From positions 96,288-160,287 of the forward strand of contig JBNKBE010000004.1 in assembly GCA_050287085.1 (NCBI GenBank): a stretch of 64,000 nt of DNA, in the 5' to 3' direction. The notes under the pieces are model-generated. The model saw only the letters and a program-made list of their open reading frames with translations. It was not told where the DNA came from and did no database searches. The stretch is from Polyangiaceae bacterium (lineage in GTDB: Bacteria; Myxococcota_A; Polyangia; Polyangiales; Polyangiaceae). Shown here in pieces: positions 1 through 64,000 of this stretch. The translations under genes and the position numbers were made by a program. Numbering within the stretch: the first letter of the stretch is position 1; every line of letters starts with the position of its first letter.

Positions 1-108
1 AGCGCCCGATCGGCAGGTCCGTCCCGCGCAGTCCATCGCCCCGGCGCGCGGCACTCCGTCCCGATTCGGCTAGGCACGCCTCTGCCCCGCAGCTAGCATC
101 GGACAACA

Positions 109-861
109 ATGCGGCCTTTGATCTTGCTTTCGAACGACGACGGCTACAGCGCCTTGGGGCTGCAAACGCTGAGAGCCGCCCTGCGGGAGGCGTTTGATGT
201 CGTGGTGTGTGCGCCGCGCACTGAGCAGAGTTCGATGAGTCACTCGATCAGCTTGCACCGACCACTTCGCTTGATTGAGCATGAGCCTGGGTTGTTCAGC
301 GTCGACGGTACCCCTGCCGACTGCGTGTACGTGGGCATGATGGCCAAGGGGCGGATTGTCCCCAGGCGGCCGGACCTCGTCGTTTCGGGCATCAACCACG
401 GTCTCAATCTCGGCAACGACGTCTTCTATAGTGGAACCGTGGCGGCGGCGCGCGAAGGCGCGTTGCGTGGGGTTTCTGCGCTCGCGGCTTCCGCTACACA
501 AGATACCGATCTGGGGGCGGCCGCCGAGTGGGTCACGCGCGCTTGTGAGGTCTTGTTGGCGGCGCGCTCCGAGGGAGCCGCGCTGCTGAACGTCAACTTC
601 CCCGCGGGCGCGGTCTGGCCGGTCCAGGCAACACGTCTTGGCACCCGTAGTTATGAGGACGTCGTCCACTTTCGCACCGATCCACGTGGGGGGGAGTACC
701 TGTGGCTGGGTGGCAAGGGGGTTGTCAATTGCGACACCCCGGGGGCGGATACCGCCGCCCATGAGGCGGGGGCGGTCAGCGTCACCCCGCTCGCGCTCAA
801 GCTCGACGAAGCTGCGGGGAGCCCCCTGGCAGAGCAGTTGTGCCGGGCTCTGGCCGTCTGA
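109..861 (+). CDS. surE: 5'/3'-nucleotidase SurE
   Basis: ILLSNDDG N-terminal motif, GTPADCV, SGINHGLNLGNDVFYSGTVAAAREG. Confidence 0.97.
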   Translation: MRPLILLSNDDGYSALGLQTLRAALREAFDVVVCAPRTEQSSMSHSISLHRPLRLIEHEPGLFSVDGTPADCVYVGMMAKGRIVPRRPDLVVSGINHGLNLGNDVFYSGTVAAAREGALRGVSALAASATQDTDLGAAAEWVTRACEVLLAARSEGAALLNVNFPAGAVWPVQATRLGTRSYEDVVHFRTDPRGGEYLWLGGKGVVNCDTPGADTAAHEAGAVSVTPLALKLDEAAGSPLAEQLCRALAV

Positions 862-927
862 GGCGCGGGCCGGCGCGATCTGCCGCGTCTACCCGAGAGT
901 ACGGGTAGCTGGTAAAGGCATGGACCC

Positions 928-1581
928 ATGAAGCGAAAGCGCGCAACCAAAGCGGCGCCGGCGCGTCCCGCCCCAACGCCGCGCGGCGTTGGAGGCACCA
1001 AGCCTCACCCCGCTCCGGCGACGAAAACGAAGTCCAGCCCGGCCACGTGGGCCGCCTCTCCGTTGGAGTACTGCAAGGGGTTGATTCGGGATGTTCCGGA
1101 TTTTCCCAAACCAGGGATCTTGTTTCGGGATATCACGCCCTTGCTGGCCGACGCACGCGGCTTCACTTGGGCTATGGACGCGCTCAGTACGCGATTCGTC
1201 GGCGCTGGTATCGATGCGGTCGTCGGCATCGAGTCGCGCGGGTTTATCTTTGGCGCGGTGCTGGCCCAGCGCATTAACGCTGGTTTCGTGCCCGTGAGAA
1301 AACCTGGAAAGCTGCCTGCGGCTAAACATACGGTGGAGTACGAGCTCGAATATGGCAACGCCTCGCTCGACATCCATCGAGACGGGCTCAGCGCCGGCGC
1401 GCGCACGCTGATTGTCGACGATCTGCTGGCTACTGGAGGCACTGCGGCTGCCACGGCAGAGCTCGTCAGACGTGTCGGGGCGCGCGTCGAGGCGTTTGTT
1501 TTTGTGGTCGAGCTACTCGGCTTGGGGGGACGCGCAGCGCTGCAGGCTACGCCCACCTATTCCTTCATCACCTACGACTGA
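928..1581 (+). CDS. apt: Adenine phosphoribosyltransferase with basic, Pro/Ala/Lys-rich N-terminal extension
   Basis: IRDVPDFPKPGILFRDITPLL, GIESRGF, RKPGKLP, YELEYG, PRPP motif IVDDLLATGGT; start uncertain. Confidence 0.95.
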   Translation: MKRKRATKAAPARPAPTPRGVGGTKPHPAPATKTKSSPATWAASPLEYCKGLIRDVPDFPKPGILFRDITPLLADARGFTWAMDALSTRFVGAGIDAVVGIESRGFIFGAVLAQRINAGFVPVRKPGKLPAAKHTVEYELEYGNASLDIHRDGLSAGARTLIVDDLLATGGTAAATAELVRRVGARVEAFVFVVELLGLGGRAALQATPTYSFITYD

Positions 1582-1594
1582 CGACGGTCACCGG

Positions 1595-2797
1595 CTACTG
1601 GCGCGTCGGAAAGGCGATGCCGTCGGCCATGGGTGCGCCGGAGCACAGGGCCCATAGGCGGTCGAGCCCCAGCGCGTTGCCGGCACACGGCGGAAGGCCT
1701 TCCTCAAGCGCGGCCAGAAAGCCTTCGTCGACGGGGAGCGGAGGCAGTTGGCGCGCGCGTCGCGTAGCGACATCGCTTTCGAAGCGCGCGCGCTGGACCT
1801 GCGGGTCGCAGAGCTCGCCGTATCCGTTGCACAACTCGATCCCCCCGATCAGTAGCTCGAAGCGCTCCGCTACGGAGTCATTTTCCGGGTGCGCACGCGC
1901 GAGGGCGGCGTGGGCGATCGGAAACTCAACGACGAATAGCGGGCGTGGATAGGCACTCAGGGCAGGTTCGACGTGCTCTACCCAGAGGCGAAAGAAACGA
2001 GGGTCGTCTTCGGCCGCTAGTGCTGATGCGTCCTGCACTCCTGCAAACTCGCGCATGAGTTCGCCCACGGTCTTGCGCTCAAAGGGGCGGGTCAGGGCAA
2101 TCGGTCCGGCCGGCGTCGCCAGTTTGCCGTCTTGGGTCCGAGCGCCGCAGGCGCAAACGAGTTCTTCGGTCTCCAGGATGAGCGCCTCCATCTCAGCAAA
2201 GGCGCGATACCATTCGAGCAGGTGGAATTCCGGCTGGTGCCATGAGCCCGCCTCATCACCGCGAAAGCAGCGCGCGATCTCAAACAAACGGGGTATACCC
2301 CCGACCAGCAATCGCTTGAGGTGAAACTCCGGGGAGGTGATGAGATAACCCCCATCACAGGCGGTTGGGGTGATGTGGACGTCGGTCCCGGGTGCGGCTA
2401 CGCGCAGGGGCGTTTGCACCTCGATGAAGTCTCGCGCTCGGAAGAAGTCTCGAATACCTTCCAGGAACCTAGCTCGCGCCAGAAGCTGCTGCGCGATGCC
2501 GCGGGTCGCGAAGCGCTGAAATTGGCCTCCGGCGGCCATCGTGCCAGGAGCGCTCGAGAGCATACGCTTGAAGCGGAGAACGGCCGGATCTGTGTGCCGA
2601 TCGACGCGGACCTCGACCGAGACCAATGAGCCCGAACGAGCCTCGGGCACATCCCAGATGTGCACTTGAGCGAAGGCGTCCGCCACGAGCCATCGCCCGG
2701 GTTGCGCATCGACGATGCGACCACTCAGAACGAACTCTGGCTGCTGCCTGCCCAGAACCTTGCTGAGCCCCGCAGGCGTCACGCTCTCGCTAGCCAA
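1595..2797 (-). CDS. epmA: EF-P lysine aminoacylase EpmA/GenX (class II LysRS paralog) with N-terminal extension
   Basis: FIEVQTP, YLITSPEFHLKRLL, HQPEFHLLEWYR, ERFEL..GIELCNGYGEL, GLPPCAGNALGLDRL. Confidence 0.9.
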   Translation of the reverse strand: MASESVTPAGLSKVLGRQQPEFVLSGRIVDAQPGRWLVADAFAQVHIWDVPEARSGSLVSVEVRVDRHTDPAVLRFKRMLSSAPGTMAAGGQFQRFATRGIAQQLLARARFLEGIRDFFRARDFIEVQTPLRVAAPGTDVHITPTACDGGYLITSPEFHLKRLLVGGIPRLFEIARCFRGDEAGSWHQPEFHLLEWYRAFAEMEALILETEELVCACGARTQDGKLATPAGPIALTRPFERKTVGELMREFAGVQDASALAAEDDPRFFRLWVEHVEPALSAYPRPLFVVEFPIAHAALARAHPENDSVAERFELLIGGIELCNGYGELCDPQVQRARFESDVATRRARQLPPLPVDEGFLAALEEGLPPCAGNALGLDRLWALCSGAPMADGIAFPTRQ

Positions 2798-3044
2798 GTC
2801 CGCCCATCACGTCGCGCGCGAAGCGAACGAGTTCGGACCCCATCCAGGCCCCGCTGACGCCCAAGGCCACCACAACGGCGACAAATCGCGGAAGATGGGC
2901 GAGGGTGACGTCTTGCACCTGGGTCAGGGCCTGAAAGAAGGCCATGAGTAGACTTACTACACCCGCCGTGACCACCACTGGCAGCGATAACAACACGCTG
3001 AGCCAGAGCGCTTGCTGCATCAACGAAGCGAGATCGAGATCCAT
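2790..3044 (-). CDS. sctS: Type III export apparatus protein, FliQ/SctS(EscS) family
   Basis: 84 aa, two hydrophobic helices, FQALTQVQDVTLAHLPR matches the Q-x-x-T-Q-I-Q-E/D-x-T-L family motif. Confidence 0.88.
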   Translation of the reverse strand: MDLDLASLMQQALWLSVLLSLPVVVTAGVVSLLMAFFQALTQVQDVTLAHLPRFVAVVVALGVSGAWMGSELVRFARDVMGGLG

Positions 3045-3053
3045 GGCTCGTGT

Positions 3054-3623
3054 CTAGTTGCGGGCGTCGCCGCCTTGTCCTGGCGCTGACGCGCCGGCGT
3101 CGCTCAAGCTGGCGTCGAGTGAGCTGGCGTCACCGGCGGGAGGCTGGGAGCTGGCGTCGACTAAGCTGGCGTCGGTTAGGCTGGCGTCGCGGGCGGGCAG
3201 CTGGGCGCTGCTATCCCTCTGGGCGCTGCCGTCAGAGCTGGCTGGGGCCGTTGCCGAGTCGCCGCTTCGGTAGCGGTCTAAGTCGCGCAGTTCGCCGGGG
3301 CCGGCATCCAGCTGGGGCAAGTCTTGAGCACGGCACGCACCCAAGGACTGTCGGCCAGAGCTGCCGCGTGGGGGACAACAGACGGCACCCACTTCGGCCT
3401 CCGCACGCAGGGTGGACAGGGGGGTGCAAACCAGGCCGCTCTCGCAGTCGCCGTCGCCATTGAGTTCGTCGCAGCGTTCGCCTGCGGCCTGTTTCCCGCA
3501 TCCGAGCAGAAGGAACGCGGACAACACGCTCGGTACAAGACCTCTCCACGCCCGTTGCGCTGGCTTCTGTGTCACGTCTGCGGCTATCGAGGCCCGACGC
3601 GTCGCTCGTATCATGCCCATCAA
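3054..3623 (-). CDS. Hypothetical lipoprotein with a small Cys-rich domain and DAS-repeat tail
   Basis: Lipobox LLLGC, GERC..DGDCESGLVC..CCP, repeated DASL/DASS low-complexity C-terminus; fits the minus-strand gene run; start uncertain. Confidence 0.65.
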   Translation of the reverse strand: MMGMIRATRRASIAADVTQKPAQRAWRGLVPSVLSAFLLLGCGKQAAGERCDELNGDGDCESGLVCTPLSTLRAEAEVGAVCCPPRGSSGRQSLGACRAQDLPQLDAGPGELRDLDRYRSGDSATAPASSDGSAQRDSSAQLPARDASLTDASLVDASSQPPAGDASSLDASLSDAGASAPGQGGDARN

Positions 3624-3684
3624 CCGCCCCTACCAGTCGAGCTCAAAGCCGACAAGTCGCTTTTCCCGGCCTTCGAGCGGAGGC

Positions 3685-4302
3685 TCATTCGGAGGTGCTG
3701 CTCCGCTCTCGCGCTTCGAGCGCGCGGCCAAAGGACGAGACGTACTCGACGGCGCTCGTCAGAGAGAACACCAGGGAAATGTAGACGAGGGTGCGCCCAA
3801 CGGGCACCAAGTCGGCGATCCCCAGGTCGATGGGGCCCAAGGTGAAGTGGTAGGGGTAGCCAATGATGAGGCATAAGATCCCGGCCATCTGAAAGGCTGT
3901 CTTGAACTTCCCGCCGCGCGCTGAAGCGATCACCATTCCCTCGGTGCTGGCGATCGAACGAAGCCCGGTGATGGAAAGCTCGCGAGCGAGCAGGAGGACC
4001 ACCACCCATGCGTGCATGCGTCCGAGCCTCACCATCCAGACCAGCGTGGCCATGACCAGGAGCTTGTCGGCGAGGGGATCAAGAAACTTGCCGAGCACGC
4101 TCACGATGTTCATGCGGCGCGCCAGGTACCCATCAAGCAGGTCGGTCAGGGCCGCTGCGGCGTAGACAAGCGCTGCTAGGACACAGTCCTTGGGCTCGCC
4201 GCGCGCCAGCAGCCACAACACGATCGGGATGATGAGCACACGCCCGAACGTGAGCAGATTCGGCAGGTTTACTGCGTCACGCTTCAGACTGGAGGCACGC
4301 AT
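3685..4302 (-). CDS. pgsA: CDP-diacylglycerol--glycerol-3-phosphate 3-phosphatidyltransferase
   Basis: NLPNLLTFGR, TDLLDGYLAR..GKFLDPLADK CDP-alcohol motif; ATG at 4302 just after the hisB stop. Confidence 0.95.
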   Translation of the reverse strand: MRASSLKRDAVNLPNLLTFGRVLIIPIVLWLLARGEPKDCVLAALVYAAAALTDLLDGYLARRMNIVSVLGKFLDPLADKLLVMATLVWMVRLGRMHAWVVVLLLARELSITGLRSIASTEGMVIASARGGKFKTAFQMAGILCLIIGYPYHFTLGPIDLGIADLVPVGRTLVYISLVFSLTSAVEYVSSFGRALEARERSSTSE

Positions 4303-4304
4303 CG

Positions 4305-4895
4305 TCAATCGAGAGAGCCTTTGGTGGACGGAATGCCGCCCGACCGGGGATCGAGCTCGCTGGCCGCGCGCAGCGCCCGTGCGAACGCTTTGAACGTAAT
4401 TTCCATGATGTGGTGCAGGTTCTGCCCGTAGTGCTGTACCACGTGCAAGTTGGCGCCCAGACCGCGGGCCACCGCCTCGAAGAAGACCTCCGCCAGCTCC
4501 GTGTCGAAGGTGCCGACTTTGGCCTTGGGAAGATCGACCCGCCACACGAAGTACGGTCGCCCGGAAAGGTCGAGCGCTACGGTCACCAGGGCTTCGTCCA
4601 TCGGCAAAGTCGCTGACCCATAGCGCCGGATCCCGCGCCGGTCCCCGAGCGCCTCCAGCAGGGCTTTGCCGAGCACATAACCCACGTCCTCGGTGGTGTG
4701 GTGGCCGTCGATTTCAACGTCACCGCTGGCGCTTACCCTCAGATCGAGGAGTCCGTGCCGTGGCAACTGCTCCAGCATATGGGTCAGAAATGGGATGGGG
4801 GTCGAGATCAGACCTATTCCCGTCCCATCGAGGTCAACCTCGACGACGATGTCAGTCTCCGACGTCTGGCGATGGATTGTCGACTTCCGGGCCAC
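4305..4895 (-). CDS. hisB: Imidazoleglycerol-phosphate dehydratase
   Basis: RQTSETDI, HMLEQ, DGHHTTEDVG, PMDEAL, NLHHIMEITFKAFARAL, IPSTKG; GTG start with AGGAG upstream. Confidence 0.97.
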   Translation of the reverse strand: MARKSTIHRQTSETDIVVEVDLDGTGIGLISTPIPFLTHMLEQLPRHGLLDLRVSASGDVEIDGHHTTEDVGYVLGKALLEALGDRRGIRRYGSATLPMDEALVTVALDLSGRPYFVWRVDLPKAKVGTFDTELAEVFFEAVARGLGANLHVVQHYGQNLHHIMEITFKAFARALRAASELDPRSGGIPSTKGSLD

Positions 4896-5610
4896 CTTCA
4901 AGCTCCTCGATTCGCCACTGACCGCGCTCGCGGATCATCAATAGGGACGAGCCTGCGCCATAGCGGACCGTGGCTCGATCGCCAAGCTCTTCCACGTCCG
5001 CGAAAGGCAATGTTTCTTCCAACGACGAGACCAACGTATCCATCAGCGCCTTGAGCGGCCCATCCCAAGCGGCCTGCAGCGTGGCCGCGGAGAGCTCAGC
5101 TACCTCGCGGCGAGGGGCGAGGCGCAGCAAGATGTCGAAGCGGCGGGCTCGATAGGCGCGGATCAAGGTTTGGAGCGCCTTCTTGGGCGTCGCCTGACTG
5201 TAGAGATCGATCGCGTCGGACTCGGCCCGCCAGGCACCTTCCTCCCAAACCAACTCCAGCGTGTCCCCCCCCGGCGTCGTCAGGCGAGCGCGCAGGCTGC
5301 GGCTCTGCACTTCCTGTTCCAATTCTTGGGCGAGTTGATCTGCGGCTGCGCGATTCTCGTTCAGCATGCGGCGAAAGGCCGCGCGGCTGATGCCCTCTCG
5401 CGCTTCGTCGCTGAGCAGATCGTAGGCGCGGTCTGCGTCGCCGGCTCGCAGCGCGGCGGCGTATTGCTGGACGACGGCCTCTGGGCTTGCTGCAGGCGTA
5501 TTGGGGGTGCAGGCAACAAGCCAAAGCGCGAGGGTCAGCAAGCTCCGGCACCCCCAGCGCCAGACGTCCCAGCGCCAGGCCGACGCGCTCACCGCGACGC
5601 GCTGAGGCAC
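4852..5610 (-). CDS. Hypothetical lipoprotein (two NTF2-like-looking repeats)
   Basis: Lipobox WLVAC; repeated SPEAVV..Y/TPKKAL..Y and EEGAWR/ERGQWR segments; start approximate; 3' end overlaps the hisB start. Confidence 0.6.
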   Translation of the reverse strand: MPQRVAVSASAWRWDVWRWGCRSLLTLALWLVACTPNTPAASPEAVVQQYAAALRAGDADRAYDLLSDEAREGISRAAFRRMLNENRAAADQLAQELEQEVQSRSLRARLTTPGGDTLELVWEEGAWRAESDAIDLYSQATPKKALQTLIRAYRARRFDILLRLAPRREVAELSAATLQAAWDGPLKALMDTLVSSLEETLPFADVEELGDRATVRYGAGSSLLMIRERGQWRIEELEGGPEVDNPSPDVGD

Positions 5611-5842
5611 TGGACGCCGAGGTGTTGAACAGGGTGACCGGTCGTGAGTCCTGTGCCGAGGGCAACGCACGCGGCGGTCGTAGCACATTTGACGGGGCCG
5701 GCACACTCGCGATGTGGTTCTACCGCGCATGCGCCACGGACGGCGGCCGCGGCGAGTCGATCAGCGTCGGTGGCCGGAAGCGCTTGCGATAGCGTTTCCT
5801 GATGGGCGCGAACTCGCTTTCCAAGCTAAGGTCTCTCTCAGA

Positions 5843-8212
5843 ATGGGGTCAGGTTCTGAACCGAAGGTGGAGCGCGTGGGGATCCTTCCCTTGCGCAATT
5901 CCGTGCTTTTTCCGATGTCGGTGGTGCCCATCAACGTCGGACGTCCGCGCAGCGTCAGGCTTGTCGAGGAGCTGGCCGAGAAGGAGCGCGCCCTCGTGGG
6001 CGTGATCGCCCAGCGCTCGCAAGACACCGTAGAGCCCGCTTTTGACGACGTCTTTGAGGTCGGGACTCTTGCGCGCGTCGTCAAGGTGATTCGCCTCGGT
6101 CCGACGAACTACAGCGTCGTGCTCAACGGCCTGTCGCGTTTTCGTGTGCACAGGCCGGTCGGACTTGAGCCCTATATGCAGGCGGAAGTGACGCGGATTC
6201 GAGAGCAGCGTCGCTCCTCGCCGGAGCTGGCGGCGCTGACGGAGCAGCTTCGGGAGCGCACGCGTGAAGTCTTGGAGCTCACGCCCGATCTGCCCAAAGA
6301 AACCGCCGCGATCTTGCAGAACGTGGCCGAGCCCGGTGCGTTGGCAGATCTCATCGCGTCCAACTTCACCGAAGAGCAAGCTCCGGTCGCGGAGCGCCAG
6401 GCCGCGCTGGAAGCGATCGGGCTCGAGGCGCGGGCGCAGAAGGTCCTCACCTTGGTGCAGCGCCAGTTGAAGGTGTTGCACGCCCGTGAGGCGATCGCGA
6501 CGGAGATGTCGGACGACGCTGCGCTGTCGCAGCGAGAGTACGTGCTCCGTGAGCAGATGAAGGCGATCTTGGAGGAGCTTGGGGAGTCGGCGGAGGATGA
6601 CGAGGTCGATCAGCTGCGCGGGCGCATCATACGCGCGGACCTTCCAAAAGCCGCCCTTGAAGCGGCGCGTAAGCAATTGTCGCGACTGCGGGGCATGCAG
6701 CCACACTCCGCTGAATACGGTGTGGCTCGGAACTACGTCGAGTGGTTGGCCGAACTGCCTTGGTCGCGCACCACACCTGAGCACAATAGCGCGTCCGAAG
6801 TCCGGCGCTGTTTGGACGAAGACCATCACGGTCTCGAGACGGCGAAGAAGCGGATCGTCGAGTATTCTGCAGTACGGCAGCTCCGCCGCGACGGCCGCAG
6901 TCCAATCCTCCTTTTTGCCGGGCCTCCAGGCGTTGGGAAGACCTCCCTCGGGCGTTCCATCGCCCGAGCAACCGGGCGACGTCACGGTCGGATCTCCCTT
7001 GGAGGGGTGCGTGACGAAGCGGAGATTCGAGGGCACCGCCGGACGTATGTGGGAGCACTACCGGGTCGAATTATTCAAGTTCTCAAGAAACTAGGAACTA
7101 GAAATCCCATCATCGTGCTCGACGAGATCGACAAGTTGGCGTCCGATATGCGGGGTGATCCGGCGTCGGCGTTGCTGGAGGCGCTCGACCCGGCACAGAA
7201 CAACACGTTTGTCGATCACTACCTGGGAGTCCCCTTCGACCTATCCCAGGTTATCTTCCTTGCTACCGCTAACGACGTCGGCCGGATCCCTTGGGCGCTC
7301 CGCGACCGCATGGAGTTGATCGAGGTGCCGGGCTACACCCGCGACGAAAAGCTGTCCATTGCGGAGCAGTTCTTGGTGCCCAAGCAGCTGCGTGAGCATG
7401 GCCTGACGGAAGACGCGCTCGTGTTTCAGGTGGAGGGGCTCGAGGTGATCGTTGACGAATACACGCGGGAGGCCGGCGTCCGCAATCTGGAGCGCCGAAT
7501 CGCCGAGGTCTGTCGTGCGGTAGCTGTGAGATTGGTGGAGTCCTCGGACGGGGTGACGACCGCGGAGCAGGCGGACGCGGCTTTCGTGCGCGCCACGCTC
7601 GGCGTGCGGAAGTACAGCGCTGAGGTCGTTGAAGAACGTCTAGCGCCGGGGGTTGCGACCGGGCTGTCGGCGTCTGCTGCGGGGGGAGACTTGTTGTTGA
7701 TCGAGGTGTCGCGTATGCCGGGGAAGGGCGACATTCGCTTCACCGGTTCACTGCCTCAGGTGATGAAAGAGTCTGCCCACACCGCTGTGAGTTTCGTGCG
7801 CTCGCATGCCGAAGAGCTTCGCCTCGATCCGGAATGGCTCCGCGAGATCGATCTCCACCTGCATATTCCTCGTGCCAGGGCGGCGCGGGATGCGGCGGGC
7901 GCGAGCGTGCCCATGTTCGTAGCCGTGGTCAGCCAGCTGCTAGGGGTGGCGACGCGGCCGGACGTGGCGGTGACGGGTGAACTTACTCTGCGAGGACGCG
8001 TATTGCCGATCGGGGACGTGAAGGCCAAAGTGTTGGCGGCCCACCGCGCCGGGATTCGCCGTATTCTGCTTCCCGAGCGGAACCAGCCCGATCTTGCCGA
8101 TGTACCACCCCAGGTGGCGGCCGAGATGGATATTCAGCTGATTGGGCACGCGCGGGACGTATTGCCTTGGGTGTTTGAGGGCGAGCCGCCCACGTCGGCT
8201 CCGGGCGCGTAG
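5843..8212 (+). CDS. lon: Lon (endopeptidase La) family AAA+ protein with degenerate protease active site
   Basis: LON N-domain (LPLRNSVLFP), Walker A GPPGVGKTS, RGHRRTYVGALPG, Walker B VLDEIDK, TGELTLRG; catalytic KDGPSAG motif reads RDAAGAS. Confidence 0.93.
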   Translation: MGSGSEPKVERVGILPLRNSVLFPMSVVPINVGRPRSVRLVEELAEKERALVGVIAQRSQDTVEPAFDDVFEVGTLARVVKVIRLGPTNYSVVLNGLSRFRVHRPVGLEPYMQAEVTRIREQRRSSPELAALTEQLRERTREVLELTPDLPKETAAILQNVAEPGALADLIASNFTEEQAPVAERQAALEAIGLEARAQKVLTLVQRQLKVLHAREAIATEMSDDAALSQREYVLREQMKAILEELGESAEDDEVDQLRGRIIRADLPKAALEAARKQLSRLRGMQPHSAEYGVARNYVEWLAELPWSRTTPEHNSASEVRRCLDEDHHGLETAKKRIVEYSAVRQLRRDGRSPILLFAGPPGVGKTSLGRSIARATGRRHGRISLGGVRDEAEIRGHRRTYVGALPGRIIQVLKKLGTRNPIIVLDEIDKLASDMRGDPASALLEALDPAQNNTFVDHYLGVPFDLSQVIFLATANDVGRIPWALRDRMELIEVPGYTRDEKLSIAEQFLVPKQLREHGLTEDALVFQVEGLEVIVDEYTREAGVRNLERRIAEVCRAVAVRLVESSDGVTTAEQADAAFVRATLGVRKYSAEVVEERLAPGVATGLSASAAGGDLLLIEVSRMPGKGDIRFTGSLPQVMKESAHTAVSFVRSHAEELRLDPEWLREIDLHLHIPRARAARDAAGASVPMFVAVVSQLLGVATRPDVAVTGELTLRGRVLPIGDVKAKVLAAHRAGIRRILLPERNQPDLADVPPQVAAEMDIQLIGHARDVLPWVFEGEPPTSAPGA

Positions 8213-8224
8213 CGGCGTCCGTCC

Positions 8225-10645
8225 GTGGGGAGCATGTTCGACTGGCGCGGAGCGCACCAGCGCGGGTTGAGGGCGGTGCTGGATCGCATGTCGGTGGCCG
8301 GCTGGTGGTGGTCTGGCGTCGGGCTCTGGCTTTTTGGGCTTGGGTTCTTGCCGCTGGCGGCAGGGCCAACCTACGAGTATTCACTCCTGGCAGGGGTCAG
8401 TGTTCCCACTGTGACGGCCCTGCGGGCGGCTTGGGTGAGCCTCCACGCTTCGGGCTCGTCCGGGCCTGGCCTATTTTTGTTGAGACCGGGCGTGTGGGCG
8501 GGTCTGCGGGAGGGCGTCTGGGCCGCTGCGGTGGTGACTCTAAGCGCCGCTGTCCATGCGGTGCGGGCCGGCGTATGCGATCCGATGGGGCAGTGGACGT
8601 TGGTCTTCTTGGGCCCGTTTGCGGGGAGCCTGTTGGCGGCGGTGTGGGGTGTTGGTAGCGCTCAGCTGATGCTTTCGCTGGGGGAGAAGGCGGCCACTTA
8701 TTGCGGCGCGAAGCGGCGCTTGCGGGGGGCTCTGCTCTTGGCGCTCACGGGTCCGGTGGGGGGCATCGCTCTGAGTGTGATCCGCTATCTGACAAGCCCC
8801 ATCATCTTTGCGTTCGACCCGTTTGTTGGGTTCTTCTCGGGCACCCCCTACGACACAGTGGTCGAGGGCAGCGCGCGCCTTTTGACTTATCGTGGCAGCC
8901 ACCTGCTAGCCGTCGCGGCGGTTGTCTTGTTGCTGTTTGCCCCTTCGTCCACCTCGCGCGCCCAGGGGCAAGGGCCAGGGGCGGCGCCCAACGTCGCTTG
9001 GGTCGGCCGCTGGGGCCGCACTCTGGCTGGTGCCCTATTCGCACTGGCGTACGGCTGGACGTGGCTTATGGGCCCTGAGTTTGGCCACTACCAGACCGCC
9101 GCTTCTATTGAGGCGACCCTCGGCGAACGGCTCCGGTCGGAACGCTGCGAGGTGGTTTTCGATCCAGCCCTGGGTCGTCGATACGCGGCACGCCTGGGCC
9201 GAGAATGTGACGGGCATATTGCTGAATTGACCGCGCTCTTCGAGCTTCCATCGAGCGGGGCGGTGCGCGTTTATCTATTCAAAGACAGCACCCAGAAGGC
9301 ACGGTTGATGGGCGCTCGCCACGTGTACATCGCCAAGCCGTGGCGCCGGGAAATCTACATACAGGCGCAAGGCTTTCCCCATCCTGTGTTGGGGCACGAG
9401 CTGGCGCACGTGGTCGCCGGCGAGTTTGGCCAAGGCCCGCTCCGCATCGCCGGACCCTTTGGTGGGCTCATGCCCGACCCCGGGCGAATCGAGGGCCTTG
9501 CGGTCATGGCGTCGCCCCGCTGGGACGCCGATGAAACGGCAGAAAGCTGGGCTGCCGCGTTGCTCGAGATTGGACGCCTACCCCCCGCAGGCGATCTCTT
9601 TCGGCTGAGTTTTCTCGGCCAGAACGCGCACGCCGCATACACGGTGGCGGGGGCGTTTTGCGACTTTTTGAGACGACGCTACGGCATGGCCGCGCTGAAG
9701 GCGTGGTACGGCGGGGCGTCCGTAGAGCAGGCTTTTGGACGTCCGCTCGAAGCTTTGGACGGTGAGTTTCGCGAGGGACTGCGACGGATCCGCACCTCGG
9801 AAGAGGTGTTGGCGCGAGCGCGCGCTCGTTTTGAGCGTCCGGCGGTGTTCGCTCGGCGTTGTCCCCACCAGGTCGATGCGGGCCTCGAGCACGGAGCGCG
9901 CTGGCTGGGTCGTGGTCGCGTACCACAAGCGTTTGCAGCCTACTCGCACGTGCTGGAGCTTTCGCCTCACGAGTTTGGTGCCCGCGTGGGACTGGCGCGC
10001 TGCCGCGCGAGCGCGCAGGACGGGTCTGCGGCGCTCGATGCCTATCTGGAGCTCGCCGACGCAGCGTGGCTGGATCAGGAGCAGCGCGTCGTGGCCCGCG
10101 AGTTGCTGGGGGATCAGCTCCTCGCTTCCGATCCGCTTGCGGCGCACTCGGCCTACGCGCAAGCGCTGGCGCTGCAGCCTGGTGAAGACCAGCAACGCAC
10201 GCTGACGCTGAAGCAGGCAGCCGCCCGGGCGGAGCCGGTTGTGCGTGAGGCGGTGGTTGCGCTGTTGGTGGGGGAGCCGGAGCTGGGTACGGATCCGCTG
10301 CTTGCGGGTGTTCGCTTGGCGACCTGGGCGGCCGAGCGCCGCGCCTCGTTGCCGGGGTGGATAGCGGACTATCTCTTGGGGCGAAACATGTTGCTGCGCG
10401 AGCGCATGGCCGAGGCGCGGGGCTTTTTGGACCGCGCGCTCGCCGCGGCCGTGCACGCGCCCAATCCGCTCTTTGAGCGGGCGCTCCTTCGCGCTCGCGT
10501 CGTAGCGGGTTGCAGTGACGCCCCCGCGGACGAAGGGGCTAGACGAGCCGCGCTCGAGTACTTGGCGCGTCCTGAGGTCGGTCTGGCGCGCCGCGAGGGG
10601 CTGAAACACTTCGCGATCCGCTGCGGCATCGCGCTAGCCCCTTGA
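8225..10645 (+). CDS. Multi-pass membrane protein with zinc metallopeptidase-like (HExxH) domain and TPR-like C-terminus
   Basis: Several hydrophobic segments, HELAH followed by EGLA (gluzincin-like), Ala/Leu-rich helical repeats; start uncertain. Confidence 0.7.
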   Translation: MGSMFDWRGAHQRGLRAVLDRMSVAGWWWSGVGLWLFGLGFLPLAAGPTYEYSLLAGVSVPTVTALRAAWVSLHASGSSGPGLFLLRPGVWAGLREGVWAAAVVTLSAAVHAVRAGVCDPMGQWTLVFLGPFAGSLLAAVWGVGSAQLMLSLGEKAATYCGAKRRLRGALLLALTGPVGGIALSVIRYLTSPIIFAFDPFVGFFSGTPYDTVVEGSARLLTYRGSHLLAVAAVVLLLFAPSSTSRAQGQGPGAAPNVAWVGRWGRTLAGALFALAYGWTWLMGPEFGHYQTAASIEATLGERLRSERCEVVFDPALGRRYAARLGRECDGHIAELTALFELPSSGAVRVYLFKDSTQKARLMGARHVYIAKPWRREIYIQAQGFPHPVLGHELAHVVAGEFGQGPLRIAGPFGGLMPDPGRIEGLAVMASPRWDADETAESWAAALLEIGRLPPAGDLFRLSFLGQNAHAAYTVAGAFCDFLRRRYGMAALKAWYGGASVEQAFGRPLEALDGEFREGLRRIRTSEEVLARARARFERPAVFARRCPHQVDAGLEHGARWLGRGRVPQAFAAYSHVLELSPHEFGARVGLARCRASAQDGSAALDAYLELADAAWLDQEQRVVARELLGDQLLASDPLAAHSAYAQALALQPGEDQQRTLTLKQAAARAEPVVREAVVALLVGEPELGTDPLLAGVRLATWAAERRASLPGWIADYLLGRNMLLRERMAEARGFLDRALAAAVHAPNPLFERALLRARVVAGCSDAPADEGARRAALEYLARPEVGLARREGLKHFAIRCGIALAP

Positions 10646-10694
10646 GGCCGCGCGTGGGGGGCTGGGTCATGGGTCGACTCCACCGGGGTCCGAC

Positions 10695-12110
10695 GTGAGG
10701 ATTGTTTGCTCCGAGCGGGGGAGTTTGCGACCGTCCAGGCGCGTGCACCTGAATTCAAGAGTTGAGTGGGCCAGTGGGGGGCGATGGCGTTGGCTGCTCC
10801 TCTTCGGAGCCGCCGCGCTGGCGTGTGATAGCTCGGACGCTGCTGTCGGCGTTCGGCGCGCTGACGAAAGCCCAACGTCGTCGGCGGCGACGGCGCATTC
10901 CGCTGTCCCGACCGCGGCGGCTCCGGTCGCCGTTGCTCCGAGCGCCGTGGCTCCGCCAGAAGGGCGATTGAAGGCGCTGAGCCGGAGCCGACCAGACGCA
11001 GGCGCAGATCAGCCCACCTCCGACGCAGATGCGGCAGGTGCGCCGGAAGTAGGGGGCTGCCCCGAGGGCATGGTCAGGATCCCGGGCGGGCGTTATTGGG
11101 CTGGGCGCCACGCTCCTGGGGGCAACCCCGAAGAGCATCCGAGTTTCGAGAGCCGCGTGCACGATTTCTGTCTCGACCGCACGGAGGTGACGACCGAGGC
11201 CTACGCTCGCTGCGAGCAAGCCGGCAAGTGCACCTCAGCAGTGCGCGGACGGATCACCTGCAACGCGGGGCGCAAGGACCGGCAGGATCACCCCATCAAT
11301 TGCGTGACCTGGGAGCAAGCGGAGGCTTTCTGCCGCGCGGATGGGCGACGGCTGCCCAGCGAGCTCGAATGGGAGTACGCAGCCCGCGGCGGCTCTCAGT
11401 ATCGCAAGTACTCCTGGGGCGACGCACCTCCGGACGGCCACGCCTGCTGGAAGCGCAATCGCTCGTGTCCGGTCGCAAGCTATCCGGCGGGTGCGTTTGG
11501 TCTTTTCGACATGAGCGGGAACGTGTGGGAGTGGACCCGCGATCCCTTTGGAGCCTATCCCTGGCCTGCTCAGGAGGCGCCGTGGCGTGTCTATCGGGGG
11601 GGCAGCTGGAGCCGTCGCTTCGTCAAATGGATGAGCCTGACGCTCCGCAACCGTTTTGCCCCAGACAAGTATGGGGCCCACCTAGGATTTCGCTGTGCGG
11701 TTTTGCCCCAGGGCGCGGAATGTCCCTACGGGGCAGGCGAAGCTGGCTCTTGTCGCCATGGGGTCGAGGACGTGCGGTGTTTGCCCGGGCAGACGTTCAA
11801 CGGACAGCGCTGCGCCGCCGCGGGAGCGCCTCTATGCCCGGAGGGCAGTGAGCCTATCCCGGGGCACGGGTGTGTGGCCCGTTCCGGGGCGCCGGCAGAG
11901 CATCACGCCGAGGTGGCGGCCAGTTCGGTAGCCAGCGCTCGCTCGCCACAATTCGATGCCGACTGTGAGCGCTTCGCCAAGGGGCGTCCGCTAGCCTACC
12001 GCCTCAGCGGCGGGACCCACGCGCAGCGAAATGCGGTAGGACACAATAGGGGTTGCAAGAACCGAGACGTCGGGGTGGGTTGGAATTCGGCATGCTGCCC
12101 AGGGCCGTGA
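10695..12110 (+). CDS. Formylglycine-generating enzyme (SUMF1/FGE-sulfatase) domain lipoprotein with Cys-rich C-terminus
   Basis: Lipobox ALAC; CPEGMVRIPGG, FCLDRTEVT, RRLPSELEWEYAARGG, GLFDMSGNVWEW, RGGSW, GFRC; start uncertain. Confidence 0.88.
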   Translation: MRIVCSERGSLRPSRRVHLNSRVEWASGGRWRWLLLFGAAALACDSSDAAVGVRRADESPTSSAATAHSAVPTAAAPVAVAPSAVAPPEGRLKALSRSRPDAGADQPTSDADAAGAPEVGGCPEGMVRIPGGRYWAGRHAPGGNPEEHPSFESRVHDFCLDRTEVTTEAYARCEQAGKCTSAVRGRITCNAGRKDRQDHPINCVTWEQAEAFCRADGRRLPSELEWEYAARGGSQYRKYSWGDAPPDGHACWKRNRSCPVASYPAGAFGLFDMSGNVWEWTRDPFGAYPWPAQEAPWRVYRGGSWSRRFVKWMSLTLRNRFAPDKYGAHLGFRCAVLPQGAECPYGAGEAGSCRHGVEDVRCLPGQTFNGQRCAAAGAPLCPEGSEPIPGHGCVARSGAPAEHHAEVAASSVASARSPQFDADCERFAKGRPLAYRLSGGTHAQRNAVGHNRGCKNRDVGVGWNSACCPGP

Positions 12111-12213
12111 TGCCACCAGCAGCGGGCTTTGTAGCAAGTCGGCGGCGCGTTCGGGATCGGGGAGAAAATTTGTTGCCATCGACGGCACCTGCAAAGATAC
12201 ACGAACGAGTCAG

Positions 12214-12990
12214 ATGCAGTCTTTGAGCAGATCTATCACCCGATGCAGTGCGCCAGCCCTGATTCTGGGGGTCGCGTTGTTGGCTTCTGGTGGAGCCGGC
12301 GCTGGGCCCAACGAGACCGTTGACGCGGGGGTTGTGGCCCCGAGCGGAGGCTCGGAGGCGGATAGCTTGGGCCTGTTGCTGCCGGCGCTGCCAGCCGAAA
12401 CGCGGGTGCTCCACATTGGCGACTCGTTTGCTGGAGCTCTCGGGCGGGAACTGAACAAGGCGCTCAGCGTCTACGGCATCTCGGGTACCACCAAGTTCAA
12501 GCGCTCCACCTACATTCCGACCTGGGCTTCGAGCAAAGAGCTCGGGCTGTATCTGCACCAGTATCAACCTGATCTCGTGTTGGTCACGCTGGGGGCCAAC
12601 GAGCTTCTGGTACCCGATCCGACCGACCGCATCCGTACGATCCGCAAGCTCGTTGGACGCATCGGGGACCGACCCTGCGTGTGGGTTGGGGTTCCGCTCT
12701 GGCCCGGCGCGCGCGACGCCCTGCCCCAGGTCATCCGTGAGAACGCAGCACCCTGTCGCTACCTGGATAGCAACGAGCTGTACCCGGACATGCCCCGGGC
12801 CAAAGATGGCATCCATCCTTCGATTTCGGCCCGCGCCGAGTGGGCCACTCGGGTCGTTGGATGGCTGCGGCGCGAGATCGATCCGCGCGCGGCGGCGCAA
12901 GGGATCTGGCGCTTCCGCGAGCCGGGTGTTCGGGTCGGCGCCACGTCCCAGGCCGGAGCGCCCGCCCCGAGCTCGACCGAAGCGCCTTAG
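12214..12990 (+). CDS. Exported SGNH/GDSL hydrolase
   Basis: Signal peptide; IGDSF block I, LGANE block III, DGIHP block V. Confidence 0.85.
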   Translation: MQSLSRSITRCSAPALILGVALLASGGAGAGPNETVDAGVVAPSGGSEADSLGLLLPALPAETRVLHIGDSFAGALGRELNKALSVYGISGTTKFKRSTYIPTWASSKELGLYLHQYQPDLVLVTLGANELLVPDPTDRIRTIRKLVGRIGDRPCVWVGVPLWPGARDALPQVIRENAAPCRYLDSNELYPDMPRAKDGIHPSISARAEWATRVVGWLRREIDPRAAAQGIWRFREPGVRVGATSQAGAPAPSSTEAP

Positions 12991-13069
12991 ACGTCACGAG
13001 GCGTCCTAAGGGCTCTAGCGCGCAACTGAGCCAGCCTCGGGGCGAGCTCTTTGGCATGACTGGACGCTC

Positions 13070-13576
13070 GTGTTTTGGTGCTCCGATGCGGGGGATGCCA
13101 CGCTCTGGGGGAGCGCGATGATCTGGCGGGGGAGCGCGATGCTCTCGGCGCCTGTGATGGCCGCCTTGTGGTTCTTTCTGAGCCCCGCACCCGCCTTCGC
13201 CCAGGACGGGGGACCTGACGCCGGCGGCGGCACCGTCCCGGGCCGCGGGCAATTGTTTTCGGGGGCGGGTGTTGTGGTCTCTGCGCCTCAGGTCCTCGAC
13301 GCGGGGCGCGACAGCGGCTCTCCCGGGCCCGCAGCGCAGCACGGCGGGAGCGGCGCGCCGGCCACACACCCCCCGGAGCCCGCGCTTTGCGAGACACGCG
13401 TGGGGCGCGGCGCCCGTGGGGTGCCCCCCATGCTACTGCTCTTGGGCGGAGGGCTATTGCTGGTCGTGTTGCGAGGGCCTGCTCACGGGCGGCCCGTTAG
13501 GCGACGCCCTGAGCTGGCGCGGCGGCGGATCCCAGGTGCACTGCCGGCAGGTCGCTGGCCGCCGGGCTGCGCGTAG
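13070..13576 (+). CDS. Small exported low-complexity protein with MYXO-CTERM-like tail
   Basis: Signal-like AALWFFLSPAPAFAQ, DGGPDAG linker, Cys followed by hydrophobic LLLLGGGLLLVVL and an Arg cluster; overlaps the smc 3' end; start uncertain. Confidence 0.45.
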   Translation: MFWCSDAGDATLWGSAMIWRGSAMLSAPVMAALWFFLSPAPAFAQDGGPDAGGGTVPGRGQLFSGAGVVVSAPQVLDAGRDSGSPGPAAQHGGSGAPATHPPEPALCETRVGRGARGVPPMLLLLGGGLLLVVLRGPAHGRPVRRRPELARRRIPGALPAGRWPPGCA

Positions 13577-16500
13577 AGCGCGCCTTGGCTTCGTCATTGA
13601 TCTTGACGCTGACCAAGCGCGATACGCCGGGCTCACCCATGGTGACGCCGTACAGCACGTCCACCGCCTGCATCGTCTTCTTGATGTGGGTGATAATGAT
13701 GAACTGAGACTGCGACGTCATGGAACGAATCGCGTCGTTGTAGCGACCGACGTTGGCTTCGTCGAGCGGGGCGTCAACCTCGTCCAGAATGCAGAAGGGA
13801 GAGGGGCGGTGCTGGAAGATCGCGAAGATGAGCGCCGTGGCGGTCAGCGCCTTTTCGCCGCCGCTCATCAGCTCGATGTTGCCGAGCTTCTTGCCTGGTG
13901 GTTGCGCCACGATATCAACGCCCGTCTCCAGGATATTCTCTGGATCCGTGAGTTTGAGTTCGCCGCGCCCGCCCTTGAACAATCGGACGAAGGTCTGCTT
14001 GAAGAGGTCGTTGATCGCGTCAAAGGACTCTTTGAAGCGACGCTTGCTCTCGCGGTCCATATGCCGAATGGCGCGTTCCAGCTCGCTGAGCGCTTCTTCG
14101 ATGTCCTGCTTCTGGGTGCTCAGTTCAGCAAAACGCGTCTCGGCCTCTTCGAACTCCGTCTTTGCATCCAGGTTCACCGGGCCCATGCGGTCGATGAGCT
14201 TGGTTAGCTCGTCGATGCGCCGGCGGTGTTCCCCATCCGGCGGGGGACGCAAGTGGTAGTCACCGACCACTGAGTTCAGGTTCAAGCCGCGAAAGCGCTC
14301 TGCAACGTTGCCAAGGAGGTGTTCACGTTCAAGATCCAGCTTCTGCAGGAGCAGCTCTTTGGCGCGCAGCTGCTCATCCAGTTCTTGCTGATTGGCGCGC
14401 AGACTCTGCAGGTGTTCCTCGTGATTGGCCAGTTCCCCGCGCAACGCGTCCAGGCGCGCCCGAACAGCGTCCCGTTCTTCGCCATGCTGCTGGGTCTTGC
14501 TCTTGGCGAGCAGTAGTTGCTCGCGCAGCTGCATCCACTGCGCGGCTGCCGCACCTAGCGCTTCAGCTACCTCGTGGCGCTCGCGGTCGAGCCGCTGCAG
14601 TCGCGCATCGGCTTCGGTCAGCGCTAGCTGCGCTCGCTCGACCGTTCGGCGCTGGCTTTCGAGCTGTTCACGGACCTGCTGCTCGCGCAGGCGGACGGCC
14701 ATGACTTGGGCCGTTTCTTCCGCGAGTCTCGCGTCAAAGAGAGTCGCGCTCGCGCTCAATACGCTCTGCGCCGCGCACAGCTTCACTTCTTCACGCAGTA
14801 GCTCCAGCCACGTCTGATGCGCTTGAGCCTGTTCCCGTTCGCATTCGCTATGGCGAGCGCGCAGGGCCTCGAGCTGGCTGTGGAGCTTGTGTCCACGGGC
14901 CGCTTCGCGCTCACGAGCGCTGTGCAGGCGGGCCAGTTCGCGGTCCAGACCGCTGCCTGCGAGGCCTGCGCTCATGACCGCCTTGCGGCGCTGTGCAGCG
15001 CTCTGTTCCAACCCCTGGACGTGTTCGCGTCGCGCGTCAACGGCACTCGCAAGCGCGGCCAGCTCCGGTTCCAGCTCCGCGATCTGAGCTTCCAACGTAG
15101 CCATTTCGCGCTTCTGTTCCACAACAGTTGCCGCGGGATTGTCACTGCTACCGCCGCTGACCAGACCCGCGCCCCGAACCACGGTGCCGTCCACGGCAAC
15201 CACCGTCAGGTTCACATGCTCCTGATTGAGTCGGTAAGCCTCTCCCGCCGTTTCGACGACTGCGGCGTCGCCAATCAGAGCTGAGACCAGCGTGCGGTCC
15301 TCGTCGGCACAACCGACGACATCGACCAGACGGGCGACGACACCCTCCAATGCCACCTCGTCTTGGTCTGCTAGCGTTGAGTCCGAGTGAGGCGGTACCG
15401 GCTGAGGATATGCGGAGCGGGCTGCGATCGTGGCCCGACCGGTAGCGTTGTCCCGCAGTTGCCCGAGTAGCTGCAGCCCCCGTTCAGGGTCCGAGACGAT
15501 CACGCACTGAAGCGTGTCCCCCAATAGACCCGCGAGCGCGCGCGTGTAGCGTTCAGGAACATCCAGACGCTCGGCGAGCAGCCCGACCACCGCCGGATCG
15601 GCCGCCTGCAGTAGCGCACGTGTGCCCGCCGAAACGCCTTCCAATCGCTTGTGCAGATCGGCCAATACGCTCAGGCGAGCGCGCTTTCGGTCGAGCTGCT
15701 GCTGGAGCGTCTTGCGCTCGGTTTCGACTTCTGCAATCTGCGCCCGTTCGGCGTTCAAACTCTGTTCAACTTCCGCGAGGGCCTGCTCCTCCGAGGCTTG
15801 GGAGCTTGCCGCTGCCGTGCGTTCTAGCTGCACCGCGGCCAACTCGGCGTCGGCCTGCTCCAGGGTTTGCTCGAGCGCCTCGAGCTCGATCGCAAGGCGT
15901 GCGCGCTCGGCGTCGGCGTCTTGGCTGCGTGCGCCGAGAGCGCCCATTTGCCCCTGAACGGCACCTGTGCCGGAGCTGACTGCGCTGAGCCGATCGCGCA
16001 GGCCCTGAAGCTCGCGCTGCGCGGCGCGCGCCTGCTTTTGAGCCCGTGCTAAGCGGCTGTCGTCGTCGTCTGAACGGCGCTGGCCGCCGTCTGCATGCGC
16101 TGCCTCGAGGCGAGCGGCCTCCTGTGCAACTTCGGTGTACTGAAGGTGGAGCAGCTCTCGCTTGGTTCCGAGCTCTCCGTGTTCCGTGCCGAGGGCAGCT
16201 AGGCGTTCCGTGAGGTGGGCAACGCGATCTTGGGTGCGTTCCGCGGTGCCGCGGAGCTCAGCGCTGTGTTGGGCTGCCGTTTGCGCCAGAGCGCTGACAG
16301 AGTCGTATTGTCGTTCGACTTGCAGCGCGCCTTCTCGCGCCCCCTGAAGTCCTCCTTCACGGGCTTGTAGCTGCCCCAGGGTCTCCGTAAGTCCGCGACT
16401 CAGCTCCCCCATTTCGCCGCGATGGAGCTTGCCCGTGACGATCATCCCGAGCAGCCGGTGCGCGGCGTCGTGCAAGAAGAGATCTTCTAGTTCGCTGCGG

Positions 16501-17168
16501 TAACGAAGGAAACGTTCGGCCTTGGCCGCTTGGCGCTTGAGCCCGTCCCGACTCCGCTCCACCTCCGACACGATATCGCTCAAACGGAGCAGATTCTGGC
16601 GCGTCTGGTCCATCTTGCGCTCAGCTTGTTTGCGTCGCAGACGGTACTTCGTGATCCCAGCCGCCTCTTCAATGTAGGCGCGGCGATCCTGCGGGCGCGA
16701 GCTGACGATCTGACCGACGCGTCCCTGTTCGACGATGGAATAGGCCTTGGTACCAACACCCGTACCGAGGAAGAGATCGGTGATATCGCGGAGGCGTACC
16801 GGGGTCTTGTTGAGCAGGTATTCGCTCGTGCCGTCTCGGAAAAGGCGTCGGGTGATGGCCAGTTCAGAGTAGTCCCGATAGAGCTCGGGCAGTTCCGCGG
16901 CGCCATCGCTGTTGTCGAAGGTCAGAGTGACCTCGGCCATGCCGTGTTGCGGTCGGGTCTCCGAGCCGTTGAAGATGATGTCTTCCATCGAGCGACCGCG
17001 CAGGTGCTTGGCACTCTGCTCGCCCATGCACCAACGGATCGCGTCGACGATATTCGATTTGCCACATCCGTTGGGTCCAACGATGCCAATCACATCGTTG
17101 TCAAAGTGAACGACCGTCTTGTCGACGAAGGACTTGAAACCGCTGATCTCTAGTTTCTTGATGTGCAT
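13497..17168 (-). CDS. smc: Chromosome segregation protein SMC
   Basis: MHIKKLEISGFKSF, Walker A GPNGCGKSN, long coiled coils and hinge, MSGGEK signature, LDEVDAPLD. Confidence 0.97.
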   Translation of the reverse strand: MHIKKLEISGFKSFVDKTVVHFDNDVIGIVGPNGCGKSNIVDAIRWCMGEQSAKHLRGRSMEDIIFNGSETRPQHGMAEVTLTFDNSDGAAELPELYRDYSELAITRRLFRDGTSEYLLNKTPVRLRDITDLFLGTGVGTKAYSIVEQGRVGQIVSSRPQDRRAYIEEAAGITKYRLRRKQAERKMDQTRQNLLRLSDIVSEVERSRDGLKRQAAKAERFLRYRSELEDLFLHDAAHRLLGMIVTGKLHRGEMGELSRGLTETLGQLQAREGGLQGAREGALQVERQYDSVSALAQTAAQHSAELRGTAERTQDRVAHLTERLAALGTEHGELGTKRELLHLQYTEVAQEAARLEAAHADGGQRRSDDDDSRLARAQKQARAAQRELQGLRDRLSAVSSGTGAVQGQMGALGARSQDADAERARLAIELEALEQTLEQADAELAAVQLERTAAASSQASEEQALAEVEQSLNAERAQIAEVETERKTLQQQLDRKRARLSVLADLHKRLEGVSAGTRALLQAADPAVVGLLAERLDVPERYTRALAGLLGDTLQCVIVSDPERGLQLLGQLRDNATGRATIAARSAYPQPVPPHSDSTLADQDEVALEGVVARLVDVVGCADEDRTLVSALIGDAAVVETAGEAYRLNQEHVNLTVVAVDGTVVRGAGLVSGGSSDNPAATVVEQKREMATLEAQIAELEPELAALASAVDARREHVQGLEQSAAQRRKAVMSAGLAGSGLDRELARLHSAREREAARGHKLHSQLEALRARHSECEREQAQAHQTWLELLREEVKLCAAQSVLSASATLFDARLAEETAQVMAVRLREQQVREQLESQRRTVERAQLALTEADARLQRLDRERHEVAEALGAAAAQWMQLREQLLLAKSKTQQHGEERDAVRARLDALRGELANHEEHLQSLRANQQELDEQLRAKELLLQKLDLEREHLLGNVAERFRGLNLNSVVGDYHLRPPPDGEHRRRIDELTKLIDRMGPVNLDAKTEFEEAETRFAELSTQKQDIEEALSELERAIRHMDRESKRRFKESFDAINDLFKQTFVRLFKGGRGELKLTDPENILETGVDIVAQPPGKKLGNIELMSGGEKALTATALIFAIFQHRPSPFCILDEVDAPLDEANVGRYNDAIRSMTSQSQFIIITHIKKTMQAVDVLYGVTMGEPGVSRLVSVKINDEAKARSTRSPAASDLPAVHLGSAAAPAQGVA

Positions 17169-17652
17169 CGCTAAGTCTCGGGGGCGGCATCGGTGGCCCG
17201 TCCGCGTGCTGGCAAAGTCGAAGGGGTCGGCCACCCTTCTTTGGGCGGGTGGTCGAACGACCGCGGTGGTGAGCGCAACTCTGAACGCAAAGCCATGCTG
17301 GCCGCCAGGAAATCCACACCGGCTCTCCCTTCATCACCCCGGTGCAGGCCCGGACGCTCGCGCAGCGAGAGCCCTGCGCGGCCCGCGCGGAATTTCGTTG
17401 GGTAGAAGGTGTTATTCCTGTTGGCCACTACACGTGCCTTACTGTCATGTATTGTCACGTAGCGTGAGTCGCATGCTCAGATACCTTAGTTCAGTGGTCC
17501 TGGCAAGGCGTTCAGCATCGTGTCCCGGGGGCCGCGCAGCTCTTTTGGACGGGGGTTGGCGTTTTCGGGCCTGCCAGGCGGGGGGGCCAGCAAAAGAGTG
17601 CTTGGAGCGTTGACACGCCTCCTGTGCGGGCACATTTGGTGCGCTCACAGCC

Positions 17653-17979
17653 ATGACTTACGAATACATCTGCACTGAGTGCGGGCACGAGTGGGAAGCG
17701 TCTCAGCGCATCAACGACAAGCCCCTCACCGAGTGTCCCAATTGCAAGAAGGCCACGGCCAAGCGACAGGTGTCCGGGGGGACTGGATTTGTTCTCAAGG
17801 GTGGGGGGTGGTACGCCGACGGATATGCCTCGGGCGGTGCCAGCAAGGCAGGGGCTGCTTCTTCCGACGCTCCCCCAAGCAAGTCCACGGACGGTGGCGC
17901 CAGCAAGAAGGACACCTCAGCACCGGCGAGCACCGACAAGAGCACGGCGCCGGCCGCTTCGGCTACCAAGTCTGACTGA
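17653..17979 (+). CDS. FmdB family zinc-ribbon protein
   Basis: YEYICTECGH..CPNC..GFVLKGGGWYADGY followed by a Ser/Ala/Lys-rich tail. Confidence 0.9.
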   Translation: MTYEYICTECGHEWEASQRINDKPLTECPNCKKATAKRQVSGGTGFVLKGGGWYADGYASGGASKAGAASSDAPPSKSTDGGASKKDTSAPASTDKSTAPAASATKSD

Positions 17980-18091
17980 GGCGCGCCTGCCGCGCGCGCC
18001 GGGGTTGCTGTTCATCTCGGGCCGCGTGGGGCGCGTGCGCCACGACGCGCTTTGGCTCTGACGGGTTGCTGTGCTAAGTCGCGGTCGCCTC

Positions 18092-19225
18092 ATGGAGTCT
18101 AAGTCGCCGCCTTGTTGGGTCACACCCGCCATCGACACGTTGCGTCCGTACGTGCCCGGCAAACCGCCGGAAGAACTCGAGCGGGAGCAGGGGATTCGGA
18201 GTGCACTCAAGTTGGCCTCGAACGAGAGTGCCTTGGGTTGTAGTCCGCGCGTTGCCGAAGCGTTGGCCGCCGCAATGGGGCGCGTTCATCGCTACCCGGA
18301 CGCTGCCGCCTACCGGTTGCGAGGGGTGCTCTCGGAGCGCCTGGGGGTAGCTCCCTCGCAATTGGTCTTCGGCAACGGCTCGAACGAATTGATCGAGCTC
18401 GTGCTGGCGACCTTCTGCACGCCGGAACACCACGTCATCTTCGGTGAGCCCTCATTTGTCGTCTATCGCTCCGCGGCCTTGGCCAGGAACCTTTCGTTTG
18501 CCGCCGTGCCTCTCGAGCGAGGGCATTACGACTTGGAGGCTTTCAAGCGCGCGGTGCAACCCAACACGCGCGTGGTCTTGATCGCCAATCCCAACAATCC
18601 AACCGGCACTTACGTGCCCCGTGATGAGCTGGTTGAGTTCTTGGCGTGGCTGCCGCCGCACGTGATCACTTGTCTCGACGAGGCGTATTTTGAGTATGCG
18701 ACCGCTAGGGACTTCCCGGATGGGGTCGCGCTCCTGCAACGCTTCCCTCATTTAATCGTCCTTCGGACCTTCTCGAAAGCCTACGGCCTTGCTGCGCTGC
18801 GCGCAGGCTACGCCGCGTGCTCGGAGCTCTTTGCCGACTATCTCAATCGCTTGCGGGCGCCTTTCAATCTCAACGAGTTTGCACAGGTGGCGGCGCTGGC
18901 TGCGCTCGATGACAGCGACTTCCTAGCGCGCAACGTCGAGCTGAACGCGTCGCAGCGCGAGCGCTTGAGTGCCGCTCTCAGCGCCCTAGGTCTGACCGTG
19001 TTGCCCAGCCAGACGAACTTCGTGTGGTGCCGGGCCGAGACAGGTGAACTGGATTGGGGGGCTCAGCTTCTCCAGCGGGGGATCATCGTGCGGCCGTTTT
19101 CGGCCGACGGTCGAACCCTGCGCATCACCGTGGGCCATGCAGCGGAAAACGACCGCCTGCTCCAGGCGCTGCACGACGTAGCGAATGCCGACTCGGCCTT
19201 CGTGCCCGCAGCGGAGTCGAAGTGA
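18092..19225 (+). CDS. hisC: Histidinol-phosphate aminotransferase
   Basis: PYVPGKP, KLASNES, GNGSNELI, NPNNPTG, DEAYFEY, RTFSKAYGLAALRAGY (PLP Lys). Confidence 0.95.
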   Translation: MESKSPPCWVTPAIDTLRPYVPGKPPEELEREQGIRSALKLASNESALGCSPRVAEALAAAMGRVHRYPDAAAYRLRGVLSERLGVAPSQLVFGNGSNELIELVLATFCTPEHHVIFGEPSFVVYRSAALARNLSFAAVPLERGHYDLEAFKRAVQPNTRVVLIANPNNPTGTYVPRDELVEFLAWLPPHVITCLDEAYFEYATARDFPDGVALLQRFPHLIVLRTFSKAYGLAALRAGYAACSELFADYLNRLRAPFNLNEFAQVAALAALDDSDFLARNVELNASQRERLSAALSALGLTVLPSQTNFVWCRAETGELDWGAQLLQRGIIVRPFSADGRTLRITVGHAAENDRLLQALHDVANADSAFVPAAESK

Positions 19226-20250
19226 CGGACGGCTTGCGCGGAGCGGCGGGGAAGCGAGCTCCGCGAAGCGCCTGCTTGCAGGCGGGGCGCGCCGCGCTTT
19301 CGCGCGCGATCTTGGGCTTGTGGCTTGTGGCTTGTGGCACGAGTCCGGACGTGATTGTCAAAACCTCGGACGGGCGCGCGCTCCGCGCGGCGGACATCGA
19401 TCAGGATCCGCTTTCGCTATTGCCCGCGGGCGCTGCGCTCGTGTCCGTCATGGACGCGCCGGCGCTATTCGCCTCACCCGTTGGCGGCAAGGTGCTGTCG
19501 GTGTTGCAGCAGCGAATGCCCCTGCCGCCCGAGGCGGATTTTGTACCGCAGCGAGACTTGGAGACCTTGTATTGGGGGTTTTATTCGGTGCAGGGCGCGG
19601 ACTTCGCCGGGGTAGCTCAAGGTCGCTTCAATCCGGTGGCGATCGAGGCGGCCGCTGATGGGTCCCGCCTGGCGCCCCTGGGCGAGCCGCTTCGGGCCGT
19701 CGAGTACGCGGGGCGGCGCTTCTACGTGGCGGGGGGTATGGGTCTTATAGTGCTGACGGAGCGCACCGCTCTCTTCGGCAATGAGACGGGAATTCGCCGG
19801 GTCTTGGATCGCCTCGAGATCGGGCGCATTCAGGACGAAATGCCACCTTCGTTGGGCGCTCTATTGCGCTCGCCAAACGCACCCTTCGCGCTCGGAATCG
19901 ATGCGCTTTCTTCGCCTCAGCTGTCGGCGTTCTCGCGGGTCTTGCCCTGGTTGGATGGTCTTGCTCTGGGCCGAATCGTCGGCGATTTCGAGCCGCCCGG
20001 CATGAATCTGGCCGGCACGCTTTCCTACCCCGACGCAGCCTCCGCAGCGCAGGGAAAGGCGCAGCTGGACGCGATGGGGGAGCGCTTGCGCAGCTACTCG
20101 TGGCTGGCGTCCGTCATCGGGCTTGGACAACCTCTCCGGGCGTTGCAGTCGGCGGTGAGCGAAAGCTCCGTCCAATTCACAGCGTCCTTGGAGCTCGCCG
20201 TACCCATGGCGCTGCTAGATCAGGTAGCCGCGATGGGGAAGACCCCATGA
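19222..20250 (+). CDS. Hypothetical lipoprotein
   Basis: GTG start overlaps the hisC stop (GTGA); lipobox WLVAC; long open frame filling the gap to cmk. Confidence 0.65.
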   Translation: MTDGLRGAAGKRAPRSACLQAGRAALSRAILGLWLVACGTSPDVIVKTSDGRALRAADIDQDPLSLLPAGAALVSVMDAPALFASPVGGKVLSVLQQRMPLPPEADFVPQRDLETLYWGFYSVQGADFAGVAQGRFNPVAIEAAADGSRLAPLGEPLRAVEYAGRRFYVAGGMGLIVLTERTALFGNETGIRRVLDRLEIGRIQDEMPPSLGALLRSPNAPFALGIDALSSPQLSAFSRVLPWLDGLALGRIVGDFEPPGMNLAGTLSYPDAASAAQGKAQLDAMGERLRSYSWLASVIGLGQPLRALQSAVSESSVQFTASLELAVPMALLDQVAAMGKTP

Positions 20251-20347
20251 TGGAGCCTGAGCGCGATAGGGTGAGCACCGGCCGGTTGGGTTGCCATGTC
20301 CCGGCGTGGCTTGTCGCGCGAACCCTCCATCCTTTAGGGTTGGGCGC

Positions 20348-21097
20348 ATGAGCAAGTCTCCGCGCCGCGCACCCGTGGTGGCAATCGATGGGCCGGCGGG
20401 CGCGGGCAAGAGTTCCGTATCCCAACGGGTAGCAGCTGAGCTCGGCTTTTTACTGCTTGATACCGGAGCTCTATACCGTTCGGTGAGTCTAGCGGCGCTC
20501 CGCGAAGCGGCGGAGAGCGCAGAAGACATCGCGCGCGTGGCCAATGAGTTGGTGGAGCGCGACGCGCTCAGGTGTGAGCAAGGGCCAGAAGGACAGCGCG
20601 TATTTCTCGACGGCGAGGATGTGTCTCGCGCGATCCGCACTCCCGAGATCGGAATGCTTGCCAGTCGCGTTTCGGCTATTCCCGAGGTGCGCGGTGCGTT
20701 GCTCGCAATTCAACGTCGGGCAGGGGAAGCCGGGCGGGTTGTCGTCGAGGGGCGCGATATCGGCTCGGTTGTGTTTCCGGATGCGGAGGCCAAGTTCTTC
20801 CTTACGGCGAGTGTGCAGACCCGCGCTCAACGCCGTTTCGAGGAGTTGAAGAACACGGAGCCGGACCTCTCGCTCGCGGACATCACCGATCAAGTAGAAG
20901 AGCGCGACCGTCGTGACTCGAGCCGGCCCGTAAGTCCTTTGGTGCGGGCCGAGGATGCGGTGCTTATCGACAGCACGGGCAAGACGATAGACCAGGTGGT
21001 GAGCGAAATCGTGTCGATCGTGCGTCAGAGGCAGGCGTTGCTCGAGAGCTTCAGTCCGGAGCGGAGCTCGTCTCGGGATCCAAAAATCGGTGACTGA
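20348..21097 (+). CDS. cmk: Cytidylate kinase
   Basis: VAIDGPAGAGKSS, LDTGALYR, VVEGRDIGSVVFPDA, RDRRD. Confidence 0.96.
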   Translation: MSKSPRRAPVVAIDGPAGAGKSSVSQRVAAELGFLLLDTGALYRSVSLAALREAAESAEDIARVANELVERDALRCEQGPEGQRVFLDGEDVSRAIRTPEIGMLASRVSAIPEVRGALLAIQRRAGEAGRVVVEGRDIGSVVFPDAEAKFFLTASVQTRAQRRFEELKNTEPDLSLADITDQVEERDRRDSSRPVSPLVRAEDAVLIDSTGKTIDQVVSEIVSIVRQRQALLESFSPERSSSRDPKIGD

Positions 21098-22016
21098 CCC
21101 GACTCGCGCGACCCCTTCGCCGCGGCCCGCCAAGCACGTCCTGACTTGGCTGGGCGCGATGTTGGTGGCGGTGCTCGGGCTTTTCTATGCGGGCTATCTG
21201 CGCTGGGTTCACTATGAGCGTGTCGCGGTCCGGCACTTGCCCGAGCAGGTGGCGTGGGCCGTTCGCGTGGATACCGAGCAGGCGGTCCTCTTTGAGCCTG
21301 TCCGTCGTTTTCTTTTTCCCCCCCTCGACGCGGGGCTTATGGGGGATAGTTCGAAAGGAAGCTTCGAGAGGGCTGCAGGTGTGGATCTCGCACTCGAGCT
21401 GCGTGAGCTGGTGCTCGTCGGGGGGCCGCTCCCAGGACAATGGCTTCTCGTTGTCGGGGGCTTGTTCAGGGGGCCCGTCCTTCCGTCTTTGATGAGCGCA
21501 TTGGGCTGTGAGTCGTCTGGGGCCCCGACTCAATGCCAAGGGCTGTACTGGGCTCAGGCGGACGACGGCGCGGTTCTGGTTTCGTCCGACCCTGAGCAGG
21601 TGCGGGGGGGCCTGGTGCCCAGCGAACGCTACCGGGCGCTGGGTTTTCCGGGGCAAGGGGCGCTCGGGGCGTTCGCGCGCGTGGGGCGACTCGGAACGGC
21701 GGAGCTGACCCTTGCCGGCGTGGGAGTGGTCGGCGACGGGGACATTCAATGGCGTTTCGACGTGGGCCCCGCGGGGGGCATGAGCGAGGCCGAATACGCC
21801 GAGCTCAAGGCACATTGGCAGCAGGTGCTCGCCGGACTTCCCGCCGATCTCGCGGGGGAGCGTCGAGTCTTGGATCAGGCGACATTCGACCCGGGGACCA
21901 CCCCGGCGACGCTCACTACGAGTTGGTCACGGACGGACTACGCGCGGGGTGCTCGCGCCCTCGGTGCCTGGCTGGGAAAGACTTTGCGAGAGCGAAGACC
22001 AGGCCGCGTTCTGTAA
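21090..22016 (+). CDS. Hypothetical membrane-anchored protein
   Basis: N-terminal TM helix; start overlaps the cmk stop; fills the cmk-rpsA gap. Confidence 0.6.
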   Translation: MTDPTRATPSPRPAKHVLTWLGAMLVAVLGLFYAGYLRWVHYERVAVRHLPEQVAWAVRVDTEQAVLFEPVRRFLFPPLDAGLMGDSSKGSFERAAGVDLALELRELVLVGGPLPGQWLLVVGGLFRGPVLPSLMSALGCESSGAPTQCQGLYWAQADDGAVLVSSDPEQVRGGLVPSERYRALGFPGQGALGAFARVGRLGTAELTLAGVGVVGDGDIQWRFDVGPAGGMSEAEYAELKAHWQQVLAGLPADLAGERRVLDQATFDPGTTPATLTTSWSRTDYARGARALGAWLGKTLRERRPGRVL

Positions 22017-22200
22017 TTGACCGGCCAGTGGGTCGTGGGTGCCAGAGGGCGACGGTTTCCGACTCTTTCCGCGCTCTCGGTGTTTGACTCGCCGACCGTT
22101 TAGCGATAGGGACCCCCCTCCCTTGAGCCGGCAGGCGTCGAAGACGTCCGTGAGCAATGGTGCTCATCGCTACCTGGTTTTGGGGCGCACTATTCAACCA

Positions 22201-23967
22201 ATGACCGAAACACAAGCCACCCATACTCAGGACGCGGCGTCCGGCTTTGCCGCGCTCTTTGAGGCAAGCGAAGACGCGAAAACTGAAGCCACCTCGGGCA
22301 ATGACGAAGGCCAAATTGTAAAGGGCCTAGTCGTTCAGGTAAGCCGCGACGCCATCGTTGTCGACATCGGCGGCAAGAGCGAAGGCGTTATCAGTAAGAG
22401 CGAGTTTGCAGACGCGTTGGGCGAGGTCCACATCAATGTGGGCGACACCGTCGACGTGTTCATCGAAAGCCGCGAGAGTGACGACGGCCTCATCAGCCTC
22501 TCCAAGGAGAAGGCTGATAAGATGAAGGTCTGGGATGAAATCTCGGGTGCCTGTGAGCGCGACGAGATCATCGAGGGGACCATCAGCCAGCGCGTCAAGG
22601 GGGGTCTGAGCGTGACTATCAAGGGGGGCGTCAAAGCTTTCCTTCCAGGGTCGCAGGTGGACTTGCGTCCTGTGCGCAATCTCGACAAGCTGCTCGGTCA
22701 GACTTACGACTTCAAGGTCATCAAGTTCAACAAGAAGCGCGGCAACATCGTGCTCTCGCGTCGAGTTCTCCTCGAGAAGGAGCGCGATGCGATGAAGCAG
22801 AAGACGCTCGAGACGCTGGAAGAGAACCAGGTGCTAGAGGGGACGATCAAGAACCTCACCGAATACGGTGCGTTCGTCGACCTCGGCGGCATCGACGGTC
22901 TGCTGCACATCACCGACATGTCTTGGGGACGCGTCAACCACCCGAGCGAAGTGTTCAAGGTGGGCGACTCCGTTACCGTCAAGGTTCTCAAGTACAATGC
23001 TGAGACCGAGCGCGTCAGCCTGGGCATGAAGCAGACCCAGGAAGACCCTTGGAACCACGTGCAAGAGGCCTATCCGCTGGGCAAGAAGGTCAGCGGCAAG
23101 GTGATGAGCATCACCGACTACGGCGCCTTCGTAGAGTTGGAGCCAGGGGTCGAGGGTCTCATCCACGTCAGCGAGATGAGCTGGACCAAGAAGATCAAAC
23201 ACCCGAGCAAGCTGCTCGAGGTGGGTGGCAACGTGGACTGCCAGGTGCTCGAGGTGGACTCGCGCGCCAAGCGTATCAGCCTCGGTCTCAAGCAACTAGC
23301 TCCCGATCCGTGGACCTTGTTCACCGACAAGTACACGCCCGGCGACAAGATCTCGGGCAAGGTGCGTAGCATCACCGACTACGGTGTCTTCGTCGGGATC
23401 GAAGAGGGCGTTGACGGTATGGTTCACAAGACCGACCTGTCCTGGACCTGTCGGGTCAACCACCCGCAGGACATGTACCAGAAGGGCGACGACGTCGAGG
23501 CCATCATCCTCTCGATCAACCATGACGAGAAGAAGGTCAGCCTGGGCATCAAGCAAATCTGGGACGATCCGTGGGGTTCCTTGTTGAGCCGCTACGCCCC
23601 GGGTGCAGTCATCGAGGAAGCGACCGTCATCTCACAGGCTGACTACGGCGTATTCGTTCAGCTCGAGCCCGGTATCGAGGCGATGATCCCTCTCAGTGAC
23701 ATCCCAGACGACATGACCCCCAAGAAGGGTGACGTTGTACGGGGTGAGATCGCCAACGTCGATTCGATGGATCGCCGGATGACGATGACGCTGAAGGACG
23801 TTGGAAACAGCCCAGCGGCTGCCCAATTCACGTCGCGCAAAGAGCAGGGTGGCTCGGCTGCGTCCGGCACGCTCGGAGCGTTGCTCAAGCAGAAGTTTGG
23901 AGATCGCCTCTCCGAGCTGGCTGGCGGCGAAGCCCCGACTCAGGGCGACGAAGACAGCGCTGAATAA
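22201..23967 (+). CDS. rpsA: 30S ribosomal protein S1
   Basis: Repeated S1 domains (AFLPGSQVD, YGAFVDLGGIDGLLHITDMSW, EGLIHVSEMSW); follows cmk as is common. Confidence 0.97.
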   Translation: MTETQATHTQDAASGFAALFEASEDAKTEATSGNDEGQIVKGLVVQVSRDAIVVDIGGKSEGVISKSEFADALGEVHINVGDTVDVFIESRESDDGLISLSKEKADKMKVWDEISGACERDEIIEGTISQRVKGGLSVTIKGGVKAFLPGSQVDLRPVRNLDKLLGQTYDFKVIKFNKKRGNIVLSRRVLLEKERDAMKQKTLETLEENQVLEGTIKNLTEYGAFVDLGGIDGLLHITDMSWGRVNHPSEVFKVGDSVTVKVLKYNAETERVSLGMKQTQEDPWNHVQEAYPLGKKVSGKVMSITDYGAFVELEPGVEGLIHVSEMSWTKKIKHPSKLLEVGGNVDCQVLEVDSRAKRISLGLKQLAPDPWTLFTDKYTPGDKISGKVRSITDYGVFVGIEEGVDGMVHKTDLSWTCRVNHPQDMYQKGDDVEAIILSINHDEKKVSLGIKQIWDDPWGSLLSRYAPGAVIEEATVISQADYGVFVQLEPGIEAMIPLSDIPDDMTPKKGDVVRGEIANVDSMDRRMTMTLKDVGNSPAAAQFTSRKEQGGSAASGTLGALLKQKFGDRLSELAGGEAPTQGDEDSAE

Positions 23968-24036
23968 TCAGCCAACCCCGCGGTAGAAGGCCGCGGGGAG
24001 TCTCACCCGCTGCGCGCGGGTTGGGTAAAATGGAAG

Positions 24037-24068
24037 AGGACCAGGCATTGCGGTGTCTGGTCCTTTTT
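24037..24068 (+). terminator. Rho-independent terminator after rpsA
   Basis: Stem AGGACCAGGCAT / GTGTCTGGTCCT (with G-U pairs), TGCG loop, followed by a T-run. Confidence 0.75.
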
Positions 24069-24216
24069 CGTTGCGGCTAGCGTGTTGTCCTGAGATGCCA
24101 GGGCGTGTCCGGCCGGGGTAGGAAGCCTTCCGCTGCGCCGAAGTGAGGCTGGAAATGCGCGGCGGCCGGGCGTAGCGGTTTGCGGCGCGTCAGCTCCTGT
24201 GTATAGGAAACCCCTC

Positions 24217-25158
24217 ATGGCAAAAGAGGCGCGCAAGGCGCAGCGCGGCGGACGTCGCGGCAGCAAAGACTCACTTCCGGCACCCCACGACCTGGCCGCT
24301 CAGGCGGAGAGCACGCAGGCGTTGAACGCCGAAGCGCAACGGGGCATGTTGCTTAGAATCGGGCTCATCACCGCGGGGGTCTGGGTTGTGTGCGGGCTCA
24401 TCGCCGCCGTCTCCCAGAGCACGCTTGGAAGGACCATTCCCCTGGGGGTGGCGCTGGTGATCACCCTCGGGCTCGGATGGCTCCTGGTCTGGGCGCAGCG
24501 CAGATCGCGCTCGGCTCAAGGCGTGGCTGGGATCCTCGCGGGGATCCGGAGTGATGAAGATCGCGAGGCTGCGCTTGCGAAACTGGACTCGGACTTCAAA
24601 CCCAATGACGCCGCCGCGATATTCGCCAAGGCGCAACTGTTGATGCAGACCGATCCCAAGGCTGCGCTGACGGCGCTCGAGACCATCGACTTGCAGAAGA
24701 GCATCCCCACCGTCGCCGATGAGGCTCGTGCGCAACGGGGGATGTTGCATCTGATGCTGGGGGAGCCCTCGCCCGCTCGCGATCTCGCTGATGGGATCGA
24801 TCTGTCGCGGCACCAGGACTCGCGCTCGAAAGCCATGATGGCAAGTGTCATCGCCGAGGCTTGGGCACGCACCGGACAGGCCAAGAAAGCTGCCGTGGTG
24901 ATCGAAGTCTTCAAACCCGAGGACGAGTTATTCGAACAGGTGCGACCTCAACTGTATCGCGCGCGCGCGTTTGTCTACGCCTATCAGAATAACCCCAAGG
25001 CCATGAAGCAGGCTCTGCGCAGGCTCGTCCAAATCGACGCTCGACTGCTCGGCAGTCTGCTCACGAAGCGAACACACCCCCTGCTGCAGAAGGAAGCCCG
25101 CTTGCTGCTCGAGCAAAGCGGCCAGGTGCAGCGCAAGGTCCAGTTTCAGCGCGGCTAG
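24217..25158 (+). CDS. Hypothetical membrane protein with two TM helices and a TPR-like cytoplasmic domain
   Basis: Two hydrophobic segments followed by Ala/Leu helical repeats. Confidence 0.7.
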   Translation: MAKEARKAQRGGRRGSKDSLPAPHDLAAQAESTQALNAEAQRGMLLRIGLITAGVWVVCGLIAAVSQSTLGRTIPLGVALVITLGLGWLLVWAQRRSRSAQGVAGILAGIRSDEDREAALAKLDSDFKPNDAAAIFAKAQLLMQTDPKAALTALETIDLQKSIPTVADEARAQRGMLHLMLGEPSPARDLADGIDLSRHQDSRSKAMMASVIAEAWARTGQAKKAAVVIEVFKPEDELFEQVRPQLYRARAFVYAYQNNPKAMKQALRRLVQIDARLLGSLLTKRTHPLLQKEARLLLEQSGQVQRKVQFQRG

Positions 25159-25263
25159 CAGCCCGCACGCCACAGCAAGAGTCGGCCGGGCTAGTCGGGC
25201 GTTACCGTCCGCAGGAGCCCTACGAGCTGGGTTTCGCTGACCGTTGCGGTCCGCAGTGGCTGG

Positions 25264-27258
25264 CTACAGACCCCGCAGCGAGGCCATTGCTACTCGCTGC
25301 AGGTGGACCTCGGGCAGAAGCTCCCCGTAGGAGAGCACCGGCAGGTGGGGAAAGTCCGTTTCTAGCAAGCGGCGCACGAAGCGCCGGACGTCAGCTTGTG
25401 TGAGCAGGACGCGAGCCGGCGCCTGCTGGTCTTCAGCGCTCTGCAGAGCGCGCCGGACAGCGGTTACGACGTCTCGCGCCTGGGGCGGCGATAGGGTTAG
25501 AAAAGCGCCTCCGCTGGTGCGTGAGATGGCGCCCCGGACCGCGTCTTCGAGTTCCGGCTCGAGCAATAGAACGGGCAGGGTGCCGGCCCCCATCGTGGCC
25601 TGGTGGGTGAGCTCTCGGCGCAATTGGCTGCGAACGAATTCCGTTAGGTTGAGCGGATCGCGATCGTTTTGTGCGACCTGGGCCAGCGCCTCCAAGATGG
25701 CTTTCAGGTTGCGAATGTTCACCTGCTCCTCGACTAGACGACGGAGGACGTCGCTCAGCAGGCCAACGCTCACCGGTTTGGGCGTCACCTGGCGTACCGT
25801 TGCGGGGGCTATGTGCTCGAGTCGGTCGAGCAGCATCTGAGTCTCCGCGATTCCGATGAAGTCCGTAGCACGCCGACGGAGCGTCGCCATCAAACGATCC
25901 ATCAACGTCACGGCGAGGTCTTCGGGGGCCGTTTCCGGCGCGAGCGTTATGGTCTGGACCGGCACTTCGAATAGCGAAAGCACCACTGCGCGGCTGGGCA
26001 GCGCCGGGTTGGTGCGTATCACGCAAGCGGGCAGCGGCGTTCCGAGGTCGCGAAACAAGACCTCGCGAATTGCGTTGGGCACCGAGCGCAGGCCCGGGCG
26101 TACGAGCTCGTCGTGGGTTTCGGCGTCGTCGAGCCAGGGCTCCAAGTCGGCCGCCATCTCGAGGGACCATGGCACCACAACGGGCACGAAGCGCGCTCGT
26201 CGGACGGAAGAAGACATGTCCCGAGCCAGTTCGACGGCGCTTTCTTCGCTGGTTTCAGCGCGAGGTGCCGGCCGGCGCGAAACCATGAAGAGCAATCCGC
26301 CAATGGTGATCAAAGGGAAGAAGGGTAGCCCTGGGGTCAGAGCCAGACCCACGATGAATACCGCGGCAACGAAGAGCGCCTTCGGCGTTCGAAGGAGCTG
26401 TTGAGTGAGCTCCTTGCCCAGGGCGTGTTCGTCTTCTTCGCTGGCCACCCGCGTTACGAGAATGCCGGCTGCGGTCGCCAAGATAAGAGCCGGGATCTGT
26501 GACACCAGACCGTCGCCAATCGTCAGCAGACCGTAGCGCTTGAGCGCATCGCTGGCATTCATATCGCGCTGGAACACGCCGATCGCGAGGCCGCCCAGCA
26601 GATTGATCCCCGTGATCAGGAAGGACGCGATGACGTCGCCCTTGACGAACTTCATCGCGCCGTCCATCGCGCCGTAGAACTGGCTCTCTCGTGCGAGCTT
26701 ACGGCGTTGACGCTTTGCTTCCGCGCCGTCGATGCCGCCGGCTCGTAGCTCGGCATCGATCGCCATCTGTTTTCCCGGCATTGCGTCCAGGGCGAAGCGC
26801 GCGCCGACCTCGGCAACCCGTTCACTTCCTTTGGCAATGACGACGAACTGGATGATCGAAAGGATCAGGAAGATGACCCCACCGACCACGTAGTTGCCGC
26901 GCACTACGAAGTCTCCGAAAGCCGAAATCATGGCGCCCGCGTCGGCCTGGAGCAAAATGAGGCGCGTTGACGAGACGTTGAGGGCCAGCCGCACCAGCGT
27001 TGTCAGCAGGAGAATGGAGGGAAATGCGGCGATCTTGAGGGGCTCTGTGATGTAGAGCGTGACCAGTAGGATCGTGATCGCCAAGGCCATATTGGAGCTG
27101 ATCAACAGGTCCAGGAGCCAGGTAGGCAGCGGGACTATCATCAGGCCCACGATGCCGATCACGAGCCCGGCGAGCGCGGCGTCGGGCGATGACAAACTCG
27201 GTTGCCGCTCGCGGCGGAGCAGCGCATCACGAGAGTCTGGAGAAGACGGCATAGACAT
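25264..27258 (-). CDS. sctV: Type III export gate protein, FlhA/SctV (FHIPEP) family
   Basis: FPSILLLTTLVRLALNVSSTRLIL, KGSERVAEVGARFALDAMPGKQMAIDAEL, FYGAMDGAMKFVKGD, TIGDGLVSQIPAL, VLSYGEL. Confidence 0.95.
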   Translation of the reverse strand: MSMPSSPDSRDALLRRERQPSLSSPDAALAGLVIGIVGLMIVPLPTWLLDLLISSNMALAITILLVTLYITEPLKIAAFPSILLLTTLVRLALNVSSTRLILLQADAGAMISAFGDFVVRGNYVVGGVIFLILSIIQFVVIAKGSERVAEVGARFALDAMPGKQMAIDAELRAGGIDGAEAKRQRRKLARESQFYGAMDGAMKFVKGDVIASFLITGINLLGGLAIGVFQRDMNASDALKRYGLLTIGDGLVSQIPALILATAAGILVTRVASEEDEHALGKELTQQLLRTPKALFVAAVFIVGLALTPGLPFFPLITIGGLLFMVSRRPAPRAETSEESAVELARDMSSSVRRARFVPVVVPWSLEMAADLEPWLDDAETHDELVRPGLRSVPNAIREVLFRDLGTPLPACVIRTNPALPSRAVVLSLFEVPVQTITLAPETAPEDLAVTLMDRLMATLRRRATDFIGIAETQMLLDRLEHIAPATVRQVTPKPVSVGLLSDVLRRLVEEQVNIRNLKAILEALAQVAQNDRDPLNLTEFVRSQLRRELTHQATMGAGTLPVLLLEPELEDAVRGAISRTSGGAFLTLSPPQARDVVTAVRRALQSAEDQQAPARVLLTQADVRRFVRRLLETDFPHLPVLSYGELLPEVHLQRVAMASLRGL

Positions 27259-27265
27259 GACCAGG

Positions 27266-28411
27266 TTAACTCGGAAGACTGAAGAGCGTCAGTACCCCGG
27301 TGTAGAGCTGAAGGGCAGGTGCTTCGCAGTAGGGTGCGATCTCAAACGCTGATTGGAAGCCACAGAAGGGCGTCCTTGGAAAGCGCTCCCGGAGCACACG
27401 CGCGTCGACGTGGGGCGTCTGATGCAAACCAACGCCGCGGCCACTGCAATTGAAATACAGCCCGAAGCGTGGCTCCGCGCCGGCGAGTTGTCGCTGCAGA
27501 TCGCGGCATAACCCTTCAAAGGTCGAGCGGGCAGCGCCCGCGTTGCGCACACCGAATGTCATGAAGCAGCCCTCCTCGACCTCCGAACTGATCAGCAAGC
27601 CGCGTCGACTCGGATCGATGCCTTGGATGCCTCGCACCAGCATGTCGCCCGGACCGCCGTCGTCAGGAGGGCGATGGGCCAGAATTGTGAGCAGCAAGGG
27701 GCGGCCTTCGACCTGGCTGCCCAGTTGCTCCAGCACTGTGAGGGCCGGAGCTCCCTCGAGTTCCAGCACCATCGAGCCCTCCGCGCGGGTGACGCGCTTG
27801 AGCGGGCTGAGCAACTCGAAGGAGTGGGCGGTGCGCGTCAACGCAGACGGCCCACCGAGCTGTACCGCGATGCCTTGGAGCTTGCGGACTCTTCCCGCTT
27901 CCAACAGCAGGATCCCGGGTTGTCCGTGGGTGCCGGCGCCGAAGATGTGCGGGTTGTTCACCGCGGGACGCGCTTGCCACACCTGTTCGAGGGCGACGGC
28001 TTCGGCTCGTAGAAAGGTGAGCACCGGACGTGGCCGTCGGCCGCCGAAAGTCCACAGCTGCTCGAGATCGTCGGCCGAGAGCTGGCTGTGTTCGCAACAC
28101 TGCACCTGGAGCTCGGTGTTGGCTAGCACCAAGCCGGTCAGCCCCAAGGCCCCCTCGTGCTCACTCCCTTGAGCTATCAGGCCGAGGCCGCACGCAACGA
28201 CAATGGGCGGAGCCTGCGGCCCCAGCTCGCGCAGGGTGCGGCTCGCCAGAGCGTCCACGTCTTGCTCCTTCAGGCCGCTGCAAAAAACTAGGGCGAGCGA
28301 CGGAACACTGGCGCAGGTCCTGAGCGCATGAACCACGGCCCGCGCGCAAGCGTCCACCGCTGCAACCCCGGGTGGCGGCAGTGCCTCGAACGCGGTCGCC
28401 ACGACTCCCAT
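27266..28411 (-). CDS. FIST N/C domain (NosP-like) sensory protein
   Basis: VTRAEGSMVLELEGAPAL, LVRGIQGID, GLYFNCSGRG, GFQSAFEIAP, YTGVL; start uncertain. Confidence 0.85.
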   Translation of the reverse strand: MGVVATAFEALPPPGVAAVDACARAVVHALRTCASVPSLALVFCSGLKEQDVDALASRTLRELGPQAPPIVVACGLGLIAQGSEHEGALGLTGLVLANTELQVQCCEHSQLSADDLEQLWTFGGRRPRPVLTFLRAEAVALEQVWQARPAVNNPHIFGAGTHGQPGILLLEAGRVRKLQGIAVQLGGPSALTRTAHSFELLSPLKRVTRAEGSMVLELEGAPALTVLEQLGSQVEGRPLLLTILAHRPPDDGGPGDMLVRGIQGIDPSRRGLLISSEVEEGCFMTFGVRNAGAARSTFEGLCRDLQRQLAGAEPRFGLYFNCSGRGVGLHQTPHVDARVLRERFPRTPFCGFQSAFEIAPYCEAPALQLYTGVLTLFSLPS

Positions 28412-28590
28412 CTTGGAGGACGTTATTTGTGTCCGGGGCGTGTTGCAAGGCATTCGCGGTTTCCCGCGGCGGCCCTGGCAGTGGGCGACTCCCACCACAA
28501 GCCTCGCCCCAATATCGCTAGAGTTTGGGGTCCCCGCTCCTTCCGACCGTTAGGTCCCGTCCCCCGGGGGCACCAACGAGAAAAAACGGG

Positions 28591-28619
28591 TTGCACTCAG
28601 GTTTGCAGCTAGCTAGAAA
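28591..28619 (+). promoter_or_regulatory. Putative sigma70-type promoter of tRNA-Glu
   Basis: TTGCAC-17 nt-TAGAAA preceded by an A-tract, 12 nt upstream of the tRNA. Confidence 0.55.
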
Positions 28620-28631
28620 CCCGCTTCCCAA

Positions 28632-28706
28632 GTCCCTATCGTCTAGTCCGGCCCAGGACGTGGCCCTTTCAAGGCTAAAACACGGGTTCGAATCCCGTTG
28701 GGGACG
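28632..28706 (+). tRNA. tRNA-Glu (anticodon TTC), CCA not encoded
   Basis: Acceptor GTCCCTA/TGGGGAC, D-arm with TAGT..GG, anticodon arm TGGCC-CTTTCAA-GGCTA, T-arm ACGGG-TTCGAAT-CCCGT. Confidence 0.95.
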
Positions 28707-28711
28707 CTCTC

Positions 28712-28743
28712 AAGGGGGGTAGCAGACGCTGCCCCCCTTTTCT
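28712..28743 (+). terminator. Rho-independent terminator after tRNA-Glu
   Basis: GGGGGGTAGC-AGAC-GCTGCCCCCC hairpin followed by TTTTCT. Confidence 0.8.
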
Positions 28744-29111
28744 TATTCGGTGGTGGTTGGGTTCCAGGGCAGGGGAGCCGAGTTTGGGCAGGGCGTGTCT
28801 CCTGCTCCCGGCTCGTTGCCTGGCCGCTGCGGAGCGAGGAGGTCAGTCGCTCGTTAACCCGGTTACGAGGAGCTCGCGCAGCATCTGCAGGACCGCCCTC
28901 CGCTCTGCCCCTTCGCTGCTTCTGACGTGGCACTTGCTTGGATCGGGCACGTCGCATCCAGGCTGTGATGAACGGCATATCGAGCGCGCACTTGGTTGCC
29001 CCTTCTGTGAAAGGATACGTATATCGTGACAAGTAGGATGAGCTGCCCTAGACGTCGCGTGGACAATGAACGGCGGGGCCGCGGCTTCAACGGGCGTGAT
29101 GGGGGAGTGGC

Positions 29112-29840
29112 GTGAGACTTCGAGAGCAGCTGAGGCGCATCATCGAGCAGAACGATACGGGTCCAGGGCGTACGGTCGACTTCGTGGTCCAGGGACTCAT
29201 TCTCGTCTCCCTCGTCTGCTTTGCGTGGGAGACGCTTCCAGGGCTCTCCGCCGGCACCAGACTCTGGCTTGAACGGGCCGAGTTTGTCGTTGTTGCGGTA
29301 TTCACCGCGGAGTACCTGCTTCGCTTGTGGCTCGCTGAAAGCAAAGCGGGATTCGTGTTCAGCTTCCTGGGGCTTGTGGACCTGCTGGCGGTCCTTCCCT
29401 TCTATCTGCAGACCGGAATCGACCTGCGCTCCTTGCGAGCTGTGCGGCTACTGCGGCTGTTCAGCGCGCTCAAGCTCGTTCGGTACAGCAGGGCATTGCA
29501 GCGTTTTCACCGTGCGTTTCTCATCGCCCGCGAGGAGCTTATTCTCTTTCTGGCCGTGACTGTGCTGATGCTCTACTTCGCGGCGGTCGGCATCTACTAC
29601 TGCGAGCGAGAGGCGCAGCCCGAAGCCTTCGCGTCAATCCTTCACGGCATGTGGTGGGCCGTGGCCACGCTCACTACGGTGGGCTACGGTGATGCCTACC
29701 CGGTAACTCCTGGCGGCAAACTATTCACATTTCTGGTGTTGATGATTGGTTTGGGGATTGTCGCGGTGCCTGCGGGGTTGGTGTCGTCTGCCCTTTCCAA
29801 GGCGCGCGACCAGGAACAGGGAGGGTCGCGCGATGCCTGA
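29112..29840 (+). CDS. Voltage-gated-type potassium channel (6TM ion transporter)
   Basis: S4-like LRSLRAVRLLRLFSALKLVR; selectivity filter TTVGYGD. Confidence 0.92.
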   Translation: MRLREQLRRIIEQNDTGPGRTVDFVVQGLILVSLVCFAWETLPGLSAGTRLWLERAEFVVVAVFTAEYLLRLWLAESKAGFVFSFLGLVDLLAVLPFYLQTGIDLRSLRAVRLLRLFSALKLVRYSRALQRFHRAFLIAREELILFLAVTVLMLYFAAVGIYYCEREAQPEAFASILHGMWWAVATLTTVGYGDAYPVTPGGKLFTFLVLMIGLGIVAVPAGLVSSALSKARDQEQGGSRDA

Positions 29841-29891
29841 GTGTCCCGCTCGGCGCTGACACGCTGGGGGGGCCGATGGTGACAACGGCGC

Positions 29892-30899
29892 CTACCCCAC
29901 GCCGGCGTGCTGCTCCTCCGCATCCCGGGCAACCCGTTCGGCGTAGGGCCCAAGTTCATCGTGGTGCAAGAGCCGTATGTTGTTGGCCTGCGCTAGTTGC
30001 TGGGCCCTGAGGGTGAACGTGCTGTTGGTCACGACGGCTCCCAAAGCCGCTTGGTAGTAGCCGACGCCTGCCACAACTTCTTGGACCGCTGAGTTGCCGA
30101 CTGGTTGTGTGTAGAACTTGCACTGAAGCCCTAGGCGCACGTCCCGATACTCGCAAACGAGGTCGAGGCCTTGATCGCCGGAACGCGGTGTAGTCCTGAC
30201 AGTCCAGCCAGCTTTTTCCACGATGGCACGGCAAAAGTGCTCGTAGTCTTCGCCCGTAACAACATCGTCAATTGACGCGCCGACACCCTGCCCGTCCTGG
30301 CGGCAGCGCAGGTGTTCTTCGATTTGCTCGGCAATTATCCTGTGGACCGCGGGCAGGAGTAGGGGACCATAGGGCTCTTTGCCGTCCGACACGTAGTCCG
30401 CCGGGGCATGAACCTCATGGGCCAAGACATTGGTGACAAAATACGCTCGCTCGCGCTCCCAGGCGTCGAATTTCCATTTGCCATAATCGTCCTGGTAGGC
30501 GAGCTGCTTGTACTTTCGCGACAGGACGTCAATGTGGCTGGCGACAGCGCGCGCGATGTCGTTCATGAAATCGCTAAGAGCGGCGGCTCGCAAGCGCTCT
30601 AGTCGCTCCAGTCGCAGGCGCTCTTGCTCGCGCTCCAGTCGCAGGCGCTCTTGCTCGCGCTCCAGTCGCAAGCGCTCTTGCTCGCGCTCCAGTCGCAGGC
30701 GCTCTTGCTCGCGCTCCAGTCGCAAGCGCTCCTGTTCGCGCGCCAGTTGAAAGCGCTCTTGTTCGCGCCGTTCGTGCTCTAGTCGCAAGCGCTCTTGCTC
30801 GTGCAGCTTGCGCTCCTCTCGGTCCATCATCGACCTCAGGTAGAGTGCGTAACCAACTGCCCAAGCCACCCCAACAATGACGACAATGGCAACCCACAT
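29892..30899 (-). CDS. Mrr-like (type IV) restriction endonuclease domain with N-terminal TM helix and E/R repeat stalk
   Basis: GEDYEHFC..GW.V..TPRSGDQGLDL...LQCKFY..PVGNSAVQEV (Mrr_cat D..QxK); N-terminal MWVAIVVIVGVAWAVGYALY. Confidence 0.85.
   Translation of the reverse strand: MWVAIVVIVGVAWAVGYALYLRSMMDREERKLHEQERLRLEHERREQERFQLAREQERLRLEREQERLRLEREQERLRLEREQERLRLEREQERLRLERLERLRAAALSDFMNDIARAVASHIDVLSRKYKQLAYQDDYGKWKFDAWERERAYFVTNVLAHEVHAPADYVSDGKEPYGPLLLPAVHRIIAEQIEEHLRCRQDGQGVGASIDDVVTGEDYEHFCRAIVEKAGWTVRTTPRSGDQGLDLVCEYRDVRLGLQCKFYTQPVGNSAVQEVVAGVGYYQAALGAVVTNSTFTLRAQQLAQANNIRLLHHDELGPYAERVARDAEEQHAGVG
30604..30800. repeat. 27-bp tandem repeat encoding EQERLRLER
   Basis: Unit CGCTCCAGTCGCA(G/A)GCGCTCTTGCTCG, four near-perfect copies plus degenerate copies. 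Confidence 0.9.
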
Positions 30900-31081
30900 G
30901 TTACCTTCTGCGGCTAGCAGATTCGAGCGAGATTGTAAAGTGGAGCGACCCGAGCGACCGCTTCAGACGCGACTCGCGAGCCTGGGTGAACGCTTCGCTC
31001 ATGCCAGCTACTCGCGGCCGGAGGGCGAGCTTGCTTCACTTTGCAGGGCGCGGTGGTCCGGGGCCGCGCCGCGTCGTAGCC

Positions 31082-32338
31082 TCAGGGTGTTAATCTGCTG
31101 GTGACAAGATCGATGAGCTCTTGGCTGCCGGCGCTGAGAACGCTGGTTTCGTCCAAGGCGTCGAGGCTCCAGGTCACCGTCCAAGTACTGCCGTCGGCCT
31201 GGGGACCGTAGGGGCCCTGCGCTTCGATTTCGACGTAGGGTTCGGGGTTGTTCTCCGGATCGGGCGTGTTGGCGAAGACTTCCACCTCTGCCTCGGCGCT
31301 TGCAAATAGCGCCGGCGCAATGTCCGGGAAGCGCTTGAGGAGCAGCAAGCCGGAGTCGCCGTTGGCATTGGCGAGCCAGCCCTGACCATCCTGGTTGAGT
31401 TTCGGCAGACTACACTCTTCGCCCGAAGCGGGATCGGTGCTGTTGGCTTGCCCCCCCAAGTCGACGTCATAAGTGTACCAGGCCATGGCTTCGAGCGACT
31501 CAACGCCCTGCAGACAATCCAGGATGGGGGCGCCAGACGGGGCAAAGAAGGTCAGCCCACCGGGCACTCGGGTGATTTCCCAGGGCGCGAACTCCGCGTC
31601 GCCGCTCATCTCGTAGGTTACATCGATGGCGGCTTCGTCGGGCCGCACCACGAACGTCTTGGTGACGACGATGCCGAGCGCCGCCTCGGAGATCAGACGC
31701 GCCGTATTGTCCGTCAGCTCAACCGAATAGACCCCGCTGTCTATCTCTTCCGGTGGCGGCCAGCTCCAAACGCTTTGGGGGGAGGGCCAGAAGGTGGAGC
31801 CCGTGTTGGCTCCGTCTTCCACCAGCGCGTTGACCCCGTCTAGGCTGAACTCGACGATGCGAGCGCCCTTGTCCGCGTCGACCACCATCTTCAGGGAGTC
31901 CCGGGCCAAGGTGATGAGCGAACCGGTCTGTGAGACCGTGATGACGGGCTCTGGGACTTCACCGCTGCCCCCGGTGCCGTCCGGGGCAGCACCCGAGCTT
32001 CCCGCCGCTCCACCTCCGCCTCCGCCACCTCCCGCTCCGCCATCCTCCGTGGACCCCGCTCCCGCGCTGTCGAGGGGGCCTTGTCCTGCGTTTGTGGCTC
32101 CGCCTTCCGCCCCTGGCGCGCTCCCTCCGGCTCCTGCCGTTTGGCTCTCCGAGCCCCCCATGGCGCTATCGCCCGCGCCGCCGGGCGCGCCACTTCGGCC
32201 GCTGCTTGCGGGTGGCGTAGGAGTCTCGCTGGCCGAGCAGGCGGGGAGCGCCGCGCCCGCCGTGAGCCACACCGCGAGCAGGGGGGAGGGGGTACCGAGC
32301 AGAGCGCGGGCTTTGCGGAGCGAGAGGCTTGGACTCAT
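31082..32338 (-). CDS. Lipoprotein with Gly-rich linker and galactose-mutarotase-like (DUF4380-like) domain
   Basis: Lipobox LPAC; GARIVEFSLDG.N, GSTFWPSPQSVWSWPPP, APWEITRV, YVEIEAQG. Confidence 0.65.
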   Translation of the reverse strand: MSPSLSLRKARALLGTPSPLLAVWLTAGAALPACSASETPTPPASSGRSGAPGGAGDSAMGGSESQTAGAGGSAPGAEGGATNAGQGPLDSAGAGSTEDGGAGGGGGGGGAAGSSGAAPDGTGGSGEVPEPVITVSQTGSLITLARDSLKMVVDADKGARIVEFSLDGVNALVEDGANTGSTFWPSPQSVWSWPPPEEIDSGVYSVELTDNTARLISEAALGIVVTKTFVVRPDEAAIDVTYEMSGDAEFAPWEITRVPGGLTFFAPSGAPILDCLQGVESLEAMAWYTYDVDLGGQANSTDPASGEECSLPKLNQDGQGWLANANGDSGLLLLKRFPDIAPALFASAEAEVEVFANTPDPENNPEPYVEIEAQGPYGPQADGSTWTVTWSLDALDETSVLSAGSQELIDLVTSRLTP

Positions 32339-32551
32339 GACCTGATTACAGTCCAGACCCGGGCCTCGCACCAGTTGAATCTGCCGAAACGGGGCGCCTC
32401 AGCGGGGAGCCGTCGCGCCGTACTCCGCATATTTTTGGCGCAGACTTGGAGGTGCCGCCGGCGGCCGAGACGCCTCGAGATGGGGGGGGCAGGCCCAAAC
32501 GCCTGCCAAGAGCCTTGCCCTGCTCGTGGCAGCGCGCTAATCACGCCGCCG

Positions 32552-33469
32552 ATGCAAATCGACCTTTCGAACAAGCGCGCCATCGTCGCGGGAGTTGCCG
32601 ACGATGTGGGGTTCGGCTTTGCCATCGCCAAGGCTTTGGCCGAGGCGGGCGCTTCCGTTTCGGTGGCTGTTTGGCCGCCCGCAATGAAGATCTTCGAGAC
32701 GATGCTGCGTCGCGGCAAGATGGACCAATCGCGGATCCTGGAGCGCGGCGGGCAATTGGAGTTCGAAGAAGTGGTGCCGCTCGATGCTGCCTACGACACG
32801 TGGGAAGACGTTCCCGCGGAGGTTCGAGACAGCAAGCGATATCAGGACCGTGGGGATTTCACTATTCAAGGCCTAGCGGATCACGTTCAGAAGCGATACG
32901 GCGATGCTTCGTTGGACATCGTTGTCCATTCGCTAGCCAACGGTCCCGAGGTTGCCAAGCCGCTACTGGAAACGTCCCGCGCCGGCTACTTGGCGGCGGT
33001 GGGTGTCAGCGCCTATTCCAATGTTTCGCTCGTGCGCCGGCTTGGGCCGCTGATGCGCGAAGGGGGGAATTTCCTTTCGCTGTCCTACCTCGGCGCGGAG
33101 CGCTTCGTGCCGCACTACGGTGGGGGCATGTCCGCTGCCAAGGCGGCGCTCGAGAGCGATACCCGCTACCTGGCCATGGAGGCGGGGCGCCGTTTCGGGG
33201 TTCGGGTGAACGCCATTTCGGCGGGGCCCTTTGCGTCGCGGGCCGCGAGCGTGACGGGTAATATCGACGGCATCGTCGACTACTACGAGCAACATTCCCC
33301 ACTGCCGAAGCGCTTGACGACCCAAGATGTGGGCAATACGGCGGCCTTCCTCTGCAGTCCGTTGGCCGGCGCCATCACCGCCTCGACCGTGTACGTGGAC
33401 TACGGCTTTCATGCGACGGCAAAAGGCTTGTCGGAAAACGACCTAGCCTGGATCCACGGAACCAAGTAG
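32552..33469 (+). CDS. fabI: Enoyl-ACP reductase (NADH), plant/Chlamydia-like FabI subtype
   Basis: AGVADDVGFGFAIAK, VHSLANGPEV.KPLLETSR.GYLAA, YGGGMSAAKAALESDTR, VNAISAGP. Confidence 0.92.
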   Translation: MQIDLSNKRAIVAGVADDVGFGFAIAKALAEAGASVSVAVWPPAMKIFETMLRRGKMDQSRILERGGQLEFEEVVPLDAAYDTWEDVPAEVRDSKRYQDRGDFTIQGLADHVQKRYGDASLDIVVHSLANGPEVAKPLLETSRAGYLAAVGVSAYSNVSLVRRLGPLMREGGNFLSLSYLGAERFVPHYGGGMSAAKAALESDTRYLAMEAGRRFGVRVNAISAGPFASRAASVTGNIDGIVDYYEQHSPLPKRLTTQDVGNTAAFLCSPLAGAITASTVYVDYGFHATAKGLSENDLAWIHGTK

Positions 33470-33543
33470 CTCTTGCTCGCCGGGTGCCGGTGGTGATGGG
33501 GCCCGCAAGGGCCCTTTGGCGGCTCTTGGCCCTGAGCCGGCTG

Positions 33544-34323
33544 TCAATAGGACAGGCGCACCTTCAGGCCCCGATCGTGCAGGTATTGCTTGAGTCCGGA
33601 AACCGTGTACTCGCCATAGTGCACCATTGACGCGACCAGCGCGGCGTCGGCTTTGCCTGCGGTGAGGGCGTCGTAGAGGTGCTCCGGCTTGCCCGCGCCA
33701 CCCGAGGCGATGACCGGCACCGGTACCGCTTCGGCCACCTTGCACGTGAGGTTCAGCTCGTAACCTTCGCGGGTGCCGTCGGCATCGATCGAGTTGACGA
33801 CCAGCTCACCCGCACCGAGCTCAACGCCGCGCTTGGCCCAGTTGATGGCGTCCAATGCCGTGCGCTTGCGCCCCCCGTGAGTCACGATTTCGTACCCGGA
33901 GGGGATGGACTCAGTGGCGGGCACGCGCAGCACGTCCATGCTCAGGATAGTGCTCTGCGCACCGATGGCTCTCGAGATCTCGGCGATGAGCTCTGGACGG
34001 GCCACCGCGGCGCTGTTGACGTTGACCTTCTCAGCGCCGGCCAGGCGCAACCGGGTTGCATCTTCCACGGAGCGAATGCCACCGCCCACTGAGAAGGGGA
34101 TGAAGATGCGTTCTGCGACCGCCTCCACCACATGCAGCATGATATCGCGCTCGTCGCTGGACGCGGTGATGTCGTAGAATACGAGCTCATCGAGTCCGTC
34201 AGCGTAGTAGGCGGCGGCCTTCTCCAGAGGATCTCCGATGTCCCGGGTATCGACGAAACGAACGCTCTTGGCGAGCTTTCCATCGCGGACATCGAGACAG
34301 GAAATGACGCGTTTGCTCAACAT
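33544..34323 (-). CDS. hisF: Imidazole glycerol phosphate synthase cyclase subunit
   Basis: [47 protein letters not shown]. Confidence 0.97.
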
Positions 34324-34369
34324 GACTCGTTTTCTCCAAACCTTCTGTCGCGGCCAATGCGCTCAGCGC

Positions 34370-34984
34370 TCACTCGCCCTTCCAATGCCCAAAGCGCTCT
34401 AGGATCCCAAGGCCGAGTCGGCCGCTTTTCTCGGGGTGAAACTGGGTTGCGAAGAGATTGTCCCGGCCAAGCGCGCAGCAGAAGCGCTCTCCGTGCTCTG
34501 ACTCAGCCGCCACACAAGCAGGGTCAGTCGGTGCGGGGTAATAGGAATGGACGAAGTACAACTCGTCGCCCGGCTGCAAGCCCGATAGCAGCGAGTGGGG
34601 GCGGCACACGTGCACTGCGTTCCAACCCATATGGGGGATCTTGAGCTGAGGGTCTTCGGGGCGAAAGCGTCGCGCTATGCCTGGCAGCAGTCCGAGGCAG
34701 GGCAGGGGGCTCTCCTCGGAGCGTTCGAGAATCAACTGAGCGCCAACGCAGATACCGAGCAAGGGCGTGCCGCGTTGAAACGCGTCTCGCAGCGCTTCGT
34801 CCATGCCCGTTTGAACGAGATTGGCCATCGCGCTGCCCGCGTGGCCCACCCCGGGGAAGATGACCTTGTCTGCGCGTCGAATCGCGTCGGGATCCGCGCT
34901 CAGCGTGGCCTCTTGACCCGCGGCGCGACAAGCGCGCAATACGCTACGAAGATTGCCGGCTTGGTAGTCTACAATGGTGATCAT
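34370..34984 (-). CDS. hisH: Imidazole glycerol phosphate synthase glutaminase subunit
   Basis: IVDYQAGNLRSV, FPGVG, GICVGAQ, PHMGWN, YFVHSY, QFHPEKSG. Confidence 0.96.
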   Translation of the reverse strand: MITIVDYQAGNLRSVLRACRAAGQEATLSADPDAIRRADKVIFPGVGHAGSAMANLVQTGMDEALRDAFQRGTPLLGICVGAQLILERSEESPLPCLGLLPGIARRFRPEDPQLKIPHMGWNAVHVCRPHSLLSGLQPGDELYFVHSYYPAPTDPACVAAESEHGERFCCALGRDNLFATQFHPEKSGRLGLGILERFGHWKGE

Positions 34985-35262
34985 GGCGTCTCTGGACGGA
35001 GAGGGGCGCGAGCTGATTCCAGGCTGCCCTTCAAACCGCCTTGTGCCAAGAAAGCCCGCAGGGCGCAAAGCGTATTCCGTGCGCCCAAGCTGCGAGCGGA
35101 GGTGCGGAGCGAGCTTGCTCGCGCCGCGCGCTTTGGGGTTCGGCCGGTGGGAGGGGGTTCGGTGTAGGGGGCCGGTTGCCGCGCCGCCTTGCTGGTGATT
35201 GCGTGCGACCGCGAGGGCAACGGTTTGGTCGCGGCTTTGGCGGCGAGCGTCGCGTGCGTCCC

Positions 35263-37252
35263 TCAGCCCAGCTGAAGAACGGTTCGGCTCGGTCCTGGCT
35301 CGCCCTGGGGGGCCACGATACGCAACGTCGTGTCCGAAGGCGTAGCTTGGTTGCAGTCGGGCGGCGCGGAAGCATCCGGCGCGGCCCCGGGGCCTTCGAT
35401 GGCCGAGCCCCCGATGCTCCCTTCAGGGCCGCAGACGTTCGCGCAAGTCGCGTCCGAGCACGTCACCTCGCTGGGGATGAGGGTGATGCCGCCCTGGCCG
35501 CCCTCACCGCCGGGGCCCGCAGAGAGCATCGTGTCCTCGAGCTCCGGTGGGGAGCCAACGTGCGCGATGGCGGCAGAGGGCCCCCCGGAGCCGCCTGCGC
35601 CGGGTCCGCCAGAGCCGCCCAGGGCGCCGTCGCCACCCTTGCCTCCGCCGCTCATCGTCAGTGCCGTGGCCGGATCCTCGGCTTGCAAGCGAGCTGCACT
35701 CCCGCCGCGCGCGCCGGCGCCGCCGCGGCCTCCGAAGACCCCCAGCGCCCCCTTGCCCACCCTGGCCGCCGGCAGCCGAGCTCAGCTCGCAGCCGGTCAG
35801 GGTAACGGTGCTGTTCAGCAAGGCGAGAGCAAACGATGCGCCCCCCCCGCGTCCGCCTTGGCCCCCGAGACCTCCACACCCTCCGGGCCCTCCGGCGCCA
35901 CCGCTTCCAGCTAGGCATTGGATGTTGCCGGCGCTGATGCTCCGCCCGCCGCCGCCGCCGCCCCCGGGACCCCCCCGACTTCCGGGGCTGCCTGCGCCTG
36001 CAAGCGCCGGCACGTAGCCCTCGCTCGGCGCCAGGATGCCGCTGACCGGTCCAACGCCTCCCGGCGTGCCGGGCAGACCCAGCGTACCGATCGTTCCGTC
36101 CCCACCCGCCGCAAGGGTGGCGGCGCTGCCATTGTTCAGGAGCTGTGCGGGCGTCGGAGGCGTGCCGGTGAGGCCGGAGGAGCCCTCCTGGTCGCGCCGA
36201 GCGGCTCCGCCTTCGCCGCCGCGGTTGCCGCAGGCGCTGACCGTTGGCCAATGACCCCCGGGCTGAGAGGCGGCGACGACGCTGTCCGTGAGGCAGAAGC
36301 CGTCGCGGCCGTGCTGGTCTTCCGCGGCTTCGGGGGCGCTGTTGCCATCGGCTCCGGACTGACCCTCTTCGCCCTGGGCGCCCGCGCCGGCTGTTAACCG
36401 ACAGGTGTCAAAATGCACCTTGCGCGCGGTGGCAATCAAGACGCCAATGCTGCTGTGCCCCATGCTGCGAGCCGGGAGCGCAACGATCTCGACCCCGCGA
36501 ACATACAAATCGCTGACGTTATCCAATACCCAGGTGCCCCGACCGCTCGCAACAAAGCGGGCCTTCACGTCGGGATTGTAGGCCCAACTCGCGCAGTCGA
36601 AGCTGCCGTAGATCTCGCGATTGCTATCGGCGGCGTTCAGGGTAACGGTCGCGGTGTAGTCGCCGGCCGTAGCGCAAACGTAGATTCGCTTTCGGTCACC
36701 GCGCGTGGCCGCGAGCGCTTGCTCAAGGGACAGAAAGGGGCGAGCGCGCGTTCCGTCACCTTCCTCCGTCGCCCCGGGGGAGACGAACACACCGATCGCC
36801 TCGTCGATCGCACAGGGGTCGACCGCCGGATCACCGAGGGTGGCGCGGCTGCACCCCTCGCGCGAGGCCGCATCGCCGCCGTCGCTGCGTGCGCTGGGGC
36901 TGTCGCCGCCGTCGCGGGCGCCGATGCCTGAAAGGCCCCCGTCTTTGTCCGAGGCCGCGTCGCCGCCGTCCCTTGCGGCTTCTGGTTCAACGCGCGATTC
37001 GCCTCCGGTTGTCACCCCTTTGGCGTTTGGCTCCTCGCCCGGCTTGCGACACGCGCCCGGGCTGCTGGTGCAGTGGCGAAACCCGTTGTCCGTCGTGCAG
37101 GCCAGCGCCATCGTCAGGAGCGGCGCCGCCGCTAGGCGTAGTCGGGGCTGAGGCCAGGGCCAGAGCAGGAATAGACGCCGTCGTCGGGAGCGAATAGAAG
37201 GGTTGCTTGTGCGCGTTGTTTGGGTTAACAGCAACCGCTTCGTGCGCTCCAT
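35263..37252 (-). pseudogene. PGRS-like Gly-rich lipoprotein with beta-helix (DUF1565-like) domain, split by a frameshift near 35735 (true lesion or sequencing error)
   Basis: ORF 35504..37252 (lipobox ALAC, GVFVSP..GDGTRARPF, GGxGG repeats) drifts into Arg-rich text at GGAGGL; the GG repeats resume in ORF 35263..35760. Confidence 0.7.
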
Positions 37253-39246
37253 CGCTGGCTGTTGCGCGGGTCATGGCGCTGGCCGGAAGTCCACGTGGTC
37301 AGCGCATCGTTCAACTCCACGCGACGAATGGGCTTGGCGACGAACGCGTCCATTCCAGCTTCAGTGCAGCGCTGGAACGCACCCGCGATTGCGTTTGCTG
37401 TCAGGGCAATGACTGGGATGCTGGCTGCCACCGGATTGGGGAGTTCGCGGATCGCTCGCGTCGCTTCGTATCCGTCCATCACCGGCATTTCACAATCCAT
37501 GAGGACAACGTCGTAGTTGCGCTCGCTGAGAGCAATCAGCGCTTCTTCCCCGTTTTCGGCGACGTCAGCATCGTAGCCCAAGGAGTTGGCCATTCGAACT
37601 GCAACCCTCTGATTGACAATGTTGTCTTCTACGACCAGCACGGTCTTGCCCGTCGCCTCGACGCGCCGTTTCGCGCCAGAGGTTCGACCGAGGGTTCCAA
37701 ATAGCGCCTGGTCGAGGCCCATGCGGACGCGGCTGCGGCGCAGCGGTTTGGGAATGCGCGCGCGAACGGTTTCGGGCAAGGGGACTTCATCATCCCAGCG
37801 CTGGCCGGCGAAGGTGAGAACGAAGGGAGCGGTGACGCCCCGCTCGCTCAGGTCGGCGATGACCTGCAGGCCATCTTCTTCACGCATGACCAAGCTGACG
37901 AGGACGGCGTCAAATGTGCCCAAGGGCTCGCTCAGCACTCGGGATGGAGATTCTGCGGTGGTGACGTGAGCTCCCCACTGGGTCAGCATCTGGTGCAAGG
38001 CTGCCAGTGCTGCTGGCTGATCGTCTATCACCAGCAGTCGTTTGCCCTGATACGACGGCTTGGGTGATTCGGGAGCTTCGTCGCAGGGGGCGAGCTGTGC
38101 CGTGAACCAGAACGTCGAGCCCTCGTGCAATGCTGAGCGCACGCCGACAGCGCCTTTCATCAGTTCGGCCAAACGCTTCGCGATCGAAAGCCCCAGACCG
38201 GTGCCGCCGTATTTTCTCGCAACGCTGCTAGAAGCCTGGGTGAAGGGCTGGAATAGGGCGGCTTGGGCTTGGTCGCTCAGTCCGATGCCGGTGTCGCTCA
38301 CCTCGACGCGCACGCCGATTTGGTCTTGGGCAGACGCCATGCTTCGGACGCCGACCACGATCGAACCCTGTTCGGTGAACTTCACCGCGTTGGTGAGGAA
38401 GTTCAGGACGATCTGACGCAGCCGCCCCGCGTCTCCAATGACGCGTCGAGGAAGGGTGGCGTCGTAGTCGAGGACCAGTTCGAGGTGCTTCTGGTGGGCT
38501 TGGGGCGCAACCAGATCGAGCGCATCTTCCAGCTCATGTTGTAGGTCGAAGGGCATCGCCTCCAGGGTGAGTTTGCCGGCTTCGATTTTGGAGATATCCA
38601 GGATATCGTTGAGAATCGTTAGAAGGGCCTCTGCCGAGCCTTGGATCGTACGTGCGAGATCGACCTGCTCAGGGTCGAGCTCGGTGTCCATGAGCAGCGT
38701 GCTCATCCCCATGATGCCGTTCATGGGCGTCCGGATTTCGTGACTCATGGCGGCCAGGAACTCCGCCTTCATCTGGGCGGTGTCGCGCAAGACCCGCATG
38801 GCGTCCCGCACCTTCAGCTGCGCGCGGAGCTTGGCAGCTATCAGGGGGGGATTGAAGGGTTTGGAAATGAAGTCGGCTGCGCCGCTGTGCAGCGCGGCCA
38901 AGGCGACGGCATCCTCGGTGCGGCCTGACGAGACCAGTATGGGCACGTCTTCGAAGCGCGAGTCCGCTTTTAGCAGACGCAACACCTCAAGGCCGCTGAT
39001 GTCCGGCATGATCACGTCCAGCAGAATGGCGTCGGGGGCTGCTTGGCGTGCAAGCTTCAGCCCTTCCGCCCCGGTGAGCGCTGCTAGCACGTCGAAACCA
39101 AGCAAATCGAGGGTCTGCTGAATGCAGCGCACCTGGGTGCGATCGTCCTCAATCAAGAGGACTCGAATACGATTGCCGCTCACCTTGAAGCCAAGAACGG
39201 TCGCTCCGGCACGGCCTTTAGTGCGCTTACCGACTCGGGATACCAA
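37225..39246 (-). CDS. Cytoplasmic hybrid histidine kinase (REC-HisKA-HATPase-REC-REC)
   Basis: LLDVIMPD, FLAAMSHEIRTPMNG, NFLTNAVKFT, DTGIG, GGTGLGL, LMDCEMPVMDG; start uncertain. Confidence 0.93.
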   Translation of the reverse strand: MVSRVGKRTKGRAGATVLGFKVSGNRIRVLLIEDDRTQVRCIQQTLDLLGFDVLAALTGAEGLKLARQAAPDAILLDVIMPDISGLEVLRLLKADSRFEDVPILVSSGRTEDAVALAALHSGAADFISKPFNPPLIAAKLRAQLKVRDAMRVLRDTAQMKAEFLAAMSHEIRTPMNGIMGMSTLLMDTELDPEQVDLARTIQGSAEALLTILNDILDISKIEAGKLTLEAMPFDLQHELEDALDLVAPQAHQKHLELVLDYDATLPRRVIGDAGRLRQIVLNFLTNAVKFTEQGSIVVGVRSMASAQDQIGVRVEVSDTGIGLSDQAQAALFQPFTQASSSVARKYGGTGLGLSIAKRLAELMKGAVGVRSALHEGSTFWFTAQLAPCDEAPESPKPSYQGKRLLVIDDQPAALAALHQMLTQWGAHVTTAESPSRVLSEPLGTFDAVLVSLVMREEDGLQVIADLSERGVTAPFVLTFAGQRWDDEVPLPETVRARIPKPLRRSRVRMGLDQALFGTLGRTSGAKRRVEATGKTVLVVEDNIVNQRVAVRMANSLGYDADVAENGEEALIALSERNYDVVLMDCEMPVMDGYEATRAIRELPNPVAASIPVIALTANAIAGAFQRCTEAGMDAFVAKPIRRVELNDALTTWTSGQRHDPRNSQRWSARSGCC

Positions 39247-39357
39247 ACGGTCTGGGTAGACCAGTTCCGTATGTGCTGCGGCGCCCTACAACAGGTCCAG
39301 CGAGCTACGATGGTCTTCGAGCGGCGACGTTGGCTATGCGCATCCGTCGCCGGCTTC

Positions 39358-39420
39358 GAGGCGCGACTCAGTTATGAGGTGCGACTCAGTGATAGAGCGC
39401 GACTCAGTGATAGAGCGCGG
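39358..39420. repeat. 18-bp tandem repeat spanning the stop codon of the adjacent OMP gene
   Basis: GAGGCGCGACTCAGTTAT GAGGTGCGACTCAGTGAT AGAGCGCGACTCAGTGAT AGAGCGCGG. Confidence 0.8.
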
Positions 39421-40096
39421 TAAACGCCAATGTGAGCGCGCCGTGTCCCGAGGTGGCGTCCCAATCGTCTTGGCTACCGCTCGTGCGGGCCAAAGTGAAG
39501 CGAAGCAGTCCGCCGAGGGCAACGTCGCTTGACACCCACGCATCGTAGCCGGCGAAGACCGAGCCGCCGATGCCATAGCCCGTGTCGACCAAGTTGGCAG
39601 ACGGCAGCGACAAGACCGCAAGCCCCACCATGCCCCCGAGGTGCCAGGGGCCGTTGGCATTCGGAAAGCCGTCGATGAACGCGCCCGCCAATAGCGAGGT
39701 GGTGTCGGCAGCGCCGCCCGAGCCGTCCTTGCTCAGGTCAGCCCCGAACGCCAGGTCCGACATGACGCCCCCACCGACGGCAAAGCCCGGCATGGGGGAG
39801 TAGCCCGCCATCAAGTCAATGCCCAGGCCAGCGCCCTTGAAATCCACGCTTTGGCTCGCGTTGTCGCTGTCGGCTTCCATTCCGCCGAGGGTGCGCCCGA
39901 CACCAACGCTTCCGCGCAGGTAGAAGCCGTCGTGGCGGTGGTAGGTCCGCTGCGTGGTTGTCGGCGCCTGACTGACCAGCGTGATCCTGTTGGGTTGTGG
40001 CGGCGCTTCTTCCGCCGCGGTCTCTTGCGCGGCCGCCGTGGCAGTTGCGCTGCTGACTAGAAGGAAGAGAAAAAGGCTTGCTGGTTTGTTTTGCAT
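39404..40096 (-). CDS. Small outer-membrane beta-barrel protein
   Basis: Signal peptide (ATAAAQ), HDGFYLRGSVGVG, alternating beta-strand pattern, C-terminal FTALYH. Confidence 0.7.
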   Translation of the reverse strand: MQNKPASLFLFLLVSSATATAAAQETAAEEAPPQPNRITLVSQAPTTTQRTYHRHDGFYLRGSVGVGRTLGGMEADSDNASQSVDFKGAGLGIDLMAGYSPMPGFAVGGGVMSDLAFGADLSKDGSGGAADTTSLLAGAFIDGFPNANGPWHLGGMVGLAVLSLPSANLVDTGYGIGGSVFAGYDAWVSSDVALGGLLRFTLARTSGSQDDWDATSGHGALTLAFTALYH

Positions 40097-40232
40097 ACTC
40101 GAATCTCCGGGCCGAGCGCCGGAGTGAGCCCGGCGTTCCCTCTGGAAGTACATGGTACGCTGCGTCTGGCAGCTGGCCCACATACTACGCAGAGGGCGCC
40201 TGAAGTATGCCCGAATAGTTTGCGGGCTGTGT

Positions 40233-42251
40233 CTACCAGCCGTCCGCCGAGCCGTGTGCGCCATCGACCGCCTTCCAAGCCCGCGGGGTCCGAAAGGTCA
40301 CGTCGGAATCGTCACCCCCGGGGGGGCTGGTGGAAAGCCGTCGGGCGGGCGGCGGGGCGGAAAGGTCGATTTGGAGAGCTGCAGCCTTGGCTTTGACCCT
40401 TGGGGTGGGGGCACTCGGAACGCTTCGACTCGGCTCTGCGGCGGGTTGCGCCTGAACCGGAAGCGCTTTCTGGCTGCGGGGCGCTTCTTGAATCGGAGGT
40501 GCGTAGGAGGGGGCGGCACCGCTCGAAGCGGGGGGCTCCGACTCCAGGAAGTCTTTGAATTCCTCCAGCAGTCCGCCTGCGCTGGACGGTGGGGGCGCGC
40601 TCGTGAATACCCCTCGCTCACCGAGTTCTCGGCTGGAGACGCCAATCGGTTCGGGCTCTTCCTGGCGCCTGGGCGCGACGGGGGCGCTCGCCCGGCGCTT
40701 CGAGCGCGGCGGCGGCTCCGGGGGCGGGACGGACGCTGGGTCGGGCGGCATTGATGGCGGCGCTGGAGCGATGCTGTGCACCTCGATCGTTCGGGGCAGG
40801 AGGTGCGAGTGCAAGGCCACCGGCGGTGCCGCGCCGCTGGCCACCTGATCCGTCACCGCTGGAGCGCCCCGGCGGCGCCCCTGAGAGCGGCGCAGAAACC
40901 ACACCCGTCGAAACCAGCGATGCCAGGCAACGAATACCACAAGCCCCAGCGCTGCGATCAGGCTGGGCGCGATCAGGACTTGCAGGCTTCGGCCGGGACC
41001 GCTGGAGCTTGCAGCTCCGATGGCACTGAGCGCCAGCATTGCAGCGGAGATGGAGCCCCCGCTGATGGCCGCCCAGCGTGGGATGTGGAGTTGCAGCGCA
41101 TTGAACTCGTCAACGCACAACGCACACCACGCGTCCGAGCCGAGTTGATGGGATGGGCATACGTAGCCGTGGCAAGCGGGACACTCGCTTGCGTAGGTGG
41201 GAACACCGCATACGACGCAGGGGAAGTTCTGGGGCACCTTCACGTGGGACTCCGCGCCAGCTTCTCGGCCAACGCGTTTGCCGAGCCGTTCACGCAGTGC
41301 GGTCAGGTGTTCCGGCTCGCCGCGGGGCTCGTCGCCTCGAAAGCCCGCGCGGGACTTTTCCGCCAACGCGTAGAGGTCGATCCAGAGCGTTGCGAGCTGC
41401 GGCTCCGAAAGCTCCATGTAGGAGGCTGCTTCGGTGCGCACGAGGCGCTCCATCTCGTGCTCGGGGAAGGGGCGAAAGAGGGCGTAGCTGAGCGTGTCAG
41501 CGATCCGCAATACCGCCACCATACGAGCCACCAGGGGGTCTTCGTAGGAGCGGGGCGAAGCGTGGTGCCAGGCCACGACTTGTGGGATCGGGCTTGGGAT
41601 GTTCCACGCAGAGAGCACTTGCCCGGCGAGATCGGCGTGGTCGTAGCCCAGCATGTCGCGCTCTTTCAGATGGGCGACGTCCGGTTCACCCGAAGCCAGT
41701 TCCAGCACCTCGGCATAGAGCTCTCCTTCGCAGTCGAGCAACATGAGCTTGCCGATGTCGTGAAGGAAACCGCAGGTGAAGAGCTCGTCCGCGGGGAGCC
41801 CAAAGTGTACGCCTAGATAGCGCGCAAGGGCGCCCACGATCGTCACGTGCTCCAGGATCCCCGCTGCGGTTTCTCCGGAAGCGTCATACATGTCCAAGAT
41901 GGCCGCCGTGGTCGCCACCTGATTGAGCTTCTGAATGCCGACCAGGGTGGCCGCGTGGGCGACGCTGGTGCACGCCGTGCGCAGCGCAAACCCGGCCGAA
42001 TTGACGAGGCGCAGCAAACGGGCCGACAATGCGGGATCGCTTTCCAAGAGCTCGACGACCTGGTTCATCCGGCATTCGGGATTGAGCGTCAGGGTTGAGA
42101 GGCGCTGAGCGGTCACCGGAAACGGTCGAGCGCCGAGAATGCTGCCGACCTGGGCCGCCAAGCTCTTGGCCGCCTTGCGCTCCGCTTGGCTCTGCTCCTC
42201 GGCGCTGCTACCGTACCAGAGCTCTTCGTTGAAGCTGTCCACGGTCGGCAA
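40233..42251 (-). CDS. HDOD domain protein with Cys/His cluster, two TM helices and Pro-rich tail
   Basis: ESDPALSARLLRLVNSA, FLHDIGKL, GYDHA..WNIP..VAWHH; CVVC..CPAC..CPSH..CALC. Confidence 0.85.
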   Translation of the reverse strand: MPTVDSFNEELWYGSSAEEQSQAERKAAKSLAAQVGSILGARPFPVTAQRLSTLTLNPECRMNQVVELLESDPALSARLLRLVNSAGFALRTACTSVAHAATLVGIQKLNQVATTAAILDMYDASGETAAGILEHVTIVGALARYLGVHFGLPADELFTCGFLHDIGKLMLLDCEGELYAEVLELASGEPDVAHLKERDMLGYDHADLAGQVLSAWNIPSPIPQVVAWHHASPRSYEDPLVARMVAVLRIADTLSYALFRPFPEHEMERLVRTEAASYMELSEPQLATLWIDLYALAEKSRAGFRGDEPRGEPEHLTALRERLGKRVGREAGAESHVKVPQNFPCVVCGVPTYASECPACHGYVCPSHQLGSDAWCALCVDEFNALQLHIPRWAAISGGSISAAMLALSAIGAASSSGPGRSLQVLIAPSLIAALGLVVFVAWHRWFRRVWFLRRSQGRRRGAPAVTDQVASGAAPPVALHSHLLPRTIEVHSIAPAPPSMPPDPASVPPPEPPPRSKRRASAPVAPRRQEEPEPIGVSSRELGERGVFTSAPPPSSAGGLLEEFKDFLESEPPASSGAAPSYAPPIQEAPRSQKALPVQAQPAAEPSRSVPSAPTPRVKAKAAALQIDLSAPPPARRLSTSPPGGDDSDVTFRTPRAWKAVDGAHGSADGW

Positions 42252-42449
42252 TACGGCTGCCGACGTGTTGGCCGAAGGGGTTGCCGGAATAAATCCTGGG
42301 CTGCGGCCCCAGGAACTGCGGTCTTGTTGCGCGCGTTTCCGCTTCTAGTCGCCGCGGAATTTTTGGGGTGGAGCTCCGGATTTCTGCCTTGCCGGCGCTG
42401 GTGCGTATTCCCCGTTCCGGTGCTCTCTTTCGTGTGGCAGCCTCCGGCC

Positions 42450-43850
42450 ATGAAGAAATGGGCGTGCTGGCTGCTGGCGGCCGCGTTCGTGGCCTCACCG
42501 GCCATGGCCAAGGTCAAACGCAAGCGTGCTCCGGCGCCCTCAGAGTCGGCGGGCAAGCCGCCCTCCGAGCCGCGTCCACGCCCCTCCGCCGCCCCTCCGC
42601 CGGCGTCACCACCCGTTCCGAGTGCTCGAGACGAGGAGGCGTCCGCGCCTTCACCGAGCGTCGTAGCGGAGCCCTCGCCGCCGCCGGTTCTGCCGCCGCC
42701 GCTTTCGGTGCCTTCCCCGAGCGTCGTAGCGGAGCCCTCGCCGCCGGTTCTGCCGCCGCCGCTTTCTGATAAGCCGTCACCACCAGCAGCGTCTGCCCAA
42801 GTGTCTTTGGGAACCCACGCGCCGGACAGTGGTGAATCACCGCAAGCGCAGGAGGTGAAGCCGCGCGTGCCGTGGCGCGGAACAGCGCTGCAGATGACGC
42901 AGGGGATGACCACCAGCCTGCTCGGAGTGGGGGGGCGCTATCAAAGCAGTGCGTACCGGCAGCTCGAGCAGACCTATGCGCTACTCCTGAACTACTACGT
43001 CGTTGACCGTCCGGAGTTCAAGGTTCGCGTCGCCACGAGGCCTTCGGTATCGCTGGAGTTGACCAATAGCGATACGACGACCCGACAACACGAGCCCGTC
43101 TTCAACAACCTCCCCGTTACGGCCGTGGGCCTGTGGACCTTGCATCAAGACGAGCAGGCGCAGGTCCAGTCGATCCTGCTTGGTAACTTCACGGCCACCC
43201 TTCCGACGTCGAAATTCTCTCCGGGCGAAATCGTGGGGCTGTCTCCTCGGTTGACCTTCATGCAGGCGCTGCCCCTGGCGGGCCGAGATGCGCCCGTGTT
43301 TAGCTCCATCCTGCTCGGAGTCGGCGGGCGCTACGATGGTCTGATCTCCAAGGCGACGGTGCAGACCTCCGACGCCGTCGCGCGTATTCCTCGTCAGACC
43401 GGTACGGGGGGGATCTCCCAGGTCGGCTCCGACGTGTTGACGGGCGCGCGCGTAGCACCCCATGCTTTTCAAGCTTCGGCCTTTGCGTTCTTTTCCGAGG
43501 AGGCCTTTGGCACGCCGCTCTTCTTCACCCTCGCCGCCTTCTACCGCAGTGCATTGTTATACGACGCTGCCGGCTCTCGCTACGCTCTGCCAACCGGCCC
43601 GGTCGAGGTGCCATCGACGGGTCGAGGTGCGCGGCAAACGGCGGGAGTGGACGTCAGCCTAGTGGTAGTCCCGATGACGGAGCTCGCTTTTGTCCTGGGT
43701 TACCAGAACGCCGCTGACCTGAGGGGACCGAGTCCCAATCCGCTGTATGCACCCACCGCGCAGTTTCAGGCGGGGTTGTCGGTGAATCTGGATGCCATCT
43801 ACGAGGGCGCCACGGGCCCTCGTCGCACGGTGCCTTTTGTTCTATTCTGA
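42450..43850 (+). CDS. Exported protein with Pro-rich N-terminus, probable outer-membrane beta-barrel
   Basis: Signal peptide MKKWACWLLAAAFVASPAMA, Pro-rich region, amphipathic beta-strands, C-terminal Phe. Confidence 0.65.
   Translation: MKKWACWLLAAAFVASPAMAKVKRKRAPAPSESAGKPPSEPRPRPSAAPPPASPPVPSARDEEASAPSPSVVAEPSPPPVLPPPLSVPSPSVVAEPSPPVLPPPLSDKPSPPAASAQVSLGTHAPDSGESPQAQEVKPRVPWRGTALQMTQGMTTSLLGVGGRYQSSAYRQLEQTYALLLNYYVVDRPEFKVRVATRPSVSLELTNSDTTTRQHEPVFNNLPVTAVGLWTLHQDEQAQVQSILLGNFTATLPTSKFSPGEIVGLSPRLTFMQALPLAGRDAPVFSSILLGVGGRYDGLISKATVQTSDAVARIPRQTGTGGISQVGSDVLTGARVAPHAFQASAFAFFSEEAFGTPLFFTLAAFYRSALLYDAAGSRYALPTGPVEVPSTGRGARQTAGVDVSLVVVPMTELAFVLGYQNAADLRGPSPNPLYAPTAQFQAGLSVNLDAIYEGATGPRRTVPFVLF
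42648..42766. repeat. Approximately 60-bp direct duplication encoding PSPSVVAEPSPP(P)VLPPPLS
   Basis: Two near-identical copies of CCTTC.CCGAGCGTCGTAGCGGAGCCCTCGCCGCCG...GTTCTGCCGCCGCCGCTTTC. Confidence 0.85.
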
Positions 43851-43855
43851 GGCGA

Positions 43856-44770
43856 CTATCGCGTGTTGTCGGGAGGCGGCGTCGCCGACTCGCCGCCCAT
43901 AATTCGCGTATTGGGCGGCACGGAGCTCAGCAGCCAGGCGTTGGCGCCGATGACGGAGCCCGCGCCGATCACGGTATTGCCGCCCAGTATCTTCGCTCCC
44001 GCGTAGATCGTGACGTCGTCTTCGATGGTGGGATGCCGCTTTTCGCTGCCACAGGGCGTTGAACGCGGAGTGCGGCGCACGCTGAGGGCGCCGAGCGTAA
44101 CGTCTTGGTAGAGCTTGACGTTGTTGCCTATCACGGCCGTCTCCCCGATCACCACCCCTGTGCCGTGGTCGATGAAGAAGCGCTCGCCGATGCTGGCTCC
44201 TGGGTGAATGTCGATTCCGGTGTCGGAGTGTGCGTTCTCCGCCAGGATGCGCGGGATCATCGGGACGCGGCTCTTGAACAGTATGTGCGCTACGCGATGG
44301 GCTGTGATCGCTCGAAGCCCCGGCACACTGAAGATGACTTCCTCGATGCTCTGTACGGCTGGATCCCCGTCGAAAGCAGCTTGAACGTCGCCGCTCAGGG
44401 TTTGGCGTAGGGCGGGTAATTGATTGAATAGATCGATCACGACCTGTTCGCACCAGCCGTCAGCGCAGGGGGGCATCCGACCTCGCTGTTGCTGATAGGT
44501 GATCGCTCGACGGATCTGCTCGACGAGGATCTCGTAAGCCGGGTAGAGCATCTCGCTGATCGAGTAGCGGAGGTTGTCTCGATCCAACTGGCGCGTAGCG
44601 TAGTAGCCCATGAGCAGCGCTGGTACGAGGTGATGATACGCTTCCAGTACCTGGCGCCGGTTCGGCAGACTGGCGCTTTCGAGATTGTTGATTTCGTTGT
44701 CGGAGTCGTAACTCGCCACCAAGGCGTCGATGGCCGTCTCGAGATCTTTGCTGCGCAGCGGGCGGTACAT
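43856..44770 (-). CDS. cysE: Serine O-acetyltransferase (CysE/EpsC type)
   Basis: DVQAAFDGDPA, TGIDIHPGASIG..FFIDHGTGVVIGET, YQDVTLG, KRHPTIED. Confidence 0.93.
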   Translation of the reverse strand: MYRPLRSKDLETAIDALVASYDSDNEINNLESASLPNRRQVLEAYHHLVPALLMGYYATRQLDRDNLRYSISEMLYPAYEILVEQIRRAITYQQQRGRMPPCADGWCEQVVIDLFNQLPALRQTLSGDVQAAFDGDPAVQSIEEVIFSVPGLRAITAHRVAHILFKSRVPMIPRILAENAHSDTGIDIHPGASIGERFFIDHGTGVVIGETAVIGNNVKLYQDVTLGALSVRRTPRSTPCGSEKRHPTIEDDVTIYAGAKILGGNTVIGAGSVIGANAWLLSSVPPNTRIMGGESATPPPDNTR

Positions 44771-44905
44771 GGCGGTGGCTCTAGCACATCACTCGGCAGC
44801 TCGGCAGGCGTGCGACCGGACAAACCCGTGCGCTAGGACATTGCGTGTCCACAAATTGGGGTCGATAACTGGACAAGGTTTCAGTGGTTGGATAGTACTG
44901 AACGC

Positions 44906-45247
44906 ATGATCGGACACAGCGAGTCGGCTCGGGTACTTATGGCGGCCTTCCTGCTCCTTCGAGAGGGGCAACCGCTTAATCTATTTACAATTTGTGGGGA
45001 GGCGGACATGGACGCCTACCGCGCCTTGCGGGCGCTTTCGCGACTTCACCAGCTGGGCCTCATGGACCGACGAACCCTCGGTCCAACCCTGGCGGGAGTG
45101 GCTGTGGCCGCGGGGTTGTGCGCGGAGCTAGAGGTGGAGCCTAGGCTCCGGCGGGCAACAGACCCATGGCCCCGCGGGTTTGCGTCTAGGAGAGCGGGGG
45201 CTGAGTGCCTACAGCGGAGGGCAAACGGCGGCGCGGACGCCGCCTGA
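44906..45247 (+). CDS. Small hypothetical protein, possible winged helix
   Basis: ALRALSRLHQLGLMD...TLAG pattern resembles a wHTH recognition helix and wing; fills the gap between cysE and the histone gene. Confidence 0.4.
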   Translation: MIGHSESARVLMAAFLLLREGQPLNLFTICGEADMDAYRALRALSRLHQLGLMDRRTLGPTLAGVAVAAGLCAELEVEPRLRRATDPWPRGFASRRAGAECLQRRANGGADAA

Positions 45248-45284
45248 GGGCGGGCCTCTAGGAAGGAGAGCTGTGTGTCTAGAG

Positions 45285-45803
45285 CTAGGCGCTGGGGCGG
45301 CCTCGCCACTCGGCGATGGCCGCTTCGACGTCTCGCGCCTGAATCGTCTTTCTGCCGTCCTGCGCGGCGAGCCGCAGGGCGGTGGTGCTCACCGAACGCA
45401 GAAGGTCCGAGAGGAGGGGCAATACCGTGTCGCTGGTGTTCATACCGGATTGCTCCCGGACGAACGCCTTGAGCTTGGACGCGACCACCAGGATCTCCTT
45501 CGAGGTCGGTGGTGCATCCACCGTGCTGCCGAGAACACGCCGCCGCGGTGGGGAGCTCGTGGCCGCCAGGGAGTCGGCGTTCTCCGCCGCCTTCTCGGCG
45601 GCGCGGGCCGCTTCCTGCGAAGGGGCCTTGTCCTCTTCCGCCCACGCATCTCGGTGCCGCATCATGGGCAAATGAGCTTCGAAACAGCTCACGCTGCAGA
45701 ACAGCATCGGGTTGCGCTTGCTTTGGCAGGTCGAGACGCTGCAGGTGTAGTACTTTTGCTCAAAGCCGATGGGCTTCTTGCAGATATTGCAGAGCTTCCA
45801 CAC
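45285..45803 (-). CDS. Bacterial histone-fold protein fused to an N-terminal zinc finger (ZZ-histone-like)
   Basis: C-terminal EILVVASKLKAFVREQSGMNTS...AAQDGRKTIQARDV resembles Bdellovibrio Bd0055-type histones; N-terminal CNIC..CSVSTC..FCSVSC..H; GGAGG RBS. Confidence 0.85.
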   Translation of the reverse strand: MWKLCNICKKPIGFEQKYYTCSVSTCQSKRNPMLFCSVSCFEAHLPMMRHRDAWAEEDKAPSQEAARAAEKAAENADSLAATSSPPRRRVLGSTVDAPPTSKEILVVASKLKAFVREQSGMNTSDTVLPLLSDLLRSVSTTALRLAAQDGRKTIQARDVEAAIAEWRGRPSA

Positions 45804-45929
45804 GGTGACCTCCCTATCAGAAGGTCACCGGGACGAAAAGCCGATTGCTGCAGGGGATCGTGGCCCAACGTCGCAATTTTTCGAGAGGCGGGGTTGACTG
45901 CTCGGAAATGATGCCAAGGTTGCGCCGCG

Positions 45930-47840
45930 ATGAGCGACAGCAAGGTCCATAACTTTCAAGCCGAGGTCTCCCAGGTCCTCAAGTTGGTCGTCAACTCGCT
46001 GTACAGCCACAAGGAGATCTTTCTCCGCGAGCTGTTGTCGAACGCTTCCGACGCCCTGGACAAACTCCGCTTTCGGGCGTTGAGCGAGCCGGAGCTGCTC
46101 GAGGGAGAAACCGAGTACCACATCCGAATCATCCCCGATGTCGAGAACAACACGGTGACGATCTCGGACAACGGAATCGGCATGACCGAAGCGGAGTTGG
46201 TCGACAATCTCGGGACGATCGCCCGCTCCGGGACCCGCGAGTTTCTGGAGAAGCTGCAGGCTGCGCAAGCGCAGAAGGACGTCCAGCTGATCGGTCAGTT
46301 CGGTGTAGGCTTCTACAGCTCGTTCCTCGTGGCGGATCGGGTGGACGTTGTGACGCGGGCCGCGGGGCAGACGCAGGCTTTCAAGTGGTCAAGCGACGCC
46401 AAGGAATCCTACACGGTGGAGCCCGCGGAGCGCGCTGGGCATGGCACGGACGTGGTTCTACACCTAGCCGACGACCAGAAGGAATACGCACAAGGCTATC
46501 GCCTGCGACACCTGATCAGCCAGTACAGCGACTATATCGAGCATCCGATCGAGATGCCCAAGGTGAAGCTCTCGTCCGAGGAAGATGAGGAGAAGAAAGA
46601 CGACGAGCCCACAGCGCCCGAGTTCGAGCGGGTCAACCAAGCGGGGGCCTTGTGGCAGAAAAGCGACAAGGACGTTGCCAAGGAGCAATACGAGGAGTTC
46701 TACAAGCACTTGAGCCACGACTGGGAGGCGCCGATGGCCTATCGGCACTTCAAAGTCGAAGGCACTCAGATGTTTGCCGGGCTCGTATTCCTTCCCAAGC
46801 GTCCTCCCTTCGACCTGTTCGATAGCAATGCCACGCATGGGGTACGACTGCATGTCAAGCGGGTCTTCGTGATGGACAATTGCGAGGAGCTGCTGCCCAA
46901 GTACCTGCGTTTCGTGCGCGGCTTGGTGGACTCTGAAGATCTGCCGCTGAATGTGTCGCGCGAGCTCCTGCAGGACAGTCGAGCAATCCGAATCATCAAG
47001 AAGCAGGTGGTCAATCACGCCCTATCGATGATCGAGGAGGTCGCGAGCGAGCGTGCCGAGGACTATGAGACCTTCTGGCGGTCGTTTGGCGCCGTTCTGA
47101 AAGAAGGCTTGCACTACGGAGCTGATGATAAGGAGCGGCTTGCGAAGTTGGTGCGCTACGAGTCGTCGACGACGGAGGGATTGACCTCGCTTTCCGACTA
47201 CGTTGGGCGCATGAAAGAGGGGCAGACGTCGATCTTCTACGCGGTCGGTCCCGACCGCCGTCTGCTCGAAAACAGCCCGCACTTGGAGCGCCTGCGCAAG
47301 CGTGGCTTCGAGGTCTTGTTCATGACCGATCCGGTCGACTCTTTTGCGGTCGCAGGTATCGGCGAGTTCGAGGGCAAGACCCTCGTCAGCGCAATGGACG
47401 ACAAGCTCGACCTCGGCGACGACGGCTCCGAGGAGGAGAAAGCGCAGCGCGAGACGGATAAGAAGGACGCCGAGTCGCTGCTCGGACGTTTTAAGTCCGT
47501 TTTGGAGAACAAGGTCTCCGAGGTCCGGGCTTCGGAGCGGCTGACGGATTCGCCGGTATGCCTGGTGATTCCCGAGGGAGGTGTTGCGCCCCACATCGAG
47601 CGCCTGATGCGGGCGCACAATCAGGCACTGCCGGCAACCAAGCGCATTCTCGAGGTCAATCCTTCCCATCCGGTCATCGCCAAGCTGAAGCGGGCGCACG
47701 AAACGGATCCGGAGAGCCCTGCGGTGGCAGACCGGATCGGGTTGCTCTACGACCAAGCCCTGATCGCTGAGGGCAGCCCGGTTGAAGATCCCGCTGAGTT
47801 TTCCAAGCGTCTGAGCCGGCTCATGCAGGCGGAACTCTGA
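45930..47840 (+). CDS. htpG: Molecular chaperone HtpG (Hsp90)
   Basis: FQAEV, SLYSHKEIFLRELLSNASDA, DNGIGM, GQFGVGFYS, DLPLNVSRE. Confidence 0.97.
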   Translation: MSDSKVHNFQAEVSQVLKLVVNSLYSHKEIFLRELLSNASDALDKLRFRALSEPELLEGETEYHIRIIPDVENNTVTISDNGIGMTEAELVDNLGTIARSGTREFLEKLQAAQAQKDVQLIGQFGVGFYSSFLVADRVDVVTRAAGQTQAFKWSSDAKESYTVEPAERAGHGTDVVLHLADDQKEYAQGYRLRHLISQYSDYIEHPIEMPKVKLSSEEDEEKKDDEPTAPEFERVNQAGALWQKSDKDVAKEQYEEFYKHLSHDWEAPMAYRHFKVEGTQMFAGLVFLPKRPPFDLFDSNATHGVRLHVKRVFVMDNCEELLPKYLRFVRGLVDSEDLPLNVSRELLQDSRAIRIIKKQVVNHALSMIEEVASERAEDYETFWRSFGAVLKEGLHYGADDKERLAKLVRYESSTTEGLTSLSDYVGRMKEGQTSIFYAVGPDRRLLENSPHLERLRKRGFEVLFMTDPVDSFAVAGIGEFEGKTLVSAMDDKLDLGDDGSEEEKAQRETDKKDAESLLGRFKSVLENKVSEVRASERLTDSPVCLVIPEGGVAPHIERLMRAHNQALPATKRILEVNPSHPVIAKLKRAHETDPESPAVADRIGLLYDQALIAEGSPVEDPAEFSKRLSRLMQAEL

Positions 47841-48082
47841 GTACCGCTCGGCTCCGGTCACTGGTCGCGGCTCCGCGAATGGGGCGGGGCGCCCCTTCCA
47901 TCGAGTAGGGGCTTCACTACAGTGTCGGCGTAGGGTGCGTCTGGCCCGCCGGCTACCGTCGCTTGTTTTCGCTGTCGGCTCGGTCGCTGTGTGTCGCCTC
48001 GGCGCGGGGTGTTACATTGCGCTGTGCGACGGGAGCTGGTGGCCGCAGGTGGTGACGGCCCCGGACCGAAGGGTGGCAAGCG

Positions 48083-48889
48083 ATGAGACAGACCAACGCT
48101 GGGGTGGGGCTCCGTAGGGAGTTGGTATCAACTCGAGAACGCCTTGGCCCTTGTGTCTCGGGGGTGGGGCCGTGGCTATCGCGGACGACGCTTAGGCGGC
48201 CCTGGCGCGCGCTGGTTGTCGTCTTCCTCGCTTGGGGATTGTACGGCTGCGACGGGGCTGAAAGGCGTTCTCGGGCGGGCCAGGGTACGGCGCATGGTGA
48301 GTTCAAGTTGGAAGGAAGCGCGAGCGCGACGCCGAGTCGAGCTTCCTTGCCCCCAACCCGAGGGCGAGGGGGCTTGGGTCCCGGCGCCAGCGGGGAGCTG
48401 GCGGCTTCAGTCGCGCCGGCAGGCGGCGAGTCCGGGGGGGTACAAGGGGGCTTGCGGGGCGCTACCTCAGCTCTGGAGCGGGTGGAGGGGCAGGCTCTGG
48501 CTCCCACAAAGGGCGCAGGGGCACCCGCGAATGCCGTTATGAGTGAACTCGGCCTGGCCGAGCTGACGCTCCGGCGCTTGGTTGCGGCGTCCGCCGTCGA
48601 AAGCCGAGAGCCAGTTGTCCCGGACGGACCTTTCGAGCCAGGCCAGTCGGTGGTCGCGTTTGTGGAAGTCGTCAGCGGGCCGGGCCAGCCGCACCCGATG
48701 CGTGTGGTCTTTGAGCAGACCCCTGGGCGTGAGGTCGCTGAGCTCACCCTCGAGGTTCCCGGCGCCCGTCCACGCTGGCGGACCTGGGGGCGAACGCGAC
48801 GCGTGGATCGCGCGGGCCGCTGGCGCGTGCGGGTCCTTACCCAAGGCGGGCGCGAGCTCGGTCAAGTCGAGTTTTCCGTCGAAGAGTGA
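48083..48889 (+). CDS. DUF2914-like domain exported protein
   Basis: Lipobox-like GLYGC; C-terminal VESREPV..., RWRTW, GRWRVRV...G.EL...F; start uncertain. Confidence 0.65.
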   Translation: MRQTNAGVGLRRELVSTRERLGPCVSGVGPWLSRTTLRRPWRALVVVFLAWGLYGCDGAERRSRAGQGTAHGEFKLEGSASATPSRASLPPTRGRGGLGPGASGELAASVAPAGGESGGVQGGLRGATSALERVEGQALAPTKGAGAPANAVMSELGLAELTLRRLVAASAVESREPVVPDGPFEPGQSVVAFVEVVSGPGQPHPMRVVFEQTPGREVAELTLEVPGARPRWRTWGRTRRVDRAGRWRVRVLTQGGRELGQVEFSVEE

Positions 48890-49177
48890 GCGCACGCGGC
48901 CCGACGTTTGGGGCGTGCAGATCGGCTCAAGGTCGAGCGCCTGGGGAACGCTATTGGCCGCCTCGCGCGGGGGGGATCGCAGCGTGCCGTGGGAAGGTGG
49001 GCGGCGGTAGGGGCTAGCACAGCAATTGTGTAGCAAGGGTGAAACCCAGATCTCCGTCGCGCGACTGGGGTGCGAGCGCGGATTACAATCGACGCGTGGC
49101 CCTCGACCGTGTAGACGGCCCTGAACTAGACTTTGCGAGCCCTTGTGGGGACACCGCTCGCTCTGATGAAGGACTTG

Positions 49178-51664
49178 ATGATGAACGACAGATTTAGACT
49201 GCTGCTGCTGCCGTTGCTTTGGCTGAGCGCCGCGGCGCTCGCGTTCGGCTGTAGCACGGACGCAAAGAAGGCTGACGGCGACGGCCCAGGCTGCCCGAGC
49301 GAGTACAGCTTGTGCTCGACGCCGACTCAGGACCAATGCGTCAACTTGCAGCTCGACGCCAAGAACTGCGGCAGCTGTGGTCAGCAGTGTGGTGCGGGCC
49401 AAGTCTGTAGTGCTGGTCAGTGCGCGTGTCCGGTGGGCAAAGAGCTCTGTGGAGATACGTGTGTTGACATTGCAATAGATCCGAACAACTGCGGCGTCTG
49501 CGGAAAGTCCTGCGCAGCGGAGGGTGCCAGCTTCTGCTCTTCGGGCGCGTGCACCAACGAATGTGGAGCGCCCAACAGCATTTGCGCCAGCGGGGCTACG
49601 GCGTTGTGCGTCGACCTGCAATCGAGCGTCGACAACTGTGGCGGCTGCGGAAAGACCTGCGGCGGCGCCCAGAGCTGTAGTGCGGGTAGCTGCGCGTGCG
49701 CCGACGGATCACCGGCGTGTGGTGCTGAGTGCTGCGGCGCTGGGCAAGAGTGCAACGCCGCGGGTACGGCCTGTGTGGCGGTCAGCGCAAACGGTGGCGC
49801 TGGCGGCGGCGGCGGCGGCAACGGCGGCGGCGGGATGTCCAACGGCGGAATGTCCAACGGCGGAGCCGCTCCAAAGCCCGTGGACGACCGCGAATGCCCT
49901 GCGGCCAGCGACGGCGTGATCGTCGACTTCGAAGAAGGCTCAGCGGCGGTGTTGCCGCTCGAAGGTCGCCAAGGCGCCTTCGAACCCTACGGCGATCCGG
50001 ATGGCACCTTTTCCGTCGCTGAGATCGAAGAAGAGGGCGCTGAAGCCTGCAATAAGGGGGTTTTTCACGCCGCGGGCTCGGGGTTCAGCACCTACGTGGG
50101 CGTGGGTACGACCTTTGCCTCCTCCGGGGTGGTGGACGAGGAATACGTACCCGTTCAATACGACGCGAAGTCCCGGGGCTACGTGGGGGTTGCCTTCCGC
50201 GCCAAGGCCGGGCCGCAACAACAAGGCCCGGTTCGTATCAGCTTGTCCATTCCTTCATCCGAGGGTGAGCCTCACGGGGACGGCACCTGCGGGACGGACG
50301 AGGGCGAGCAATGCTGGAACCACTTGGGGCATTTTCTCATCGACGACGAGGCTCTCGGCTCCGAGTGGAAAGACTACACCTTGTGTTTCGATGATCTGCA
50401 CACGATGTGGGTGCCCGGTACCGTGCAGCCACCCGCGCGCGCCAAGCTGCCGGAGCAACTGCTGAAGTTCCAGGTGCAGTTCAACCAGGGTTTTGATCCA
50501 GCGACCACGAAGCAATACCCGTATTCCCAGTCTTTCGACTTCTACATCGACGACATCAGCTTCGTCAAAGACGGCTGCCCAAGGCCGTCACCCTTCGAGT
50601 CGTCACCGAATACCACACAGCCTTTCGGCAGCAATATGCCGGTGGGTACGTGCATGCCGGTGCCCAATGCGGCCGTTCATAACACGGAGATTGCCCAGGC
50701 CTACCTCCGCTGGAAGAGCACTTTTGTGGGCGCAGATGGCACCGTTTTCGACCCTGAGCAGGGCAACCGCGTCATCTCCGAAGGCATCGGCTACGGCATG
50801 TTGTTGTCCGCCGCGATGGGTGACAAGGAGCTTTTCGACCGGATCTGGGGTTGGGCGGAAGGCAAGATGGGGGGCGGCTTGCTCGGTTGGGACAATGGCA
50901 ACTCGGGCTCAGGCTCCGCTACCGACGCTGACACCGACATGGCGTACGCCTTGTACATGGCCGATCACCAGTGGGGGGGCTACGCGGCCGCAGCCGCTGA
51001 CCTTGCGACCAAGGCGGCCGCAGCAGATCTCGATGGCACCAACCTGAAGGCGGGTAGCCAATTCAACGCGGGCAACCCAAGTTACTTCTCTCCCGGCTTC
51101 TACCGCAAGCTCGGTGGCGCGTGGGCGTCGGTGGTGGGCCCGGGTTATCAGTGGATGGATTCCTGCGACAGCAGCTTTGGCGGGGGTCAGAACGGCATCA
51201 TCTCCGACTGGTGTGACTTCGGTGGCAACGCCGTGTCATCATCCTCCACCGGGGCCAACGTCACGAGCGAGACCTGTCCCAATAGCGGCGAGGCATGCTC
51301 CGCCTACGACGCCTCGCGGATCCCTTGGCGGGTGGGTTATGACCTCTGCTTCAACGCCCAAGGAGCAGCGCTGGCCGCGCGCATGGTGCAAACCTATCAG
51401 GACCGTTTTCAACGCTTGGACTTGGCTCAGGCGGGGATCAGTCCCAGTGGTAGCCCCTACGAGGATCTCCAGGGAAGCGAGATGGCTGTGATCGGATCTC
51501 TGGCGGTAGCCGCTTGGGCCACCAACAACGTCGCTGCTCGTGATGTAGCGTTCTACGCAACGCTCGATATCTTGCAGCGCCCTGAGTACTACAAGACCTA
51601 TTACTCCACCACTCTGGGATTGTTGACGATGACCTTGATGACGGGCAACTGGCCCGCGCCTTAG
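49178..51664 (+). CDS. Lipoprotein: Cys-rich (Stig1-like) repeats, carbohydrate-binding-like module and glycoside hydrolase family 8 domain
   Basis: Lipobox AFGC; CVD...D..NCG.CG repeats; GH8 motifs SEGIGYGML, SATDAD.DMAYAL, NPSYFSP, YDASRIPWR. Confidence 0.85.
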   Translation: MMNDRFRLLLLPLLWLSAAALAFGCSTDAKKADGDGPGCPSEYSLCSTPTQDQCVNLQLDAKNCGSCGQQCGAGQVCSAGQCACPVGKELCGDTCVDIAIDPNNCGVCGKSCAAEGASFCSSGACTNECGAPNSICASGATALCVDLQSSVDNCGGCGKTCGGAQSCSAGSCACADGSPACGAECCGAGQECNAAGTACVAVSANGGAGGGGGGNGGGGMSNGGMSNGGAAPKPVDDRECPAASDGVIVDFEEGSAAVLPLEGRQGAFEPYGDPDGTFSVAEIEEEGAEACNKGVFHAAGSGFSTYVGVGTTFASSGVVDEEYVPVQYDAKSRGYVGVAFRAKAGPQQQGPVRISLSIPSSEGEPHGDGTCGTDEGEQCWNHLGHFLIDDEALGSEWKDYTLCFDDLHTMWVPGTVQPPARAKLPEQLLKFQVQFNQGFDPATTKQYPYSQSFDFYIDDISFVKDGCPRPSPFESSPNTTQPFGSNMPVGTCMPVPNAAVHNTEIAQAYLRWKSTFVGADGTVFDPEQGNRVISEGIGYGMLLSAAMGDKELFDRIWGWAEGKMGGGLLGWDNGNSGSGSATDADTDMAYALYMADHQWGGYAAAAADLATKAAAADLDGTNLKAGSQFNAGNPSYFSPGFYRKLGGAWASVVGPGYQWMDSCDSSFGGGQNGIISDWCDFGGNAVSSSSTGANVTSETCPNSGEACSAYDASRIPWRVGYDLCFNAQGAALAARMVQTYQDRFQRLDLAQAGISPSGSPYEDLQGSEMAVIGSLAVAAWATNNVAARDVAFYATLDILQRPEYYKTYYSTTLGLLTMTLMTGNWPAP

Positions 51665-51683
51665 GTTCTCGTAGCTAGATAGG

Positions 51684-51716
51684 AGAGCCATGCTCCCCAT
51701 GCGGGAGCGCGGCTCT
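51684..51716. terminator. Hairpin between the convergent GH8 and Cys-rich lipoprotein genes
   Basis: AGAGCC.TGCTCCC-CATGC-GGGAGCG.GGCTCT inverted repeat; weak U-tract. Confidence 0.45.
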
Positions 51717-51813
51717 TGACCCTTTGGCGCCCCGCTGGCTCTTCCGTCAGCGGGGCGTTGGCGCGTGCGCCGTTTCGTGCGCTAGGAGCGAGTGATGCGC
51801 TGAGCCTGCCGCT

Positions 51814-53358
51814 TCAGTACCAGCACACGGACAGACCGTCGAGCAGCCCCGCACCCCCACCCAGGTAGGGCCGGCACTCCCCCTCTTCGCAGGGGTCGTT
51901 GGGGGAACAAACGACGAGATCATAGAAGCCCATGTACGTATCTCGATCTGCGCATTCTTCCCGCGTGGTGCACGTGACCAGGTCGCGAACGGTGGCGCCC
52001 GTCACGTGGACGCAGCATATCTCGTCAGAATGGCAGTCACTGTGGGCATCGCATTCGACGGCGTCCGCCCCGTGCAGCGAGCCCCCCGCTTGGTGGCCAC
52101 AGGCCTCTGGTCCGTCGGTGGTGCAGAAGGGCTCTGCGCGCCTGGCGCAGCAGGTTTCCCCGGTATGGCAAACGACGTTGTAGCCTGCGTTGCAGGTGAA
52201 CGCGCCGCGCGTGTTGCGGGTGTCGAGGCAGTCACCCTCGTAGCAGAGAAAGTCACAGCTCGTATGTTCGATGACGCCTCGAACGCAGTGAGCGAGCACG
52301 CCGCCCTTCCACTCGAGATTCCAGCCATCCCACTCTGGGGGCTCACACCAGTCGGCGCTTCCAGGAATACAAGCCACACAGTCGCCTCCGTGGCATAGGG
52401 GCGCCGAGCTCGGGCAGGTCCGCGCGACCCAGGTGCCAGCGAGGCATTCGAGACGTGTGCCTTCGCCCTCACAACGCGTCGAGCCATTGTCGCACACGCA
52501 GCGCCCTTCCACTGCGTCGCAGAGGGGGGTTGTGTCCTCGCAGGTGGCTACAGCATTCCAGCTCCCGCTTTCGCATCGTTCAAGGCGTGGCTTGGCGAGA
52601 CCCTGGCAGCGAAATGTGCCCTCAGCGCATGCGCACGCGCCGGTCTCTTGATTGCAAATCGGCGTGTCGTTCGAGCAAGGGGCTTGGGCAACCCACCGGT
52701 CATCGCGGCACACTAGGGGTGTTGTGCCCGAGCATCGAGTGGACAATCCGGCCTCGGTGCTGCACTCAACACAACTCGATCCCTGGCATACGGGCGTGCT
52801 CCCCTCGCAGGCGCTGGCCTGGAATTCCCCGTATTCGTTGCAGGTCTCGACAGCGCTCAGATCTGCGGAGCACTGCTCTTGGCCCGCAGAGCAGGTGCCG
52901 CAGGTTCCGGTGGCCGTCAGGCACACCGGGCTCTTGCCCTCGCAGCGCTCGGCGAGTTCATAGCTTCCGTCGGCGTTGCACTCGTAGCTCGCAGCGCTTC
53001 GGCAGATCGGCGGCGACTGGCCCGGCTCACATTCTAGGCACCGCGTGCCCCCGCAGAAGGGGGTGTCTTTGGGGCAGGTCATCGTTTTCCATCGGCCCTC
53101 GGCACATACCCGCAGGGTTGCTGGATCAAGGCAAGTCTTGTCGCTGGGGGCGCACGTTGCGCCGGCGTCTCGGACCCAGGGCGTACCGGCGTCGCTGGGT
53201 TCATTGCGAATGCGGCCTGGGCCAGCGTCCGCGGCAGCGTCTGCTGGGGTGAGCGTTTCTGTCCACTCAAAGGGACCTGGATCGCACGCCAGCGCAGCCA
53301 GAAGCCCCAAGGGCCAGGCCGCGAAGGCCGGCAATAGGTGAAGGGAACGCACGCTCAT
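51814..53358 (-). CDS. Cys-rich repeat lipoprotein
   Basis: Lipobox LAALAC; about 8 repeats of C..G..RC.G....C..G.W....C....P.C; ATG overlaps the PAAR stop (ATGA). Confidence 0.8.
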   Translation of the reverse strand: MSVRSLHLLPAFAAWPLGLLAALACDPGPFEWTETLTPADAAADAGPGRIRNEPSDAGTPWVRDAGATCAPSDKTCLDPATLRVCAEGRWKTMTCPKDTPFCGGTRCLECEPGQSPPICRSAASYECNADGSYELAERCEGKSPVCLTATGTCGTCSAGQEQCSADLSAVETCNEYGEFQASACEGSTPVCQGSSCVECSTEAGLSTRCSGTTPLVCRDDRWVAQAPCSNDTPICNQETGACACAEGTFRCQGLAKPRLERCESGSWNAVATCEDTTPLCDAVEGRCVCDNGSTRCEGEGTRLECLAGTWVARTCPSSAPLCHGGDCVACIPGSADWCEPPEWDGWNLEWKGGVLAHCVRGVIEHTSCDFLCYEGDCLDTRNTRGAFTCNAGYNVVCHTGETCCARRAEPFCTTDGPEACGHQAGGSLHGADAVECDAHSDCHSDEICCVHVTGATVRDLVTCTTREECADRDTYMGFYDLVVCSPNDPCEEGECRPYLGGGAGLLDGLSVCWY

Positions 53359-53735
53359 GGGCCGATGAGAACGCTTGGGCAGCCGGCGATGACGCGGCCG
53401 CCTTGGCTCGTCGAATCGTTCTGCCGTGCTGCGGGCTTGCCGCCGATCAGAACCGACGAAGACCCTGTTATGATGGTGTCCTGGCCGTGGGTGCAGCCTG
53501 CCTGATCGCCGAGCCGCGCTGCGGGTTTGCCACATAGAAGAACGCGTGGGTCGCCCGTGAGCACGGGCCCTGCGCCACGCGGAACCGGGGTAGGGACCCC
53601 CAGCGGGCCAGATACGACGTGAACGCCACCGCAAGTGTGGGCGTCACCAACGCGAGCGGCTGGCCCGCTGCTGGAGGTGGCGGTGGCGGTGAGTAGGGCG
53701 GCAAGTGCAAGCCAAAAAACGTGTTTGGGCGTCAT
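53355..53735 (-). CDS. PAAR-repeat spike-tip protein with N-terminal signal peptide
   Basis: Three motifs PAARVGD, PAARLGD, PAARQND and C-terminal GCPSVLIG; preceded by MTPKHVFWLALAALLTATATSSSG; AAGGAAG RBS. Confidence 0.9.
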   Translation of the reverse strand: MTPKHVFWLALAALLTATATSSSGPAARVGDAHTCGGVHVVSGPLGVPTPVPRGAGPVLTGDPRVLLCGKPAARLGDQAGCTHGQDTIITGSSSVLIGGKPAARQNDSTSQGGRVIAGCPSVLIGP

Positions 53736-53746
53736 AGCACTTCCTT

Positions 53747-54118
53747 TCAGTTCAGCTTGATGAGGCCGCCGCGTACCTCAACCAACGACTGGCCCCGGAG
53801 TTCAAGGGTGGTGCTGGCTTCGACCTGCAGCTTTGAGCCGGCGTGCAGCTTGGTTTCCGCACCGGACTCCACCTTGAGGTGTCGCCCAGCCTTCAGTGTT
53901 AGGTCGCGTCCGGCCTCGATGGTCAAGGAATCGCCCTGAATCATCAGGAATCGGCGCAGTGTCGCATTCTCCTCTTCCAGTCGAGCCACCCGACTCTGCA
54001 GGGCGACCAATGCCGGATCGGAGGGGGTGGGACGCCCAGCGATCCGCGGCGCCGCTCCGGCCACCGCCGCCGCTGCCAAGGCCAAACAAAAAGTTCCGAC
54101 GACTGCCGATCGCATCAT
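53747..54118 (-). CDS. Signal peptide + coiled coil + gp5/VgrG C-terminal-like beta-helix (mini-spike)
   Basis: MMRSAVVGTFCLALAAAAVAGA; LVALQSRVARLEEENATL heptads; 8-residue repeats LTIEAGRD/LTLKAGRH/LKVESGAE/TKLHAGSK/LQVEASTT/LELRGQSL ending GGLIKLN; GGAGGAG RBS. Confidence 0.75.
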   Translation of the reverse strand: MMRSAVVGTFCLALAAAAVAGAAPRIAGRPTPSDPALVALQSRVARLEEENATLRRFLMIQGDSLTIEAGRDLTLKAGRHLKVESGAETKLHAGSKLQVEASTTLELRGQSLVEVRGGLIKLN

Positions 54119-54249
54119 TGACGTACTCCTCCGCTGGCCAACGTTCAGAAACGTTCGGCCCAAGGCCCCTAGGATACCCGTCAGAGGCAGGCTTGTGTAG
54201 CCCGCTCTCCAAGTAAGCCCCCAGCTAACGCCGAGAAGGAGGGCTACGC

Positions 54250-56025
54250 CTATTCGTCCGAGAGTGGGATCGGGATCCAGAACAGCTTGGCTTCGGTTTT
54301 GCGCCCGTCACGCTCGTAGCCAACAAGACCGAATAGGATATCCCACCAATGGCCGCGCCGAGTCTCGCCGAAGCCGAACGCGGGCAGGACGTGCACGCTC
54401 CAATTGTCTTTGCGCGTTGTCTTGCGCTCACGGTAGAGCACGTTGCCCATCAACTGGGTCAGGCTGTCGGGCCGCGCGAAGCGCCAGAATACCGGGAAGA
54501 CAACCGTCGTGCGCTCCGTGGGATCGTCGAAGTCGAAGAGAAGCGGCGCCAGCACGCGGTGCGAGCTCGTTCTGTCGCGCCCGAAGTAGGCGAGCGGAAA
54601 TAGGTTGAGGTTCCAACCGGTAATGCTCGTCTCGTAGTTGAATAGCGGCGTGATCCAGCGGCTGTGGGATAGACTGTGGCGCTTGAAACTGCCGTAAAAA
54701 GGGAACACAGCCCAGCTGTCTTCGCGCGGGCTTTGGTAGGAATAGTAGAACGGCAGGATCCACTTCTGGTCGATGCCTGCTGCCGGCTCGCGGTAGAGCC
54801 ACACCAAGGGCGAGAACATGTCGAGTTCTCGGCGTCCGCGGTGACGAGCGTAGCCCCACGTGGCAAAAGTCGTGTCGCCAGCTTCGCCCCGGCGGGAGAG
54901 GTAGAACGGATTAATGAAGAGCTCTGCCGACTTGTCCCAGCTGTAGTGAAAGAAAGGAAGCAGCGTCGTGCTGCGCCGATCTTTGCCCCAACTGCTCCAG
55001 TACAAAGGCATTAGGTGGAGGCTGTCGGCGTCGGGCCCGTGCTCGCGGTAGTACGGACCCCAGACATCGAGCTCGGTTTCAGCGTCGAGGTCGGCGCCGT
55101 GATAGTGCAGCAGCGGGGGGATCAGCCGGTAGTTGCTGGTGTCGTCCCGGCCGGCGAAATAGAAGGGCGCCACCCCCAAGTCTCGTTCGGTGGTCTCCGA
55201 CGAGAAGCAACCGTCACCCTTCTTCCAGGAACAGAAGCCTGGACCAAAGAGGTTGAGACCCCCCTCCGCGTCCTGGCTCATGTAGGTGAGCAGGGGCGGT
55301 ATAACTGCGTAGCCACCATCTGGGCGCGTGCCGAAAAAGTAGAGGGGAGCCAGCCAATCATCGCTCTTGCCCTGGCCGCGCCGATTCAGGAATGGACCGA
55401 CGAGGGTCGTGCGACTCTCGGCGTCACGCAGATTCCAAAAAACGGGGAAGACGATATCGTCAGCTCGCTCAGCGCTGCGGCGGTTGTAATACAGCCCGCC
55501 CCATAGCGAGGCTCTGTCGGGGACCGCTGGATCAGCCAGGCTTGGCTGCTGACGCTCAAACCACAAGGGAAATGCGGTACGCAGCTGATAGCTACCGCTC
55601 TTCTCCTGGTAGTACAGCCCGTAGAAGTCGCGCTCCGCAAACCCGCTCCGGCCCCGCTCGGCGTTGTTGTCGACGGTATCTGTGCCAAGCTGAGCGAGCA
55701 GCTCATCGCTCAAGGCCAAAGGATCCGCCGGCAAGCTCGGCTCACTGCCTTCGGGCAGCGTCGTTTGCCCGCTGCCGGATGCGGCGTGCAGTTCTGGGGT
55801 TCCCGGGGGCGCTTTGCTCTGACCTTTCCCCTTGGAGGGGCGCGCCGAACCACCGCCCGGACTTGCCAAGGGATCTTGCCCAAGGCCCGCGCCTCCAATC
55901 CCGCGATTGAAGGGGTCGTTTTGAGCCCAGGCTTGGGCTTGGGGAAGCAAGGCCCAAACCAGAGCCGACGCTGCCACGCGACAACACGCCCACCGGGAAC
56001 GCCGCAGTCGGCGGTGCTTCACCAC
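54250..56025 (-). CDS. Exported protein with many aromatic-rich beta-hairpin repeats (probable outer-membrane protein)
   Basis: Signal-like ALVWALLPQAQAWAQ; about 20 repeats of (L/F)xP(L/F)(F/Y)(W/Y); C-terminal LFWIPI. Confidence 0.7.
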   Translation of the reverse strand: MVKHRRLRRSRWACCRVAASALVWALLPQAQAWAQNDPFNRGIGGAGLGQDPLASPGGGSARPSKGKGQSKAPPGTPELHAASGSGQTTLPEGSEPSLPADPLALSDELLAQLGTDTVDNNAERGRSGFAERDFYGLYYQEKSGSYQLRTAFPLWFERQQPSLADPAVPDRASLWGGLYYNRRSAERADDIVFPVFWNLRDAESRTTLVGPFLNRRGQGKSDDWLAPLYFFGTRPDGGYAVIPPLLTYMSQDAEGGLNLFGPGFCSWKKGDGCFSSETTERDLGVAPFYFAGRDDTSNYRLIPPLLHYHGADLDAETELDVWGPYYREHGPDADSLHLMPLYWSSWGKDRRSTTLLPFFHYSWDKSAELFINPFYLSRRGEAGDTTFATWGYARHRGRRELDMFSPLVWLYREPAAGIDQKWILPFYYSYQSPREDSWAVFPFYGSFKRHSLSHSRWITPLFNYETSITGWNLNLFPLAYFGRDRTSSHRVLAPLLFDFDDPTERTTVVFPVFWRFARPDSLTQLMGNVLYRERKTTRKDNWSVHVLPAFGFGETRRGHWWDILFGLVGYERDGRKTEAKLFWIPIPLSDE

Positions 56026-56198
56026 CCGTGGGGCTCCGAGCCAAAGTCGTGGGTGCAGGATGCTGTCACAGGGCCTCGAACGAGCATGCGCTTATCGTTT
56101 GCGAGGGCACGTTGGTCAAGCGTTCGCTCCCCGGCGTCCGGAAGCTTTCTGGTCAATTGGCCAGCCGTCGTGGGTGTGCTACGCAGCGGCCTTCAGAC

Positions 56199-56624
56199 GT
56201 GAGAGTCGCTGGAATTGACTATGGCCGTGCGCGCGTGGGCGTTGCAGTGAGCGACGAGCTGGGCTTGTTGGCGCATCCGAGACCCTATCTCGACGCTGGC
56301 AGCTTGAAGCTCGTGCTCTCACAGCTACGCGTGCTTGCGCGCGAAGAACAGCTGGAGCGCTTCATCGTGGGGCTGCCCCGCAGGCTCAATGGGCGCGAAG
56401 GGGCTTCCGCTCGGCGGGTGCGGCGTTTCGCGGAGTTGCTCGGCAGCGAAACGGGCGTTCCCGTTACATTGGTCGACGAGTGGCTGTCCACCCGCGAGGC
56501 TCAGGCGCGACTGCACGAGGGAGGCCTCGACGAAAGGGCGTCGCGGGCTCGGATCGATAGTGCGTCTGCGGCGGTCATCTTGCAGAGCTGGCTCTCCCAG
56601 CAACAGCGCGAAGGTGGCGAGTAA
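56199..56624 (+). CDS. ruvX: Holliday junction resolvase-like / pre-16S rRNA maturation nuclease RuvX (YqgF)
   Basis: VAGIDYGRARVGVAVSD, IVGLP, DEWLST, IDSASAAVILQSWL. Confidence 0.93.
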   Translation: MRVAGIDYGRARVGVAVSDELGLLAHPRPYLDAGSLKLVLSQLRVLAREEQLERFIVGLPRRLNGREGASARRVRRFAELLGSETGVPVTLVDEWLSTREAQARLHEGGLDERASRARIDSASAAVILQSWLSQQQREGGE

Positions 56625-57807
56625 GCGCGGCGCGCGCGTCCGTAGCGCACCACAACCGCGCGCGCGGCGCGCGCGGACAGCGGCCTCATCCAAGCGGCGG
56701 CTGCGTCCCCTCCGGCTGATTGGGCGATGGGGACTTGCGGCGCTCATCTTTCCCTCCGTGGCGTGGGGGGCGCTTCTTTTCTGGGGTCAGCGGGCACCCT
56801 CCCAAGCTGCCAGCGCCGGTGAGCATCACGAGCTTGTCCTCTTGGAAGGTGGCACGTACGCCGCGGGCCAGGCGCTAGCGATGCGGGGCTGGATTGCGAG
56901 CCCTTGGTTGTTCCAAGCCTACGCGCTGCTCGTGGAGCCTTGGCAGAGGCCGACGCCCGGACGCCATTGGATATCTGCTGAACGCTCGCCGAGCGCTTGG
57001 TTGCGGTTGCTTTCGCGCGGTCGCGGACGGCCAGCGCGGCGTGTTCTGCTGCCCGAAGGGGAGAATCTATTCGAGGTGGCGGCGCGCCTCGCACGCGCCG
57101 GGATCTGCTCTGAAGCCGCCTTTGTCGAAGTCGCCCTGGGCGCAGCACCTCCGGCAACGTCGGCGGAGGGATACCTTTACCCGGCAACCTACGAGTTTTG
57201 GGAGAACACGCCGCCGGAGCGAGTTGCCGGCCGCTTGCGGGCGGAAGCTGAACGCCGATTTGAGCTCTTGTTCAAGGAACAGCAGGTGGCGGCGGCAGCG
57301 GTGCAGCGTCAGCTTGGCTTGACCCGGCGGGAGCTTGTCGTGTTGGCTTCGATGGTGGAGGAGGAGGCGCACCGTCCGGACGAGATGGGGCGCATCGCGC
57401 GGGTCTTTCTCAATCGTCTGAGCGATCCTGAGTTTCGTCCGCGGCGTATGTTGCAGAGCGACCCCACCGCCGGGTACGGGTGCCGTCTGAAGCCAGAGCT
57501 GTCGAGCTGCGCGGCATTCAACGGACGCATCACCCCACAACTCTTGCGCGACGCGCTGAACCCCTACAACACCTACCGTCATCCGGGGCTGCCGCCTGGA
57601 CCGATCACGTCGCCCAGCGTGCGGGCGCTGCGCGCGGTAGTGCTCGCGCCGGAGGACTCCGCGCTCTTTTTTGTCGCGAACGGCCAGGGCGGACACCACT
57701 TCAGTCGCACCTTGAGCGAACATCGCTTGGCGACGCGGCGGGCGAAGGCGAGCGAGTCCGCCGGGGCAACAGGCGCTTCCGTCACTCCGTCCGCGGGCAC
57801 CGAATGA
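56614..57807 (+). CDS. mltG: Endolytic peptidoglycan transglycosylase MltG
   Basis: LPEG, EGYLYPATY, LASMVEEE, VFLNRL, LQSDPT, PYNTYRHPGLPPGPITSP, LFFVA..G.H.FS. Confidence 0.92.
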   Translation: MASKRGARVRSAPQPRARRARTAASSKRRLRPLRLIGRWGLAALIFPSVAWGALLFWGQRAPSQAASAGEHHELVLLEGGTYAAGQALAMRGWIASPWLFQAYALLVEPWQRPTPGRHWISAERSPSAWLRLLSRGRGRPARRVLLPEGENLFEVAARLARAGICSEAAFVEVALGAAPPATSAEGYLYPATYEFWENTPPERVAGRLRAEAERRFELLFKEQQVAAAAVQRQLGLTRRELVVLASMVEEEAHRPDEMGRIARVFLNRLSDPEFRPRRMLQSDPTAGYGCRLKPELSSCAAFNGRITPQLLRDALNPYNTYRHPGLPPGPITSPSVRALRAVVLAPEDSALFFVANGQGGHHFSRTLSEHRLATRRAKASESAGATGASVTPSAGTE

Positions 57808-57930
57808 GCTAGACCAGGGGCTCCCAGCCCGCTCGCCTCGGTCCTGCTGTTGCCCGCGCCTCCGCTGGGCGTGAGGGCGCTCTGGCCGTTTCGGTTGAAA
57901 GCGCTGCGCAGGTGTACTACTAGCGAGCCC

Positions 57931-59895
57931 ATGAGCGCGTTCGAAACCGCCGTAAAGACAATACAGTTCTTGGCCGCTGATGCGGTCCAGCAGGCCAACT
58001 CCGGTCACCCTGGCACGCCGATGGCGCTGGCTGGGATCACGACCGAAATCTTCAGCGAGCACCTGCGCTACCAGCCGGAAGATCCGAGCTGGCCCAATCG
58101 CGATCGCTTCGTGCTGTCGTGTGGCCACGCTTCCATGTTGCTGTACTCGGTGCTCCACCTCGCGGGCTACCCGGTGAGCAAAGACGATCTGGTCAACTTT
58201 CGGCAGCTGGATAGCAAGACGCCGGGGCATCCGGAGTTCGGCCACACTGTGGGGGTTGAGACCACGACCGGACCCCTCGGGCAGGGCGTGAGTACGGCGG
58301 TAGGTATGGCGCTTTCGGCGCGTCTCGGTGCCGCTCGCGTTGGGCCGGAGCTGCTCGACTATCGGGTTTACGTGCTGGCCTCGGATGGCGACCTGATGGA
58401 AGGCGTGGCGTCCGAGGCAGCGAGCCTGGCAGGTCATTGGGGCCTCGGCAATTTGATCGTTGTCTACGACGCAAACAACATCACGATCGATGGCAAGGCC
58501 GAGGTCGCCTTCAGCGAGGATGTGGGAAAGCGCTTCGAGGCTTATGGCTGGGGGGTGCAACAGGTCGATGGACACGCCCCGGAGCAGGTTCATGCGGCGA
58601 TTGAGGCGGCCAAGGCAGATGCCGGGCGCCCGTCGTTGATCGTGGCGAAAACCCGGATCGGAATTGGCTGTCCGACCAAAGAGAATACGTCGGCGGCCCA
58701 CGGTTCCCCGCTGGGTCGTGATGAGATCAACGCGGCCAAAGCTGCAGCAGGTTGGCCGCAAGAGGAATTTGTCGTGCCCAAGGAGGCGTATGCTCCGTTC
58801 GAGGCGCGACGGGCGGCGGTCAAGGCGGAATACGACGCGTGGCAGGCCCGTCGCGCGGCGCTGAGCGGTGAAGCGCTGGCGACCTGGGAGAGCCTGTTCG
58901 AGCAACACGCGCCCTCCGATCTGTATGAACGCCTCTTGGCGGCTGCCCACAAGGAGACCAAGGCGATGGCCACCCGTGCCAGCGGCAGCTTGGTGGAGCA
59001 GGTTGCGGCTTCGTGTATTGCGTCGCTGGTGAGCGGCTCGGCCGATCTCAACGCGTCCACCAAGACCGACATTACGGGCGGCGGGTACGTGACGCGCGAG
59101 GACTTTTCTGGTCGCAATCTACGCTACGGGATCCGCGAGCACGCGATGGGCGCTATCGCCACCGGGATCGCGTTGAGCGGGTTCATACCGGTGACCTCCA
59201 CCTTCCTGATCTTCAGCGAGTACATGCGCCCGCCGATTCGGCTTGCAGCCATGATGGAGCTGCAGAGCGTGTACGTGTTCACCCATGATTCGTTTTTCGT
59301 CGGAGAGGACGGCCCAACACACCAGCCCGTTGAGCAGGTCAGCGCGCTGCGCCTGATTCCCAACGTAGACGTCATGCGTCCAGCTGACGTCGTGGAGTGT
59401 GCTGTCGCTTGGGCACACGCTCTGGAACGAAAAGACGGCCCGACCGTGTTGGCGCTGACCCGTCAGAATCTCCCGTATCTGTCGCGGCCCGAGAGTCTCT
59501 CGCCCGAGACCATGCGACGCGGTGGCTACGTCTTGCGTGATGCGGAGGAGCCGACGTTGGTGTTGATGGCGACGGGCAGTGAAGTGTGGGTGGCAGTGGA
59601 AGCCGCCGCGCTCTTGGAAGAGGCCGGCCACCGCGTCCGCGTGGTTTCCATGCCCTGTTTGGATGTGTTCTTGCGTGAGCCCGCCGAGTACCAGAAGCAG
59701 GTTCTCGGGACGGCGCCGCGGATCTCCCTGGAGGCCGGCTCCACGCACTTGTGGAAGGGCGTCGTAGGACTGGATGGACTCTGCATCGGGCTCGACCACT
59801 ACGGCGCCTCCGCGCCAGCGGAGCAGTTGCAGGAGCGATTTGGCCTCACGCCAGCCCAGGTGGCGGCGCGGGTACGCGAAGCGTTTCCCGCATGA
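57931..59895 (+). CDS. tkt: Transketolase
   Basis: [54 protein letters not shown]. Confidence 0.97.
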
Positions 59896-60006
59896 GTGCA
59901 GGTCCCCTCGCGGGCGATTCACGCGGGGGGCTGACATCAGGTTGCGGTGCTGGGGTAGGTCTGGTCCTGGCGCCGTTTGAGATTTCGGTCTACAGTGGGG
60001 CTCCCC

Positions 60007-60327
60007 ATGGCGCAGGATAACTCGTTGCCGCTGGTGTTGATTCCACACCCCCATGTTCGTGTGGACCGCAACGTGCTGGCGGGCAGCCCCTATGTCGTGG
60101 GCTCGCGCGTTCCAGTGCGGCGCTTGTGGTCGTTCTATCAAAGCGGAGCTTCGGTCGAAGTGTTGATCAAGCGTTACCCTCGTCTCGGGGCCGGTAAGAT
60201 CTTCGACGCCTTGGCGTTCGCGTTTGACAACGAAGAAGTGATTCGGCGCGATATCGAGCGCGAGCGCTCCCTGCTGCAAGCGGAATCGCCACCGCCGGAT
60301 CGGCAGATCTCGTTGTTTGAGGAATAG
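60007..60327 (+). CDS. DUF433 domain protein (VapB45-like HTH) with C-terminal QISLF motif
   Basis: PHVRVDRNVLAGSPYVVGSRVPV...G.SVE.LIKRYP.L...I.DALAF. Confidence 0.85.
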   Translation: MAQDNSLPLVLIPHPHVRVDRNVLAGSPYVVGSRVPVRRLWSFYQSGASVEVLIKRYPRLGAGKIFDALAFAFDNEEVIRRDIERERSLLQAESPPPDRQISLFEE

Positions 60328-60408
60328 GCCCCGCCACTCGGCCCGGGTGATGCCGGGCGGCGCTGGGGTTGGGCCGGGCGGTAGAGACGGGACTGCGGGG
60401 AAGCAGGC

Positions 60409-61533
60409 TCAACCGGTTGGGGCCGGCTCAGCGAGTGAGGCCGAGTTCAGAGACTGTAGCCTGCGTTGAAGCTCGCGCCGTGCGCTTGCGCGCTGGCGAA
60501 GCTCAGCCTGGGTTTTCTTCCACGCCTTGAGCGCTGCCCGGCGCGAGCGCCGCAAGTTCAATCCACGCTCTACGGCATTGCGTAGGCGAGCGCGGAACTC
60601 GGCATCTGACGCCGCTCGCGCCGCGAGCGCCTGGCGAGCGCGCACAACGAGGTCTCCCTGGCTGCAGATGAGCAGGGCATCACAACCGGCGAGGATGGCC
60701 TGCGGCGCGAGCTCTTCGATAGGAGCCAGCTCGCTGACGGCGCGCATCTCGAGATCGTCTGAGAACAACACCCCTCGAAAGCCGAACTCTTGTCGCAGGA
60801 GGCTGATGAGCAAGCGGGGGCTCAGCGTTGCGGGCCGGTCGTCGAGCGCCGGGAAGACCACATGGGCGCTCATCATGGTGGGCGCCTCGGGAGCGAGCCG
60901 CTCAAACGGATAGAGTTCTCCCTGCCGCAGCGCGAGAACACTTCTGGTCACCACCGGCAAGGTGAGGTGGCTGTCGGTGGTCGTATCACCATGGCCCGGG
61001 TAGTGCTTGAGGCAGGAAACCAGCCCCGCACGACGATGGCCCGCCATGGCCGCCCGAGCGTGGGCGACGACCAGTTCGGGCGAGGCGCTGTAGGCGCGGT
61101 CGCCGATCACGGGGTTGTCCGGATTGGAGTCTACGTCGGCCACGGGGGCAAAGTTCAAGTTGAAGCCGAGCAGCCGAAGATCCGATGCCAACTCGAAGGC
61201 TGCCTCTTCGGTCAGGGCGACGTCGCCTTCGGCACCCAGAACGCGGGCCGCGGGCACTTCGAGCACACCGCTAGTGAGGCGCCGAACCCTTCCGCCTTCC
61301 TGATCGACACCGATCCAGGGGGGAAATTCGGCGGGGGCCGCGGCGCTGACCGCGGCGCATAAGGCGTGCACTGCCCGGGGGGTGCCGATATTGCGGGCGA
61401 AGAGGATGACCCCACCCAAACATCCAGCGCCAAGGGCTGCTTGGGTGGTGGTTTCCAGGCGCTGACCGTCAAAGCCAGCCACCAGAACCTGTCCGGCAAG
61501 CTGCTCGTCGGAGAGCGCGTCGACTTCCTTCAC
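60409..61533 (-). CDS. nagZ: Beta-N-acetylhexosaminidase (GH3)
   Basis: GGVILFARN, VDQEGGRV.R, NFAPVAD, KHYPGHG...DSH, FSDDLEM. Confidence 0.93.
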   Translation of the reverse strand: MKEVDALSDEQLAGQVLVAGFDGQRLETTTQAALGAGCLGGVILFARNIGTPRAVHALCAAVSAAAPAEFPPWIGVDQEGGRVRRLTSGVLEVPAARVLGAEGDVALTEEAAFELASDLRLLGFNLNFAPVADVDSNPDNPVIGDRAYSASPELVVAHARAAMAGHRRAGLVSCLKHYPGHGDTTTDSHLTLPVVTRSVLALRQGELYPFERLAPEAPTMMSAHVVFPALDDRPATLSPRLLISLLRQEFGFRGVLFSDDLEMRAVSELAPIEELAPQAILAGCDALLICSQGDLVVRARQALAARAASDAEFRARLRNAVERGLNLRRSRRAALKAWKKTQAELRQRASARRELQRRLQSLNSASLAEPAPTG

Positions 61534-61609
61534 GTCGCCTCCGCGGCGGCACCAACTCGGTTGTCGTGCAGTGCTCTCGGTTGTCGGTGCGTCATGGAAT
61601 GCCCGCGGG

Positions 61610-63034
61610 TCATGGGGCTTGGGCGGGGCCTAAGTCGACGCAGGCGGCCTCTGCCATGTCGTCAGCGAGCCGGTCGAGGACGTCGTTGCTGGGGCCTTCG
61701 AGCATCAGGCGTAGCTTGTTTTCCGTCCCGCTCCAACGCACCAGAACTCGACCTCGGGTACCCAGTTTTTTTTCGGCGGCGCGGATAGCGCGCTGCAGGG
61801 AGGGCAGCGATTCGACCGGTCGCTTCTCTCGAAGCGACACGTTCTTGAGCACCTGCGGCAGCGCTGTCATCACCTGGCTAAGTTCCGACAACGGCTTACC
61901 CTCCCGCACCATTACGGCCAGCACTTGGAGCGCGGCCACGATGCCGTCTCCGGTCGTGGCGTGGTCTAGGAATACGAGGTGGCCAGACTGTTCACCCCCG
62001 AAAGAGTAGCCGCCTGAGCGCATCTTCTCGACGACATAGCGATCTCCGACCTGGGTGCGCAAGAGCTTGCCACCCGCCTCCTGGAGCGCGTGCTCAAGGC
62101 CCATGTTGCTCATCACGGTGGAGATGACCGTCCGCTTTCGGAGGCGCTTGTCCTTGAGCAATTGTCGTGCGCAAATGGCCATCAGGTGATCGCCATCGAC
62201 GGTGTGTCCGTGTTCATCTACGACGATGAGCCGATCCGCGTCGCCGTCCAAGCCTATACCAATGTCGGCGTGGTGGCGGCATACGAGTTTCGATAGGTGC
62301 TCAGGGTAGAGCGCGCCCACGCCATCGTTGATATTCTTGCCGTTGGGATCGCAGCCGGTGGTGTACACCTTCGCGCCAAGTTCGTGAAACACCGATGGGG
62401 CAACCCGGTAGCCTGCGCCGTTGGCGGCGTCCACCACGACGCGCAGACCCCGCAATGCCAAAGCGGACGGAAACGTGTTCTTGGCATAGACGATGTAGCG
62501 CCCGGACGCCTCTTCAATGCGCTCGGCGCGACCGATGCGTCCCGCGTCGACGACGTCGGACTGAGCCTCGTCGTTCAAGAGCAGCTTTTCGACCAAGAGC
62601 TCCTCTGCGTCGTCCAGTTTGAAGCCGTCAGGTCCGAACAGCTTGATGCCGTTGTCGCGGTACGGATTGTGTGACGCGCTGATGACGACACCGGCATCGG
62701 CGCGCATGCTATGCGTGAGTTGTGCTACCGCAGGCGTAGGTAGCGGACCGGTGAGCAGGACACGGCCTCCCATGGAACAGACGCCGGAGGCAAATGCTGT
62801 CTCAAGCATGTAGCCGGAAAGGCGCGTGTCCTTGCCGACCACAATTGCCGGCTCTCGTGGCTGGTCTCGTCGCTCACTTCCCATTCCAGGGTGGGCGGGG
62901 CCGCCCCGTATCTTTCGGCTTCCTGCCACTCGAGTGACAGCGCGACCAAGGCGCAACGCCACCTCCGGCGTCATGGGGTAAGTGTTGGCAAGTCCGCGGA
63001 TGCCGTCGGTGCCAAATAGCTTGCGCTCTCCCAT
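61610..63034 (-). CDS. glmM: Phosphoglucosamine mutase
   Basis: LFGTDGIRG, GKDTRLSGYMLE, ISASHNP, DGDADR, GGEQSGH, RWSGTE. Confidence 0.96.
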   Translation of the reverse strand: MGERKLFGTDGIRGLANTYPMTPEVALRLGRAVTRVAGSRKIRGGPAHPGMGSERRDQPREPAIVVGKDTRLSGYMLETAFASGVCSMGGRVLLTGPLPTPAVAQLTHSMRADAGVVISASHNPYRDNGIKLFGPDGFKLDDAEELLVEKLLLNDEAQSDVVDAGRIGRAERIEEASGRYIVYAKNTFPSALALRGLRVVVDAANGAGYRVAPSVFHELGAKVYTTGCDPNGKNINDGVGALYPEHLSKLVCRHHADIGIGLDGDADRLIVVDEHGHTVDGDHLMAICARQLLKDKRLRKRTVISTVMSNMGLEHALQEAGGKLLRTQVGDRYVVEKMRSGGYSFGGEQSGHLVFLDHATTGDGIVAALQVLAVMVREGKPLSELSQVMTALPQVLKNVSLREKRPVESLPSLQRAIRAAEKKLGTRGRVLVRWSGTENKLRLMLEGPSNDVLDRLADDMAEAACVDLGPAQAP

Positions 63035-63036
63035 GA

Positions 63037-63522
63037 TCAGTCGCGAAAGTTGTTGTACTGGAGCTCGATCCCGAAGTCGTGGCTCTTCAGCGCGGCGATT
63101 GCGGCCTGAAGGTCGTCGCGCTTCTTCCCGGTCACTCGCACTGTGTCCTCCACCACGGAGGCCTGCACCTTCAACTTGGCGTCCTTGAGGTAAGCCACAA
63201 TCTTCTTGGCCTGTTCCCGTTCGACGCCCTCGGTCTTCTTGATGACAAGCTTGCGTCGGCTGCCCGTCGCTGGTTCCGGCTGACCGGGCTCGAAGTGTTT
63301 GGCGCTAACACCTCGCTTCGCCAGCTTCTCGACGAAGACGCCATACGCAGAGCGAGCTCGTTCGTCACTATCGGAGGTGATAGTGAAGGACTGGTCGCCG
63401 ACTTGAAGTTCGGTGTCGCTACCGCGGAAGTCGTAGCGCTGCGCATACTCCTTTTTGGCTTGTTCGGTGGCGTTCTTGAGTTCGGCTTTGTCTATCTTGG
63501 ATACAACGTCGAAAGAAGGCAT
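63037..63522 (-). CDS. yajQ: YajQ family nucleotide/c-di-GMP-binding protein
   Basis: MPSFDVVS, RYDFRG, KLKVQAS, VRVTGKKRDDLQ, QYNNFRD. Confidence 0.95.
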   Translation of the reverse strand: MPSFDVVSKIDKAELKNATEQAKKEYAQRYDFRGSDTELQVGDQSFTITSDSDERARSAYGVFVEKLAKRGVSAKHFEPGQPEPATGSRRKLVIKKTEGVEREQAKKIVAYLKDAKLKVQASVVEDTVRVTGKKRDDLQAAIAALKSHDFGIELQYNNFRD

Positions 63523-63593
63523 AACGATTGCGCAGGGCAGTTGTAGTGCGTGCTGTAGCCGCACGCAGGGCTGGAGGAGAAGGGCGCGGCGCG

Positions 63594-64000
63594 CTACATA
63601 TCGATGGGCGGATCCATCTTGATGCCCAGCAGGGCAGCACGTGCCGGGCCGACGACGAAGATGGAGCCCGCCACCACGACCAAGCCTCGGGGGCCGACGA
63701 TTGTGCGCGCCCGCCGCAGGCCTTCTCCGATAGAAGACGCCACCTCTCCGGGGAGTGCCGCTGCGAACTCTTCTGGCGCCACGCTCTTTGGGCTGTTGGC
63801 CGCGACGAACACGCGATGAGACGCCGTGTGCTCCAGGCGCGCCAGCATCGCGCGCCAGTTCTTGCCTTGCATGGCGCCGAAAACCAAAGCGACGTTGCGG
63901 CGGTTGCCAACCGTCTCCGACGCCGTTGCGTCGATGATATGACTTAGCAACACCGCGCCGTCTGGATTGTGGCAAGCGTCAAGCAACGTCAGCTCTTCGC
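63594..64000 (-). CDS. folC: C-terminal part of folylpolyglutamate synthase/dihydrofolate synthase (truncated by window edge)
   Basis: LDACHNPDGA, VFGAMQGK, VVAGSIFVVG. Confidence 0.8.
   Translation of the reverse strand, partial: EELTLLDACHNPDGAVLLSHIIDATASETVGNRRNVALVFGAMQGKNWRAMLARLEHTASHRVFVAANSPKSVAPEEFAAALPGEVASSIGEGLRRARTIVGPRGLVVVAGSIFVVGPARAALLGIKMDPPIDM

What the first reader, a model, noticed from the sequence alone, without database searches (positions are those of the whole stretch)
51814..54118. Candidate Sec-exported mini-spike system: signal-peptide VgrG/gp5-like spike, signal-peptide PAAR and Cys-rich lipoprotein, with no injector
Seen in sequence: three minus-strand genes are tightly linked. 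There is an 11-bp gap with an RBS between the first two and an ATGA overlap between the last two. Gene 1 (123 aa) is a signal peptide, a short coiled coil, then 8-residue beta repeats ending GGLIKLN. Gene 2 is a complete three-motif PAAR behind a hydrophobic signal peptide. Gene 3 is a lipoprotein built of disulfide-like repeats. No Hcp/tube, sheath, baseplate, holin or full-length VgrG gene is in this 64-kb window. Established: gp5/VgrG C-terminal beta-helices trimerise and are capped by one PAAR. In T6SS, eCIS and phage tails both are made in the cytoplasm without signal peptides and are delivered by sheath contraction. Inference: only the needle tip has been kept and rerouted through Sec, with the coiled coil replacing the gp27/OB hub as trimerisation domain. 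It may be displayed on the cell surface or on vesicles by the lipoprotein, for example for prey contact, adhesion or membrane puncture in a predatory myxobacterium. I do not know of a described system with this architecture.
Basis: partly seen in the sequence, partly recalled or inferred. Interest (0 to 1): 0.92.

Follow-up and report, generated by a model that had tools for sequence, protein, structure and literature searches.

The report
Exported mini-spike with PAAR cap
Two tightly linked genes encode a small needle-like protein and its pointed cap, parts otherwise known from phage tails and type VI secretion, but here both carry export signals and sit in genomes that lack such a machine.

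Summary
Three minus-strand genes lie at 51814-54118 with an 11-nt gap and an ATGA overlap. Gene 1 (123 aa) has a signal-peptide-like N-terminus, a short coiled coil and 8-residue beta repeats homologous to VgrG/gp5 spike helices. Gene 2 is a three-repeat PAAR behind a hydrophobic leader. Gene 3 is a 59-Cys lipoprotein-like protein.

New here:
- Gene 1 belongs to an unnamed family of small proteins (leader, coiled coil, spike helix).
- Some members end at the helix. Others carry one fused PAAR-like repeat.
- In 6 of 6 genomes found with a helix-only member, a leader-bearing PAAR gene follows within -4 to +11 nt, and it is the genome's only PAAR.
- 5 of those 6 genomes have no TssC.
- A 3:1 complex model scores 0.89, against 0.00 for the controls.

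Gene 3 is not conserved with the pair. The window's genome does hold a contractile-tail prophage on another contig.

Verdict: this is a Sec-exported spike-and-cap pair that does not depend on type VI secretion, a new variant of a known kind. Its function is unknown, and export and assembly are inferred, not shown. I found no description of it in five literature searches.

The parts
54126..54132 (-). Shine-Dalgarno-like GGAGGAG, 7 nt before the gene 1 ATG
   Evidence: Read. It favours the start at 54118 over later in-frame start codons (codons 37, 44 and 59), which have no such site.
53747..54118 (-). Gene 1: exported mini-spike protein (123 aa plus stop)
   Evidence: It belongs to a family of leader + coiled coil + spike-helix proteins.
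54050..54118 (-). Gene 1 residues 1-23: Sec-type signal-peptide-like segment (MMR, hydrophobic core, AVA-GA / AGA-AP sites)
   Evidence: My heuristic gives a maximum 10-residue Kyte-Doolittle mean of 2.61. 40 of 41 aligned family members are leader-like by the same rule. Cleavage is inferred, not shown.
53945..54013 (-). Gene 1 residues about 36-58: short coiled coil (ALVALQSRVARLEEENATLRRFL)
   Evidence: This is the most conserved family stretch, consensus LEQRVAxLEAQNAxLR. This part of the profile hits GCN4 and designed coiled coils in the PDB.
53750..53944 (-). Gene 1 residues 59-123: eight 8-residue beta repeats ending GGLIKLN (triple beta-helix of gp5/VgrG type)
   Evidence: Lag-8 autocorrelation 0.41. 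BLASTP to the C-terminus of a VgrG: 30% over 97 columns, E 1e-6. Family profile against solved spikes: E 1.6e-11. Residues 117-123 of all three copies touch the PAAR in the model.
53355..53735 (-). Gene 2: PAAR cap protein with N-terminal leader (126 aa plus stop)
   Evidence: Pfam PAAR_motif E 9.6e-22. It is the only PAAR in the genome.
53670..53735 (-). Gene 2 residues 1-22: signal-peptide-like leader (MTPKH, VFWLALAALLTATA, TSS)
   Evidence: No alternative start codon inside it. The three best hits (P0154-P0156), and 7 of the 27 homologues fetched, carry such a leader ending 2-5 residues before the first PAAR motif. So do the paired PAARs of G1242 and G1233.
51814..53358 (-). Gene 3: Cys-rich lipoprotein-like protein (514 aa plus stop), ATGA overlap with gene 2. 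Probably a neighbour, not a core part.
   Evidence: 59 Cys and repeats of about 38 aa with six Cys each (by eye; a strict script pattern caught two). No Pfam or NCBIfam match. The repeat module recurs in four other loci of the same genome. It is not next to the pair in the other five genomes.

Best explanation
Genes 1 and 2 encode a two-part spike that is made outside the cytoplasm and works without a contractile injector.

Proposed mechanism:
- Both proteins are exported unfolded through Sec, and their leaders are cut off.
- In the periplasm three gene 1 chains are brought into register by the short coiled coil. They wind into a gp5/VgrG-type triple beta-helix about eight rungs long.
- One PAAR protein then closes the blunt end. 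Each of its three repeats adds a strand onto the last rung (GGLIKLN) of one chain.
- In relatives whose helix protein carries one PAAR-like repeat at its own C-terminus, three such tails would form the same cap in cis.

The coiled coil stands where VgrG, gp5 and P2 gpV have their hub-binding OB and gp27-like domains. The rod therefore cannot dock onto a tail tube.

Shown here: the homology, the conserved pairing, the conserved leaders, and the absence of type VI markers.

Inferred: export, leader cleavage, trimer formation, capping.

Function (my guess, low confidence): a small rigid capped rod acting in the envelope or on the surface, as a membrane-contacting or adhesive pin. The PAAR may serve mainly as a structural cap for the open helix end rather than as a driven penetrator.

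Gene 3 is most likely an unrelated neighbouring Cys-rich secreted protein that has become translationally coupled in this genome.
For: Homology of gene 1 to spike helices:
- The family profile hits solved spike proteins of contractile systems: 9gtr_q 1.6e-11, 7b5h_AJ 1.4e-7, 7aef_q 7.9e-7, VgrG 9rce_F 2.6e-6, Gp5 9vzk_q 1.1e-4.
- 8 of 41 family members hit DUF2345.
- PHROGs baseplate hub / tail lysozyme, E 1.8e-5 for gene 1.

The family:
- Of the 150 listed representative-library hits, 91 are 230 aa or shorter.
- 50 of these have leader, coiled coil and helix; 33 of the 50 carry a fused PAAR-like tail and 17 do not.
- The tail is one PAAR repeat. The family HMM positions 134-161 hit two or three of the PAAR repeats in the four paired PAARs scanned (three in G002/G015). 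hhalign gives E 5.8e-5, probability 65.7%. 4 of 41 members hit Pfam PAAR_motif.

Pairing:
- 6 of 6 genomes with a helix-only member have a PAAR ORF starting -4 to +11 nt after its stop: G000, G002, G015, G1242, G1392, G1233.
- The helix proteins are only 26-41% identical and the PAARs 49-58%, apart from G1242 against G1392 (67%) and the near-identical G002 and G015.
- The paired PAAR is the only Pfam PAAR hit in each genome.
- TssC was found in 1 of the 6 genomes, G015, which has 7% contamination.

Selection: dN/dS for the PAAR between G002 and G015 is 0.06 (11 synonymous against 2 non-synonymous changes).

Complex model (3 x gene 1 residues 34-123 plus PAAR residues 24-126):
- Score 0.89 in all three runs; best of 3 controls 0.00.
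- This mark was reached by 116 of 157 solved complexes and 2 of 215 mismatched pairs.
- The runs agree in at least 96% of contacts, and the partner's pLDDT is at least 92.
- Contacts: gene 1 residues 117-123 of every copy with PAAR residues 64-69, 94-99 and 121-126.
Against: - No experiment and no dedicated signal-peptide predictor were used. Export rests on my heuristic and on conservation.
- The complex model may pass from memory of solved VgrG/gp5-PAAR structures, and my own alignments were used.
- Gene 2 has R and Q at two columns where 90% or more of 42 aligned PAARs have His (positions 53 and 111). Its metal site may be altered.
- dN/dS for the helix gene is 0.41, on only 11 changes.
- 12 of the 91 small hits have the coiled coil but fail my leader rule. 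Some look truly leaderless (P0070, P0095, P0110; L093), so export is not universal in the wider family.
- In G1392 the PAAR is split by an IS4/5 transposase, so the pair is dispensable there.
- The genome does hold contractile-tail phage genes.
- No conserved third gene, and no clue to function, was found.
Confidence: 0.6

Rival explanations
1. One reading: the spike-PAAR complex is held or displayed by the Cys-rich lipoprotein (gene 3) on the cell surface or on vesicles.
For: - ATGA overlap of genes 2 and 3.
- Gene 3 has a leader and an even number of Cys after Cys25 (58), which fits an extracytoplasmic disulfide-rich protein.
- In G1233 a different Cys-rich lipoprotein-like gene lies divergently next to the pair.
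Against: - No gene 3 relative lies beside the pair in G002, G015, G1242 or G1392.
- The G1233 neighbour has another repeat type and the opposite orientation.
- The gene 3 repeat module occurs in four other loci of the same genome and in large proteins of 8 other genomes among the 41 searched.
- Its best orthologue (G017, 41% identity) lies convergent to the GH8 gene as in the window, in an assembly without any PAAR or gene 1 match. That contig ends inside the gene, so this is open.
Confidence: 0.15
2. The hydrophobic N-termini are uncleaved signal anchors. The spike and its cap are tethered to the inner membrane and point into the periplasm.
For: - The same hydrophobic segments.
- Gene 2's candidate cleavage region (ATA-TSSSG) is less canonical than AxA.
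Against: - Most family members have short hydrophobic cores followed by classic AxA sites (ALA-QQ, AQA-EP, AHA-EE, AFA-AD) read.
- In leader-bearing PAARs the leader ends 2-5 residues before the first PAAR motif, where leaderless PAARs begin.
Confidence: 0.12
3. A phage-derived appendage that matures in the periplasm and joins a phage or tailocin particle at lysis. Earlier notes of this scan propose this route for soil-phage fibres with Sec signals.
For: - The earlier notes describe phage spike and fibre genes with export signals (unchecked leads).
- The family is related to phage central spikes. A prophage spike in G078 has an OB fold, a helix and one PAAR-like tail.
- A prophage with contractile-tail genes lies on C24.
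Against: - The pair lies among housekeeping genes, with no phage genes in the 40 other window ORFs scanned.
- No relative was found in viral contigs with the alignment used.
- Gene 1 lacks the OB/hub domain that seats a central spike in a baseplate. The established view is that tail assembly starts on that hub, so a spike could not be added late.
Confidence: 0.07
4. Ordinary cytoplasmic spike-tip parts for a contractile device encoded elsewhere (the C24 prophage or an unassembled locus). The 'leaders' would be mis-called starts or T6SS-type transmembrane segments.
For: - The genome is 96.8% complete in 160 contigs, and the C24 prophage runs off its contig before the baseplate genes.
- PAARs with N-terminal transmembrane segments exist in T6SS effectors (prePAAR class, PMC7773334; seen only as a search listing with the start of its abstract).
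Against: - No alternative start exists for gene 2, and a strong SD sits before gene 1.
- Leaders are conserved across 26-58% identical orthologues.
- No AARxxDxxxH motif precedes the hydrophobic segment, and there is no toxin domain (sequence).
- TssC is absent in 5 of the 6 pair-bearing genomes.
Confidence: 0.05
5. A decaying relic of a lost T6SS or prophage, without function.
For: - The pair is patchy: 1 of 13 sampled genomes of the genus besides the window's own in one draw.
- The PAAR is broken by an IS in G1392.
Against: - Both reading frames are intact in 5 of 6 genomes despite 26-58% identity, with order, spacing and leaders kept.
- PAAR dN/dS is 0.06.
- 50 small leader-bearing family representatives were found at 50% clustering.
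Confidence: 0.03

Closest known systems
VgrG-PAAR and T4 gp5-gp5.4 spike tips (solved gp5/VgrG helix fragments with PAAR, such as 4jiw)
   Same: A triple beta-helix of 8-residue repeats whose blunt end is capped by one three-repeat PAAR. In the model each PAAR repeat pairs with the last strand of one chain. Sequence homology is shown.
   Different: - Gene 1 has no gp27-like or OB hub domains.
- A coiled coil takes their place.
- Both proteins carry export leaders.
- No sheath, Hcp or TssE was found in the genome.
Phage P2 gpV / phi92-type central spikes with a C-terminal Apex domain (bioRxiv 10.1101/2023.02.25.529910, passages read)
   Same: One chain carries the helix and its own tip, which is built three-fold from three chains. 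This is what I infer for the 33 family members with a fused tail. [quoted passage not shown]
   Different: - Apex domains are defined there by an HxH iron cage. The fused tails I read have no HxH and instead align to a PAAR repeat.
- gpV has an N-terminal OB fold and no leader.
Francisella-type minimal VgrG (NCBIfam NF041249, 163 positions)
   Same: A very short spike protein that is little more than the helix. Gene 1 matches its C-terminal part weakly (E 0.011).
   Different: The score is 15.8 bits against a cut-off of 100. The Francisella protein is cytoplasmic and part of a T6SS (from my own knowledge).
Split, helix-only spike proteins inside T6SS-like loci of related genomes (L024, L087, L089)
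   Same: Small proteins (152-199 aa) made only of the spike helix and ending G(G/N)L(V/I)K(L/I)(N/G).
   Different: They have no leader and no coiled coil. One I inspected sits between a VgrG-N-like gene and what looks by eye like a baseplate (TssF-type) gene, which I did not scan.
prePAAR effectors with transmembrane domains (PMC7773334; seen only as a search listing with the start of its abstract)
   Same: A PAAR with an N-terminal hydrophobic segment.
   Different: Those are T6SS toxins with a prePAAR motif, Eag chaperones and toxin domains. Here there is no such motif, no toxin domain and no T6SS.
Bdellovibrio MAT fibres (PMC10769870, abstract read)
   Same: Phage-like trimeric proteins that a predatory bacterium displays on its surface without a phage particle.
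   Different: MAT proteins are long fibres with adhesive tips. No sequence relation was tested here, and they have no PAAR.

Membership tests
PAAR repeat proteins (Pfam PF05488) | Sequence match above the curated cut-off, with three PAAR repeats | tested here: met
   77.4 bits against a cut-off of 27, E 9.6e-22, in 3 stretches. Three repeats are also hit by the family tail profile.
PAAR repeat proteins (Pfam PF05488) | Caps the blunt end of a trimeric spike helix | tested here: met
   By model only: score 0.89 against best control 0.00, with contacts to residues 117-123 of all three chains. The pass may come from memory of solved complexes.
PAAR repeat proteins (Pfam PF05488) | Conserved His/Cys metal site | tested here: inconclusive
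   C35, C81 and H33 are kept. Two columns that are His in 90% or more of 42 aligned PAARs are R53 and Q111 here. The paired PAARs of G015, G1242 and G1233 keep both His.
PAAR repeat proteins (Pfam PF05488) | Encoded with, and used by, a contractile injection system. Zhang et al. 2012 state that PAAR motifs with an associated TM helix occur in toxins strictly in T6SS gene contexts (PMC3482391, passage read). | tested here: not met
   No TssC, TssE/gp25, Hcp, Phage_sheath_1 or Baseplate_J in the genome. The neighbours are housekeeping genes. TssC is absent in 5 of the 6 pair-bearing genomes.
VgrG / gp5 spike proteins | C-terminal triple beta-helix of octad repeats | tested here: met
   Pfam DUF2345 only reaches 17.3 bits against a cut-off of 30.7 for gene 1 itself.
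VgrG / gp5 spike proteins | N-terminal gp27-like (Phage_GPD) and OB-fold hub domains | tested here: not met
   The protein is 123 aa with no such Pfam match. A leader and a coiled coil occupy the N-terminus.
VgrG / gp5 spike proteins | Cytoplasmic assembly, no signal peptide | tested here: not met
   The leader-like N-terminus is conserved in 40 of 41 aligned family members. Export itself is not shown.
P2 gpV-type spikes with Apex domain | [quoted passage not shown] | tested here: not met
   Gene 1 ends at the helix with no HxH. The fused tails of relatives that I read have no HxH.
prePAAR-TMD T6SS effectors | AARxxDxxxH motif before the transmembrane segment, and a C-terminal toxin domain (motif recalled) | tested here: not met
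   The hydrophobic segment is at residues 6-20, before any AAR. The protein ends with the third PAAR repeat.
Francisella TssI/VgrG (NF041249) | Score above the curated cut-off | tested here: not met
   15.8 bits against a cut-off of 100.
Bacterial lipoproteins (gene 3) | Lipobox before Cys+1 | tested here: inconclusive
   LAALAC fits the PROSITE-type rule as I recall it, but it is also an AxA site. No predictor was available.

The most novel reading that the evidence does not exclude
A widespread class of free-standing, Sec-exported spikes that never meet a contractile sheath. The class would be a phage-derived triple beta-helix rod, registered by a coiled coil and closed either by a separate PAAR or by three single PAAR repeats, one per chain, forming a truly three-fold cap. 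Cells would use it in the envelope or on the surface as a membrane-inserting or prey- or surface-contacting pin. PAAR would then not be a marker of contractile injection, and the single-repeat tails would show how the pseudo-three-fold PAAR domain could arise from, or break down into, a trimeric apex.
Probability: 0.25. Interest if true: 0.85.

Novelty: new variant of a known kind. Interest (0 to 1): 0.72.

Why it matters
PAAR and VgrG/gp5 helices are treated as signatures of contractile injection systems, and genome annotation names them so. One close homologue here is labelled 'Zn-binding protein involved in type VI secretion'.

A conserved, leader-bearing spike-and-cap pair in genomes without TssC would have three consequences:
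- Such annotations are wrong for this subfamily.
- The spike tip has a life outside injection machines.
- The pair offers a minimal two-protein system, about 100 residues each, for studying how triple beta-helices fold and are capped, in an oxidising compartment.

The cis and trans forms of the cap also bear on the origin of the PAAR fold.

Tried and rejected
Searches that gave little:
- A word-indexed homologue search with gene 1 found only itself.
A smaller alignment gave 3 genome loci, of which only one, a Polyangiaceae MAG, was a family member.
- Two metagenome scans (alignment A6, then protein P0028) and one viral-contig scan confirmed nothing. The neighbourhoods of the metagenomic family members therefore remain unseen.
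- Phylum-wide scans returned mostly VgrG or gpV-type helices. The scan of 401 genomes of the window's phylum gave the window's own genome as its only leader-bearing member. The scan of 401 genomes of the phylum of a Methylobacterium record gave one leaderless coiled-coil and helix relative.
- PADLOC had no match for the three proteins or the upstream 591-aa protein.
- No RNA holder was listed among public runs, so I laid no reads.
- Cluster look-ups gave only 'hypothetical protein' and no organism names.

Candidate extra parts that I rejected:
- The upstream 591-aa protein is a conserved core gene (21 of 25 genomes). In G002 and G015 it lies on other contigs than the pair.
- The weak gpD-like protein with a hydrophobic N-terminus on contig C10 was considered as a missing hub. 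It was found in 1 of 41 genomes, the window's own.
- Foreign origin by base composition: the GC3 of the three genes (0.72, 0.68, 0.73) is close to that of their neighbours (0.74-0.79).
- The extra Cys in 'VLICG' is enriched in leader-bearing PAARs but is also present in 4 of 33 leaderless ones, so I did not use it.

Literature: five searches and passages of PMC7376260 and PMC3482391 gave no description of a signal-peptide PAAR or an exported spike helix. Subscription-only papers are not covered.
Full report
**1. What is there**

Three minus-strand ORFs occupy 51814-54118.

Gene 1 (53747-54118, 123 aa):
- It begins MMRSAVVGTFCLALAAAAVAGAAP.
- It continues with a heptad stretch, ALVALQSRVARLEEENATLRRFL.
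- It then runs through eight 8-residue units (LTIEAGRD, LTLKAGRH, ...) to GGLIKLN.
- Hydrophobic autocorrelation over the last 65 residues peaks at lag 8 (0.41).
- GGAGGAG lies 7 nt before the ATG.

Gene 2 (53355-53735, 126 aa):
- It starts 11 nt after the gene 1 stop, behind AAGGAAG.
- It scores 77.4 bits on Pfam PAAR_motif (cut-off 27, E 9.6e-22, three stretches).
- No start codon lies between its ATG and the first PAAR motif, so its leader MTPKHVFWLALAALLTATATSSS is translated.

Gene 3 (51814-53358, 514 aa):
- It overlaps gene 2 by ATGA.
- It has a leader ending LAALAC and 59 Cys, 58 of them after Cys25.
- By eye most of it is built of roughly 38-residue six-Cys repeats; a strict pattern in my script caught two.
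- It has no Pfam or NCBIfam match.

The GC3 of the three genes (0.72, 0.68, 0.73) is close to that of their neighbours (0.74-0.79).

**2. Surroundings**

The 40 other window ORFs that I scanned are housekeeping or unrelated genes: SurE, Lon, SMC, S1, HisB/F/H, HtpG, a GH8 enzyme with a Stig1-like Cys-rich part, YceG, transketolase, GH3, phosphoglucomutase, an FHIPEP protein and others. None is a tube, sheath, baseplate or VgrG gene.

The whole genome (6.2 Mb, 160 contigs, 96.8% complete):
- It has one PAAR, this one.
- It has no VipB/TssC, GPW_gp25, Phage_sheath_1, Hcp or Baseplate_J.
- It has two gp19-type tube genes. One lies in a prophage on contig C24, with capsid, XkdF protease, a weak sheath-C match, a T4 baseplate protein and a tape measure, running off the contig end. 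The other is a remnant on C6 next to an AbiE pair.

So 'no injector' is true of the window and of type VI secretion, but not of contractile tails in the genome as a whole.

The genome shares its GTDB family with a MAG whose record is titled Polyangiaceae bacterium. Predation was not examined.

**3. Gene 1 is a spike helix without a hub**

- On its own it reaches only sub-threshold matches: DUF2345, E 0.0044, and the Francisella mini-VgrG model, E 0.011.
- It aligns to the last 96 residues of a canonical VgrG of a class relative that ends GGLVKLN (30% over 97 columns, E 1e-6).
- A profile of gene 1 and its relatives hits solved spike proteins of contractile systems: 9gtr_q 1.6e-11, 7b5h_AJ 1.4e-7, 7aef_q 7.9e-7, VgrG 9rce_F 2.6e-6, Gp5 9vzk_q 1.1e-4. 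The coiled-coil part of the profile hits GCN4-type peptides.
- PHROGs gives 'baseplate hub subunit and tail lysozyme' (1.8e-5).

**4. A family**

A full HMMER search of 1.84 billion representatives with a three-sequence profile gave 208 proteins at E <= 1e-3. The 150 listed break down as follows:
- 59 are long, mostly VgrG-sized proteins matched at their C-termini.
- 91 are 230 aa or shorter.
- Of the 91, 50 combine a leader-like N-terminus by my rule, the coiled coil and the helix.
- 12 have the coiled coil but fail the leader rule. Some have a leader by eye, and some look truly leaderless.
- 1 passes the leader rule without a coiled coil.
- 28 have neither.

The 41 members I aligned share the consensus LEQRVAxLEAQNAxLR, and 40 of the 41 pass the leader rule. 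Where cluster look-ups gave a name, it was 'hypothetical protein'.

There are two forms:
- 17 of the 50 lack the tail by the HMM criterion; about 14 of these end at the helix (G-x-h-h-x-h-N), like gene 1.
- 33 of the 50 go on for 30-40 residues with the consensus NGGxKPxAxxGxxVxxGxIxxGSxTVxxx.

That tail is one PAAR repeat:
- 4 of 41 members hit Pfam PAAR_motif, best E 1.5e-7.
- The family HMM tail (positions 134-161) matches two or three of the PAAR repeats in the four paired PAARs scanned: all three in G002 and G015, all three in gene 2 (one only from position 136), and two in G1242.
- hhalign aligns it to the third repeat (E 5.8e-5, probability 65.7%, 28 columns).

A prophage spike in G078 has an OB-type N-terminus (by eye, not scanned), a helix and the same kind of tail. 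The family therefore looks like a phage central spike whose hub domain was replaced by a leader and a coiled coil.

**5. The pair is conserved and stands without type VI secretion**

I found helix-only members in six genomes:
- the window's own genome;
- G002 and G015, which are of the same genus and near-identical to each other;
- G1242, G1392 and G1233, from three other genera of the family, found in a scan of 301 genomes.

In 6 of 6, a PAAR ORF follows on the same strand:
- an 11-nt gap in the window;
- a 4-nt overlap in G002 and G015;
- 7-nt gaps in the other three.

The helix proteins are mostly 26-41% identical (G1242 and G1392 67%) and the PAARs 49-58%.

All the paired PAARs have an N-terminal extension. 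In the window, G1242, G1392 and G1233 it looks like a Sec leader. In G002/G015 it is a basic stretch with RR followed by a short hydrophobic run, which could be a Tat-type signal (my reading, untested).

In G1392 the PAAR is split by an IS4/5 transposase.

In each of the six genomes the paired PAAR is the only Pfam PAAR hit. TssC was found only in G015, which has 7% contamination.

The one genomic fused-tail member (Polyangiaceae MAG, L041/G1311) stands alone next to sucC, with no PAAR beside it and no TssC in the genome.

Among the 120 best of 1076 PAAR homologues, the three closest to gene 2 carry leaders. So do 7 of the 27 that I fetched, and the leader ends 2-5 residues before the first PAAR motif. 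The other longer homologues have C-terminal extensions instead.

Between G002 and G015 the PAAR shows 11 synonymous and 2 non-synonymous changes (dN/dS 0.06). The helix gene shows 5 and 6 (0.41), too few to weigh.

**6. Complex model**

Three copies of gene 1 (residues 34-123) and one PAAR (residues 24-126), each with its alignment, gave:
- a score of 0.89 in all three runs, against 0.00 for the best of three controls;
- a mark reached by 116 of 157 solved complexes and 2 of 215 mismatched pairs;
- runs that agree in at least 96% of contacts, with partner pLDDT at least 92.

Residues 117-123 of each gene 1 copy touch PAAR residues 64-69, 94-99 and 121-126, one repeat per chain.

This is the known VgrG/gp5-PAAR mode and may be recalled from solved structures. 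It shows likeness, not binding.

**7. Gene 3 and other candidates**

Gene 3:
- Its repeat module recurs in four other loci of the same genome and in large proteins of 8 other genomes among the 41 searched.
- Only five other proteins in the 5.8-billion index match at E <= 1e-6, none with an informative name.
- It is absent beside the pair in G002, G015, G1242 and G1392.
- G1233 has a different Cys-rich lipoprotein-like gene, divergently oriented.
- The best orthologue (G017) lies convergent to the GH8 orthologue as in the window, but the contig ends inside it.

Other candidates:
- The upstream 591-aa protein is a conserved core gene that is unlinked to the pair elsewhere.
- The weak gpD-like protein on C10 is confined to this genome.

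**8. Mechanism**

The evidence best fits the following sequence:
- Both proteins are exported by Sec.
- The coiled coil drives trimerisation.
- A short triple beta-helix forms.
- The helix is capped in trans by the PAAR, or in cis by three single repeats in the fused relatives.

Without an OB/hub domain the rod cannot sit on a tube, so nothing can drive it. A role as a force-driven penetrator is therefore unlikely. The P2 work cited above found the beta-helix to fold without its Apex, so the cap may serve stability, solubility or contact rather than folding.

What the rod does is open: an envelope pin, an adhesin, a vesicle or surface structure, or a decoy for incoming spikes. I hold 'membrane- or surface-contacting pin' only weakly.

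**9. Known or new**

Five full-text searches found no account of a leader-bearing PAAR or an exported spike helix.
- Zhang et al. 2012 describe PAAR motifs with an associated TM helix as occurring in toxins strictly in T6SS gene contexts (passage).
- In Wood et al. 2019, 'signal peptide' refers to Tle3 and Tli3, not to PAAR (passages).
- The P2 Apex preprint separates HxH Apex spikes from PAAR-capped ones (passages). The fused tails here fit neither cleanly.

Several other notes report phage fibres with Sec signals. These are unchecked leads that gave me one rival reading and the MAT paper (abstract).

**10. Verdict**

The lipoprotein and the proposed function are not.

Noticed in passing
L002 1087-2637 (G000 contig C10:147571-149118): A 516-aa protein with a hydrophobic N-terminal segment and a borderline Phage_GPD (gpD/gp27-like hub) match (29.9 bits against a cut-off of 30.1), plus a faint gp44-like second domain. 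It stands between an HxlR-like regulator gene and a pirin-like gene (both judged by eye). It was found only in this genome among the 41 searched.
   Followed up: partly
L047 (G000 contig C24:78500-94282) and L046 (contig C6:257500-271188): A prophage on C24 with a methyltransferase-XkdF protease fusion, a capsid, a 740-aa sheath-like protein, a gp19-type tube, a T4 baseplate protein and a tape measure; it runs off the contig end. C6 holds a sheath-C fragment and a tube gene beside a MerR gene and an AbiEii toxin gene.
   Followed up: partly
window 25264-27258 (-) and 27266-28498 (-): A lone FHIPEP (FlhA/SctV-type export gate) gene, E 6.6e-199, directly followed by a FIST-domain gene. No other flagellar or injectisome genes appeared among the window ORFs scanned.
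   Followed up: no
window 49133-51664 (+): A GH8 glycoside hydrolase with a leader and an N-terminal Cys-rich Stig1-like region, convergent to gene 3. The same GH8 and gene 3 arrangement occurs in G017 (L049).
   Followed up: partly
L123 1793-3047 (G1392 contig C10): The leader-bearing PAAR next to the helix gene is split into two pieces by an IS4/5-family insertion (DUF4096 and DDE_Tnp_1 ORFs).
   Followed up: yes
L067 1216-1812 (G078 contig C111): A prophage central spike with an OB-type N-terminus (by eye), a helix and a single PAAR-like C-terminal repeat without an HxH motif. It lies in what looks like a baseplate operon (not scanned). It seems to be a cis-capped phage spike that is neither a classic Apex nor a PAAR-capped spike.
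   Followed up: partly
L093 1483-2049 (G993 contig C18): A leaderless coiled-coil and helix protein ending GSKIGQN, standing alone between metabolic-looking genes (by eye) in a genome of the phylum of a Methylobacterium record. Leaderless metagenomic relatives also exist (P0070, P0095, P0110).
   Followed up: no
window 53355-53735, residues 53 and 111 of gene 2: Two His columns that are nearly invariant in 42 aligned PAARs are Arg and Gln in this protein, while its orthologues in G015, G1242 and G1233 keep His. The metal site may be changed in this copy.
   Followed up: partly
window 54250-56025 (-): A 591-aa leader-bearing protein with about 17 short repeats rich in Pro and aromatic residues (PLYFF, PFYYSY, PVFWRF; counted by eye) and no Pfam match. 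It is conserved in 21 of 25 relatives searched and lies next to YceG in three of the nine relatives checked.
   Followed up: partly
L124 335-1441 (G1233 contig C46): A 368-aa lipoprotein-like protein built of CxGKxCGxDGCGGxCGxC-type repeats, divergent from the helix-PAAR pair. It has a different repeat type from gene 3 and no Pfam match.
   Followed up: no
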